Of a DNA stretch of 63,558 nt, positions 1 through 63,558 are shown one piece after another. Below the pieces are notes generated by a model. It searched no databases. It was given only the letters and a program-made list of their open reading frames with translations, and was not told where the DNA came from. This DNA is from Guillardia theta CCMP2712 (taxonomy: Eukaryota > Protista > Cryptophyta), in the NCBI RefSeq assembly GCF_000315625.1, contig NW_005434665.1, forward strand, positions 940,090 to 1,003,647, read 5' to 3'. Within the stretch, counting starts at the first letter, position 1, and every line of letters begins with the position of its first letter. The translations under genes and the position numbers were made by a program.

Positions 1-628
1 GAGACGCAGGAGGAGGAGACGCAGGAGGAGGAGGAGACGCAGGAGGAGGAGGAGGAGGAGGAGACGCAGGAGGAGGAGGAGGAGACGCAAGAGAGACCGA
101 ACAAGAGGCGAGGGAACGAGAGTAAGATACGACGGCATCAGAGCAAGACCTCACCGACGGGTCCAGCGTTCCCTTCACCACCTTCGTCTGCTTTTCTAGT
201 CAAGTCCATAACAAACTCCATCCTCCTCCCCTCCCCTCCCTCCCTCCTCCTCCTACCTCTTGTCGCAGTCCGCAATGAGGTACAGAGATCACTGTCAACT
301 CCCAGTCATTATCATCTTTTCTACTGCTCCTACTCCCTCTCCTCCTCCTCCGCCCCTTCCTCTGATTCTTCAGTCTCTGCCCATTCTGCTCCGCGTCTTC
401 TCGAGCTGGCACCAGCACTTTCCTGCTCCCGCCCGCTACCCCTCCTCCTCGTCGCTCACCTACATAGGCGTCGGAGGAACCTGGAGGGCATCAGGTGGAG
501 CGGAGGAGGAGGAGAGGGACCTAAGAACTTGCTGTCCCGGTAGGCCCCGTCGGAGCAGGGGAGGTTGAATGCTTTCTCGACCAAAACCTTCACAACCAAT
601 CACTGAAATCACGTTCAAGGCTGGGAAC

Positions 629-713
<85 letters not shown>

Positions 714-1482
714 GGGAGGCGTATATGAACACATGCGGGTTGAGGGGAGCAGGAGCCTTGGTTATGTTTCTTTGCTTACCTTGACTAACCATTCCCCTCG
801 CGGAGCTTCTTTGAGCTGCTTACCTTGAGCCTCCTCCTCCTCCTCCTCCTCCCTCCCAGCGCTCTCAGCTCCCTCCTCCTCACTCTTCTCTGCCATCATC
901 CTCGTGAACACTCGCGGCAGTGCCACGTCGCTCAACTTGTAGATCCTCGACCGGCACGCGTACGCGCACAGCGAGCAGCAGAGGCAACTGACGCCAAAGA
1001 CGATGGGGAGGGAGACGAAGAGCATCGTCTGCTGCGAGAAAGAGCTCGAGCTCGTCGCGTTCGCCGCGGGGCTGCCGCACTGACAGCCGATGAAGGTGCA
1101 GCTGCAGGAGTCATTGTTGTTCCTCCATGCGCAGTGAGGGTTCGACTTGCAGCTCTGTTCCTCTCCGATGGTGTAGCCTGAGAGCCTCTCAGTCTCGAGC
1201 TCGCAAGCTGCAGGACCTACACATGGCTACTTGACTCGGATCCACCAGCGAGTCCCCGCACACTCCGCGGAGAGAAGAGTTGCTAGCAGGACGCGCGTGT
1301 TTGCCGTGCCCTCCGCAGACAGCGACGCACCAGAGGGTGGCAGAACCCTCAGCGACCCACCGGCCTTGTGCGAGGCTTACCCTTGAGTTCCAGCACAAGC
1401 ATGTTGCTGCTTCCGCGTCCTTGCAGACAAGCACGAGCAGCAAGAGGCTGAGAAGAAACAGAGATGGACCGCCGGAGGTCAT
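1..1482 (-). CDS. Hypothetical single-pass membrane protein, spliced, possibly running off the window start
   Basis: ORF 1189-1482 starts with a signal-peptide-like stretch (SLFLLSLLLLVLVCKDAEA) and a Cys-rich segment. ORF 762-1025 has a TM helix plus Cys cluster (LFVSLPIVFGVSCLCCSLCAYAC). Exon structure not fully resolved. Confidence 0.45.
628..712. repeat. (GAGCAG)n microsatellite, probably intronic
   Basis: Perfect hexamer run visible directly. Confidence 0.95.
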
Positions 1483-2449
1483 CTATACCTTGACTTTGAA
1501 CTTTGGAACGTGACATGGACGTGACATCCCTCTCATCCGGAGTCCTTTCCCCTCATTCCTGACCTGACCTGACCTGTCCTGTCCTTTCAAGTCCTCTCCT
1601 CTCTGTCCTCTCCTCTCACAAGTCCTCCAGTCACGGTCGCTTGCCACCGCCTGCCGCGGCAGGTTTTTGTTGGCCCCATTGTCACCGCAACCTGGTCAAC
1701 TTTCACTGAAGTGGACCCTACTACCCCCCACTATGACCATCAAGGTACCCCTCCTCACTTCTACAACAGAAAGTTTGGCCGCTTTGGGACTCCCGCCGGC
1801 CCTGCGGCCCCCGGGCCCCGGGCCCGGCCGCGCAAACTTCGAGTTTCAAACTTTGAGCCTTCAAACTTGGAGGTGTCGAATAATCAAAGTTTCCGACAAA
1901 GTTCGATGCCGAGTCACTGGATCATCCAGGGGGTCATCGGGTTTGCACTGAAAGGAGGGGTGCGGGCACAACAACATGTCTGTCACAGAAGGGTGGGTAC
2001 AGATTTACCCAGGGGGTAGGGTCACCGAGTCTTAAAATTGTTTTTCACAAATTCTCCCGAAATAGAATCAAATTTGAGGTTCTCTTTCCTGCCACCCCTC
2101 AAACTCCAGGACCCCCTTGATGATCCCCTACCCCTACCCACTTTTCCCTACTCACTACCCCTTATTTTATAGTGAAGTACCCCTCGTACCGGAAATGTGT
2201 CCAACCCGCTCCCTTCTCCCTCCTAAGAGATGTAAGGGACTACTAGGGTGGTAGATTCAAACTGGGGGTGAGGGTAGTCAAATCATCCCTCACTACCCCA
2301 ATTTTGCCATTCATTGACCCCTTATTTTGAGACAACCCAACGTTTGAAGGACTACCCCTACCTGCTCAATTCACCCCACCCCCCGCGGGCATCCACGTGC
2401 TTGCTCACTTCCCTCAACAGGCGTCAGCTCCTTCTCACCCCCACCCCCC

Positions 2450-2482
<33 letters not shown>

Positions 2483-2763
2483 CTCTCTGTCCTCCTCTCA
2501 GTCCTTCTCTCAGTCCTCCTCTCTCTCTCTCGTTCTCGAGCTCCTCTACTTCCGGGGCTCTGCATTGTTTCTTCCTGGCAGGAGCACGCTGTCGCGTAAA
2601 CCCTCAAGACTCTCACGAGACGAACGGGAGCTTGCCCGTTCGTCTTTTCTCAAGCTCTGCAGACACCGTTTTCGGCAGAAGCCATCTCTTCACAGCAGCC
2701 CGTGTCGTTCAACACGTTGGATCAGAAGCGCAGAGCCTGTTGAAAGCCTTGTAAACCTGCAAG

Positions 2764-5700
2764 ATGGGTTACGGTGGGATGCCGCGAAAGAAAAAAGATG
2801 ACATCGACTGGGACAACCTCGAGACCGAAGTAGCCGAGGTTGAGAAACAACCAGAACAATCTGGGCAGGGGCAGTCGAAGACCCAGGCCAAGAAGGACAA
2901 GCGGGCCAAGAAGAAGGGCGGCAAAGGGGACGACGATGACGACGACAAGCCCTTCAACAATGTGGCCGACGAGGACGAGGAGGACGATGCTATCGCGAAG
3001 CCTGCCAAGAAGGGCAAAGACAAGAAGGGAGGCAAAGGAAAGCCAGCCTCCTTCGCTGATCTGCCCAACGAGGATGACGAGGCAAGCCTTGCTACCCTCC
3101 TGACTGCTTGTGCTCAACCCCTTTACAGGACGCCAGTGAGCCCGAGGAGCCTGTAAGCAAGCCCGCCAGTAAGAAACAAGGCAAGGGCAAGGTCGACTTT
3201 GCTGCTCTCCTTCCGGATGAGGTGAGAGATGGTTTCCTGGTGCTCGTTCTGATTGCAACAACTAGGACGAACAGGATGAAGACGCGGATGAGGAAGATGA
3301 GGAGGAGGAAGCCCCCAAGGCCAACGGGAAGGTGAGGACAAAGTGATGCGATGTGGGTCAGTAAGAAGCCTCACAGTCGAAGAAGCCCAATGCCAAGAAG
3401 GTTGACGACGAGGACGAAGACGAGGTCTTGTCACCATCGCCCTTGGTGTCAAACTGAGTGGTTCCTCAGGATACTCCCAAGAAGGGCAAGGGAAAGTCAC
3501 AGGGAAAATCCAAGGTTGTAGCAAGTTTCGCTGCCTTGAGCATGGAGGATGAGGAAGAAGATGAGAAGGACGAGGACGTGAGCTCACCTGCCCTGTCTCG
3601 CGACTTCAATTGCAGCCAACCTGATGTGCAGCCACAGGAAGAAATGGAGGTCGAGGAAGAGGAGTCGTCCAAGGCCAGCAAGAAGAAGAGCAAGAAGAAA
3701 GAGTCGAAGAAGGTCTGCCGCACTCTTGTTGCCAAGTCCTTTGACCCTCCTCGCCATCAGGAGGAGACCAAGGAGGAGAGGAAAGGAGGCGGATCCGAGC
3801 TGGAGCTTCCGAGCTTGACCCTCGAGGAGCAGAAGCTGTTGAAGGATGCGGTGAAGAAGTCGGGCAGGCCGTTCGAAGGGGTTGTGGTCGGTCTGATCCA
3901 GTCTTGCAACAAGCATCCCAAGGCCGACAACCTGATGATCCTGCAAGTGTCGGACGGAGGCTTCGGCAACGCTCAGGTCATCACCAACGCCAAGAACGTG
4001 GCGGAGGGGCTCAAGGTTGCGTTTGCGCCCGTTGGAGCAGAAATTTTTGACGAGGAGCTCGGGGCTGGCACGACGACCGTCAAGTCGGTGAAGCTCAAGG
4101 GTATCAACTCGGCGGGCATGCTCTGCTCGGGGAAGCTGCTGGGGCTCAACGAGGAGGAGGGGCAGGCGCTGGTGTTCCCCGACAACACCCCTCTGGGTCT
4201 GGGGGTGGCGGAAGCTTACTACCGCGTGCTGCACCCCGAGATGCTGCAGGCGCTGAAGGACCATGCGGAGGCTGAGAGGAAGGCGATCGAGGAACGCGCA
4301 GCGGCCAAGAAAGCCGAGCAGGAGGCAAAGAAAGCTGCCGCCGCTGCAGCGTCTGCTGCCGGAGGAGGAGAGGAAGAGGGAGAGGGAGAGGAGAAGGCGG
4401 GAGAATCCTCCAAGAACAAGAAGAAGAAAGGAAAGGGGGACGGAGACAGCAAGCCCAAGAACGCGAAGCTCGCTGCTCTGCAAGAGATGCAGAGGCTTCT
4501 CCGTGAGGAAGAAGAGAGGATTCGGAAGATGGAGGAGGAAAGGAAGAAAGAGGAGGAAGAGGCTCTGCGCTTGCAGCAAGAGATGGAAGCTGCGGAGGAG
4601 GAGAGGAAGCGATTGAAGAAGGAGAGGAAGAAGGAGAAGGAGGAGCAGCTGCGAAGAGAAGGAAAGCTCTTGTCGAAGAAGCAGAAGGAGCAGCAGGCTA
4701 AGAACGAAGCCTTCCGCAAGACGCTTGAAGAGCAGGGTATGGTTCCTCCTCGAATCAACAACGAGAGCGACGACGAGGAGGAGAAAGGAAACGAAGCAGG
4801 AAACAACCAGACCAAGAAGCTCTCCAAGAACGAGATTCTCCAGCTCGAGAAGGAGCGCAAGCAGAAGCAGAGGGCGCTGCAGGAAGAGCGGGAGAGGAAG
4901 AAGAGGGAGGAGGAGGAGGCGAGATTGAAGGCCGAGCAGCTTGCGAAGGAGCTTGCCAATGTCCAAGACAACTGGGAGGACGACGAGGACGCAGACGTAG
5001 GCGGAGGCGGAGGACTGTGGAGAGCTCTGACATGTTGACAGCAAGGGAAGGACGAGGAGGATTCGTCGGAAGACAGTGGCAGTGGGAGCGAGTACGACTC
5101 TGACGGGAACAAGCTCTCCAAGACGCAGAGGCGGACGAGGAAGGCGAAGAAAGCGGCACAGGCGAGGCGAATGAAGCAGATGGAGACGAATCTGCAGAAG
5201 AAGTCGAAGGACAATCTCAGATGTCCCGTCGTCTGTGTGCTGGGCCATGTGGATACAGGTGACGCGTGCTCCTCTCTTCTTCACTCTCGTTCCCCTCTTG
5301 TCCTCTCCTCCTCCTCCTCCTCCCTTTCTGGCTATCCTCCAAACGAGTCAATGAGGAATGAAACATGCAACAACTTTACTGAAGCTCAGTGCTGAACAAC
5401 TGTTTTGAGCTTTTTAACTCTGAGACTCTCCTGCTCCTGCTCCCCTTCCTCCTCCCTGGACCTCCTCGATCTTACCTTATCCTGCTCAGGCAAGACGAAG
5501 ATCCTCGACAAGATCCGCCGCACTAATGTGCAAGATGGCGAGGCAGGAGGAATCACCCAACAGGCAAGAGGATCTGGAGCAGAAGTTGGTGGGTGCGGGG
5601 AGCTGATGGGCACGAGCAGATCGGAGCTTCCTTCTTCCCCATCGATGCGATTACTGAGAAGACTCGTCCTGTGATGGAACTGCATAAAGTAACTTCCTCC

Positions 5701-7651
5701 CTCTCCTCCCTCTCCTCTCCTCTAACGGTGCCTGCAGGTGGAGTACAACGTTCCCGGTCTGCTCATCATCGATACCCCCGGACACGAAAGTTTCACCAAC
5801 CTGCGCACACGAGGATCTTCTCTCTGCGATCTTGCGGTGTGCAGCCCCCCTCCCCCTCCCTTTCCTCCTCCTCCTGCCCCATCTGATCCTCCTCTCCTTC
5901 CTCCTTGCTGACGCTGGGCGGGCAGGTGCTGGTCGTGGACATCATGCACGGGCTGGAGCCGCAGACGATCGAGAGCATCGGGCTGCTGAAGAAGAGGAGA
6001 GCTCCCTTCGTGATCGCCCTAAACAAGATCGATCGCCTCTACGGATGGGAGCCGCACCCCGAGCTGCCTGTCCAGCAGGCGCTGGAGATGCAGGCGGACT
6101 CGGTGAAGGCCGAGTTTCAGCAGCGCTATGACTTCGCCGTGAGGCAGCTGCAGGAGCAGGTGGGAGAAGAGAGGGAGAGAGGAGAGAGGAGAGAGGGGGG
6201 GCTGGAGGAGGACGTGGAGCTGACGTCTGGTGCAGGGGCTCAACGCTTGTGTCTTCTATGAGAATCAGGACGTGCGAACGTTTTTGAATGTGGTGCCGAC
6301 GTCAGCCATCTCAGGGGACGGGATGATGGACCTTCTCTTCCTCCTCTCCACTCTGCCGGCGAAGATGCTCATCGACAAGATCATGTACCACGAGAACCTC
6401 GAGTGCACCGTGCTGGAGGTGAAGGCGATCGAGGGGCTGGGAACCACCATGGATGTGATCGTGGTGAACGGGAAGCTGAAGGAGAAGCAGAAGATCGTCG
6501 TGTGCGGGCTGGAGGGGCCGATCGTGACGCAGATCCGATCGCTGCTGACGCCTCAGCCGATGAAGGAGATGAGGGTGAAGACTCCTTACATCCACCACCA
6601 GGAGATCAAAGGCGCTATCGGCGTCAAGATCTGCGCCAACGGGATCGAGAGGGCGCTGGCAGGGTCGAACCTCTACGTTGTGGGCGAGGACGACGACGAG
6701 GAGGAGCTCAAGGACGAGGTCATGAAGGACCTTGGGGGCATCCTGAAGAAGGTCAAGAAGAACGAGGACGGCGTCTACGTGCAGGCCTCCACCCTCGGCT
6801 CCCTCGAAGCTCTACTCGAGTTCCTCGAACGCCCGGGCGAGGACCGCGACGGCAACCCGAACCCTCCGATCCCGGTGTCGGGCATCGGCATCGGCCCTGT
6901 GTCCAAGTACGACGTGATGCGGTGCGGGGTGATGCTGGAGCGAGAGAGGGAGTGGGTGAAGATGTGCGAGAAGGAGTACGCGCAGGTGGGGGAGTGGGTC
7001 AGCGGAAACCCGCTCAACTCGTTCAAGGAAGCCTACGCCTGCATCCTCGCCTTCGACGTGCCGGTGCTGCCGGACGCCGAGAGGTCGGCCAAGGAGATCG
7101 GGATCCCCATCTACACAGCAGAGATCATCTACCATCTCTTCGACGCCTTCACCAAGCGTGTGGCAGACATCAAGGCGAAGAAGAAGGAGGAGGCGAAGAA
7201 GAAGGCTCTCTACCCCGTTGTGTTCAAGATCGTCGACGAGCGGTGTGTGTTCAACAAGAAGGATCCCTACATCCTCGGTATCGACGTTGTCGAGGGAACC
7301 CTCAAGCTCGGACTCCCCGTCGTCATCCCCAACGTCAAGTGGACAGGCGACGCTAAGACGCAGACGGCAGCGACGGAGCTGCTGGAATTCGGGCAGGTGA
7401 TGTCTATCGAGAAGGACAAGAAAGCCATCGACTCGGCCACGAGAGCCTCGGGCAACGTCGCCATCCGCATCGAGCAGCGCAAGAACATGAAGGAGTACAC
7501 CTTCGGTCGCCACTGGACGCACGAGAGTCTCTTCGTCAGCCGCCTCAATCGCGAGAGCATAGACCTGCTCAAGGAGCACTTCAGGGATGAAGTTCCCAAG
7601 GAGGACTGGAAGCTGGTGGTCAAGCTTAAGAAGCTTCTTAACATCCCTTAG
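2764..7651 (+). CDS. eIF5B: Eukaryotic translation initiation factor 5B, multi-exon, with an internal tRNA-binding OB-fold domain
   Basis: Spliced G-domain motifs [15 protein letters not shown]|[24 protein letters not shown]|[61 protein letters not shown]. Also [26 protein letters not shown] and C-terminal [28 protein letters not shown]. Long K/E-rich N-terminus. Start is 2764 or 2779. Confidence 0.96.
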
Positions 7652-7787
7652 ATCAGCTCAGCCCTTGCTGAGTCTCCACCCTGTCCTGTAGCAACCAACA
7701 CGTTTGAGAGTGAATCATGTTTCTTTATGTTGCTCTATGTACACCAGAACTCCTCCCCCCCCTCGTTCACCTCCCCCTTCCTCCCCT

Positions 7788-10421
7788 TCAGTCCTCTATC
7801 ATCTCCGGCATGCTCACTGCCACGGGCGTCACGGGAGGCAGCGAGAAGCTGCTGCTCATCCTCGTGCTCTCCAAGTTGTTGGCCCTCGCGTCCTCCGTGT
7901 CGCCCGAGGGCCACGCGAGCTCAGGCTTGATGGGAGGGAACAGTCCGCGCGTGTTTCTCCTCGCCAGCGACTCGAACTTGTCCAGGTTCACCTTCACGGC
8001 CTCGCTCGATCGGTTCGGCAGCGCCGCTTCGTACCCTAGCAGCGGGAAGGAGGAGAGCTCGTTCGGACTCATCGTCCTGCTCGCGGTGAACCGAGTCGGC
8101 ATCGTCGCAGCAAGCGCTTGCTCCACTCCGTCCTCCCATCGCGACATCCCCCGCTCCTCCTCCTCTAGCGCGTAGCTCACCTTGTGAACCGGAGGGTCGC
8201 TGCTGGCAGGGCGCAGCTTGAGCTTACCGAGCTCCTCGTGCTTGAGGTAGGGGGGAAGGATCTGAGCGATCTTGCTCCCTCCCTCGCGAGCCCTGACGGC
8301 CTGATGCTGCAGCTGGACGTTCTCCTGCTGGGGGACGTAGGAGGAGGCCCAGGGGTGGCTGGGCTTGAGCTGGGAGCTCTTCTTCACGCTCTGCTTCTTG
8401 GCACGTTTGGATACCTCAGGTCGTTGACTTTGCAACGCGCGAGCGTTGTGGGCGTCAACCGTTGCGAGTTGCGTCTGCTCCTCTTCCAACACCCTCCTCG
8501 TCACCTCCTCTAGGGTCGCTCTTCTGTACTTGTTCTTCTGCCTCTTCGCCGTCATCAGCAGCGTCCCCAAGTTGCCCTCCTGCATGGCTTGGATCACAGC
8601 CTCCCGCAGCGCTTCTTCTCGCTGCTCCACCTCCATGTCCACCAGCGTCACCCAGTTGTTGAAGGTCAGGACAACGTTGGCGTTCTTCCAGCGGTAGGAG
8701 ATGTGGGAGAAGATCTCGCGATTCCTCTTGTTCTCTTCGTACGTCTTCTTCCAACCCTCGAAGCATTTCACCATCGGCCTCTTGGCGATTCTCAGGAGCG
8801 TTCGACTGCCTTTTGCTGCCATCTCACGTTCTGCCAGCTTTCTGTCTCGGATGATGTTCTTCCACAAGTTCCACAAGGACTGCACAAGCTTCCTGTATAG
8901 CGCCAGCAACGCTTGTCTGACCGTCGCCTTCCTCTCCTGCTTCATCTGCACGAATTCTTGCCATCCTCGAATCAGCGGCATCGCTCCTCGCAGCTGGTAC
9001 CGCATGCGGAAGCGCTCGACCGTCTTCCTGTAGTGGATTTGCTCTTGCGCGTGCTCGTCGAGGGCACGGAAGGCGTGGATGACGGTCTTGTTCTGCCATA
9101 CCAGGATGGCGTCGCCGACCAGCGAGCGGTTGTAGAGCAGCTCGTCGATGTTTCCAGCCAGCTCGTGCAGATAGTGCCTCATCGTCACCTCCGTCCACCG
9201 CTGCTTCAACCGCTTGTGCACGTTCTTCAGCCCTTGAAACTCAGCGACGATTTGCTTCCAAGCCTTCCAGGTGGTGTACTGCCTGTAGTGAGTCCTCCTC
9301 CTCTTGGCCTTCTGGTTCTCACTCTTCAGCCTCTCCCACTCAGCAAACGCCAACTTCACGAAGTTTCCCGCCAGCAGATGCAAGAAACTGTTGCACTTCT
9401 CCTTCACCTTCCCCCACAGCTCTCTCAGGTCGTCCATGTAGTCAGCCCAAAACTCCCACATGCGATCACGAGGGCCCATCTCTCGCTTCGCCATCATCAG
9501 AGCCGCGTTGTGCACCTTCTGTCTCTTGCTTGTCTTCCTCTTGGCGTATTCCACCATCGCGTTGAAGCATCGCACAAGCCCCATGTTCAACCACCGACCC
9601 AACGTCCGTCCGACCACCACCTTGAAGTGAATCCCCTCGTCCGTGAACTTCGCCCACGTCATCCAGCACTTGAGAAAGCAAGCGTTCTTGAAGAAGTTCC
9701 CCAATCGCCGCATCTTCTGCTCGTCCTTCTTCTGTTTGGCGTGCTTCCTTGCTAACCAACCCCTCGCAAACTTTTGCATCTTGATCACAGCGAGCGTAGT
9801 CCTCAGCTTCTCCTTCTCTCTTGCAAGCTGCGCTCTCATTCTCCTAGCATTGTTTCCTTTCCATAACGCCTGCATCTTGGTCGCTGCCAAATCGTTGACC
9901 TCTTCCAACGTGAACGTCCGACCGTCATTTTTACTTCGCAGTCGCTGATAATACGCCCTCGCCCCCTTCATCTTCTTAGAGAACATGCAAGCCTTTCGTC
10001 GCCTCCAAGCTGCTTGCATCTTCACCGCAGCAAAGGCTTCAACGCTCTCTGTGCTCATGCCCACAAGGGAAGGGCGGAGGTTGCTGATGAACTTGAGGTA
10101 GCTACCAAGCGCTCGTTGCCTCCGTGCTCGCTTCCATGCCAGGTGAACTCTGATGGCGCATTGAATGATGATGGCGGCTTTGGTCTCGAGCTGGTGAGTG
10201 TGTAGCTTCCTCTTCCGCCATAGCTTTCGCCTCCCCAGCCTCCCCCTGTACGCCCCCTGCAGCCGCACCGCCGCCGCCTCCTCCCGCATCGCAGCCAACG
10301 GAAACAGTTCTGCGAGCGCACTCATGAGGGGGGGTCCTCTTGCCTTGTCCACTAATGAGGGGTAGGGGTATGGTTCTGGGGTATTTTCCTCCTTGGGGGT
10401 GGAGAGACTATGACTCATCAC
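7788..10421 (-). CDS. IQ-motif and Sfi1-like repeat protein (calmodulin/centrin-binding), apparently single exon
   Basis: IQ motifs AAVRLQGAYRGRLGR, AAIIIQCAIRVHLAW, AAVKMQAAWRRRKA, AATKMQALWKGNNAR, AVIKMQKFARGWLAR. These are followed by about ten F/W-x-x-W repeats at ~33 aa spacing (KCWMTW, LAFAEW, TTWKAW, SLWNLW, KCFEGW, LTFNNW). Confidence 0.75.
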   Translation of the reverse strand: MMSHSLSTPKEENTPEPYPYPSLVDKARGPPLMSALAELFPLAAMREEAAAVRLQGAYRGRLGRRKLWRKRKLHTHQLETKAAIIIQCAIRVHLAWKRARRQRALGSYLKFISNLRPSLVGMSTESVEAFAAVKMQAAWRRRKACMFSKKMKGARAYYQRLRSKNDGRTFTLEEVNDLAATKMQALWKGNNARRMRAQLAREKEKLRTTLAVIKMQKFARGWLARKHAKQKKDEQKMRRLGNFFKNACFLKCWMTWAKFTDEGIHFKVVVGRTLGRWLNMGLVRCFNAMVEYAKRKTSKRQKVHNAALMMAKREMGPRDRMWEFWADYMDDLRELWGKVKEKCNSFLHLLAGNFVKLAFAEWERLKSENQKAKRRRTHYRQYTTWKAWKQIVAEFQGLKNVHKRLKQRWTEVTMRHYLHELAGNIDELLYNRSLVGDAILVWQNKTVIHAFRALDEHAQEQIHYRKTVERFRMRYQLRGAMPLIRGWQEFVQMKQERKATVRQALLALYRKLVQSLWNLWKNIIRDRKLAEREMAAKGSRTLLRIAKRPMVKCFEGWKKTYEENKRNREIFSHISYRWKNANVVLTFNNWVTLVDMEVEQREEALREAVIQAMQEGNLGTLLMTAKRQKNKYRRATLEEVTRRVLEEEQTQLATVDAHNARALQSQRPEVSKRAKKQSVKKSSQLKPSHPWASSYVPQQENVQLQHQAVRAREGGSKIAQILPPYLKHEELGKLKLRPASSDPPVHKVSYALEEEERGMSRWEDGVEQALAATMPTRFTASRTMSPNELSSFPLLGYEAALPNRSSEAVKVNLDKFESLARRNTRGLFPPIKPELAWPSGDTEDARANNLESTRMSSSFSLPPVTPVAVSMPEMIED

Positions 10422-10641
10422 CGGTTAAATAGAAGAGGTCAAAGGGGGTGGTATATGAAATTGGTGGGGTAGTAGTCAAGAGGCAAAGTTGAGATGGGGT
10501 GGGGTAGTCGTACCCTCAACGTGGGCTTGGGGTAGGGCCGGACGTTGATAGTCGTTGACTTTTCCGTTACAATCGTTACAAAACGACCGAACACAAAAGG
10601 GGCTATATGACAGCGGCACACCGAGCGAGGGTTTGCCTTGG

Positions 10642-10671
10642 TCACGTCTATTTACACTATCATCATCATCA

Positions 10672-10707
<36 letters not shown>

Positions 10708-10718
10708 TCATCATCATC
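10642..10718. repeat. (TCA/TCG)n trinucleotide run
   Basis: Direct observation. Confidence 0.85.
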
Positions 10719-10959
10719 CGCTACATGCCTTCCTAGCAGAACAAGCCTCGCTTGGTCCTCGATCGCCGAGCAACCCACTCGCCTCGGTCGGGTAATGGGC
10801 TGTTGTTCACTGTTTCCTTGAGGAGACGGGAAGGAATGAGCAGCTCCAGAACCCTGGCAAACCTCTGGAAGACAGCAAGGTTGACAAGAGATCTCCCATC
10901 GAGACCTGCACGACCAGCCGATCAGAGGAAGAGGAGAAACACGAGGAGAGAAGGACATG

Positions 10960-13461
10960 GTGGAACTTCGTTTGCAGTCAGCAGCCAGTTCTTCACAAAC
11001 TCTCCGTCCATCTCGAGTTTCTTGGCGCCCTGCCAGTCGGAGTCATGCACAACATGGCGACAGTGTTCTGAACCTGAGGGGCGATCCGAGCCTTGGTTCT
11101 CAACAGGTGGGTCTGCCGCCAGGTCAGCCCCATCCGCTCATCTCCATACCCTCACCAGCAGGCTCTCGATCACTGCGTCCACGATGCGCGGCCCAAGCTC
11201 CTGCACTGGGAGTCACGCGAGGCCACAGCACACAGGAGACCTGCCTGGGTCGCTTCGACTGGCAGCAAGTAGAGGGTCTCCATGGCAGGCGAGAGCAAGT
11301 CTGAAACCAGACGCTCCATGTACATGCTTGGACCGTCCCTGCTGCGACCTGTCGCCCATTCACCTGCTCCTTTCAGGTCTAGGAGGGGCTGAGCTGCCTG
11401 ACGAATCATTTCCAGCAAGAATTCTGAGGAGTGTGATAGAAGTTTACGGCATCCGTTAGCGATCGTCTCCAACCTCTCCGTTGCAAATCTTTCGCTGGGC
11501 TGCGGCCCAGCAGCACTGGCCTGCCCCATGCTGAGCTGCACTTTGAGCTGAGCCGAGAGCTGGGCTGAGAGTGACTCATATCCAAGGGAAATCTTGGTGA
11601 GGTCACCGTAGAGGAGGAAGAGAAACTTGAGGGAGCGGCTGCGAGGGTAATGGTTCTTCTGCTGGGAGTACCACGAGAGGAGAAAGGACATCATCACATG
11701 AAGGCGAGACATGACACATGACCGCATTCGCACAGAAAGTCGAAGATCGCACTGCACCAAGCTTGACACTGTATCCAAGAAAACGAGGGCGTGATACCCC
11801 ACCGATCCCATCTCTGTCCCATCGTTGATCTTCACTCTCTCGTCACGCGTCACTTCCTTTCGCACAGCATGCATCAGCCCAAGCGAGGAGCTCCAGAGCA
11901 AGTTGTCCACCAGGACATTGGACGCCTGATACCTCGAGGTTGGGAAGTTGAGTCGGTGGCTGTCGAGGCTGTCGGAAAGTGACCTTTGAAACGAGAAGTT
12001 AAGCGTTCCATGGTGATCTTCGTCATGGTCGGTTCGCACGAGAGCGCTTGAGGGCTTCCATCCGACGTTCCACAGGGTCAACGTGTAGTGTTCCTCTGCC
12101 AAGTGATGTCCTATCCTGTCCGCCACTGCCGCACTCACAAGACTTCTCCGCACGTCTTCTGAAGTGACGAGACAAGCGGTCCAAACTTGTTGCCACTCTT
12201 CTCTTACACACATCGCTGCGATGGGCATAAACCCGCACAAAGGAAGAATCTCTGACAACGAGCTTGACCCAACCCCTCCACGGTATGACCTGCTCAGTTC
12301 CTGCGGCCACCAAGCCTCTTCGTCCAATATTGTTTCAAGGATAGCAGCTATGCTCCTCCAATCCTGTCCCAGGAAATTTTTGTTGTCCAACTTCACGCTT
12401 GCAAGTCTCTGGCGATACATTTGATCTCGCAAGACGAAAGTGATTTGAATTAGATCTGACAGACTTGTCTGCTTTCTCGATGAGGAATGAGAGTTGACCT
12501 TTCTGGTCATCAGCTCAAATAAGTTCAGAGAAGACCTCGGCCATCTGGTACCTCTCCGCTCTTTCTCTTCATCCGTGTGCAAGTCACATTCTAATTGAAT
12601 TTGTCGAAGCCTCAGGCGAAGGTCTTGCAGCTGGCAAACAAACCTCAACAACTCCCTGATGTTTTGTTTTCTCAATTTCTTTTCACTAAGTAGTGATTTG
12701 AATTGTAAAGACAAACACTCCTCTGTTGTACTTATTGTATCATTGATGTCAGACTGGATGGCACATTCGATCTTTGACATGTTGGGTAAGTTTACACCTG
12801 GAAGTTTCTCCAGAAAGTACACACGCAGCTTTCTCAATTCGTCTATGTGCTTGCTGTGCACCTCAAGTTCTGAAAACAAAGAAGCATAATCTTCCCTTTC
12901 GATCATCGTGCCAAGTTTTGCCTTCAACGATCTCAGCGCAGAAACTCTTGAGAGTACATCACGTCGTAGGGCAAGCGTGCAGAGCTCGCTGCAGGAATTA
13001 ATCATCAGCTTGTACTTGGCCATGAGATGATTGTTGGCAGACAACGTCGTGAGATCGTTGCCGTTGGTTTCCATGAAGTTCACCAGGAGCGTCAGCGCTC
13101 TTTCAGTCGGTTGTCGCAGGAGGCCTGAAAGGGGATCAAGCGTGCTTGCGGCTTCTTCCTGCCGTTTCTCGGGGCCTCGGGGGGAGGGATGGTGTGCGAC
13201 GTTCCAGTCGGTGGTGCTGTCGAACCCGATGGACATCAGGTCCGAGGTCGACACCACGCTCATATCCCCGTCCGCCATGCTTGGCACGGGCGACCCGGGG
13301 ATGCTCTGCTGCTCGTCCTCGGGGAACACCGATCCCCCGACAGCCGAGGTATGGATAGGAGGGAGATAATGATGGCTCTCGTGCCCCTGCCCCTGCTCTC
13401 CCGCCCTCCTCCTTGCAGGCAACGGCTCCATGCCGCTCAGCCCTTTCCCTTTGAACGACAT
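10960..13461 (-). CDS. Helical protein with a CCDC142-like C-terminal region; 3' end uncertain
   Basis: Long exon in ORF 11170-13566, likely start MSFKGKG at 13461. The C-terminal PSMYMERLVSDLLSPAMETLYLLP and downstream DWQGAKKLEMDGEFVKNWL resemble recalled CCDC142 motifs. Confidence 0.5.
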
Positions 13462-13560
13462 GCCAGGAAATACAGGAAATAGTTTGTCGTGGATACTACC
13501 ACGGATACCATCACGGATACAGCGACGGATACAGTCACGGATACTTCGCGAATTGTCGGG

Positions 13561-14600
13561 ATGCACAGTGAAGGAGGGATGGTAAGAGTGAAGGTGAAGG
13601 TGAGAAGAAGAGCAGGAGACGGGGGGGGAACAACAGGAGATGTGTCGGGAGATGCCTCAAGCAACACCAACGAGGAGATGACTCTCCCTCCCTGCCTCAG
13701 CTCCTTTCAGTTTCAGCTGGGTGCCAACATGGTTCTACCAAGTATCGACCATGCATGCAGGAAGTGCGGGGTCGGAGATAGTTTTGTCTTGACGGAACGA
13801 GCATCATCACTCCTCGGCTACGAGTGGTGCGGCCAGTTGGGGCTGAGCGAAGAAGTACAAGTAGATGCGATCATGACGGTCACCGAGGTTCTATATCCAT
13901 ACGAGATGTACAGCAAACGCTTTGATGATAGAGTCGACATGGCAAACAAGATGAAAGAGCAAGGAAATGTAGATTTCCGAGCGAAACGATTCGCTGCATC
14001 TTTGAAGCGATACAAGAAAGCTGACGAGCTTTTGCATGACCTGGAACACAAGAATGCCTTCTCCTGGGCATTGCTCGACGAAGTAAAGGCCTCGCGGGCT
14101 CTATCAACTCAAGCGACGGTCTTGACGAACATGGCAGCTTGTAAGGCTCTGTTCCTGTGCTTTCTTGCCTCACCAGCTTCAGGTTATCTTGCCCTTGGTC
14201 CCCGGTACTCGTCAAATGCTCTGCTGGCCTGCGACAGGGCGATGGAGATCGACAGGACTAGCTGCAAGTGCTTCTACCGACGAGCCAAGGTGCCTCGAGC
14301 GCTAGACGCCTGACGTGAGGCAGCTGACCAGAGGCAGGCAAAGATGGCCATGGGGGAGAAGGAGTCAGCGATGGAGGACCTCCGTCAGTGTCTCAGGCAC
14401 TCGCCTCCTCCCGCATGCTGCTCTGACGTTGGGGTAGGATTGAACCGCACAATCAAGAAGCACTCATGCTCCTCAAGTCTCTCGAGCCCAACGAGGCGTG
14501 AAGGAGTGAACCTCGTACCAGGAAGCTGAAGCTGAGGGGCTGCATGCCATCATACGCCATCGCCGTGCATTCAGCATACATCATGAAGCGACGTGATCAC
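13561..14600 (+). CDS. FKBP-like (degenerate) plus TPR protein
   Basis: FQFQLGANMVLPSIDHACRKCGVGD resembles an FKBP core. ANKMKEQGNVDFRAKRFAASLKRYKKA, NMAAC and ALLACDRAMEIDRTSCKCFYRRAK are FKBP/cyclophilin-type TPRs. Confidence 0.7.
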
Positions 14601-14699
14601 TAGCGTCATCCAAGTTTCTTCCGCCGTTACTCCATCCTGATCGACCGAACGTGTATATACACCTCAAGCTTGACCTCCCCTATAGTACATCTTGATGTC

Positions 14700-17637
14700 T
14701 ACGTTCCATTTCGCATCTTGGCAACAAGGCGGCGGATGCAGTCCATTGACAACACCTGCAGGCAGGTCAGGCCTACGCGCTCAGGTGGAGGAGGAAGAAG
14801 CGCCGGAGCTCACCGTGATGATCGGCCACACAGAGGCGCACGCGAGGATGCCGAAGCCTTCAGAGGCCTGCACGGCTTTACTGCATCCGATACCTGTTGA
14901 CAGCACGAAAGGGACAGTGACGGGGCCTGTCGTCACTCCCGCCGAATCCCAAGCGATGTTGATGAAATCTTCATGAGTGAAGGACGTGAGGAAAAGAGCC
15001 ACTGCGTACTTGAGGAGAATGAACCAGATCAAACCTGCCCCAAAGAGAATTTTTGTCGCTCCCACTGCCATGCCTGTCCCGACTCCGAAGCACACGGCAT
15101 AAATCAACATCTTCTTCGTGAAGGCCCCCTTGGTCATCTTCTCAACAGTAGCTCCGACAACGTTGAGCGCTGGCTCTGCTCTTGTGGCTGCCACACCCAA
15201 CATGAACATGGTTCCCAGCGCTATCGTGACCCCCACACCAAAAGAGTAATACGGCGAGCCTTCTTCTTGCTGCGTGTCGATGAATGCGGCTGGAAGGAGA
15301 GTACCAACCTGATCTCCGATCGACGTGAACCCGAAGTTGAGACCAAGATTGAACATCGCCATGCCCACCTGGGCTTGCAGAACTCCGCACAACAGCACGA
15401 CATATTTGTGATGTGGTGCAGGCTCAGGTTCAAGGACAATCGGCAAGTGCTGGAGACTTTGACGGTTTTCATCCAAACTGGCAGAATCTCGAGCTTCTGC
15501 TGACTTGCGAGAGGGAAGGAGTTCCATCGACATCCTTTCCCCTCCATGATGCACGGCATCTACAGTGCTGTTGAACTTGACCTCCCGTGACATGCGGGAT
15601 TTTGATTGCTTCGAGGTTTCCTGGGTGTGAATCCTCTCGTCGCTCGTACGCACATACTCCTCAGACCGGTTTCTCTCTGTCTCCTTCACGCTGACACTGA
15701 TTTCCATTGGAGCAAGGCCAACTCCTCCAGCAGGCTCTGGACCACTAGCTTCCGGAGTGACATTCGAAACGTTGTCTACAGGGATTTCTTGCCAGCTTCG
15801 TCTTCTCGATTCATCTCTTATTGGGTGTTCAAGTTCTCCTGTGAAGGCAGCATTCATCAGATCAAGCTCTGACTTGATATTCTCATCAACTTTGACTTCA
15901 GGCTTTTGCTCTTTCGCGGTCATGTCAACTTCCTTTTGTTTCCTGTTGGCCAGTTCAACTGAGTCCCTTGACCTCTTTTCAGCCGATCTGCGATCCATCG
16001 ATTTTCTGAAGGGAAAGTTGGAGGCATGTCGAAATGAGGTAGGAATGCCATTGGCTGTCGCTGCAGTGTAGGCAGTGAAAGCGTCAATTGCCCTGCCAAA
16101 GTTCACCAGACCTCCCCGACTGCTGAACTTTGAACCGAAGGTTGTGAAGGACCGAATGAAATCCATTGATTTTCTGAGATCAAGCGATCTTCGGATGTCA
16201 AAACTAAATCGGCTATAGGATTGATCTGTGCTTCTGAAGTTCGAAACAAGAAAAGAGTCAGATGAAGGTCAAAAGCATGGTGTCACAAACCTTCTTTCTG
16301 AGGATGCCCTCCTGTCGTAGCCCTCGCTGGGGTTTATCACCTCTACAGGAAGGTAGTAGGTGAACTCTGGTAGAGGCTTCCTGAGAACGACCAACACAAG
16401 AAGAACCAGAGAGATGTTGAGAGGTAGGATTGCCCTCACTGATAACAATGATCAGCGCCAGCACAAACCCGTTTTTAAGGAAAAGAGAAGGAAGTTCCAA
16501 AGTTAGGAGGGAAAACTCAAAGGTCACGTGTAAAAAGGATTTCAGAGACTTGTGGGATCGTACCTGCGTAGTAAATTTCTCGAACAGGAGTGATCTCCAG
16601 TGGATCAGATGTGTCGATAGGCGGAGGCCTCATGTTGATGATGTCTTCATGAGTGTATTGCATCTTGAGGCCGATCGCAAGTAATTCAACAGCCAAGACA
16701 GGCAGCAATGATGCCAGAGTCACAATACCAAACCCTGAAGGTAGCGAGCGATCAGGGATGAAAATCTTATGATACAGTTACCTTCCAAAGCATCAGCAGC
16801 TGCTTGAGCGACTATTTCTCTCCCTCGCATCTTAGCTTCACGTTCTCGGCGCTTTTCTCGCTGCGTCTTCATCACTCCAATACCTAACGCAAGGAGCACT
16901 GGAACTGTAACAGGTCCTGTCGTGACAGCACCGCAGTCCCAAGCTAAGCCCAGAAGAGGACGGAGTTCTTTATCTCCCCACCACATGTAACCAGCACACA
17001 GGAGGGTCGGGCCCATTAGCAGGGCGATCATCGGCTTCAATGACCAACCCCTGACGAAACGCAGAGTTCCCAACATGGCTGCAAGCCCAACCCCCAGACC
17101 AATGCAGAAGACCAGCAGCTCTTGCTTCTCCATGAGAGCGCAGTACAGGTAGGGAGCCACCTCGGGATCGACCAGCCGTGCGAGCGGGCGGAGGGAAGTG
17201 ATCGCAGGCTCAGCGTAGGTGACAAGAATCCCTAAGAAGCAGGTTGACGCGAGGACCGCAGGAAGCGGAAGCGACTTGGGCAGCTCAGTCCCCAGCTGCT
17301 CACTCAGCGGCATGACAACGACACGTAGAGAGTCCACGAAAAGAGTGAGTCCAAGGATGGCAAAGAACATCCCGATCGCTACTTCTCCAGGCGAAGACAC
17401 CGTCTTGCCGAAAAAGATTCCCATGACCGATATAAGCAGGATAGAGATTGGAATCACGGCCGAAACCTGCTCCATGAACAACCCAAAGTAATGCTCAAAG
17501 AGCCTTGCATCTTTGATAGACCATCCACGGTCAAGGAGCTCCTCCTTCCACCGCTCAGCGCTGAGCCATTCAAACATCTGGAAAGGAACAGAGGTTAATC
17601 GAGGTATCAACAAGCTTTCGACAATAATGCTGAGCAA
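14700..17637 (-). CDS. Membrane protein with two fused DUF1538 domains
   Basis: The signature occurs twice: YAEPA...LAWDCGAVTTGPVTVPVLLALGIG and RAEPAL...IAWDSAGVTTGPVTVPFVLSTGIG...EGFGILACAS. Multiple TM helices. Ends approximate. Confidence 0.85.
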
Positions 17638-18780
17638 ATCACATCTTATCCTTTCTGATATCCTTGTCCCGCAACTTGCAAGTCGGTTTCAAACAGTTGT
17701 CTCATTCGTCTTCTCTCTTTCACAAGATGTCAAATTCTTATCCTCTTTTTCACATCAGACCCAACATGAAAGAGAAAACAACATAGGCGCCTGGAGCGAC
17801 GACTGGAGATGGCAAGACAAGAAACGAGAAAAGAAAGGAAAGGTGGTAATGCTGAAACAATGAAGTCGAGAGAATACGATTGACAGCAGAGTGAAAACAA
17901 GTGAGGTGGGGAAGCGTGGATGGGGAATGAGGGGGAACAATGCCTGGGGAACGGGGGAACAACGGAAGTGCACGAAGGGAAGCATAATGAAGCAAAATGA
18001 AGGGAACAAGAGATGAACACAAGTAGCTGGAGAACAGACAAGAAGACGAAGAGAAGATCAACGAAGAGGATGGCTGCATGCGGCGTGAAGGAGAGACTTC
18101 AGCTCGTGCATGTTCGATAGTTGTTTCGCAGCCATTGCAGGGGGAATATAGGGGCAAAAGAATTTCGAGGGGATGTGTGGGGGTGGGGTAGGTACCCTAC
18201 AACAGAAGCCGATAATGGAGTCAGAAAAGGGGGTGATGGAACAGGAGGAATAAGGGGGGTAGGTGGCGATGGGGTAGGGGGTGTACGTGGAAATGTGGGG
18301 ATCAAGGGAGTGACCTGCCCAAGCTCATGGGGTAGGGTATTGAAGGGGTGGGGTAGTCTCATGAGGGGTAGTGTTAAAGTATCATACAAACCTATCACAA
18401 AAAAAAGCAAATCATCAGAAATGAAAGGTGGGGTCATAGTGGGGGGTTATCATAAGGGGGTAGGGTACATTCAGTAGGTAGGGTACATCGCACAAAGAAG
18501 TTCGTAGAGTTAACGTTAAAATATTGATTTAATATTAAATAATAAAAAATAATGTTATATAAAATTTAACGTTAGACATAATTTTAATGCAAAATGCATG
18601 TTTTACGCTAATTTCGAAGTGCGCACTGAGAGTTTGTCTTGGGTTATTAGCATATTTAGTTTTTATTCATTGAACGAATGAGTGAAATTTTGATCTAACA
18701 ATAAGCCAAAGATGTTGAAATAACCTATAATTTGGCTAATAGTTGGGCTAATAGGGGCAAGGGAGCAGTGCGAAGAGAAC

Positions 18781-20062
18781 ATGCGAGAAGCTATGAGGGA
18801 TATGAAAGAGCTTGACATATCATGACATATCATGAGATATCATGAGAGCCAGGTAGATCTGAACTGGAAGAGAAAGCGCGACACAGGATGTTTGGAGCAG
18901 ACTTTCAGGAAGGTGATCATCAGGATGTCAAGGGAAGAAGGAAGGACAACAGGGCAAATAGTTCGATATGCATGTGAAATTTCTTGACGCATTTGCCTTG
19001 CTCTCGACAGGTTTCTAACTCCTTGTCCAGAACCCAGAGTAGTGGATCGACGAGCAATTAAGTTCAAACTTGTGAAGGATTGCCCTGTAAGTGAGCAAGG
19101 GAGGAACTTCAACGAAAGTGTTTGAGGTTGTGAGGGTAATCATTCGGAAAAATAAGTGATCAATCTTTGAGTAGTCTTCATTTCTCATAATTTTGTTGCT
19201 TTTAATATTAGCCGTAAACATGGAAATTTGTGCTGCAATTTCTAGATCGCCTTACTACTCAACAAAGGTAAATTCGCCTTGGATACTGGTCTAAGATATC
19301 CTGACATTGGGGTAAAGATGTCATCCTGTTCAAATCTCAACCTTTGCTGTCGAGTGCCGTCTAGCCAAGGTCGAAGGGCCAAGATGCAACAAGGATCTCT
19401 CTCCAAGATCTTCAAATTTCTGTCTATGACTTGTTTGCCCATTTCAACTTCGGTTGCACGTTTTTGCGATGTTATGTCTGAGTGGAAGGATTCTTTGACA
19501 TCAATGTTCTGCCTTTTGAAGAATGGAGTGTATGCAGTGACTGTCGGAGCTTTCATCTCTGGCCTTGATGTTTTAGATGATCATGCAAGGGGCTCAGAAA
19601 TATCCAACCTTGGCATCCATGGTGAAGCGGAAGAAGCTCTGGGTATGCTCGAGAGGAACGGTTTCTTGCGTGCTTGGGTCAAACATACGGATTGCGTTGA
19701 CGGATCAAGTAGACAGGTTTCTGTGACGTTGTCCAAGATAAGGAGAGACATCAGGTAGGGTTAGCTTCTTATCTTCCTGTATGTGCTTACTCTAATGATC
19801 ATTGACCTTCCGTGACCTTTCAACTCCCCGCAGATTGAATGAAAATGAAGGAGACGAAGAATGTAGATGGACTTCATGTCAAGGTGAAGACTGCTCTGTG
19901 TGTATGGATTCTAGTGCAGATGCCACGTTGCACCCATGTGGTCATTCACAACTGTGTCGGAGATGCGCTGTGGTCCTTGTCGTGAGAAAGGGGAAGCAAA
20001 ACGCCCCAGCATGTCCTCTTTGTCGAGCTCCAATAACGCATGTGACAATTGCCGAGCGATGA
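18781..20062 (+). CDS. C-terminal C3HC4 RING finger protein (putative E3 ligase)
   Basis: CSVCMDSSADATLHPCGHSQLCRRCA...CPLCRAPI in the last exon. Upstream exons and start are uncertain. Confidence 0.7.
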
Positions 20063-20285
20063 TGACGCACTTTCGAGATACTTGCGTCTCCTCTTTCCTG
20101 TTCTTGTCTGTTGAAGGAAGATGGTATGGGAGCAAGAAAGAGAGGAAGTGAGGGCTCCTTCTATCCTTCTGCGAAGATTCGGTGGCTGGTTTGTTGTACA
20201 GTAAAGCCTGAAAGAGCTACATGTAGTTTCTCACACTGACAACCGCCAACGTGGTGCCTCTAGTCCTCTGGTGGCCTGGCAAGGC

Positions 20286-21429
20286 TCAAGGATCGGCATG
20301 AATCGCACATGTTGTACTCTGTGAATGAATCAAGGGAAGTCGAGCAATAATCAGTCACCTTGAATCTCGATTTATTATCGTCGTCGTCCTTGTTGAGCCT
20401 GTGTGCTGACATCAGGTGGGAATGAGGGGCGGCAGTATTACCGAGTGGAGTAAGACACGTACACAAGTGTGTTAGTCTCTTCGTCGTAAACTCGCCGAAC
20501 CTGCAGCATGTCAGCAACTAGAACAAGAAGTAGCTCGAGGTACTCGAAGGCTCTTGAACAGCAGAGATCTCGCCTGCGGAAGGCGTGAGCTTCAGCAGTC
20601 CATGAGAGGATGAGGTTGCCTGCTCGAAGACTTCTTCTCCTTCTTTTCCTTTCTTCATGTCGGCAGCGAATCTGCAGATCACGTGATAAGGATCATTCTT
20701 TCATCCCTGCCTCCCATCACTCGATCGGGCCAGTCCTAGCGCAGGCGATGGAGGCCTGCGTGGGGTCCGAGAAGAAGTTCTTCTGCAGCCTGTCGGTGAT
20801 GGGGCGCTCGAAGTCGGTGATGTAGAGCTCCACCCCCTTCACTTTGGGGTCCTGGCGGGACAATGAGAGGAAGCAGCAGAGCGGCGGGAGACGAGCACCT
20901 TGAAGGAAGTGACCTTGATGATGTCCTTGAAGATGAGGCCTGGTGACACCGATGAGAAGGACACACGAGGCAGGAGCGAGGCAGGGATGAGCCATGAGGC
21001 CGTTCTTTCCTGAAGCTGGAATCTCGCCTATCTCCCGAGGATCGTCATTGGCTCCTGCCACTGCACAGAAATCACAACAAGGGCGAGAAGAAGGTGTTTG
21101 ACCTGCAGGGAGGAAGGAGGAGGCGAGAGCTCCAGCCGTCAGAGAGAGGAAGCTCTTCCTTCCGACTGCAACCAAGTGAGAGGGTCGCACGCGGGTGATA
21201 CAGATGAACATCGATCAGCATCAGGAGATCCTGACGACATGCTGAATGCTGCTGCTCGTCGCTGGACATGGCATAGCTGCTGCCTTATCAGAGCAGAACT
21301 CTATCAAACTTGGTCAGCGGGCAGCAAGTGTGAGCTGATTGCTGTTACCCTCGTATTCCCAGGTAGAGTCTGGCTCCATGCAGCACAACTAGGAAGGAGA
21401 ATGGCAAGGAACAATGGCGCTTTCATCAT
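20286..21429 (-). CDS. creA: CreA family protein, plastid (probably thylakoid lumen) targeted
   Basis: Spliced product ...IFKDIIKVISFKDPKVKGVELYITDFERPITDRLQKNFFSDPTQASIACARTGP...GEEVFEQARSLLFKSLRVRRVYDEETNTLVYVSYSTR. N-terminal signal MMKAPLFLAILLPSCAA|W. Confidence 0.85.
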
Positions 21430-22976
21430 CTGTGGGCAATATGTGAGCCATTTCGAACGGTTAGGTCATCTGTTTGCGAGTGGTTTCTTCCTTCACTGGT
21501 TACTTTCGCCTATTGCTTTCGCTCTCCGTCATCTTTCTCCATCTCTTCCACCGTCTCGTCTCTCTTCCCTTTCTGCTCCTGCCTCGCAACTTTTAAAAGT
21601 TTAACCAAGAAATCTCTTTATTGACTGAAAAAGAAGGGCAAACCGGAGCAAACAAAGGAGGACGAGGATAAAGCCTACAAACCCGCCTCAATAAAATACT
21701 AGGAAACGAAGGAGGCAGTGAAAACCGCTACTCCAACCACGCAAGAGACGGCCGCGTGATGCACGACAAGCAGGGGACTAAGGATCATAGGACAAACTTA
21801 GCAGTCTGTCACTAGTAGCGCAAGGATCCTGCCACGGAGGAGGACGGCAATACCCATGCGAGAGCGATACTGCCGACTCGCCAGACGAGCTGTAATAAGC
21901 TTTCAAGTTAGGCCCGGCGGCCCCCCGGCGGCCCGGCGGCGCCGGGCGCCGGGCCCGCATGGCAGTGGCCCACCCCGGGCCCGGGACAGTGCGGCATCAT
22001 GGCATGACGTGACGGTTTCAATCAACCGTGTGATTCAGATTCCCGGAACCGTTTGGCCCACCGTCACGCGCCGGTGACGAACGGTCGGCCCACGGCGTGG
22101 CACGCCGTGGCTCGTAACTTGCTTGCCACGGTCGCAGGACTGACCGTACTCACTGAGTCACCGTCGGTGCCGACCGGGCCCAGTGCCACCGGAGCCGCTT
22201 CATGGGCCGCTTCAAGTTGACTCCCGGTCACTCGGAACTTCGGGCATGATCGCCGGGCGCCGATCATCGGCGCCGGGCCGGGCCCGGAGTCCCGCCGCAC
22301 TCACCGGGTGACCGTACCGTCCGGCCCGTGCCAGTGTACCGTGACGACGGTAGCCCGGCCTCTGAGAATCGAGTGACACCGTACGGTCCGGCGTGGCACG
22401 GGATCATGGTTGTTGCAGTAGCAACGGTCACCCGGCGGAGCAACTTCAGTCAACTCACAACGGTCATCAGTGTCCGACTCGCCGTCACTGAAGCACCTCC
22501 TGACGCCTTTTCCAGTACCCGTACCGATAACCCTCTGCACCCACCCCTACCCATGTGACATCCGCAGAATACCCCTCCTTTTACCCGAATAAGTACCGGT
22601 ATTTATTGACCCAAACAGTAAATGACTTCATTGTCCGAGAGTGTAAGTGGGTGGGTGGGTGGGTGCCGTACCCCCCACGGGTGATCATTTAGTGATACCT
22701 TCACGAGGAAACGATCTCCCTAGGGGTGCAAATACAGATATATAAGGGGGTAGGGGTGTGTACCCACCAAGGGATCCCTGGAGCGTTGAGTCGGGTCAGG
22801 ATGTTTGAGAACAGGGTAGGGTACAGGCATCTCTAGGGGTAGGGGTGGTAACATATAGGATGGACGGGACCATTCAAAGGGGAATTGGCTCATAGCTTGT
22901 GGGTGGGGTGAGACCCAAAGGGGGGTGGGGGGTGGGGGTATATAACCCGTCAGGACGAGGCCGTCGGTGTCTCACA

Positions 22977-23912
22977 ATGCTCAGAGCCGCTGCAGCCTCC
23001 GCCCTCGTCGCCAGCGCCTTCGCGTTCACTGCTCCTGCTGCCTCCCCGGGACTTCGCGCCAAGCCCTCGGTGAGAAGCTGCCGGGTCCTGTGCCTCCCTC
23101 ATGTCAGGGCCTCTCAACGATTACACCACAGAAGATGGTGGATGCTAACTGGTCGTGTGAATGGCATTGGAGGAGGTGGCGTGCGAGATGTTGTTTGCTG
23201 GCTGCAATTTCGGGAACTGCGAGAAATTTGAGACAAATGTTTGTGCTGATGTGATTGGAGTATCCTCCTTGCTTTCTGTTGCCAGCATTTTGACACGCGC
23301 GTTCGAGCCTCACGCATGACGTGGCGATTTGCGCTCACCAGTATGTGTTAGGTATGCGCAGTTGAGATGCAGGCTGACGGCCTCTCTCGCCGTGACCTCA
23401 TCAAGAACGTGGCTGCCTTCGGGGTTGCTGCTGCTCCCGTGCTCGCCAATGCTGAGATTGACTATGCCAACGTTCCTTTCCTCGGAGGGTCTGACAAGAT
23501 CGATATCAACAACGCCAACGTTCGTGTGTACACCAAGGTAAGGACCAGCAGCAGAGAAGGAAGAGGGGAGAGTGCCAGAAGGGGGCTTGTCTCTTGTCTC
23601 TCCTGGTCTGACCTTCCTCTCAGCTTCCTGGCATGTACCCAACCATCGCAGGCATCATCTGCAAGGTGACACGACCATGAACACATCTGTTGGCTCACAC
23701 CTGTATCAGTACGGACCTTACCAGACGGTCGAGGATCTCTACAAGGTTCCCAGCCTTTCTGCCGAGCAGAAGCAGATCATCAAGAAGTATGAGAAGAACC
23801 TCCTCGCCCTGGACCCTGCTCCTGAGGTCAGACCTCAATCCTTGCCTTGCTTGGCGTCTAACCTGTCTTGCAGTACATTGAGGATAAGTTCAACAACGGG
23901 CTTTACCGGTAA
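22977..23912 (+). CDS. psbU: Photosystem II extrinsic protein PsbU, nuclear-encoded with tripartite targeting sequence
   Basis: Signal MLRAAAASALVASAFA|F, Tat signal SRRDLIKNVAAFGVAAAPVLANA, mature KIDINNANVRVYTKLPGMYPTIA...GPYQTVEDL...EDKFNNGLYR, stop at 23910-23912. Confidence 0.96.
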
Positions 23913-24272
23913 ACATGTAGAAAACAAAGTCGCGGGGAGTGAAGAGGATGGGAGATGGGGGATGTCGTCTTTTAGATTGTCATAAAGTATTATGAGATTC
24001 CCCTGTGCGTAAAATATACTCATCCAGGCAATCGAAACTATCAACGTTGACGATGAACCTTACGCAAACCTAATCAAGTGGGAAGATATGTATGGATTGT
24101 TCAACTGAAGGGAAGGCAGCATATTACTGCCGATATTGGCGTGCGAGAGTGATAATGTTTCAGTATTTCGTAGTTCACTGCTAAACACTTGATATTTACG
24201 TCACCGGACATACTACATTTTCACTGTCACTGAAATTTGAAGTTGATCTCAAGCCAGGTGTACACTTCTTCT

Positions 24273-26183
24273 TCAAGCATACTTGCATGCTTCGTCTACG
24301 TCATCAGCTGATCCTGTTGGATTCGTCAGTTCCTGCTGACTCAACAATCTTGATGCAGACCGATGAAGATCGGGACGCGCTGATGCAGCTCCTGCGGCTG
24401 TGCGAATCGTGAGAGTCTGAGCTTGAAGTATTTACCTAGAGACCTCGATGTCCAGCACCCGCTCCTTTCCTGTCGATGCCTTTCCGCCTGCCTGCTCAGC
24501 GAGCATCGCCATTGGGCTAGCCTGCACTCTTGGATCAGATCCAGGCATGGCAACCATGAGAGGATACCTCATAGAGGAGGCGGAGCTTCCCGTTCTTGTT
24601 CTTTGCGTCGGCAGGATACAAAAATAAGCCTCCGTAGAGCAGCGTCCTGTGCATGTCGCCGACCTGATCGCAAGTCACGCCAGGCAAGAGGAAGAAGATG
24701 CAATGTCACCATGGAGCCGATGTAACGGAGGCCGTACTTAGTCTTCGACTCTCCTTCACCCCTGCAGATCTTGTCGAAGTAGGTTTTGAGTGACTCGGGC
24801 CATGCAGGGATGTTTCCCTGGTTGCAGGAGTAGATCTTGCCGCGCTTGGGCATGGCGACGTTGGGATGGGTGAGGACGAACTCTCCCGACGACGAGTCGA
24901 GGGTAAATCCTGTGAAACCATGAGGAGGACAAGGAGGAGGACAAGGAGGAGGACAAGGAGGAGGACAAGGAGGAGGAGAGGGAGACAAGGAAATTGGAAA
25001 AGTTTCAAACCATTGACTCCGTCTCCAATCGTGATCATCAAGATAGTACACGTGCTGTACATGCAGTATCCTTCCAGCAACGTCACAAACATTGCTCTGC
25101 ATGGTCTCTCCCTCACCCGCAGCCACCTGCTCCGATCCCTTCTTGAGAGGGAATTCCTCGGCATTCTTAGCGCCCTTGTAGATCCCGAAGATGGTTCCTG
25201 CGTTCAATCAGGCCCTCCTCCTCTCGACAGAAGTCCATACCGACGCTAATCGCTGCATCGATGTTCGAGGAACCGTCCTGCGACCTTGTCAATGAACGCA
25301 TGCGCATGCAGCAAAGCGGACAAGAGGGTCGAACACAGCAATGTAGTCCCCGCCAAACTTTCCCGTAATGCGGATAGCCTCATCCTCCTCTTCCGACCCG
25401 AGGTAAGCCTGGAATAAAAGCTGAGCTTGCTCCTCTCTCCGGCCTGTCTTACCATGCAGCCACTCTTCGTGAGCTTGTCCTTGAACACATCGTTTGACAG
25501 GATGTCGAGCTTCTTCTGCTCCTCTCCCTGGACATTCTCACCAGTTCCTGCTCAGCACTGTCACTTTTCTTCATGATTTCTCACACAGCCACGGACCAGC
25601 CATGCCCGTCATGTCCTGGATACCAGCCTTGCCGACCATATCGGCGATGGATCTGCCGATGGATCAGCTCTACAGGCAAAACCCTATCGCCCACACCTGC
25701 ATGCCGACTGAATCCCAGAGAAGATCGCCTCGAGGTCTCGCATAGTCGGATCTCCCCCTGAAGCTGCAAAGTCAGACAGGATTCTGTCCTCCCCCTCCTC
25801 ACTCTCCTATCGCCTTCTCGCGCAAGAAATCGCTCAGGGTGGTGGAAAGTCGATCTTTCTTTGAGTAGACCTGAGAGCCTTTGTTTAGTCCACAGCGAAC
25901 AAGCATCCGAAAGCAACCTCCTCCTTCTCCCCCTGCCCCCCGCCCTCCCCTTTCCCCCTCTTTGTCCTCAAAGTCCACCTTGAGAAATTCCTCCGCCTTC
26001 TTTACACGAACATGCGTAGCCGCACTGCCACCGCGAAGACGAAGGGCTGAGGGATGCGACATGAGCTCCTCAGACCACTCCTCCTTCCTCGCTTCTACCT
26101 TGAGGGACAGCTGCCGGAGCCTGCATACCTCCGCTGGCCAGTACGGCCAGCATCATCGTAGAAATCAAGACGACTCTGATCAT
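24273..26183 (-). CDS. FBP: Fructose-1,6-bisphosphatase class I with N-terminal targeting extension
   Basis: [84 protein letters not shown] across short introns. The 5' exon is inferred. Confidence 0.92.
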
Positions 26184-29035
26184 ATCTGACCTGCACAACT
26201 TACGTGAGCGAATGTGCTGGGCATTAGATGTTGGTGTAAAAGAAGGCTAGACAAATGCCGTAAGTTATGAACGAGTCTGGTTAAAGAGTAGCATCCAACT
26301 GTTCGAAATATGCACAAGCAATTGCTTCAATTCTAGAGCATTGAACCCACGTAACATAGAAGTGAAGTATGAAGAAGATGTTTTGTTGCCCATTACATCC
26401 AATGTAAATTGGGTTACTACGCACAACTCATCGCTTGATATCATTTCCTATACTTTCCGCTGCATATCTCGTCATGTCTAAGACTCAAGAAGGATCGTCA
26501 GGTTCGTTCTCATCATCAGCTCCGTCCATGTCTTCCTCGTCATTTCCCTCCTCCTCTTGTTCTTCTTCCCATCTTCCACCTCCCATTGCCTTCTGAGGTC
26601 GCCTTGCACCCCACCATACCCCACCCACCTGATCCTGGAACCCCACCTACCTGCAATACCTCTATCTTCACCCCGTTTAAGCCATTAAAAAGTACCGGTA
26701 TATTCACAGCATTTACTACCCCCACCCACATTCCTCGTCCCCAACCTTACGATTGTGTTTCCCTGTTGTTGTGCACCCCACCCCTAAATTTGAGGAAGCC
26801 TTCACCCCACCACCCCCATTTTTGATGCCTTAGCTCAATCTTCATACTGAATCTCAGTTACTTGCAGTACAAATTTACCCCACCCTACCGTATTCCAAGT
26901 TCGTTTTACCACCCCACACATTGCTACCCACTGATTGACTTGTGTGATCTTCTGTTAATCGTCGTATAAACGTTCATGACTGGTTTTGCATTTCACCCGG
27001 TCGCCGCACCTGGCACCCCTTCTGGACCCCCACCCCCTGAGATCTCTCAAAATCTACCCCTACCTCGCCAAGCCCCTCAGTGCATCATGGGCGCCGGGCG
27101 GCCGGGCACTGACTGATGATTGGGGGCCCCCGGTCCCGGCGGCCGGCCCGGAGTCCGACCGGGTGAGTCGCCGGGCCGCCTGATCAACCCTCAGACCGGA
27201 CGGTACGGTGAGCCTCCGACCGTAGGGCCGGGGGTATCAATCATGATACTATGATAGTAAGACTGACTCTCGCAAAGCCAGTAGCGGCCCGGACCCCGGT
27301 CCGGGCGGCCCGGCGCCGGGTCCCGACTCCTCGGACGGTCCCCCCGGCCGGGCGGCGGGCGGCGGCGGCCCCGGGCCGGCGTGCCGCTCAGAGTCGCCGG
27401 ACTCCGCTACCGGGTACACGCCGCCCGGCCCGGGCGCCGGCGCCCGGCGTACCGTCCGTCACTCAGCCTTAGTAGTACTACGCGGCCGCCGCCGGAGTCC
27501 GGGCTGTCACGGCGGGCTACACTGTGACAGTACAGTACGGGTCACGGTCACTGGCCCAGTGACCGGGCCGGGTCACTGTCACGGACGGGTCCGGTCGCCG
27601 GTCCGGGTCCGACGGACTTCGTCCCGGCCGGGCCCGGCGGGAGCCGCTTCCGCCGGACTGAACTTACGGTCCGAATACCGGGCGGGCCCAAGGGCCGGGC
27701 CCGGCCCGGCGGGTCCGACGGTCAGGGACTCGCCGGTCGCCCGGAGCCGCGCCCGGGCTCGCCGGGCCGCCCGGGCCCCGGCGGCCCGGCCCGGCGGCCG
27801 CGCGATCCGCCGGATATCCGAGTCACAGGCCGCGCTGAGACGGTCACTGATCAGATCGGCCGCGGTCGTGAACTATCATCGCGGCCGCAAATCACTGAAC
27901 TTCCGAAATCCTTGGCATTACATTAGTCACTAAGTTACGTGACTAAGTTATGAGCCAGCCTGGCGGCGGGCCGGGGCCGCGGCCGGGTAGTACTAGCCTA
28001 GCTAGTCACGGTAGGCTAGCCGCTCAGTGCCAGGCCGGGCGGCCGTGCCAGCTAGCCTCCGAGGCTCCGAGGCTCTGCCAGCGGCAGTGCCAGCCGGGCC
28101 GTGACGGTCGCCGGACACCGTCCGGTGGGCACCGTGCAAACTTGGCTGGCCCGGCACGCCCGGCGGCCGGTCCGACCGGGCCCGGCCACGATCGGACGGC
28201 CCAGTGCGGCCCGGCACCGTGGCGGCAGTGGTGTTGCTCTCACGGTGGCAGTGCCCCGGTGGCAGTGCCGCCCGGAGCGGCTGTTCCGAGTCAACTCAGT
28301 GAGTTCCGAGTCCGACTCTCAGTCAAGTGCCCGGCCGGGCCGCGCCGGACTCGACTCTCAGTGTACCTACAGTATGGGGATGTGGGTGGAACCCGGCAGG
28401 CGGCTCTTCGACACAACAAAAATGCGGGGGGAGTAAGCGCAGTGAAGTGACGATGATGAGGATGAAGAGACAGTGAGCGCAAAGAGGAAAAATGAGAAGA
28501 GGAAGAAGAGGATCATCCGAATGAAAGGAAGGGAAAGGAACAAGAGTTTGGGATGGGGCGGATGGGGCGGATGGCCAGAATGGATAGGGGATGATTTGGT
28601 GGAGAGAGGTACAAGACATCTGAGCAGGAAAGGGGGCAGGATTGGCAGAGTTAAGATTGGGAAGAGATCGTCGGGATCTAAACTGCAGTGAAGAAATGAT
28701 CCAAGTAGGAGAGTACTTCATTGACAGAAGCTTCAAGTAACAAGTGAAATTATGTTGAAAACAGTGAAGAAGTGGAGGAGTTCCAGCAACGGTTGGAAGG
28801 ATGTAGCCCAATTATCAGACACCTGGTACAAAACTCGTGGATTCTAATTTGTGGATATCTGCCATAAAATGAGCATGGATATATATGGAGATTTGTACGA
28901 ACGTTGGCCTGTTTTTATCAAGTAGTAGCAACAAGGGAAACAGAATCATCTTAATATCCGAGTCGGATCCGCACACTTCAGCATCGTCTCAAAGATTGGG
29001 TTGTGATGAATCGGAACTGATTGGGTGTATCGCAG

Positions 29036-29572
29036 ATGAAGGGGTCGTTCCTTCTTGTTGCTATGGCTGTAGCGGTGCACGTTGTGAATGCTTACGTGCC
29101 ATTAAATCAGTTTGAGGAGGTGGAGATAGTTCCAACGGTGTGTAATCTACTAGTGTACCTGTTCTCTGATATCCTACTCCTGCAGGTTGTCAGGAGAAGG
29201 CAATTTCCTTCCTTGTCTAGGACTCAGTTGCTGCGAGCGCAAATGCTCTGCCAAGACGGTATGAGTGAGGAATGCAAGAAATACTTTGAAGAATCCATGC
29301 AGAAAGGTTCCAACACTCCTCCTTTGGTTGTTTTCATGTTGATTGATTTGTCAGCTGGTGAGAGGTACAGTGACGAAGGTTACGGCTTGGGTGCAAGAGC
29401 TTGAAGCTTCCTCATGTTACAGGTGACCATTTTTCTACAGGCGAGGGGTACTATGCCGACTACGCTGACATCGATGAAGACGCTGATGTGGGTGTCTTAT
29501 CCATGCCATACCCGGTGATTGTCACGCGTGGATTCTTGGTAATGACAAGATGACAGCTCAATTACGACTTAA
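29036..29572 (+). CDS. Small secreted hypothetical protein, spliced
   Basis: Signal peptide MKGSFLLVAMAVAVHVVNA, followed by short GT-AG introns. No family recognised. Confidence 0.5.
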
Positions 29573-30774
29573 TTCAATCTCACAAAGTCTCGATCTCCGG
29601 CACAAAGCCGTGCGGTGCTTGCTCTGAAGAATCACAAGAAGCTTGACTATGATATGATTTGCTTTCTCTCAAGCTGTTTGTGGTGGAATGCAACATAAAA
29701 AATATATCCTATTCTGCAAATAAACTATTTGCTCAAATGAATCCATCGCTCAATCTCTTACGTACCGGATGATCAACTATCACACGTGTGTACAAATGAA
29801 TGGATTACATCTTTACCATAACGGAAAAGATTCCTACTAAGATCTTAAACTACTTGCGCGTTTGGGAATCTCCCGGCAAGCAGAACAAGAGTCCAAGAGG
29901 AAAAATAGCATTTCCAATGCTTAGAACCACTCGCCGAAGTAAAGAGGGCGCTGCTCGTGGTGGAGGTACTCCATGCGCCACATCCAGAGCTGGGAGGTCT
30001 GCTGCTTGGTCTGGGAGAACATTATTCCTGTATTTTCGTCAGAAAGTTTTGTCGCCAAAATAGATGCAGGTGGAAAGCATATTTCAGAGAAAGACATACA
30101 TGGATAAAGAGAACAACGCTATTCATCACATCTGGCTGCCTATTCCAACCCTCAGTTCTACTACCATACTGTACATGCATCGTACTACTGCTGGAAGATA
30201 GCAACATCCTGACGCCATGTGCATGCTTGCATACCTCTTGGGTTTGTGCTCCAAGCGGCGCGGCCCTTGTTTATATAGGGCTTCGAAGAGACAGCCGTTA
30301 TACCCTTTCGACTGAACATAACCGTCGTGAAGGGACACCCTACCCCAGGGTTTTTCATGTCTGACCTTTAATCACCATCACCCCTACTAAAGCCTGGAAA
30401 GGTACCCCCATTGGTCCACCTACCCCACCCACTGCTCAACTTTGAAACTTTGAAACTTCAACCTGTTCAAAACCTCAACTTCGAAACTTAAACTTTTCAT
30501 CCCATGGGGTCCTCGGGGGTAGTGGAAGGGGTGGGGTAGTTACACGTGCGATTGTTCTTTTGTCCACAAGGGTAGGGGTTGGAGGGGTTGGAGGGGTAGA
30601 AGCAGTGGGGTGAGGCATCAGCATGGGGTACAAGATAAACTTTCCTTCGGTTCTGTCTCAATTGATCAGTTAGATCCTCTTACCCCTGGTCTCAGATACC
30701 ACCCCCTGATTGATTTACTCCATCGTACCACCACAAGCACACGACATTGCACCATGCAGGTCGGGGAGCCGCAC

Positions 30775-33700
30775 ATGCTGGCGCGGGCAGGGGCAGGAGG
30801 GAAGATGCTGGGGACAAGCATGGGGGGATACTCACTGTCAGAGGCTGAGAGGAGAGGACAGACCTCTCACTATCTCCCTCCCTCCTCTGTTGCCTGCACT
30901 GTACTGCCTCACGGGGTTCAGGTCATCGATTGCCTAACATCAAAGTGTACGAATAGTTGGGGGCTGAAGGGAAAGGCTCCTCTTCTTCCTGCAGTTGTGA
31001 GTTATAACATTGTTTTACTGTCTCTTCGTATCCATGTCTCCGTGTCATTCTGCCATGTTGCCTGTGTTTGTTGTCTTGGTTTCTTCAAATGCCATATGCT
31101 TCAACGAACAGTTTTCCCTGGAGTTGAAGTCTCTCAGTTGCAAAGCCATATTATGATGCAACCTGGCATCTTGACATTGTGATCTGAAGTTTTATGCTGA
31201 ATTAAAGATTGGTATCCATGATTTGCTGTATGTGCTGTGGTTTGTGGGGCAACGAATGGTTAACAGCTTTTTTCAAGATTGTTGGACGAGGAAGCACATT
31301 AGCGATGGCCTGCGAGGACAACACCATCATCTCATGGTCGTCAACGAATGAATCTGATTTAAGCAAGGCCAACAAGTACAACCTCAAGGTCTCAAAGTCA
31401 AGTGCTACATACTGGTCACTAATTTTCCAAATCTCCAGGACAGGAAAGTTTTCAAAATTCTTGCACACAACATGCTCGATGGTCTTCTGGTGGTCGACAA
31501 GAATTTCGGAATGCTTCTTCTGAGTTCAGATGTCAAGAGGGAGCTAGCGAGTGCTGACCTGGGGGTGAACAAGGGGGCTCGGATCGAGCACATGAGTATT
31601 TGTCCAGTCAAGGAGGGAAATATCAGCTCATCTCAGAGTGACAGCTTCTTTCTTGTTTCAATAGGCACCAACGTCAGCGGTAACGCATGCGTGTGGCGAA
31701 GTCGCTTCGGCTGCTCTGCAGATGGTTCATGGTTCTTCAACAAAGCAAAGTTCGACTTGCTGCCAGCGCATGCAGACAGCAGAGAGGCTCGCTTGCTCGC
31801 TTGCTCCTTGCACTCGGGAACGACGAACTTCTCTATCTTGTGGGACAATCACGTATGGCAGCAATACCGTATGTCAGGTGGCGGCAGCGCAAAGCCGTCG
31901 CTGACGAGCAGCAGGAGGATGAGAGATCTGGATGGACTGGCGAGCTCAGACAAGGACGAGACGTGCAAGACGATGGTGATAGGGACCAGCGATTACCTGC
32001 TGGTGGCTGGGAGGATGCAAATGCGAGGGAAGGGAGCAGTCGAATCAAAGCTAACAAACGTCGTTCGGGCCTACGACCTCAGCTACGGAACCGTGCAAGC
32101 AGAGATAGAGCTCAAGTGGAATGCGCAAGACGACGATATGAGTGACTCCTCGTCGTTTGTAAGCTTGACACCTCATTGTCTGCTTCTCTCACTTGCTCTT
32201 CAGAGAATCCTCGACGCAAAGCTCAACGCAGAAGGCTCTGTGTTGACCATCTCGTCTGACAAGTGCGTCCTCTCCTGCGCAATCCGATCGGCTCCGATGA
32301 GTCTCGAGCTTGTCCTTGGCAAGGAAATCAACGAGAAGGAGCTGGAGCCTCCGACCTCGTTTCGGCCCATCAACGTAAATTATGACCTCCCACCTCCCTT
32401 CTTCTCCTCCTCCTCCTCCATACTTTTCGTTCGCCTCTCTTCCTCCGCCTTGATGCTACAAGACCCTGACTGTCTCAACCAGGTTTTGTCGTGTGTTGTT
32501 GGCGTTGACGATGACAAAAAAGGAGAGGCAAACATCTCCGCACTCGCCCTGGAAGCTGTTGGTCGAGCTGTCAAGGAAGGAAACAGAAGAGAAGGAGCCG
32601 TGTTGGATGAGCTCTCATCCATGAGGGAGTGAGTGCTTGCTCCGTTCCTGCCCTCAGCTAACGCCTCCATCAGCCCAGCTGAGATGACCAACTGCATCAA
32701 GGCATACATTGACGAGCTTCACGCAGAAGCAGTGCAAGCAGACCTGCTCAAGAAAACTGGCGGTGAGGAGAGGCGGGGCATGAACGACTTGTTGAAGGTG
32801 GCGCAGGAAAAGGACGAGGGAGCGCGCGCAAGGTTAAGGTGGTGATGTCAGACTATCTCGTCCGGTGGGTTGTCAGCAAGTGCACAGAGGAGGAAGTGAA
32901 AGGAAGGCTGGACAAGGCTGCCATCGCCCTTGTGCAGGCTGGTGCCATCAGCACTCGCGCCCATCCTCGCCTCGTCCCCTACGCAATTGAGGTAGCTCAC
33001 GAGTCGCTACCATGGCGAGCTGACTTGCGCAGACTGGAAACCTGCTCCTGCTTGAGGCTATTTTGCGAAACGTGCATGACCTCTCGGAAGAAGACATCGT
33101 GAAGAGCTTGAAACTTGTCCTCGTCTGCATCAAGAAGAGCTCGATGGACGCTTATGTCACTGCGGTAAGATGATGATCACCTCCAGCATCTTGTCTCACA
33201 TTTTATGCCTCCCCTGCCTTCCTTCTCTTCTCCTTCCCTCCCTCTCATCGTTCCTCGACTCCTTGCTTCATGTCGATTCATGTGCCCGTGTGGCCTCCTC
33301 GCTCCTTGTTAATTTTTCTTTCGGTCAGATGGCTGCGGAGTTTCCCGATCTTCCTGTCCTAGACCACGACGCCGTTCGCCGTCACCTGCTTGACTGCATC
33401 ATGCTCGTCCAGCGCGACCACTGGCTCCTCGTCAAGGAGCTCCGCAGCTTGTCGGTCAAGGAGGCTCTTCGATTTCTCCGCTACTGCCAATCGCTCTTGC
33501 AGGTGAGCGTCTCCTGCGTCTCCTCCTCCTCACCTCAGTCAGATGCACGGAGTCGCTGCCAACGTGAAGCACCAGAGGCCGAAAGGAGCCCGCGCTCCCC
33601 CCATCTCTTGCGTGGTCGACTGGACCAACGCCGTGCTTGACGCTCACTTCTCCTCCCTCGTCCTCAACACGGACTGCCACGGGCTGCTCAAGGTGAGGAG

Positions 33701-33881
33701 GGAGGGAGAGAGGGACTGCAAGGCTAAGCAGGAGCAGGAGCTGAAGGAATTGGCGCGAGGAGAGCGGCAGCTGACGCGGGAAGTGGCAAGCATGGACGGG
33801 CTACTGCTGCACCTCCTGCGTCGCCAATCACTCCCGGTGAAGCCCATGAAGTTTTACGCTGTCGAGACCCTGTACTTATGA
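30775..33881 (+). CDS. NOL11/Utp8-like nucleolar protein
   Basis: C-terminal PPISCVVDWTNAVLDAHFSSLVL matches the recalled NOL11 C-terminal motif, preceded by LRSLSVKEALRFLRY. Beta-rich N-terminal region. Confidence 0.65.
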
Positions 33882-34719
33882 ATTTAAAACAACGCGAATG
33901 ACCTACGAGAGGAGGGGGTCGAATGACCTACGAGAGGAGGGGGTTGTCTTCTACTTGCGCTGATGATGCCATAGCTGCCCATGCCTCCAGCAGCGCCATT
34001 GAAGACGTCAGGCTCGGATGTTTGTCGCTTGCTCTTCACTGCTCGTCTGCCGACGGCCTCGTGTTGGCTCAGCCGCTTGATTCTGGTCGATGACTGATGA
34101 GTCGTCCGACTCTCAAGGCTTCGCTTTGCGTGACTCAAGATTCCTCCCCGGCATCGGTCGGGTCCCGCCGGTCCTTGGGCATTGCTGCGCCGTCGCCGCC
34201 GTCACGGGCGGTGGACTACCTCGAGCGGTACCGTGTAAATCCTATTTGCCGTGCTCCTGTGTCCAGCCTCCCTCCGTCCGCTGCCCCCGGCGGACCCCCG
34301 GGCAACGCCGGCTCCTTGTCGGCGGCTGCCCTTTCTCCGTCCGCGACCCGGCGCCAGCTTTGTGGCGGCAGCGGACGTCTCGACTGACAGTGGTCAGTCG
34401 GCTGCCTCCGGGTATCGCATTAATCCTCCTGCATGCTCCTGCTGCTTGTTGCTTGATTGCTTGACCCTTCGGCTGCTTGTCTGCGCGGCTTCGCGCGTGG
34501 GCTGGCGCTGCCGGGTCTGCTGACGGTTGCCAGCAGTGCTGGTTCTTTTCGGGCTTGTGTTTTGTGTGTGATTGTGCAGCTTCTCGCTGTGCGCTGTGTG
34601 CCTGGAGGTTTAGCTTGTTCCTGCTTTGTTTTGCTTGAGGCACTTTTTACCTTCTGCCAGTAAATCCATTGCATGTCTCGAGCGCTGGAGGGTACCTGCC
34701 GTCGAGACCGAGGATCCCC

Positions 34720-37450
34720 CAAGGCGCAAGCTTGCCCTCTTGCGAGCATCTCCGTTTGTTCGCCTCCTACCTCTCCAGCTACTATGGAGACTCTGCTGAC
34801 CTTCGACTCTTTCACAAAAGTCAGTCAGCCTCCGTTCAGTGCCACGGTGTACCTCGGGCGTCTGTCAGGGCGATGTCCCCTCCAGCGTGTTTTTCTGCCA
34901 CAGTATCCACCCCCCAGTGCTCCTCCATATCACAGAGCTTTTTCCCTCTGTTCGAGTCTTGGCCTATGCTGACAACGTCGTACTTGTCGGTCCACTCGAG
35001 GATGCCGTTGCAGCTACGTCCGCTATGAAGAAGTACATGGTGGCTGATCTGAAGCTAGAGATTCAACCTCGCGAGTCGAAAGTTTACATCCCCTCCTGGC
35101 ATCAACACCCTGATCTCTCGCAGCTGAAGAAGAGCCTTAAGCGCCGTCTCAAGACTCAACTTCTTCACTTCGAGGTCGTCACTGGCGGGATTACACTTGG
35201 CGGCCTGCCTATCGGCACGGATGGATTTCATGCTAGTCAGCTCCGAGCGAAGGTTTCTACCCTCAACGAAGAGCTCTCGAAGCTCGGGCTCGTCCAGCAT
35301 GGCTTCATGTTCAAGACGCTGGTGAGGGCGAGCCATCTCCAGAAGCTGCGCTTCTTCCTCCAGGGGTCTTCTCCGTTTCTCCCGCGGGTCCAATCACAGA
35401 TTCGTCGCTTTGACCTCTCTGTCCACCTGGCGCTTGAGAAATACCACCGCTGGCCTTCCTCGCAGTACCTCGCCGCGCATCCCGACCTGCTAGAGTTTGC
35501 GAGGTTCAAGCGGGAGCTTCCGCATAGTCGGGGTGGGGACGAGTTCACGCCCTCTGAGGGTCTACACCCCGCTGTTTACTATACGGCTATCGCTCGCTTC
35601 CTCGCTTGGTACTCTGACCAGCCCATGTCCCGGACCCTGCCCTCTCCTCATAGCCTGGACGTTCACTGCTCGAGATCTCTCCGTGCCCAGAAGCATCCTC
35701 TGGCGACCTTCTTCGTTGAGGCGCACGACTTCGTTCATAATGCTGGAGCGATCCTCTACCGTCGTGTGAGGGCTCCTGCACCGGCTGCAGATGGCGCGGC
35801 GATCCCACCTGCCCCGGCTGCTGTGCCTGATGACGCAGGCCGCCCCCCGGCATCTGTGGTACACATCCCTGGTTTGCGCGCTCTCGTCGACTCGTCTCAT
35901 GAGCACTTCATTCCGCCGCCTGCGCAGCGAAATGTGACCCCTCTTGTCATGCGCGTCTTCCCTCGCCATGTGCATGCTCGCGCTGCGCTGACCGATCAGC
36001 AGCGTGATATCCTCACCTTGCACAGCCGCAGGACACACTCGCTCAAGTCGCAGGATAGGGTCTTGCAGTCTACCATCTTCGCTCATTTTCCTGAGCGTGA
36101 CCTGAGCCACTCTCCGATGCGAGTCTCGAGCTACTACCCCCTCAAGGCCTTCCCGCACCGCTATGCTCAGATGCTCGACTGCTATCTCCATGGCATGCCG
36201 ATCTGCCAGTGTCCGACGGAATGTGATGGATGTCAGCGCGAGCTCGACCCCTCCGTTGCTGCACATCATCTCCAGACCTGCAAACGCCGATCCTCCAAGC
36301 TTCCCACGGCGCATGACAACCTTACTCGTACGATTCGGTCGATGCTGAACGAAGCTGGTCTTCAGAGCGTCATCGATACAGTGGGTATAGGATTTACTGG
36401 CAGAAGATAAAAAGTGCCTCAAGCAAAACAAAGCAGGAACAAGCTGAACCGGCAGGCACACAGTCCACAGCGAGAAGCTGCACAATCACACACAAAACAC
36501 AAGCCCGAAAAGAACCAGCACTGCTGGCACCCAGACGCGGCACCGCCAGCCCAAGCGCGAAGCCGCGCAGACAAGCAGCCTAAGGGTCAAGCAATCAAGC
36601 AACAAGCAGCAGGAGCATGCAGGAGGAAGAAAATCCCTTAGACGCGATACCCGGAGGCAGCCGACTGACCACTGTCAGTCGAGACGTCCGCTGCCGCCAC
36701 AAAGCGGGCGGCCGCGGACGGAGAAAGGGCAGCCGCCGACAAGGAGCCGGCGTTGCCCGGGGGTCCGCCTGGGGCAGCGGACGGAGGGAGGCTGGACACA
36801 GGAACACGGTACCGCTCGAGGTAGTCCTCCTCGCTAGCCTCCGAGTCAGCGGTAGCCAAGTCAGTGGTAGCCGCCCGTGACGGCGGCGACGCCGCGGCAA
36901 TGCCCAAGGACCGGCGTGACCCGACCGATGCCGGGGAGGAAGCAGGCGAGCTCGGACCAGCAGCAAGCACCCCAGTGGTGTCGAGCTCTCCGGAGGCACC
37001 CGACGTCACAGTGAGGGACGGAGGCGCCTCGCCAGCTCCGCGCCGATCGTCGGGGCCACTCGAAGGGTTTCCCCCATCGGAGTCGGAGACCTCCGGCGAA
37101 GACTCCTCGGGCGACTCGACAAAGTCCGAGGAGGAGCTGTCCTCTGGCTCGAGAAGTGCAGTGGGGGATCCTTGTTCTCGACGGCAGGTACCCTCCCATC
37201 CTCATGGTGGCCGCAAGATGAAGGGCGATATCCACATTCCTGGAATCCGCGATCGAGGGTCCGAGCAGTACGAGGGCTTGATGGCGGACGTGACGTTGGT
37301 CCACCCTTACATTGGTAGCTCTGCCGACCTGACCAAGTGGGGGGAGGTCAACCTCGACGCCCTCCATGTTGCAGCGTCTGAGAAGATTCGCAAACATCGC
37401 GCTGCATATGCCATGACTACTCCTCCTCGAGCGTTCATCCCTCTTGCCAT
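34720..37450 (+). mobile_element. Retroelement copy (RT C-half, thumb, knuckle, RLE) interrupted at 36386-37158
   Basis: ORF 34839-36410 carries RT, thumb and knuckle. The host sequence resumes at 37159 with the RLE motifs and continues to the gap. Confidence 0.85.
36386..37159 (-). mobile_element. 5'-truncated antisense insertion of the same element with target-site duplication
   Basis: The element 3' end is at 36386. CAGTGGG is repeated at 36379-36385 and 37159-37165. Confidence 0.85.
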
Positions 37451-38310
37451 NNNNNNNNNNNNNNNNNNNNNNNNNNNNNNNNNNNNNNNNNNNNNNNNNN
37501 NNNNNNNNNNNNNNNNNNNNNNNNNNNNNNNNNNNNNNNNNNNNNNNNNNNNNNNNNNNNNNNNNNNNNNNNNNNNNNNNNNNNNNNNNNNNNNNNNNNN
37601 NNNNNNNNNNNNNNNNNNNNNNNNNNNNNNNNNNNNNNNNNNNNNNNNNNNNNNNNNNNNNNNNNNNNNNNNNNNNNNNNNNNNNNNNNNNNNNNNNNNN
37701 NNNNNNNNNNNNNNNNNNNNNNNNNNNNNNNNNNNNNNNNNNNNNNNNNNNNNNNNNNNNNNNNNNNNNNNNNNNNNNNNNNNNNNNNNNNNNNNNNNNN
37801 NNNNNNNNNNNNNNNNNNNNNNNNNNNNNNNNNNNNNNNNNNNNNNNNNNNNNNNNNNNNNNNNNNNNNNNNNNNNNNNNNNNNNNNNNNNNNNNNNNNN
37901 NNNNNNNNNNNNNNNNNNNNNNNNNNNNNNNNNNNNNNNNNNNNNNNNNNNNNNNNNNNNNNNNNNNNNNNNNNNNNNNNNNNNNNNNNNNNNNNNNNNN
38001 NNNNNNNNNNNNNNNNNNNNNNNNNNNNNNNNNNNNNNNNNNNNNNNNNNNNNNNNNNNNNNNNNNNNNNNNNNNNNNNNNNNNNNNNNNNNNNNNNNNN
38101 NNNNNNNNNNNNNNNNNNNNNNNNNNNNNNNNNNNNNNNNNNNNNNNNNNNNNNNNNNNNNNNNNNNNNNNNNNNNNNNNNNNNNNNNNNNNNNNNNNNN
38201 NNNNNNNNNNNNNNNNNNNNNNNNNNNNNNNNNNNNNNNNNNNNNNNNNNNNNNNNNNNNNNNNNNNNNNNNNNNNNNNNNNNNNNNNNNNNNNNNNNNN
38301 NNNNNNNNNN
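37451..38310. other. Assembly gap
   Basis: Run of N. Confidence 1.
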
Positions 38311-41300
38311 AGCCCGAAAAGAACCAGCACTGTTGGCACCCAGACGCGGCACCGCCAGCCCAAGCGCGAAGCCGCGCAGACAAGCAGCCTAAGGGTCAAG
38401 CAATCAAGCAACAAGCAGCAGGAGCATGCAGGAGGAATAAAATCCCTTAGACGCGATACCCGGAGGCAGCCGACTGACCACTGTCAGTCGAGACGTCCGC
38501 TGCCGCCACAAAGCGGGCGGCCGCGGACGGAGAAAGGGCAGCCGCCGACAAGGAGCCGGCGTTGCCCGGGGGTCCGCCTGGGGCAGCGGACGGAGGGAGG
38601 CTGGACACAGGAACACGGTACCGCTCGAGGTAGGCTCGAGGTAGTCCTCCTCGCTAGCCTCCGAATCAGTGGTAGCCGAGTCAGTGGTAGCCGCCCGTGA
38701 CGGCGGCGACGCCGTTCAGCTTGTTCCTGCTTTGTTTTGCTTGAGGCACTTTTTACCTTCTGCCAGTAAATCCTATAGCAGCCGCAGCAATGCCCAAGGA
38801 CCGGCGTGACCCGACCGATGCCGGGGAGGAAGCAGGCGAGCTCGGACCAGCAGCAAGCACCCCAGTGGTGTCGAGCTCTCCGGAGGCACCCGACGTCACA
38901 GTGAGGGACGGAGACGCCTCGCCAGCTCCGCGCCGATCGTCGGGGCCACTCGAAGGGTGTCCCCCATCGGAGTCGGAGACCTCCGGCGAAGGGCTCCTCC
39001 TCGGGCGACTCGACAAAGTCTGAGGAGGAGCTGTCCTCTGGCTCGAGAAGTGCTTGCGCCCGCAAGGGCGTCATGCGCCTCGCACCAGACAAGAGCGCTT
39101 CCAGCGTCAGCTGCATGGTGAGGCGCTGATAGGTGGCGGCGCGTTTGCGAGCCAAGACCTCAGCAGCAGGTCCGTCATCAGGCACGAAGTGCCGACCAAA
39201 CGCCGCATCCTCAAGAGGCATTGAGCGCTGAGCAATGATGTCCGCGAGATACCAGATGAAGCGGAGGGTGTCAGGATGCAGGGTACCGTCCGTCGAGATG
39301 GCAAGAGGGATGAACGCTCGAGGAGGAGTAGTCATGGCATATGCAGCGCGATGTTTGCGAATCTTCTCAGACGCTGCAACATGGAGGGCGTCGAGGTTGA
39401 CCTCCCCCCACTTGGTCAGGTCGGCAGAGCTACCAATGTAAGGGGACCAACGTCACGTCCGCCATCAAGCCCTCGTACTGCTCGGACCCTCGATCGCGGA
39501 TTCCAGGAATGTGGATATCGCCCTTCATCTTGCGGCCATGATGATGGGAGGGTACCTGCCGTCGAGATCCCCCACTGTATCGATGACGCTCTGAAGACCA
39601 GCTTCGTTCAGCATCGACCGAATCGTACGAGTAAGGTTGTCATGCGCCGTGGGAAGCTTGGAGGATCGGCGTTTGCAGGTCTGGAGCCTGTGATGTGCAG
39701 CAACGGAGGGATCGAGCGCGCGCTGACATCCATCCGAGACATTCCGTCGGACACTGGCAGATCGGCATGCCATGGAGATAGCAGTCGAGCATCTGAGCAT
39801 AGCGGTGCGGGAAGGCCTTGAGGGGGTAGTAGCTCGAGACTCGCATCGGAGAGTGGCTCAGGTCACGCTCAGGAAAATGAGCGAAGATGGTAGACTGCAA
39901 GACCCTATCCTGCGACTTGAGCGAGTGTGTCCTGCGGCTGTGCAAGGTGAGGATATCACGCTGCTGATCGGTCAGCGCAGCGCGAGCATGCACATGGCGA
40001 GGTCATAGGATTTACTGGCAGAAGGTAAAAAGTGCCTCAAGCAAAACAAAGCATGAACAAGCTGAACCGGCAGGCACACAGTCCACAGCGAGAAGCTGCA
40101 CAATCACACACAAAACACAAGCCCGAAAAGAACCAGCAGGGAAGACGCGCATGACAAGAGGGGTCACATTTCGCTGCGCAGGCGGAGGAATGAAGTGCTC
40201 ATGAGACGAGTCGACGAGAGCGCGCAAACCAGGGATGTGTACCACAGATGCCGGGGGGCGTCCTGCGTCATCAGGCACAGCAGCCGGGGCAGGTGGGATC
40301 GCCGCGCCATCTGCAGCCGGTGCAGGAGCCCTCACACGACGGTAGAGGATCGCTCCAGCATTATGAACGAAGTCGTGCGCCTCAACGAAGAAGGTCGCCA
40401 GAGGATGCTTCTGGGCACGGAGAGATCTCGAGCAGTGAACGTCCATTAGTCCAGGCTATGAGGAGAGGGCAGCGTCCGGGACATCGGCTGGGCAGAGTAC
40501 CAAGCGAGGAAGCGAGCGATAGCCGTATAGTAAACAGCGGGGTGTAGACCCTCAGAGGGCGTGAACTCGTCCCCTCCCCGACTATGCGGAAGCTCCCGCT
40601 TGAACCTCGCAAACTCGAGCAGGTCGGGATGCGCGGCGAGGTACTGCGAGGAAGGCCAGCGGTGGTATTTCTCAAGCGCCCTCTCGAGGTTGAATCTCTA
40701 GCTTCAGATCAGCCAACATGTACTTCTTCATAGCGGACGTAGCTGCAACGGCATCTTCGAGTGGACCGACAAGCACGACGTTGTCAGCATAGGCCAAGAC
40801 TCGAACAGAGGGAAAAAGCTCTGTGATATGGAGGAGCACTGGGGGGTGGATACTGTGGCAGAAAAATACGCTGGAGGGGACATCGCCCTGACAGACGCCC
40901 GAGGTACACTGAACGGAGGCTGACTGACTTTTGTGAAAGAGTCGAAGGTCAGCAGAGTCTCCATAGTAGCTGGAGAGGTAGGAGGCGAACAAACGGAGAT
41001 GCTCGCAAGAGGGCAAGCGAGCGCCTTCAGTGATGCTCCCATCAAAGTAGTCGCGACTCGCACGTCCCTCGATTGCATCGAAGAGAGCCTGGCGGTCGAG
41101 GGAGTTGAAGGCGTTCTTTGCATCCAAACTCACCAGCACTGTGGGGTTGGCAACATCCTCATCATCACCGCGAGCGTGAACCGGGGCAGGAGCGCTGACG
41201 CGGTTTGCGAGAACTTCAGACAGCCGTCTCGATCGAGTCCGAACTGAATCGCTCGAGGGTGAGACTCTAGAGGAAGTGCTGGTCAAGAAATGAGCGAATC

Positions 41301-41990
41301 GCTGCCAAAGCAAGCTTCGTCGCGAGTCGACGGCCCGCAGTGTGCAGAACCGATGACAATTGGCCGGAGGCCAGGTTTATCAGCTCCCTTGGAGAGGGGA
41401 ATAAATCTGCCTCCTCGACGAATGGCTGACAGGGCAGGAATAAGAAGATCCGGCATTTGGCCAAGAAGGACCCCTTGGAGGATATGTTTGCAGTAGAGCT
41501 TCAAAGCTGCAGGATGACTAGAAAGGGGTGACAGGTGTTGCCGAATCCTCCACCCTTGGTGTCAGTCAAATCCACCTGCAGTACTGCAAGCGCTTGCTGG
41601 GTGAGATGAGCCGCGGAAGCACTTCCAAAGGCAGGCGACGCACCATCAGGGAACTTCTCTTGTGCTTCAGCAAGAAGATCAGCAAAAGATTCAGCCCTGT
41701 AGATGCCGGAGCTCAGTAGTGTCCGTACCGCCCGATGAAGGTCACCCGCAGTGAACTGATGAATCGCCAACTGTCTTTGGCGCTCGCTCGCAGAGGTGAG
41801 GGACAGCGTAGGTCGCGGCGGAGGAGCAGGCTCAGACTCCTGAGACGATTGGCCGGACTGCCGCTGCTCCCTCGGCCCGCGCGGTTGTGGTCGCTGCTGT
41901 GGTGGTTGCTGGTGCTGCTGCTGCTGGTGCTGGTGCTGCTGCTGCTGCTGCTGCTGACGCGGACGCTGCTGCTGACGCTGGCGTTGCTGC

Positions 41991-42022
<32 letters not shown>

Positions 42023-42125
42023 ACGCGGGTGCTGCGGCTGCGGCTGCTGCTGCTGCGGTTGCTGGTGGTGGCGGTGGTGTTGCGGCTGCGGCTGCGGCTG
42101 CGGCTGCGGCTGCGGCTGCGGCGGC
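38311..42125 (-). mobile_element. Longest copy (polyQ region, RT, internal deletion, knuckle, RLE, tail, 3'UTR), frameshifted
   Basis: ORFs 41501-42268, 41283-41504, 40672-41313, 40012-40446, 39640-39993 and 38484-39335. About 360 bp present in the + copy is missing at the ~40680 junction. Confidence 0.85.
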
Positions 42126-44362
42126 TGATGACGGTTTCCCCCATCGGAGTCGGAGACCTCCGGCGAAGACTCCTCCTCGGGCGACTCGACAAAGTCCGAG
42201 GAGGAGCTGTCCTCTGGCTCGAGAAGTGCTTGCGCCCGCAAGGGCGTCATGCGCCTCGCACCAGACAAGAGCCTCCAGCGTCAGCTGCATAGTGAGGCCG
42301 CCGCTGATAGGTGGCGGCGCGTTTGCGAGCCAAGACCTCAGCAGCAGGCACGCCAGTAAATCCGTCCCTTCCATTGGTAGCTCTGCCGACCTGACCAACT
42401 TGCAAGTGGGGGGAGGTCAACCTCGACGCCCTCCATGTTGCAGCGTCTGAGAAGATTCGCAAACATCGCGCTGCATATGCCATGACTACTCCTCCTCGAG
42501 CGTTCATCCCTCTTGCCATCTCGACGGACGGTACCCTGCATCCTGACACCCTCCGCTTCATCTGGTATCTCGCGGACATCATTGCTCAGCGCTCGATGCC
42601 TCTTGAGGATGCGGCGTTTGGTCGGCACTTCGTGCCTGATGATGAGGTCTTGGCTCGCAAACGCGCCGCCACCTATCAGCGCCTCACCATCCACCTGACG
42701 CTGGAGGCGCTCTTGTCTGGTGCGAGGCGCATGACGCCCTTGCGGGCGCAAGCACTTCTCGAGCCAGAGGACAGCTCCTCCTCGGACTTTGTCACGCGTC
42801 GAGTCGCCCGAGGAGGAGTCTTCGCCGGACTGAGGTCAGGCTCCGACTCACTGTGACGTCGGATGCCTCCCGGCGGAGAGCTCAGATGGTGAGTCGACAC
42901 CACTGGGGTGCTTGCTGCTGGTCCGAGCTCGCCTGCTTCCTCCCTGGCATCGGTCGGGTCCCGCCGGGCCCGGGTCCTTGGGCATCAAGTTGCTGCGCCG
43001 TCGCCGCCGTCACGGGCCCGCCGCGGAGGCTAGCGAGGAGGACTACCTCGAGCGGTACCGTGTTCCTGTGTCCAGCCTCCCTCCGTCCGCTGCCCCAGGC
43101 GGACCCCCGGGCAACGCCGGCTCCTTGTCGGCGGCTGCCCTTTCTCCGTCCGCGGCCGCCGGCCGCAAGCCTTTTGTGGCGGCAGCGGACGTCTCGACTG
43201 ACAGTGGTCAGTCGGCTGCCTCCGGGATCACGGATTTACTGGCAGAAGGTAAAAAGTGCCTCAAGCAAACAAAGCAGGAACAAGCTAAACCTCCTGGCAC
43301 ACAGCGCACAGCGAGCCTGAAGCTGCACAAGCACACACAAAACACAAGCCCAAAAAGAACCAGCACTGCGGCTGGCAAGCGCGAAGCCGCGCAGACAAGC
43401 AGCCGAAGGGTCAAGCAATCAAGCCTGGCAACAAGCAGCAGGAGCATGCAGGAGGAATAAAATCCCTTAGACCGTGCGCTGACTCGGAGGCTAGTGACCA
43501 ACAATGGATTTACTGGCTAGTGAGGAGGACTGGATGCGTCACCTCGACTCGGCGGCGGTACCGGCGTGCTCCTGTGCCCAGCCTCCCTCTGTCCGGCTGC
43601 TCTTTCTTCGCCGAGTCCGCGGCCGCCAACAAAGCTGGCGGCCGCGGACGTCTCGACTGACAGTGGTCAGTCGGATGCCGCTCCGGGTACGTCCCCTCCT
43701 GCTCAGCGGCTTGTTACCCCTCCTCGCGACTGTTGCTTGGCCCTCCCTGCTGACAGTTGCCAGCAGTGCTGGTTCTTTTCGGGCTTGTGTTTTGTGTGTG
43801 TTTGTGCAGCTTCTCGCTGTGCGCTGTGTGCCTGGAGGTTTAGCTTGTTCCTGCCGCAGTGCTTTGTTCTGCTTGAGGCACTTTTTACCTTCTGCGAGTA
43901 AAACTTCACATCTTGTGACTACATATACCGGGGGGCGTCCTGCGTCATCAGGCACAGCACTGCCGCAGCCGGGTCAGGTGGGATCCCCGCGCCATCTCAG
44001 CGGCAGCCGGTGCAGGAGCCCTCACGCGACGGTAGAGAATCGCTCCACTGAGCATTAGGGGGCTTATGGGTTGACCTAACCTTGACCTTGACCTTCAAGG
44101 CTTGGTGCTGGTTTATGGCCGGTCTGAATAGAACAAAGTCATGCGCCTCAACGAAGAACTCGCGCAAACTCTCAGCAGGTCGGGGTTGCACGGCGGCGGT
44201 ATGCCATGACTACTCCTCCTCGAGCTTTCACCGGAGCCTCGCCGGGAGCCTCAGTCACCGGGTCTCGGACTCCGGCGGGCCGCCGACGCGCCGGCGCGGC
44301 CGGTGGGCACGGTACTGAGACGTCCTTCGCAGTGGTGACCCCAGACAAATCGCAAAAAGAAA

Positions 44363-44435
44363 TACCTCCGCACGGACTCGAACCGTGAATCTCCTGCTCC
44401 GTAGGCAGGCGCCTTGTCCATTGGGCCACGGGGGC
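44363..44435 (-). tRNA. tRNA-Arg (ACG)
   Basis: Reverse complement GCCCCCG TGGCCCAATGGACAAGGCG CCTGC CT ACG GA GCAGG AGATT CACGG TTCGAGT CCGTG CGGAGGT A. Perfect anticodon and T stems, one C-A mismatch in the acceptor stem, followed by a TTTCTTTTT Pol III terminator. Confidence 0.93.
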
Positions 44436-44791
44436 TTGCTGGTAGTACTCACCTGATTTTTATATTCCGTATGATCGTAGGAGGGGTGGGGGTACCACAG
44501 AAAGTAATAGCAAACCAAAAGGGGGTGGTAATTACCCCCATGTAACTAGACTCCCCAGCAAGGAAAACGTGGGGTAGTACGTACAGCATGTAGGGTAGAA
44601 GGGTGGGTAGTGGTGGATTTATTCGATCCCCTCAAAAAAAAAATGGATAGGGAGGGAGCCAGAAGGATGAAGAGGAAGAGCAGTATGTAGTCAGACAAGC
44701 ATGCAGTGAGGTCCAGGAGATCAAAAGAACGGAGTGAAAGAGAGATACTCGATGTAAGGTTTCGACTGTTCCCTGCAGTGCTGCACACTTG

Positions 44792-46207
44792 TCAATCGGT
44801 GGAGATGTAAGAATTTATCTGAACCTCTGCGAACTTTGTAGCACATTTGTACACAACTCTCCCCACATATGCTGCCTTGTCTGCCAGTTTTCTGCTTCAG
44901 CATGCATTTTAGGTGAAGCATGGATTACCTTTCGTCATCCATTTGTTGAATTTTTGATTCATGCTGCAGCGCGTTAGTCTCAACATTCTTCAAGTGACTC
45001 AATTTGGCGGCACCTCTTTGGCATGATGTAGTAGTTGTATGGGTGGTCATGGCCGCCAAGGCTTCTGGGGATGATGTGATCGATGTCACAGTCCTGGAAG
45101 CTGTCTACGGGACAGAGGTGAGGATGCGAGAGAAGCCAAGACCTGACCTGCAAGGGGTGAGGCACCGTCAGTGAGGCATAAGCAATGGAGGAGCTTGGGA
45201 AGGAGCACCTGTCTTGTGCTCGTGCAACTATTTCCAGCATACAGCACCAAGTCGTGAATGTAACCGCAGTAGAATCTCTCTGGCTTGTTCCCTCGTGCGC
45301 CTGAAGAACTTGTACTGTTGTGACCTTTTTCACTGGTAGCTGGGATATCCGCAGATATCAATTCCACTTCTTCATCCTCACTACTCGATTCACTCGAGCA
45401 TTGTGCGGCAAAGTTTGCCGAATATTGCACTATGGGCTCTCCCATGTCGTTAGTCTTCGGACTTGAGCTTAGCTGATGGATGTCGGAGAGTCTTGCCTTG
45501 CATGGATAGTCCCGAGCGAGATGCTGCAAGGTCTCCAAAGGTTGTTGCTCTACTGCTGGGGACATGAAGACCTTTTCGTCTATCCATTCTCTTTTCTTTG
45601 CCGACCGCTTATCCGGCTCATCCACTTCCTCCACAAGTTTTGCTTCGTCTGCTGCCTTAGACTGAGTGTCTTTGCAATAACGAGGGAGTTTTGAGCTTAA
45701 TCCGCCTCCCGTGAGTCTCATGCACCCAGGGCTTGCATGTCTTTCCGGATCAATGCGAGGATGGGTAGTTGTAAAAACAGCCTGTGCGTTCTTGTTCTGT
45801 TGAGATGCAACATTCTTGAAAGCAACGCGTTTGTGCTCTGATTCTTGGAGAGCTTTCAACTTCCGTTCAATATTAGGGAGGAGCTCCCAATTTAAATGCT
45901 CCACATTGTCATTCTGACATTTTCTTACTTCTTCAAGATCCGGAGCAATCAAGCAGTTCTGAACATGCTCTCCTGGGATGGCACCCATCAGCATCAAGAT
46001 TCTGTCCCTGACAGATTGCATATTCCGATACCGATCTTTCAGGTCCACATTACTTCGATTGTCAAGAACAGTACCTGCCTTATCTTTGATCTTCTTCCAT
46101 TTGCCGGCACCGAACTGAAGAATACCCTGTCGAAGAGCCTCATTCTCTCTTTCCGTCCATTTTCTGTTCTTTGTTTTGTTCGAATGCCGTTGCTGATCAT
46201 TTTGCAT
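44792..46207 (-). CDS. TRF-like (telobox) Myb domain fused to a C-terminal HNH endonuclease domain
   Basis: KWTERENEALRQGILQFGAGKWKKI..NRSNVDLKDRYRNM. GT-AG introns 45148-45208, 44964-45013 and 44881-44928 join it in frame to DIDHIIPRSLGGHDHPYNYYIMPKSMNQKFNKWMTKDKAAYVG. The true start may lie upstream. Confidence 0.8.
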
Positions 46208-46355
46208 CTTTCGGTCACAAATACCGAGAAATGTTGTTGTTTCTCCCGTCCAATGTTTTGCTTCAGAACATCCTACCTTCTAATCACTCTTTCTCCGATC
46301 TTCCCTATTGCCTTCTCGCTTTGTGGTTATCCCTCCCTCTCCCTTTCGTGATCGC

Positions 46356-46553
<198 letters not shown>

Positions 46554-46712
46554 AACGGTTTCCTCCACATCTACCCCCCTAGTTTCCCGCGATTGTAGGG
46601 GTACGCAAACGAACGTTCAAGTTTTCAAAGTTTCATCCATTGATATATTCCAAACTTTCACCTTGAGTTGCTTCGCGTTTCCAAGTTTCAAACTTTCGTC
46701 CTTATATCAATC

Positions 46713-50994
<4,282 letters not shown>

Positions 50995-51162
50995 AGCTGT
51001 CTCAGATACAAGAGTCAAGCTGTCCCAGATACTTCAGATACAAGAGTAAAGCTGTCTTAGATACAAGAGTCAAGCTGTTTTAGATACTTCAGATACAAGA
51101 ATAAAGCCGCTTTTGATACAAGACAACACTGAGCATCTAGACAGACTCAACGACCTGACAGC

Positions 51163-51945
51163 TCAAAGCAAGCACTCTCTCTCTCCCCCACCCTCCCCCT
51201 CTGGCTTCTCTTCTTTTGTACTTCCAAAGTTTGACCTTCTCGTTCTGTTTCTCGCGGTGGTGAACAGCGTGGCTGTGACCATGCCCCTCGCTGTGTCTGG
51301 CAGTGGCTCCGACTTGCCGGGCGACAAGGCTGCCGTCGCCTCCACCTCCCAGGTGTGTGCGGTCACAGCCGGCTTGTGCACTGAAGGAGATTCAGAAGAG
51401 GAGGCGGGAGAGCAGCAGACCTTGTCGCGAGAGAGCCCGGCTACTCCTGAGGGGTGGAGGCGCTTGAGACTCGCCGGCGTCTAAACGAGATCCCGCAGAC
51501 TGTCAAGGCACCATCAGCTGACTCCAGCAAGTATAAAAGCAGGAGAGGTGAAAGAGGAGCAAGAGCAGAGAGGAGCGTACAGGAGCCTTGAACTTAGACG
51601 AGTTTCGTTGCTCGTAGGATATCATGTCGTCAGACTTGAAGTGCACGATCCTCCCTCGCTCATCGGGCAACGCCGTGTCAAAGATAGCTTGGCTGCTCAT
51701 ATGCTTCCCGATGGCCTTCCCGTGTCGTATCGCGTCGACTTGTTCGCGGGTGCTGCGTTGGTGACTCCCAGCTCCGATCGCCATCTCCTCCAGCTCCTCC
51801 CGCTTCAGATTCCCGTGCCGTCGCCTCGCCTGCTCCACCGTCTCCTTCTGCTTCTGGACCATCCAGTCCCTCCCGCTCGCCCCGGCTCTCTTGGACGTGA
51901 CGTAGCCCAGGCTGCCCACCTGCCCCATGTCAGACGCTCTGACTC

Positions 51946-51978
<33 letters not shown>

Positions 51979-54900
51979 CCTTGTATCCCGACGGCTCTCT
52001 GTCTTTGGTCAAGATCTTATACTGACTACCCGAAGCCACAGGCACCTCAAACTCCACAAGAGCTTTCCTCGACAGTCCGAAGTAGCTTTCAATGACGCTC
52101 TCCTGCAGTCTCGTCAGCGCCGCTGCGACTCTTGCGCGCCAAGACCTCTCCACTTCCCGCTCCCTCCAGGATGACGATAGGCAGACCCGCGTAGTAGTTG
52201 TCGATAGAGCTTGCACTCTCATCAAGGACGATGAAGTCGATCCCCCCAGCTTGTGCTACTCCCAACTCTTCTTCAGCTGGCTCGACATCTGTCCTGTACT
52301 TTATCCCTATGTTCGAGTCGGCATTCACCGTCTCCTCCTCTTCCTTCAGCTGCTTCACGCGCCGGTAGCATCGGATCGAGATGAAGAGCAAGACCAGGAA
52401 GCAGAAGCCCGACACCACCACAGCTGCGATGCGACCAGCCGTCCACCACTCCGGCGAGGTCTCGAGGTGCTTTGGAAAGCGACCGCAGATGCCAACTGGC
52501 AGAGAGCTGGGGATGGTGGACAGCTGGAGAGGGTTGCTGAGAAGCTTCTGGTCGAGGTCGCCGAGGATCACCAACGCGAAGGGCTGACACATGTCGCTGT
52601 TCATGGCGTTCGGCGAGCTGCCGCGCAGGGAGGTTGCAGAGATTTTGACAAGCACCTCGCTGGCTGAGAGGTTCGACAGCCTGACAGCCTCCACATTGTT
52701 GACAGCGTCGCCTCCGACAGCCCCGTTTCCCCAGTACACTTGACGTCTGCTGCGATCTCGCGGATAGTCGGACAGAGGCTTGGTTCCCTCCGGTGACGTC
52801 ATCATGATCGGGGTGACCTCCAGCATCAAGTCCAGGTTGTTGACCAGCACTGCCGGGGCACCCATAGAGCCTGGAGCATCAGTGTACGCCAACGTCACAG
52901 TCAAGGGGCTTCCCGATGAAGCTGCATAGATCGAGAAGTTGTACATGACAGTCTCATTCAGCGACAGCGATCCCTTCTTGAAGCTGAAGGAAGGTTCGAA
53001 CGAGGCATACTGGCAGGCATGAGACGCCAGATCCCAGCACCGCGTCACGTCGCGCAATCGTTGACAGTAAACGATCAGATCGTTGTTTCCGCACTCAAAG
53101 CTCGCCCCACAATCACTGTTTGACCTGCACAACTGTGCAATGTTGGGGCCTCCAAGGCAAAACTTCGGGGATTGTGACTGGACAGCAGTGAGCCTCAAGC
53201 AACAAAGAGCGATCGACAACTACCTGGTTGAAGTCAGAGACACAACTTGACGGGATGGAAACTATGTCATGATCTAAAGCGATCATGCGAAACGTCTTGC
53301 GCTTTGTTTTGTACGGACATGAGCTGATCTTACTCAAATTTTGTGCACAGACTTCTGAAGAGTAGAACATCGTCGGGATTTCTTTGAAGACTTGTCTAGA
53401 AGGACACGAGCTATTGACAAAACACCTTGGGACCGACAGGTGTCAGTGTATGGCATGCGGAGTGAGATTCCTACCATGAAATGCAGCACGTCTCATCCAA
53501 GTCAGACGAATATCCGACCCCGAGGGGAACGGGTCTTGCCGAGGGATTGGAAGAGAAGATGGTACTGCAGGTTTGCGAACGACCATCTTCCATACTATTC
53601 CATGGTTGGCATGAGGTACCATAATCCTTGCTGAATCTCTCAGAGCCTGCGCTGCTTCTGAACAGCTCTTTGTTTTGCCCAGTGCACTCGCACGTTAAGT
53701 CAACGGGAGGCTGGATCTCTGTGGAGGAGGCGCTTGAGCGAGTTGCTTCAGCAATTCCCAAGGGAAGGACCTTGTCAAGCGAAGGGATCCCGAACCCGAA
53801 GAAACGGCTGGGCCAGGGGTTGAGGTGGGCTTGATTCAGGTCCCCTCCCGACTGATTGAGCACATGCCTTAGGGGGGCCGCGGCTGTCACCAGCATCGCC
53901 TTGACTAGCGCGGCGCTGGGGGAAAGTCGACTGCCGAGCCCCCGGAACCCGAGGGGGTAGAAGCCATCTTCGAAGTACTGCCGGACGAGGGCGGCTAGAG
54001 CCCCGACCTTGGCAGCTGACGATGAAGACCCTGACCTCGCAACGAGGTACGACTCACTCTTGGACGCGTTGTCGCAGCACCTGCAGCCTTTGTTGCCCCC
54101 CGAGATGGGATTCCCGTCTGACCGGCCCGCGATCACGTTCACGCCTGGAGCCACGAGCTCTGGCTTGACCCGAGCAAACTGAAGCTGGTCGAGAGAAGAG
54201 AAGATGCTGGAGGAAGCCGCCTGCTGCGAGACCCCATACCCTCTGCCCGACGTTGCGTCCATCGCTTCTGCACCGAAGTTCTCAGTCAGGTAGCGATCCT
54301 TACAACAAGACGGCTCTCCATAGACTGCACGTGCGGGATTAGCACAAGTGTTGGTTTGATCGACATTGTGAGAACAGTCAGCGGGCCTGCAAAGAAGACT
54401 AGTCACTGTCAACAAGCAAGGTTCGACATTGTTCGATCACCGGCAGCTTGGATCATCTAGATCTGTTGCTGCAATCATGTTCTTGATCCACGACTGAGAT
54501 GTTCCCACTGTCAAACAGTTCTTACAGGTGCCTGGGGAGCTGATCGTGTTGTCTCCATAGAGTCCATTGTCACCCGCCGGAAAGATCACCAGCATATCTG
54601 AATGCCTCGAGACAAAATCATCGATGCTCCATGCGTCGACTGTGTATCGGTTGCAGATGCTGGGCAATTCGTTGATCTTGTAATCACCCGCAACCGACTG
54701 AGCTGGGTCGAAGGACTTGTCCTAAAGCAACAGTCATTGCGGCAAGAGCGGAGCACGAGACAGAGGCACCTGCTGCTTCCACCACAGATAGTCCTCACAT
54801 GTCCAGGGGTTGACGAAGACACGAGAGCCAGCTCCATACGCGGAGGAGAGGAGAGCATCCCCGATGTCAGGTGGGGTCAAGAACAGACTGCCTGAATCCG

Positions 54901-57900
54901 CGATGTCCACAAAGAAAATTTTGGAGTCGGGAGCTAAGCCATCGAACTGCTCGAGTCTGGATGGAGACGAATCAGGATTGAGTGCCTTCCCTGCCATGCT
55001 CGTCGCCACGTGGGTTCCGTGCCCTCCCCTGCTCAGCTTCAGCCGCCGTCCTCCTGCCACCATCTTCACTGACAGTCAACGAGCAGGAGGAGGAAGCAAA
55101 ACCTCTCTGGAGCCCGGGAGGGACGACTCTTTGCCCCGACTGCTGTGGGTTGATCGTCACCACCACCGTCATTGGGGGGTCCATCGTATCGCAAGCTGCT
55201 CCAGCAAAGCCGCCTTTGCACGTGACCGCCTGGACTCCAGCAGGGTATCGATCCTGCTCAGCATGTCACTTGCACAGGCTCTTCGAGCAGCCCACCTGAA
55301 CTTCACCTGGACTCCCAGGTAGGCAGACCCGTCCTTGCGGAGGACCTGCAGGTTGAACTCGAGCATCGACTGGCGTCGGTTGAGCGAGGTTCCCATGTCG
55401 GGAGCCGGAGTGTATTGAAAGTAGGAGAGGGCGCTCTGAAGGCTTCCTTCGTCCATCACTATCTCTACCTGGGTTCTGTTCTTGAAGGGAACGGAGTAGT
55501 TTCTCCCCTCAAAGGTTGCATAGTACGACTGGTTTCCATTCACACCTGCCTCACATCCATCACCTCCGACCCTTGGCCATGCATGTTCGTCTGCTCACCG
55601 GGACTGAGCGCAAACCACGACGGCAGAGCGATGTCGCCTACGCCTCCTTGACGTGTCGAGCTCGAGGTGTCGACGGGCCGCCCCAGCAGCTTCACGGTCA
55701 ACTTGAGAGTTCGATTGAGCCCAGAAGACTCGAACAGCAGCTGCTTGAAGCCGAAGGTGTAGAGCCCTCCAGCTTCAGCCGTCAGGAAGTCCGTCGAGAC
55801 GAGGTACGTTTCTTTCCTTGCTCCACACCACCCGGACGTATTGCACCAGGTTGGTGAGCAGGCGACCTGCGGGCCCGACGGAGACGGGCAGACTCGATCA
55901 GCTTCTGTCATCGCTGCAAGTGCAAACGTCTTGGAGACAGTTCCGTAGGGGAAGAGGTCCAGGTTTCGAATGCGCATGATCGCTGACCCATCAAGTCACT
56001 TGTCACCATCGAATCTTCTAAAATCCTCACCTTGATCAGCTCCCATGCAGTGCTGCATGGAACATCGCGGGGGAAAGCAATGTCCCCCACAGACATTGCA
56101 GAGGTCTAGTTGCCTACCCGAGTCATAGGTGTTGTCACAGTAAGTCTCGTTCCTCAGGTAGCAGACGTCATCTGCTGCAACCGCGTTCGTGTTTCGGTTG
56201 CCAAGGTCAAGCGAGTGAGTGTTCTCGTCCAGCAGGTCTTGACCGTCCTGCTTGTCACTGCAGTTGGTCGATCGAGTGAAGAGCTGGAGAGCAGCCGTGT
56301 GAAGGATAGGGGAGCTGCCGTTGTTCCACACCAGGAGGCGCCATCCATCAGCTGACTGGCGGAGAGGATCGATGACTTGGTGGTGCTGGTATTCCGACAC
56401 GCTCGAAGCAGCGCTCGTCGTCACCCTATGAGTCACCTCAGCCCCTTACCCGCCATCACATGAACCTCACACCTGTAGTTCATGTCCCACCGGTTGGCAT
56501 TCAGGCAGTTCTGATTCCACCAGGATCGGTTCCGCAAGTTGTCAGTCTTAGCGGCTGCTTGCAAGCGTGAACAAAAGGGAATAGAAGGGGGACAAGTACC
56601 GACGGCATAGACTCCATTCTCAAGCACACAAACCCCGAGAGAGTTCATCTCAAGGAGATTCGCTTGTACTGTCAACGAGACGTTCATGTATAGATTGAGG
56701 TTGCGAGCTTGAAAGCTGTCAAGTCTCCAATCTTTGCTGCTCATCGAATCAGACTGGAACAAGAGCATGAGGGTCGCATCACCTATTTGGTTGCAAGTAG
56801 ATGTCGTAGACTTGTCCAGGCTGTAACAATGCTGGCATCTTATCCGTGAAAACGACCGAGTCATAATCTCTTGAGTCTATCCACAACCTCGAGCACATCC
56901 CACATGGTTGACATCCTGACTGCACTTGATAGCCCACAACCTTGCGTCGACTTTGATCCACCCGATTGAATGGAGGAACTCGCGTGTACTCCTCCCACCA
57001 TGCTAGAGTTGTGTTGTACGTGTAATACTCCGCATTCTTCTTGGCATCGCCACCGGATTTGCGCTCCTGTCAGGTGGTCAGTGTTGTCGTGATCGATTGG
57101 AACGCATACAGGAAGGTATTGTGTGGCAAAACATGAAGAGAGCGCAGGCTCCAACAACCTTCCCTCCCAATTCATCATGCAGGTATTGAATGACACTTTG
57201 CCGTTCAGAAACGAAACATTCTTGCATATGTCGACTAAAACCCCCTCGCTGTTCCTGATCGCACGAGGCTTTGGGTATTTTCCTCCTCCTGGATGAAAGC
57301 AACAGATAAGCGGGAGGGTTGTCAAGTCACCGACGAGGTACCTCTGGTGATGTTGCAGAGCTCGTGCATGGCGGTTTGAAGGCTTTGATATCCGGGTCTA
57401 TTGGGCACTGGCAACCAAGCTCTCACTAGTCTCATGGGTTCACCAGCCTCTTACCGTTACCAAACGCCTGGAAGAGAAACTCTCGCACGGGGGGCAAGGG
57501 ATGTCGGTAGTCCACAGGCGCCAACGAGGAGAAGTTGAGCGAGGTGTAGAAGCAGAAGCATTTCTCATACTGAAAGTTCCAAGTCAGCAACTGCTAGGCG
57601 CTCATCGCACCTTGTCACCAGCAGGGCACTAAACACGGACCACTGGAAGCCTGCGGTTGTTTTCAAGTGCTCGGTAGTATTGTCAAGTTCGTCATATGCA
57701 TACGTCTGCTTGCTGACAAACATCTGGACTCCATTGTTCCAAGTGACGTTCCCCCCGCAAGCAGCGCATAGTCGTGCACCTACTTGCAGGGTGCGGAGGA
57801 GAGGACCTCTCAGCGCTGCCCAGCTGTCGACCAGCAGCGCAATGGTCGGGTCACCTCTGAGTGAGAAGACGTAGCCCCGCTCGATGCGATCACGGCGGTC

Positions 57901-58971
57901 TCGGAAGCGAGCATTCAAGGGAGGGTATCGGCTCGGCACTCCCGCAGTTGTGCCAGAGTCTAGCAAGTGCGTATCTCTCGCTGAGAAGAGCATCATCTGA
58001 ATGAACGCACTGAAGTCTCTCTCGCCCAGCAGTCCAGCATAAGCAGACGCTGAGCATGCGCCCAGCCCTTGAAAGGCTCGAGCGGGATTCAAGCAGAACC
58101 AGGGGAAGGAAGGCTGCCACAGCATGCAATTGTCGTAGTCGAGCCCGGTGTCGGAGAGTGAGACTAGCTGACCAGACCCTGTGAGCCCGTTCAGCTTGAG
58201 CAGCAAGCCATCGCTGATCTCGGACTGAAGCCCTGTACCGGACATCAAGATCTTGTCTTCCAGCAGGTTCCTTGCCATGTACACTCCTTGCACCTCCACC
58301 GACAAAACATCCACCAGCTCGCTCACATAACTCACAAACTCAGCAGCCTTGCCCCTCCTGATCCTTGCTGATAGCACCCGACGATTGCTCTCATGCGCGA
58401 CAATGTGTTCGCTGTCTCCTAAGCCTTCTTTATCTACCATGCTCTTGATCACTTGATCAACCTCTCTGTTGTACCTCATGTGATGTGGAAGAAGCAATAT
58501 TTTGAAATCAATCAGACTTTGCCCGACACTTGCGTTTATGGCGCTGAAAATGTCATCATGTGCCATGCTTCCTGATGTTTTTTCTCCTATCCAGATCACT
58601 CCTGGCAGGGTCAGAAGGTGAGCTGCTCGAGATGCTCCTGCTGTGATGAGGAAGGTGTTGTTTGACAAGTACTCCGTCAGCTCATACCCCAGCACGTCTT
58701 CCACCTTTGCCCTCTCCTCCCCGGCAAAGCTTATGGACACTTGCATGTACCATTGCTTCAACTGGTCAGGAGAGCAGAGTTGTTTCTGCTCCTGCCTCCC
58801 ATCCTTGTGCTCGGCTACGGCACAGGAGACGAGGCCTCGTCCTCCTGTCCCGGCACCTTTGCTTGAACTTTTTCCGTGGGCTTCGGTGCAGTGGAGGCTT
58901 GGAGGAGGGTTGTCTGAGAGAGCAGGAGAGAGAGCATGGAGGAGACAAGCGAGGAAGCAGAGGTAGGTCAT
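51163..58971 (-). CDS. Large membrane-anchored S8 subtilase (KP-43/TagC-like), multi-exon
   Basis: Signal MTYLCFLACLLHALSPALS. Then VSLSDTGLD, GGHGTHVATSMAG, GLAPDSKIFFVDI, LVIFPAGDNG, ISSPGTCKNCLTVG, RVKPELVAPG, RSGSSSSAA..AALVRQYFEDGFYP, PSAALVKAML, VTLAYTD..VNNLDL, NNVEAV, TM helix IAAVVVSGFCFLVLLFISI and a spliced cytoplasmic tail. Confidence 0.88.
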
Positions 58972-59212
58972 CTCATCGACCTCATCCTCGCATGCTTCGC
59001 TCCTCCCTCCTTCTCCTCCACGCCATGGCACTTCACTGACCTCTGGTAGCAACCGGAAGGTCAACGCGGGGATGTGGGCCTTGTGTCATTGCCCGGCGGG
59101 CCCGGCACGTTCGGTCCACTCAGTGATCCTCAGTACCGGGTGGTACATTGGACCCCCTCCTTCCTCTTAAAGAATCTCGGCCCAAGGGGGGGTAGGTAGT
59201 GCACGTGCGGTC

Positions 59213-63558
<4,346 letters not shown>

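What the first reader, a model, noticed from the sequence alone, without database searches (positions are those of the whole stretch)
44792..46207. Telobox (TRF-type Myb)-HNH nuclease fusion gene beside the retroelement island
Seen: a single Myb repeat ending NRSNVDLKDRYRN, close to the telobox consensus VDLKDKWRN. Three canonical introns (61, 50 and 48 nt) splice it in frame to an HNH motif DHIIP..GG..HPYN..N. The ORF track splits the two domains, so the fusion is easy to miss. Known: teloboxes bind double-stranded telomeric-type repeats, and HNH domains nick or cut DNA. I know of no characterised protein with this pairing. Inference: a repeat-targeted nuclease, for example in telomere processing or a domesticated mobile nuclease. 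Its position ~0.6 kb from a heavily cut island may be coincidence.
Basis: partly seen in the sequence, partly recalled or inferred. Interest (0 to 1): 0.8.

Follow-up and report, generated by a model that had tools for sequence, protein, structure and literature searches.

The report
Telomere-type Myb fused to HNH nuclease
This is a real, expressed, single-copy gene of the alga Guillardia theta that joins a telomere-repeat-type Myb DNA-binding domain to an HNH-type nuclease domain with intact catalytic residues; the pairing also occurs in a haptophyte, I found no description of it, and its function is untested.

Summary
The window is Guillardia theta CCMP2712 nuclear DNA. The gene is GUITHDRAFT_134028 on the minus strand.

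Transcript contigs from three studies remove exactly those introns. The true CDS is 46207..44721, five exons, 427 aa. It is identical to a complete MMETSP ORF (P0004). The deposited 400-aa model has a wrong 3' end.

The Myb passes Pfam's cut-off, and its best solved-structure matches are all TRF1/TRF2/Terfa/plant TBP1.

The C-terminal ~120 aa reach only a borderline Pfam HNH_4 score. However, they belong to a family of at least 263 protein clusters in which His357, Asn371 and Asn380 are invariant. The H-14-N-9-N spacing matches that seen in the Cas9 HNH alignment. A confident AlphaFold model (pLDDT 93) shows a beta-beta-alpha core, and its structural neighbours are mainly HNH nucleases, though individually weak.

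About ten relatives, including one from the haptophyte Diacronema lutheri, also carry one to four Myb repeats, one of them telobox-like. Other relatives lack a Myb and sit on compact, possibly viral, contigs.

G. theta telomeres are (TTTAGGG)n. Targeting of telomeric repeats and nuclease activity are inferred, not shown. The neighbouring retroelement island is probably a coincidence.

The parts
44605..46384 (-). Approximate transcript span. The 5' UTR runs from 46208 to about 46384 and the 3' UTR from 44720 down to about 44605.
   Evidence: transcript contigs of 1521-1577 nt from runs X1, X2 and X3 lie on 44605/44628/44661..46300. X1 runs 84 nt beyond 46300.
45209..46207 (-). Coding exon 1 (residues 1-333): Myb domain, poorly conserved linker, and the start of the conserved C-terminal domain.
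46019..46162 (-). Telobox-type single Myb repeat (residues 16-63). The recognition helix reads VDLKDRYRN.
   Evidence: Pfam PF00249 at 35.2 bits, above the 24.4 cut-off. Best PDB matches are TRF2/TRF1/Terfa/plant TBP1. Coordinates.
45148..45208 (-). Intron 1, 61 nt, GT..AG.
45014..45147 (-). Coding exon 2. Carries Asp356-His357 (45076-45081) and Asn371 (45034-45036) of the HNH motif.
44964..45013 (-). Intron 2, 50 nt, GT..AG, with CTAAC branch-point-like motif.
44929..44963 (-). Coding exon 3 (35 nt). Carries Asn380 (44957-44959), the last residue of the H-N-N triad.
44881..44928 (-). Intron 3, 48 nt, GT..AG.
   Evidence: The deposited model P0001 uses a different acceptor here.
44825..44880 (-). 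Coding exon 4 (56 nt). Carries invariant Lys391 (codon at 44876-44878).
44781..44824 (-). Intron 4, 44 nt, GT..AG.
   Evidence: joint 44780/44825 in X1, X2 and X3 contigs and one X20 raw read..
44721..44780 (-). Coding part of exon 5 (last 19 residues plus stop TGA at 44721-44723).
   Evidence: The C-terminus is conserved in Hanusia phi P0005.
44724..45286 (-). Conserved C-terminal HNH-type domain (residues 308-427), spread over exons 1-5.

Best explanation
GUITHDRAFT_134028 encodes a 427-aa nuclear protein in which a DNA-binding domain is tethered to a nuclease.

Shown:
- It is one five-exon mRNA.
- It has an N-terminal TRF/telobox-type Myb repeat.
- It has a C-terminal ~120-aa domain of the HNH (beta-beta-alpha-metal) superfamily. 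The Asp-His...Asn...Asn residues are conserved across a family of at least 263 protein clusters.
- The Myb+HNH architecture recurs in a haptophyte and in environmental eukaryotes.

Inferred:
- Myb helix 3 (KDRYR) and the basic N-terminal arm bind duplex TTTAGGG-type repeats, which are the telomere repeat of G. theta. Binding would work as in TRF1/TRF2 and plant TBP1, possibly as a dimer through the central helical region.
- This places the HNH site on neighbouring DNA. His357 would act as the general base, and Asn380 (with Asp356) would hold a divalent metal, so the domain nicks or cuts.
- The most likely role is processing or surveillance of telomeric or telomere-like repeat DNA. In that case it would be a one-polypeptide counterpart of nucleases that shelterin recruits to telomeres.
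For: Gene and splicing:
- One search shows four GT..AG joints in contigs of three studies.
- One search shows the spliced translation is identical to P0004.
- The catalytic residues are split over exons 2, 3 and 4, so only the spliced mRNA encodes the motif.

Myb:
- PF00249 at 35 bits, above the 24.4 cut-off.
- the top 15 PDB sequences are all TRF1/TRF2/Terfa (E 9e-8 to 1.5e-5), followed by plant TBP1/TRP and Tbf1. c-Myb scores 0.03.
- The K-D-R-x-R of helix 3 aligns with TRF2 KDRWR.

HNH:
- HNH_4 scores 23.2-23.9 bits (cut-off 22) on the isolated domain.
- The Cas9d and IscB HNH segments match in NCBIfam, E 8e-6.
- PHROG HNH families match.
- The family profile's best PDB hits are Cas9 HNH domains, aligned on DH..N..N.
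- D52, H53, N76, K87 and G92 are invariant in 40 domains. H357, N371 and N380 are the only invariant columns in 60 full-length relatives.
- The AF2 model has pLDDT 93.1 and pTM 0.84, with strand 49-53, strand 68-72 and helix 73-79.
- Structural neighbours are overwhelmingly HNH nucleases.

Conservation and context:
- Domain-wise conservation against Hanusia is 73% (Myb), 32% (linker) and 85% (C-domain).
- Myb+HNH relatives appear. A single origin of the fusion is not rejected (p-AU 0.70).
- The telomere repeat is TTTAGGG: 1775 matches, sited at scaffold ends in the places listed, against none for five tandem TTAGGG units.
- Helix-3 and N-terminal-arm recognition of TTTAGGG by a plant telobox domain is described in PMC2377444.
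Against: - No biochemical data exist for any member of the family.
- Every sequence or structure match to a characterised HNH is weak on its own: Pfam is borderline, PDB profile E is 0.08-0.45, Foldseek PDB E is at least 0.06, and VIA Z is at most 4.2.
- The domain lacks the zinc-binding cysteine pairs of many HNH enzymes.
- The helix-3 Trp of the telobox is Tyr here.
- A single Myb repeat usually needs dimerisation, and no TRFH domain or other known dimerisation domain was detected.
- G. theta has other telobox-like Mybs, one with a canonical VDLKDKWRNL. An earlier scan note reports a telobox Myb fused to an unrelated domain in this genome. Telobox-type Mybs here may therefore be general DNA-binding modules rather than telomere-specific ones.
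- Most family members carry no Myb at all.
Confidence: 0.6

Rival explanations
1. The protein is a chromatin or transcription factor rather than a working nuclease. The telobox-type Myb would bind short interstitial 'telo-box'-like promoter elements, as plant TRB proteins do. The HNH-like domain would serve as a DNA- or protein-binding module, or act on something other than telomeric DNA.
For: - G. theta has several telobox-like Mybs.
- An earlier, unchecked note reports a telobox Myb joined to a pseudokinase, which suggests modular regulatory use.
- The Myb is N-terminal, as in plant SMH/TRB proteins (my own knowledge).
- No zinc site is present.
- Similarity to characterised HNH enzymes is weak.
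Against: - His357, Asn371 and Asn380 are the only invariant columns over 60 relatives at about 20-35% identity, and Asp356 is nearly invariant. This is the pattern expected of a maintained active site, not of a degenerate scaffold.
Confidence: 0.17
2. The gene is a captured or domesticated nuclease from a mobile or viral source. The HNH domain family would circulate in large DNA viruses of protists. In that case the cellular Myb-HNH proteins act in defence or conflict, for example by cutting foreign DNA, and the Myb supplies DNA affinity unrelated to telomere maintenance.
For: - The best viral-structure match, BFVD V5LQG6, covers the whole domain (E 7.8e-7, TM 0.77, 27% identity).
- An ESM Atlas cluster labelled Nucleocytoviricota matches at TM 0.50/0.59.
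- Myb-less relatives lie on compact intronless contigs beside DNA methyltransferases, helicases and ORFans. One of these contigs is 30% GC.
- DNA-binding-domain-plus-HNH is the classical homing-endonuclease layout (my own knowledge).
Against: - The G. theta gene is single-copy, has four spliceosomal introns and is expressed.
- It has an ortholog under domain-wise purifying selection in Hanusia.
- Two scans of IMG/VR found no relative.
- The viral nature of the metagenomic contigs was not established.
- Origin and present function are separate questions, so this rival overlaps with the best explanation.
Confidence: 0.2
3. The fusion is a gene-model artefact: two separate genes, or a Myb-only protein produced by retention of intron 1, giving the 373-aa ORF 45086-46207.
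For: - The unspliced ORF stays open through intron 1.
- One ENA protein (P0002) and one Hanusia EukProt entry (P0006) lack the HNH core.
Against: - Three independent transcript assemblies contain only the fully spliced form.
- The MMETSP ORFs of Guillardia and Hanusia both carry both domains.
- P0002 simply reads into the intron of a genomic contig.
- Distant relatives have the same architecture in single ORFs.
Confidence: 0.02

Closest known systems
TRF1/TRF2 (vertebrates), Terfa (zebrafish), and the plant telomere-binding proteins NgTRF1/TBP1, AtTRP1 and RTBP1
   Same: A single three-helix Myb repeat with a telobox-type recognition helix. These are the best sequence matches among solved structures. 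The K-D-R-x-R residues of helix 3 and a basic N-terminal arm are present. The host telomere repeat is TTTAGGG, as in plants.
   Different: No TRFH domain and no plant Myb-extension or H1/H5 domain was detected. The Myb is N-terminal. The helix-3 Trp is replaced by Tyr. The protein carries a nuclease domain, which none of these proteins has.
HNH nuclease domains of Cas9/IscB (Pfam HNH_4) and of McrA-type restriction enzymes and colicin DNases
   Same: A beta-beta-alpha-metal core with a D-H ... N ... N signature. The H-14-N-9-N spacing matches the SpCas9 HNH alignment. These are the best profile and structure matches.
   Different: Only about 12-23% identity and weak scores. There are no zinc cysteines. 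The family has its own N-terminal helical extension with a conserved Trp, and a C-terminal pair of helices with an invariant Lys and Gly (E-K-x-x-Y-V-G). It is a distinct, unnamed subfamily found in protists and probably in their large viruses.
Modular HNH homing endonucleases with attached DNA-binding domains (I-HmuI type; HNH-AP2 proteins). This comparison is from my own knowledge, plus PMC12220804 for the NUMOD4-HNH_3-AP2 protein in polinton-like viruses.
   Same: The same logic: an HNH catalytic module aimed by a separate sequence-reading domain. In both cases the attached domain type is otherwise known from eukaryotic DNA-binding proteins.
   Different: The gene is single-copy, contains introns and is conserved between genera, and it shows no sign of residing in an intron, an intein or a mobile element. 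The HNH subfamily is different (not HNH_3).
Shelterin-recruited nucleases (TRF2-Apollo, TRF2-SLX4-SLX1). This comparison is from my own knowledge.
   Same: A telomere-repeat-binding Myb brings a nuclease to telomeric DNA. This is functionally what the best explanation proposes.
   Different: In those systems, binding and cutting are on separate polypeptides and the nucleases have other folds (metallo-beta-lactamase, GIY-YIG). In this gene the two are covalently joined, and the telomeric role is only inferred.

Membership tests
HNH (beta-beta-alpha-metal) nuclease superfamily | Two antiparallel strands followed by a helix (the beta-beta-alpha core) | tested here: met
   The AF2 model of P0004:305-427, built with a 40-sequence alignment, has pLDDT 93.1. 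It shows a strand at model residues 49-53, a strand at 68-72 and a helix at 73-79. This is a predicted structure, not a solved one.
HNH (beta-beta-alpha-metal) nuclease superfamily | Catalytic His at the end of strand 1 (usually preceded by Asp), a structural Asn, and a metal-binding Asn or His in the helix | tested here: met
   D356-H357, N371 and N380 are present. H357, N371 and N380 are invariant in 60 relatives and D356 is nearly invariant. The spacing is H-14-N-9-N, as in the aligned Cas9 HNH.
HNH (beta-beta-alpha-metal) nuclease superfamily | Score above the curated Pfam threshold for an HNH family | tested here: inconclusive
   HNH_4 scores 23.2-23.9 bits against a cut-off of 22 on the isolated domain, but 21.1-21.3 on the whole protein. 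HNH_5 (about 21 against 27.5) and HNH (about 16 against 21.4) fall below their cut-offs.
HNH (beta-beta-alpha-metal) nuclease superfamily | Structural similarity to solved HNH enzymes | tested here: inconclusive
   Nearly all top rows are HNH or beta-beta-alpha-metal nucleases (ScoMcrA, Cas9, McrA, colicin E7/E9, IscB). However, Foldseek E is at least 0.06, TM is 0.3-0.4 and VIA Z is at most 4.2. Matches to predicted models are stronger: BFVD E 7.8e-7 with TM 0.77, and Atlas HNH clusters at TM 0.4-0.5.
HNH (beta-beta-alpha-metal) nuclease superfamily | Metal-dependent nuclease activity | not testable with these tools
   Needs a biochemical assay.
Telobox / TRF-type Myb DNA-binding domains | Single Myb/SANT-like three-helix repeat above the Pfam threshold | tested here: met
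   PF00249 scores 34.7-35.2 bits against a cut-off of 24.4. PF13921 scores 28-31 against 22.9.
Telobox / TRF-type Myb DNA-binding domains | Telobox motif in helix 3 (consensus VDLKDKWRN, quoted from my own knowledge) | tested here: met
   The sequence reads VDLKDRYRN, which is 7 of 9 identical with K to R and W to Y changes. It aligns to TRF2 KDRWRTM.
Telobox / TRF-type Myb DNA-binding domains | Closer to telomere-binding Mybs than to c-Myb, SANT or SHAQKYF classes | tested here: met
   In the PDB ranking, TRF2/TRF1/Terfa score 9e-8 to 1.5e-5 and plant TBP1/TRP score 2e-5 to 4e-4. MYB21 scores 0.009, c-Myb 0.03 and a SHAQKYF protein 0.14. No formal phylogeny of Myb classes was made.
Telobox / TRF-type Myb DNA-binding domains | Binding to duplex telomeric repeats | not testable with these tools
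   I could only show that the host telomere repeat is TTTAGGG.
TRF1/TRF2 orthologs (shelterin) | TRFH dimerisation domain N-terminal to a C-terminal Myb | tested here: not met
   Residues 66-300 give no Pfam match at all, even at E up to 10. The Myb is N-terminal. This protein is not a TRF1/TRF2 ortholog.
Plant SMH/TRB family | N-terminal telobox Myb plus a central linker-histone H1/H5 domain | tested here: not met
   The Myb is N-terminal, but no H1/H5 (linker histone) domain was detected.

The most novel reading that the evidence does not exclude
Cryptophytes and haptophytes share a dedicated telomere-repeat-directed HNH nuclease. It would be a single polypeptide that both reads (TTTAGGG)n and cuts or nicks it, and would do telomere end-processing or trimming that other eukaryotes achieve by recruiting separate nucleases to shelterin. 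The catalytic module would be shared with large DNA viruses of the same hosts.
Probability: 0.25. Interest if true: 0.8.

Novelty: new variant of a known kind. Interest (0 to 1): 0.6.

Why it matters
Telobox Mybs and HNH nucleases are each well known. A conserved covalent pairing of the two is not described in the literature I could search. If the Myb does read telomeric repeats, this would be a natural repeat-directed nuclease at or near chromosome ends in two major algal lineages. That would be a directly testable lead on how telomere ends or interstitial telomere-like repeats are processed outside animals, fungi and plants.

Independently of function, three results stand:
- The work defines an unnamed HNH subfamily of at least 263 protein clusters, with its own extensions, in protists and probably in their giant viruses.
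- It corrects the public gene model.
- It shows that the HNH domain goes unannotated because it falls just under Pfam thresholds.

Tried and rejected
- Single-sequence AlphaFold of the whole protein gave an unusable model (pLDDT 44.8).
- A sequence search of PDB with the C-domain alone found nothing meaningful. The best hit was a chance-level Spx N-terminal match, E 0.22.
- The word-based homolog search with the C-domain region and with an 11-sequence full-length profile recovered little beyond the cryptophyte cluster. The second was swamped by Myb words.
- Two IMG/VR scans found no viral relatives.
- The GTDB genome-contig scan could not run, because no conserved stretch was suitable. Presence in prokaryotes was therefore not tested.
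- tRNA targeting as an explanation for the neighbouring retroelement island got no support: there is no tRNA gene in 11 other loci carrying the same repeat.
- The HNH genes of cryptophyte polinton-like viruses described in PMC12220804 are a different kind (HNH_3 or helicase fusions) and are unrelated to this gene.
- The raw-read RNA run X20 gave only 22 reads, biased to the 3' end, so it adds little beyond one read on the fourth joint.
- I sent no hand-joined spliced sequence to any search tool. Searches used exon references or stored database proteins (P0001, P0004, P0005).
Full report
**Identity of the locus.** Exon 1, searched by reference, matched GUITHDRAFT_134028 of Guillardia theta CCMP2712 at 100% identity (P0001, 400 aa). 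The window is G000:C9:940090-1003647 of that 87-Mb assembly. The gene lies on the minus strand.

**Gene structure.**
- The ORF table shows a 373-aa ORF (45086-46207) with the Myb, and a separate ORF (44980-45333) with the motif DIDHIIPRSLGGHDHPYN.
- I laid four runs on 44600-46300. Logan contigs from X1, X2 and X3, which come from three different studies, each lie on the window in five blocks without a single mismatch. They also skip a further 44 nt (44781-44824, CT..AC on the plus strand).
- One raw read of the RNA run X20 shows the fourth joint. X20 otherwise gave only 22 reads, concentrated at the 3' end.
The reading frame continues through exon 5 to a TGA at 44723-44721.
- The five-exon translation (1284 nt, 427 aa) is identical to P0004, an MMETSP transcript ORF marked 'complete' that sits in the same 90% cluster as the NCBI model.
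- An in-frame stop precedes the ATG.
- The NCBI/JGI model P0001 already joins the two domains but mis-splices the end, finishing in 11 wrong residues.
- The joining of exons was done only inside scripts, to check the frame and identity with P0004. All searches used exon references or stored database proteins.

**Orthologs and selection.**
- Hanusia phi has a 412-aa ortholog (P0005, UniRef A0A7S0EEA8, named only 'Myb-like domain-containing protein').
- Identity to the G. theta protein is 73% over the Myb region, 48% over residues 76-135, 32% over the linker and 85% over residues 308-427. Both ends are therefore under constraint and the middle is not.
- The gene is single-copy in G. theta for both domains at the sensitivity used.

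**The Myb.**
- Pfam Myb_DNA-binding scores 35 bits against a cut-off of 24.4.
- Against all PDB sequences, the 15 best distinct chains are zebrafish Terfa and human TRF2 and TRF1 (E 9e-8 to 1.5e-5). Next come SNAPC4, tobacco/Arabidopsis/rice telomere-binding proteins and yeast Tbf1. MYB21 and c-Myb follow at 0.009-0.03, and a SHAQKYF Myb at 0.14.
- The alignments show helix 3, LKDRYRNM, against TRF2 IKDRWRTM.
- In NgTRF1 and hTRF1, helix 3 reads the major groove and the N-terminal arm reads the minor groove of telomeric DNA (PMC2377444). The G. theta protein has both the K-D-R-x-R helix and a basic arm (KTKNRKW).
I made no formal tree of Myb classes.
- The protein is not a TRF1/2 or TRB ortholog. 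Residues 66-300 match no Pfam family.

**Host telomeres.** Four tandem TTTAGGG units occur 1775 times in the assembly. In the places listed they sit at scaffold ends in the expected orientation. Five tandem TTAGGG units do not occur at all. The window itself holds no such repeat and is not subtelomeric.

**The C-terminal domain.**
- Taken alone, it reaches HNH_4 at 23-24 bits (cut-off 22). It stays below the HNH_5 and HNH cut-offs.
- NCBIfam matches the HNH segments of Cas9d (E 8e-6) and IscB. PHROGs gives a dozen HNH endonuclease families at E 4e-4 and weaker.
- Because the family scans left the domain open, I ran the exhaustive profile search with the two cryptophyte domains. It found 263 representatives at E of 1e-3 or better, and 62 at 1e-10 or better. 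Most cover profile positions of about 15-130, which is the whole 115-aa domain.
- In a 40-sequence domain alignment at 28-39% identity to the query, Asp52, His53, Asn76, Lys87 and Gly92 are invariant. Asn67, two Gly, Trp33 and others are nearly invariant.
- In an alignment of 60 full-length relatives, the only invariant columns are His357, Asn371 and Asn380.
- The spacing is H-14-N-9-N. The family profile's best PDB matches, although only E 0.08-0.45, are three Cas9 HNH domains aligned on exactly these residues.
- Cysteines are not conserved, so there is no zinc finger.
- With the 40-sequence alignment, AlphaFold gave pLDDT 93.1 and pTM 0.84. The model has strand 49-53 (ending in Asp-His), strand 68-72 and helix 73-79 (carrying Asn76). 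Three short helices precede this core and two follow it.

**Structural neighbours of the model.**
- Foldseek against PDB: ScoMcrA, Cas9 HNH domains, EcoKMcrA, Gme HNH and ZRANB3 HNH (E 0.06-1.5, TM 0.3-0.4).
- VIA-align against 48,161 chains: colicin E7 and E9, Vvn, IscB, Cas9, McrA, PtuB and GVE2 HNH (Z up to 4.2).
- ESM Atlas: clusters carrying HNH/HNH_5/HNH_4 at TM 0.4-0.5.
- BFVD: a viral protein, V5LQG6, at E 7.8e-7, TM 0.77 and 27% identity over the whole domain, then many phage HNH endonucleases.
- Each match to a solved enzyme is weak. Together with the invariant triad, I take the HNH fold and an intact active site as well supported, and activity itself as inferred.

**The pairing is a family trait.**
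- Among the hits, P0010, P0011, P0022, P0023, P0025/P0160, P0027, P0028, P0045 and P0099 carry one to four Myb repeats N-terminal to the same domain. In total, 10 of 60 long relatives match PF00249, and one carries a SAP domain instead.
- P0023 is KAG8466264.1 of the haptophyte Diacronema lutheri. P0010 lies on a contig with LRR and WD40 genes.
- In these proteins the repeat next to the linker is telobox-like, for example RSNVNLKDKHR and RTNVQLKDKYR. The single Myb of G. theta aligns with that repeat.
- In a quick maximum-likelihood tree of 117 domains, 11 of the 13 Myb-bearing rows form one group (SH-aLRT 93). The cryptophyte pair sits elsewhere on an unresolved backbone.
- Constraining all Myb-bearing rows to one clade gives a better likelihood (+8.9 lnL) and p-AU 0.70. 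One origin of the fusion is therefore compatible with the data but not shown.
- Myb-less members include Euglena mutabilis and Paulinella micropora proteins.
- Other Myb-less members are metagenomic genes on compact, intronless contigs beside DNA methyltransferases, UvrD/DEAD helicases and ORFans. One such contig is 30% GC. An Atlas cluster labelled Nucleocytoviricota and the BFVD hit point the same way. Two IMG/VR scans were blank.

**Mechanism.**
- Shown: one mRNA, two constrained domains, a TRF-type Myb, an HNH-type domain with a conserved triad, and a recurring architecture.
- Inferred: the Myb docks on duplex TTTAGGG-type DNA and the HNH domain nicks or cuts nearby.
- The catalytic residues are split over exons 2, 3 and 4, so only full splicing yields the active-site motif.
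- Caveat on a telomere-specific role: G. theta has other telobox-like Mybs, one with the canonical VDLKDKWRNL at C9:1114172-1114291. An earlier scan note describes a telobox Myb fused to a kinase-like domain in this genome (I did not verify it, and one search did not link it to my loci).
- I put 0.6 on 'DNA-tethered active HNH nuclease'. Within that, I put roughly 0.25 on a genuine telomere-processing role.

**Neighbourhood.** The end of the retroelement island nearest the gene belongs to a repeat with at least 467 matches on many scaffolds. None of 11 other loci holds a tRNA gene. A single-copy gene lying beside one of many islands needs no special explanation.

**Literature.** Full-text searches combining HNH with Myb, telomere, telobox or Guillardia returned nothing on such a protein. 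The HNH genes of cryptophyte polinton-like viruses are of other types.

**Verdict.** This is a new architectural variant built from two known domain kinds. It is conserved across at least two algal lineages, and its function is untested.

Noticed in passing
window 44781-44928 and 44721-44780: The deposited model XP_005839323/EKX52343 (400 aa) mis-splices the 3' end. It skips exon 4 and reads into intron 4, ending in 11 residues that are absent from the transcripts. The transcript-supported product is 427 aa.
   Followed up: yes
window 46357-46553: A long (CTGT)n microsatellite, about 50 units, begins about 150 bp upstream of the start codon. One transcript contig extends 84 nt past 46300, so the 5' UTR or transcription start reaches into the edge of the repeat.
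   Followed up: no
window 44363-44435 (minus strand): tRNA-Arg(ACG), the only tRNA gene in the window. It lies between the retroelement island (which ends at about 44235) and the 3' end of the Myb-HNH transcript (about 44605).
   Followed up: partly
window 43300-44235; loci L016-L026: Fragments of the neighbouring retroelement occur at least 467 times in the genome. They are often clustered in both orientations within a few kb on the same scaffold (for example C43, C108, C314). No tRNA genes lie next to 11 sampled copies.
   Followed up: partly
G000:C9:1114172-1114291 (L031), about 110 kb beyond the window; also C16:921292-921408 (L028) and C295:8361-8498 (L029): These are other telobox-like Myb exons in G. 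theta. The C9 one reads ...SAVDLKDKWRNLQK, a canonical telobox, and is split by an intron. The genes were not characterised.
   Followed up: partly
P0006 (Hanusia phi, EukProt, 324 aa): This isoform or assembly joins the end of the linker directly to the post-HNH helices, omitting the whole HNH core, and then reads into the last intron. It could be an HNH-less splice form or a mis-assembly.
   Followed up: no
L010-L014 (metagenomic contigs carrying P0021, P0039 and P0017): Myb-less members of the same HNH subfamily lie on compact intronless contigs. Their neighbours include N6/N4 and C5 DNA methyltransferases, UvrD and DEAD helicases, a 2076-aa ORF and many ORFans. L014 is 30% GC. This looks like giant-virus or other large-virus DNA, but that is unproven.
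   Followed up: partly
P0004 residues 321-347 (window about 45167-45247, spanning intron 1): There is a weak resemblance to the N-terminus of Spx/ArsC-family proteins (PDB E 0.22; NCBIfam Spx E 0.04). The CxxC motif is not conserved in the family, so this is probably chance.
   Followed up: partly
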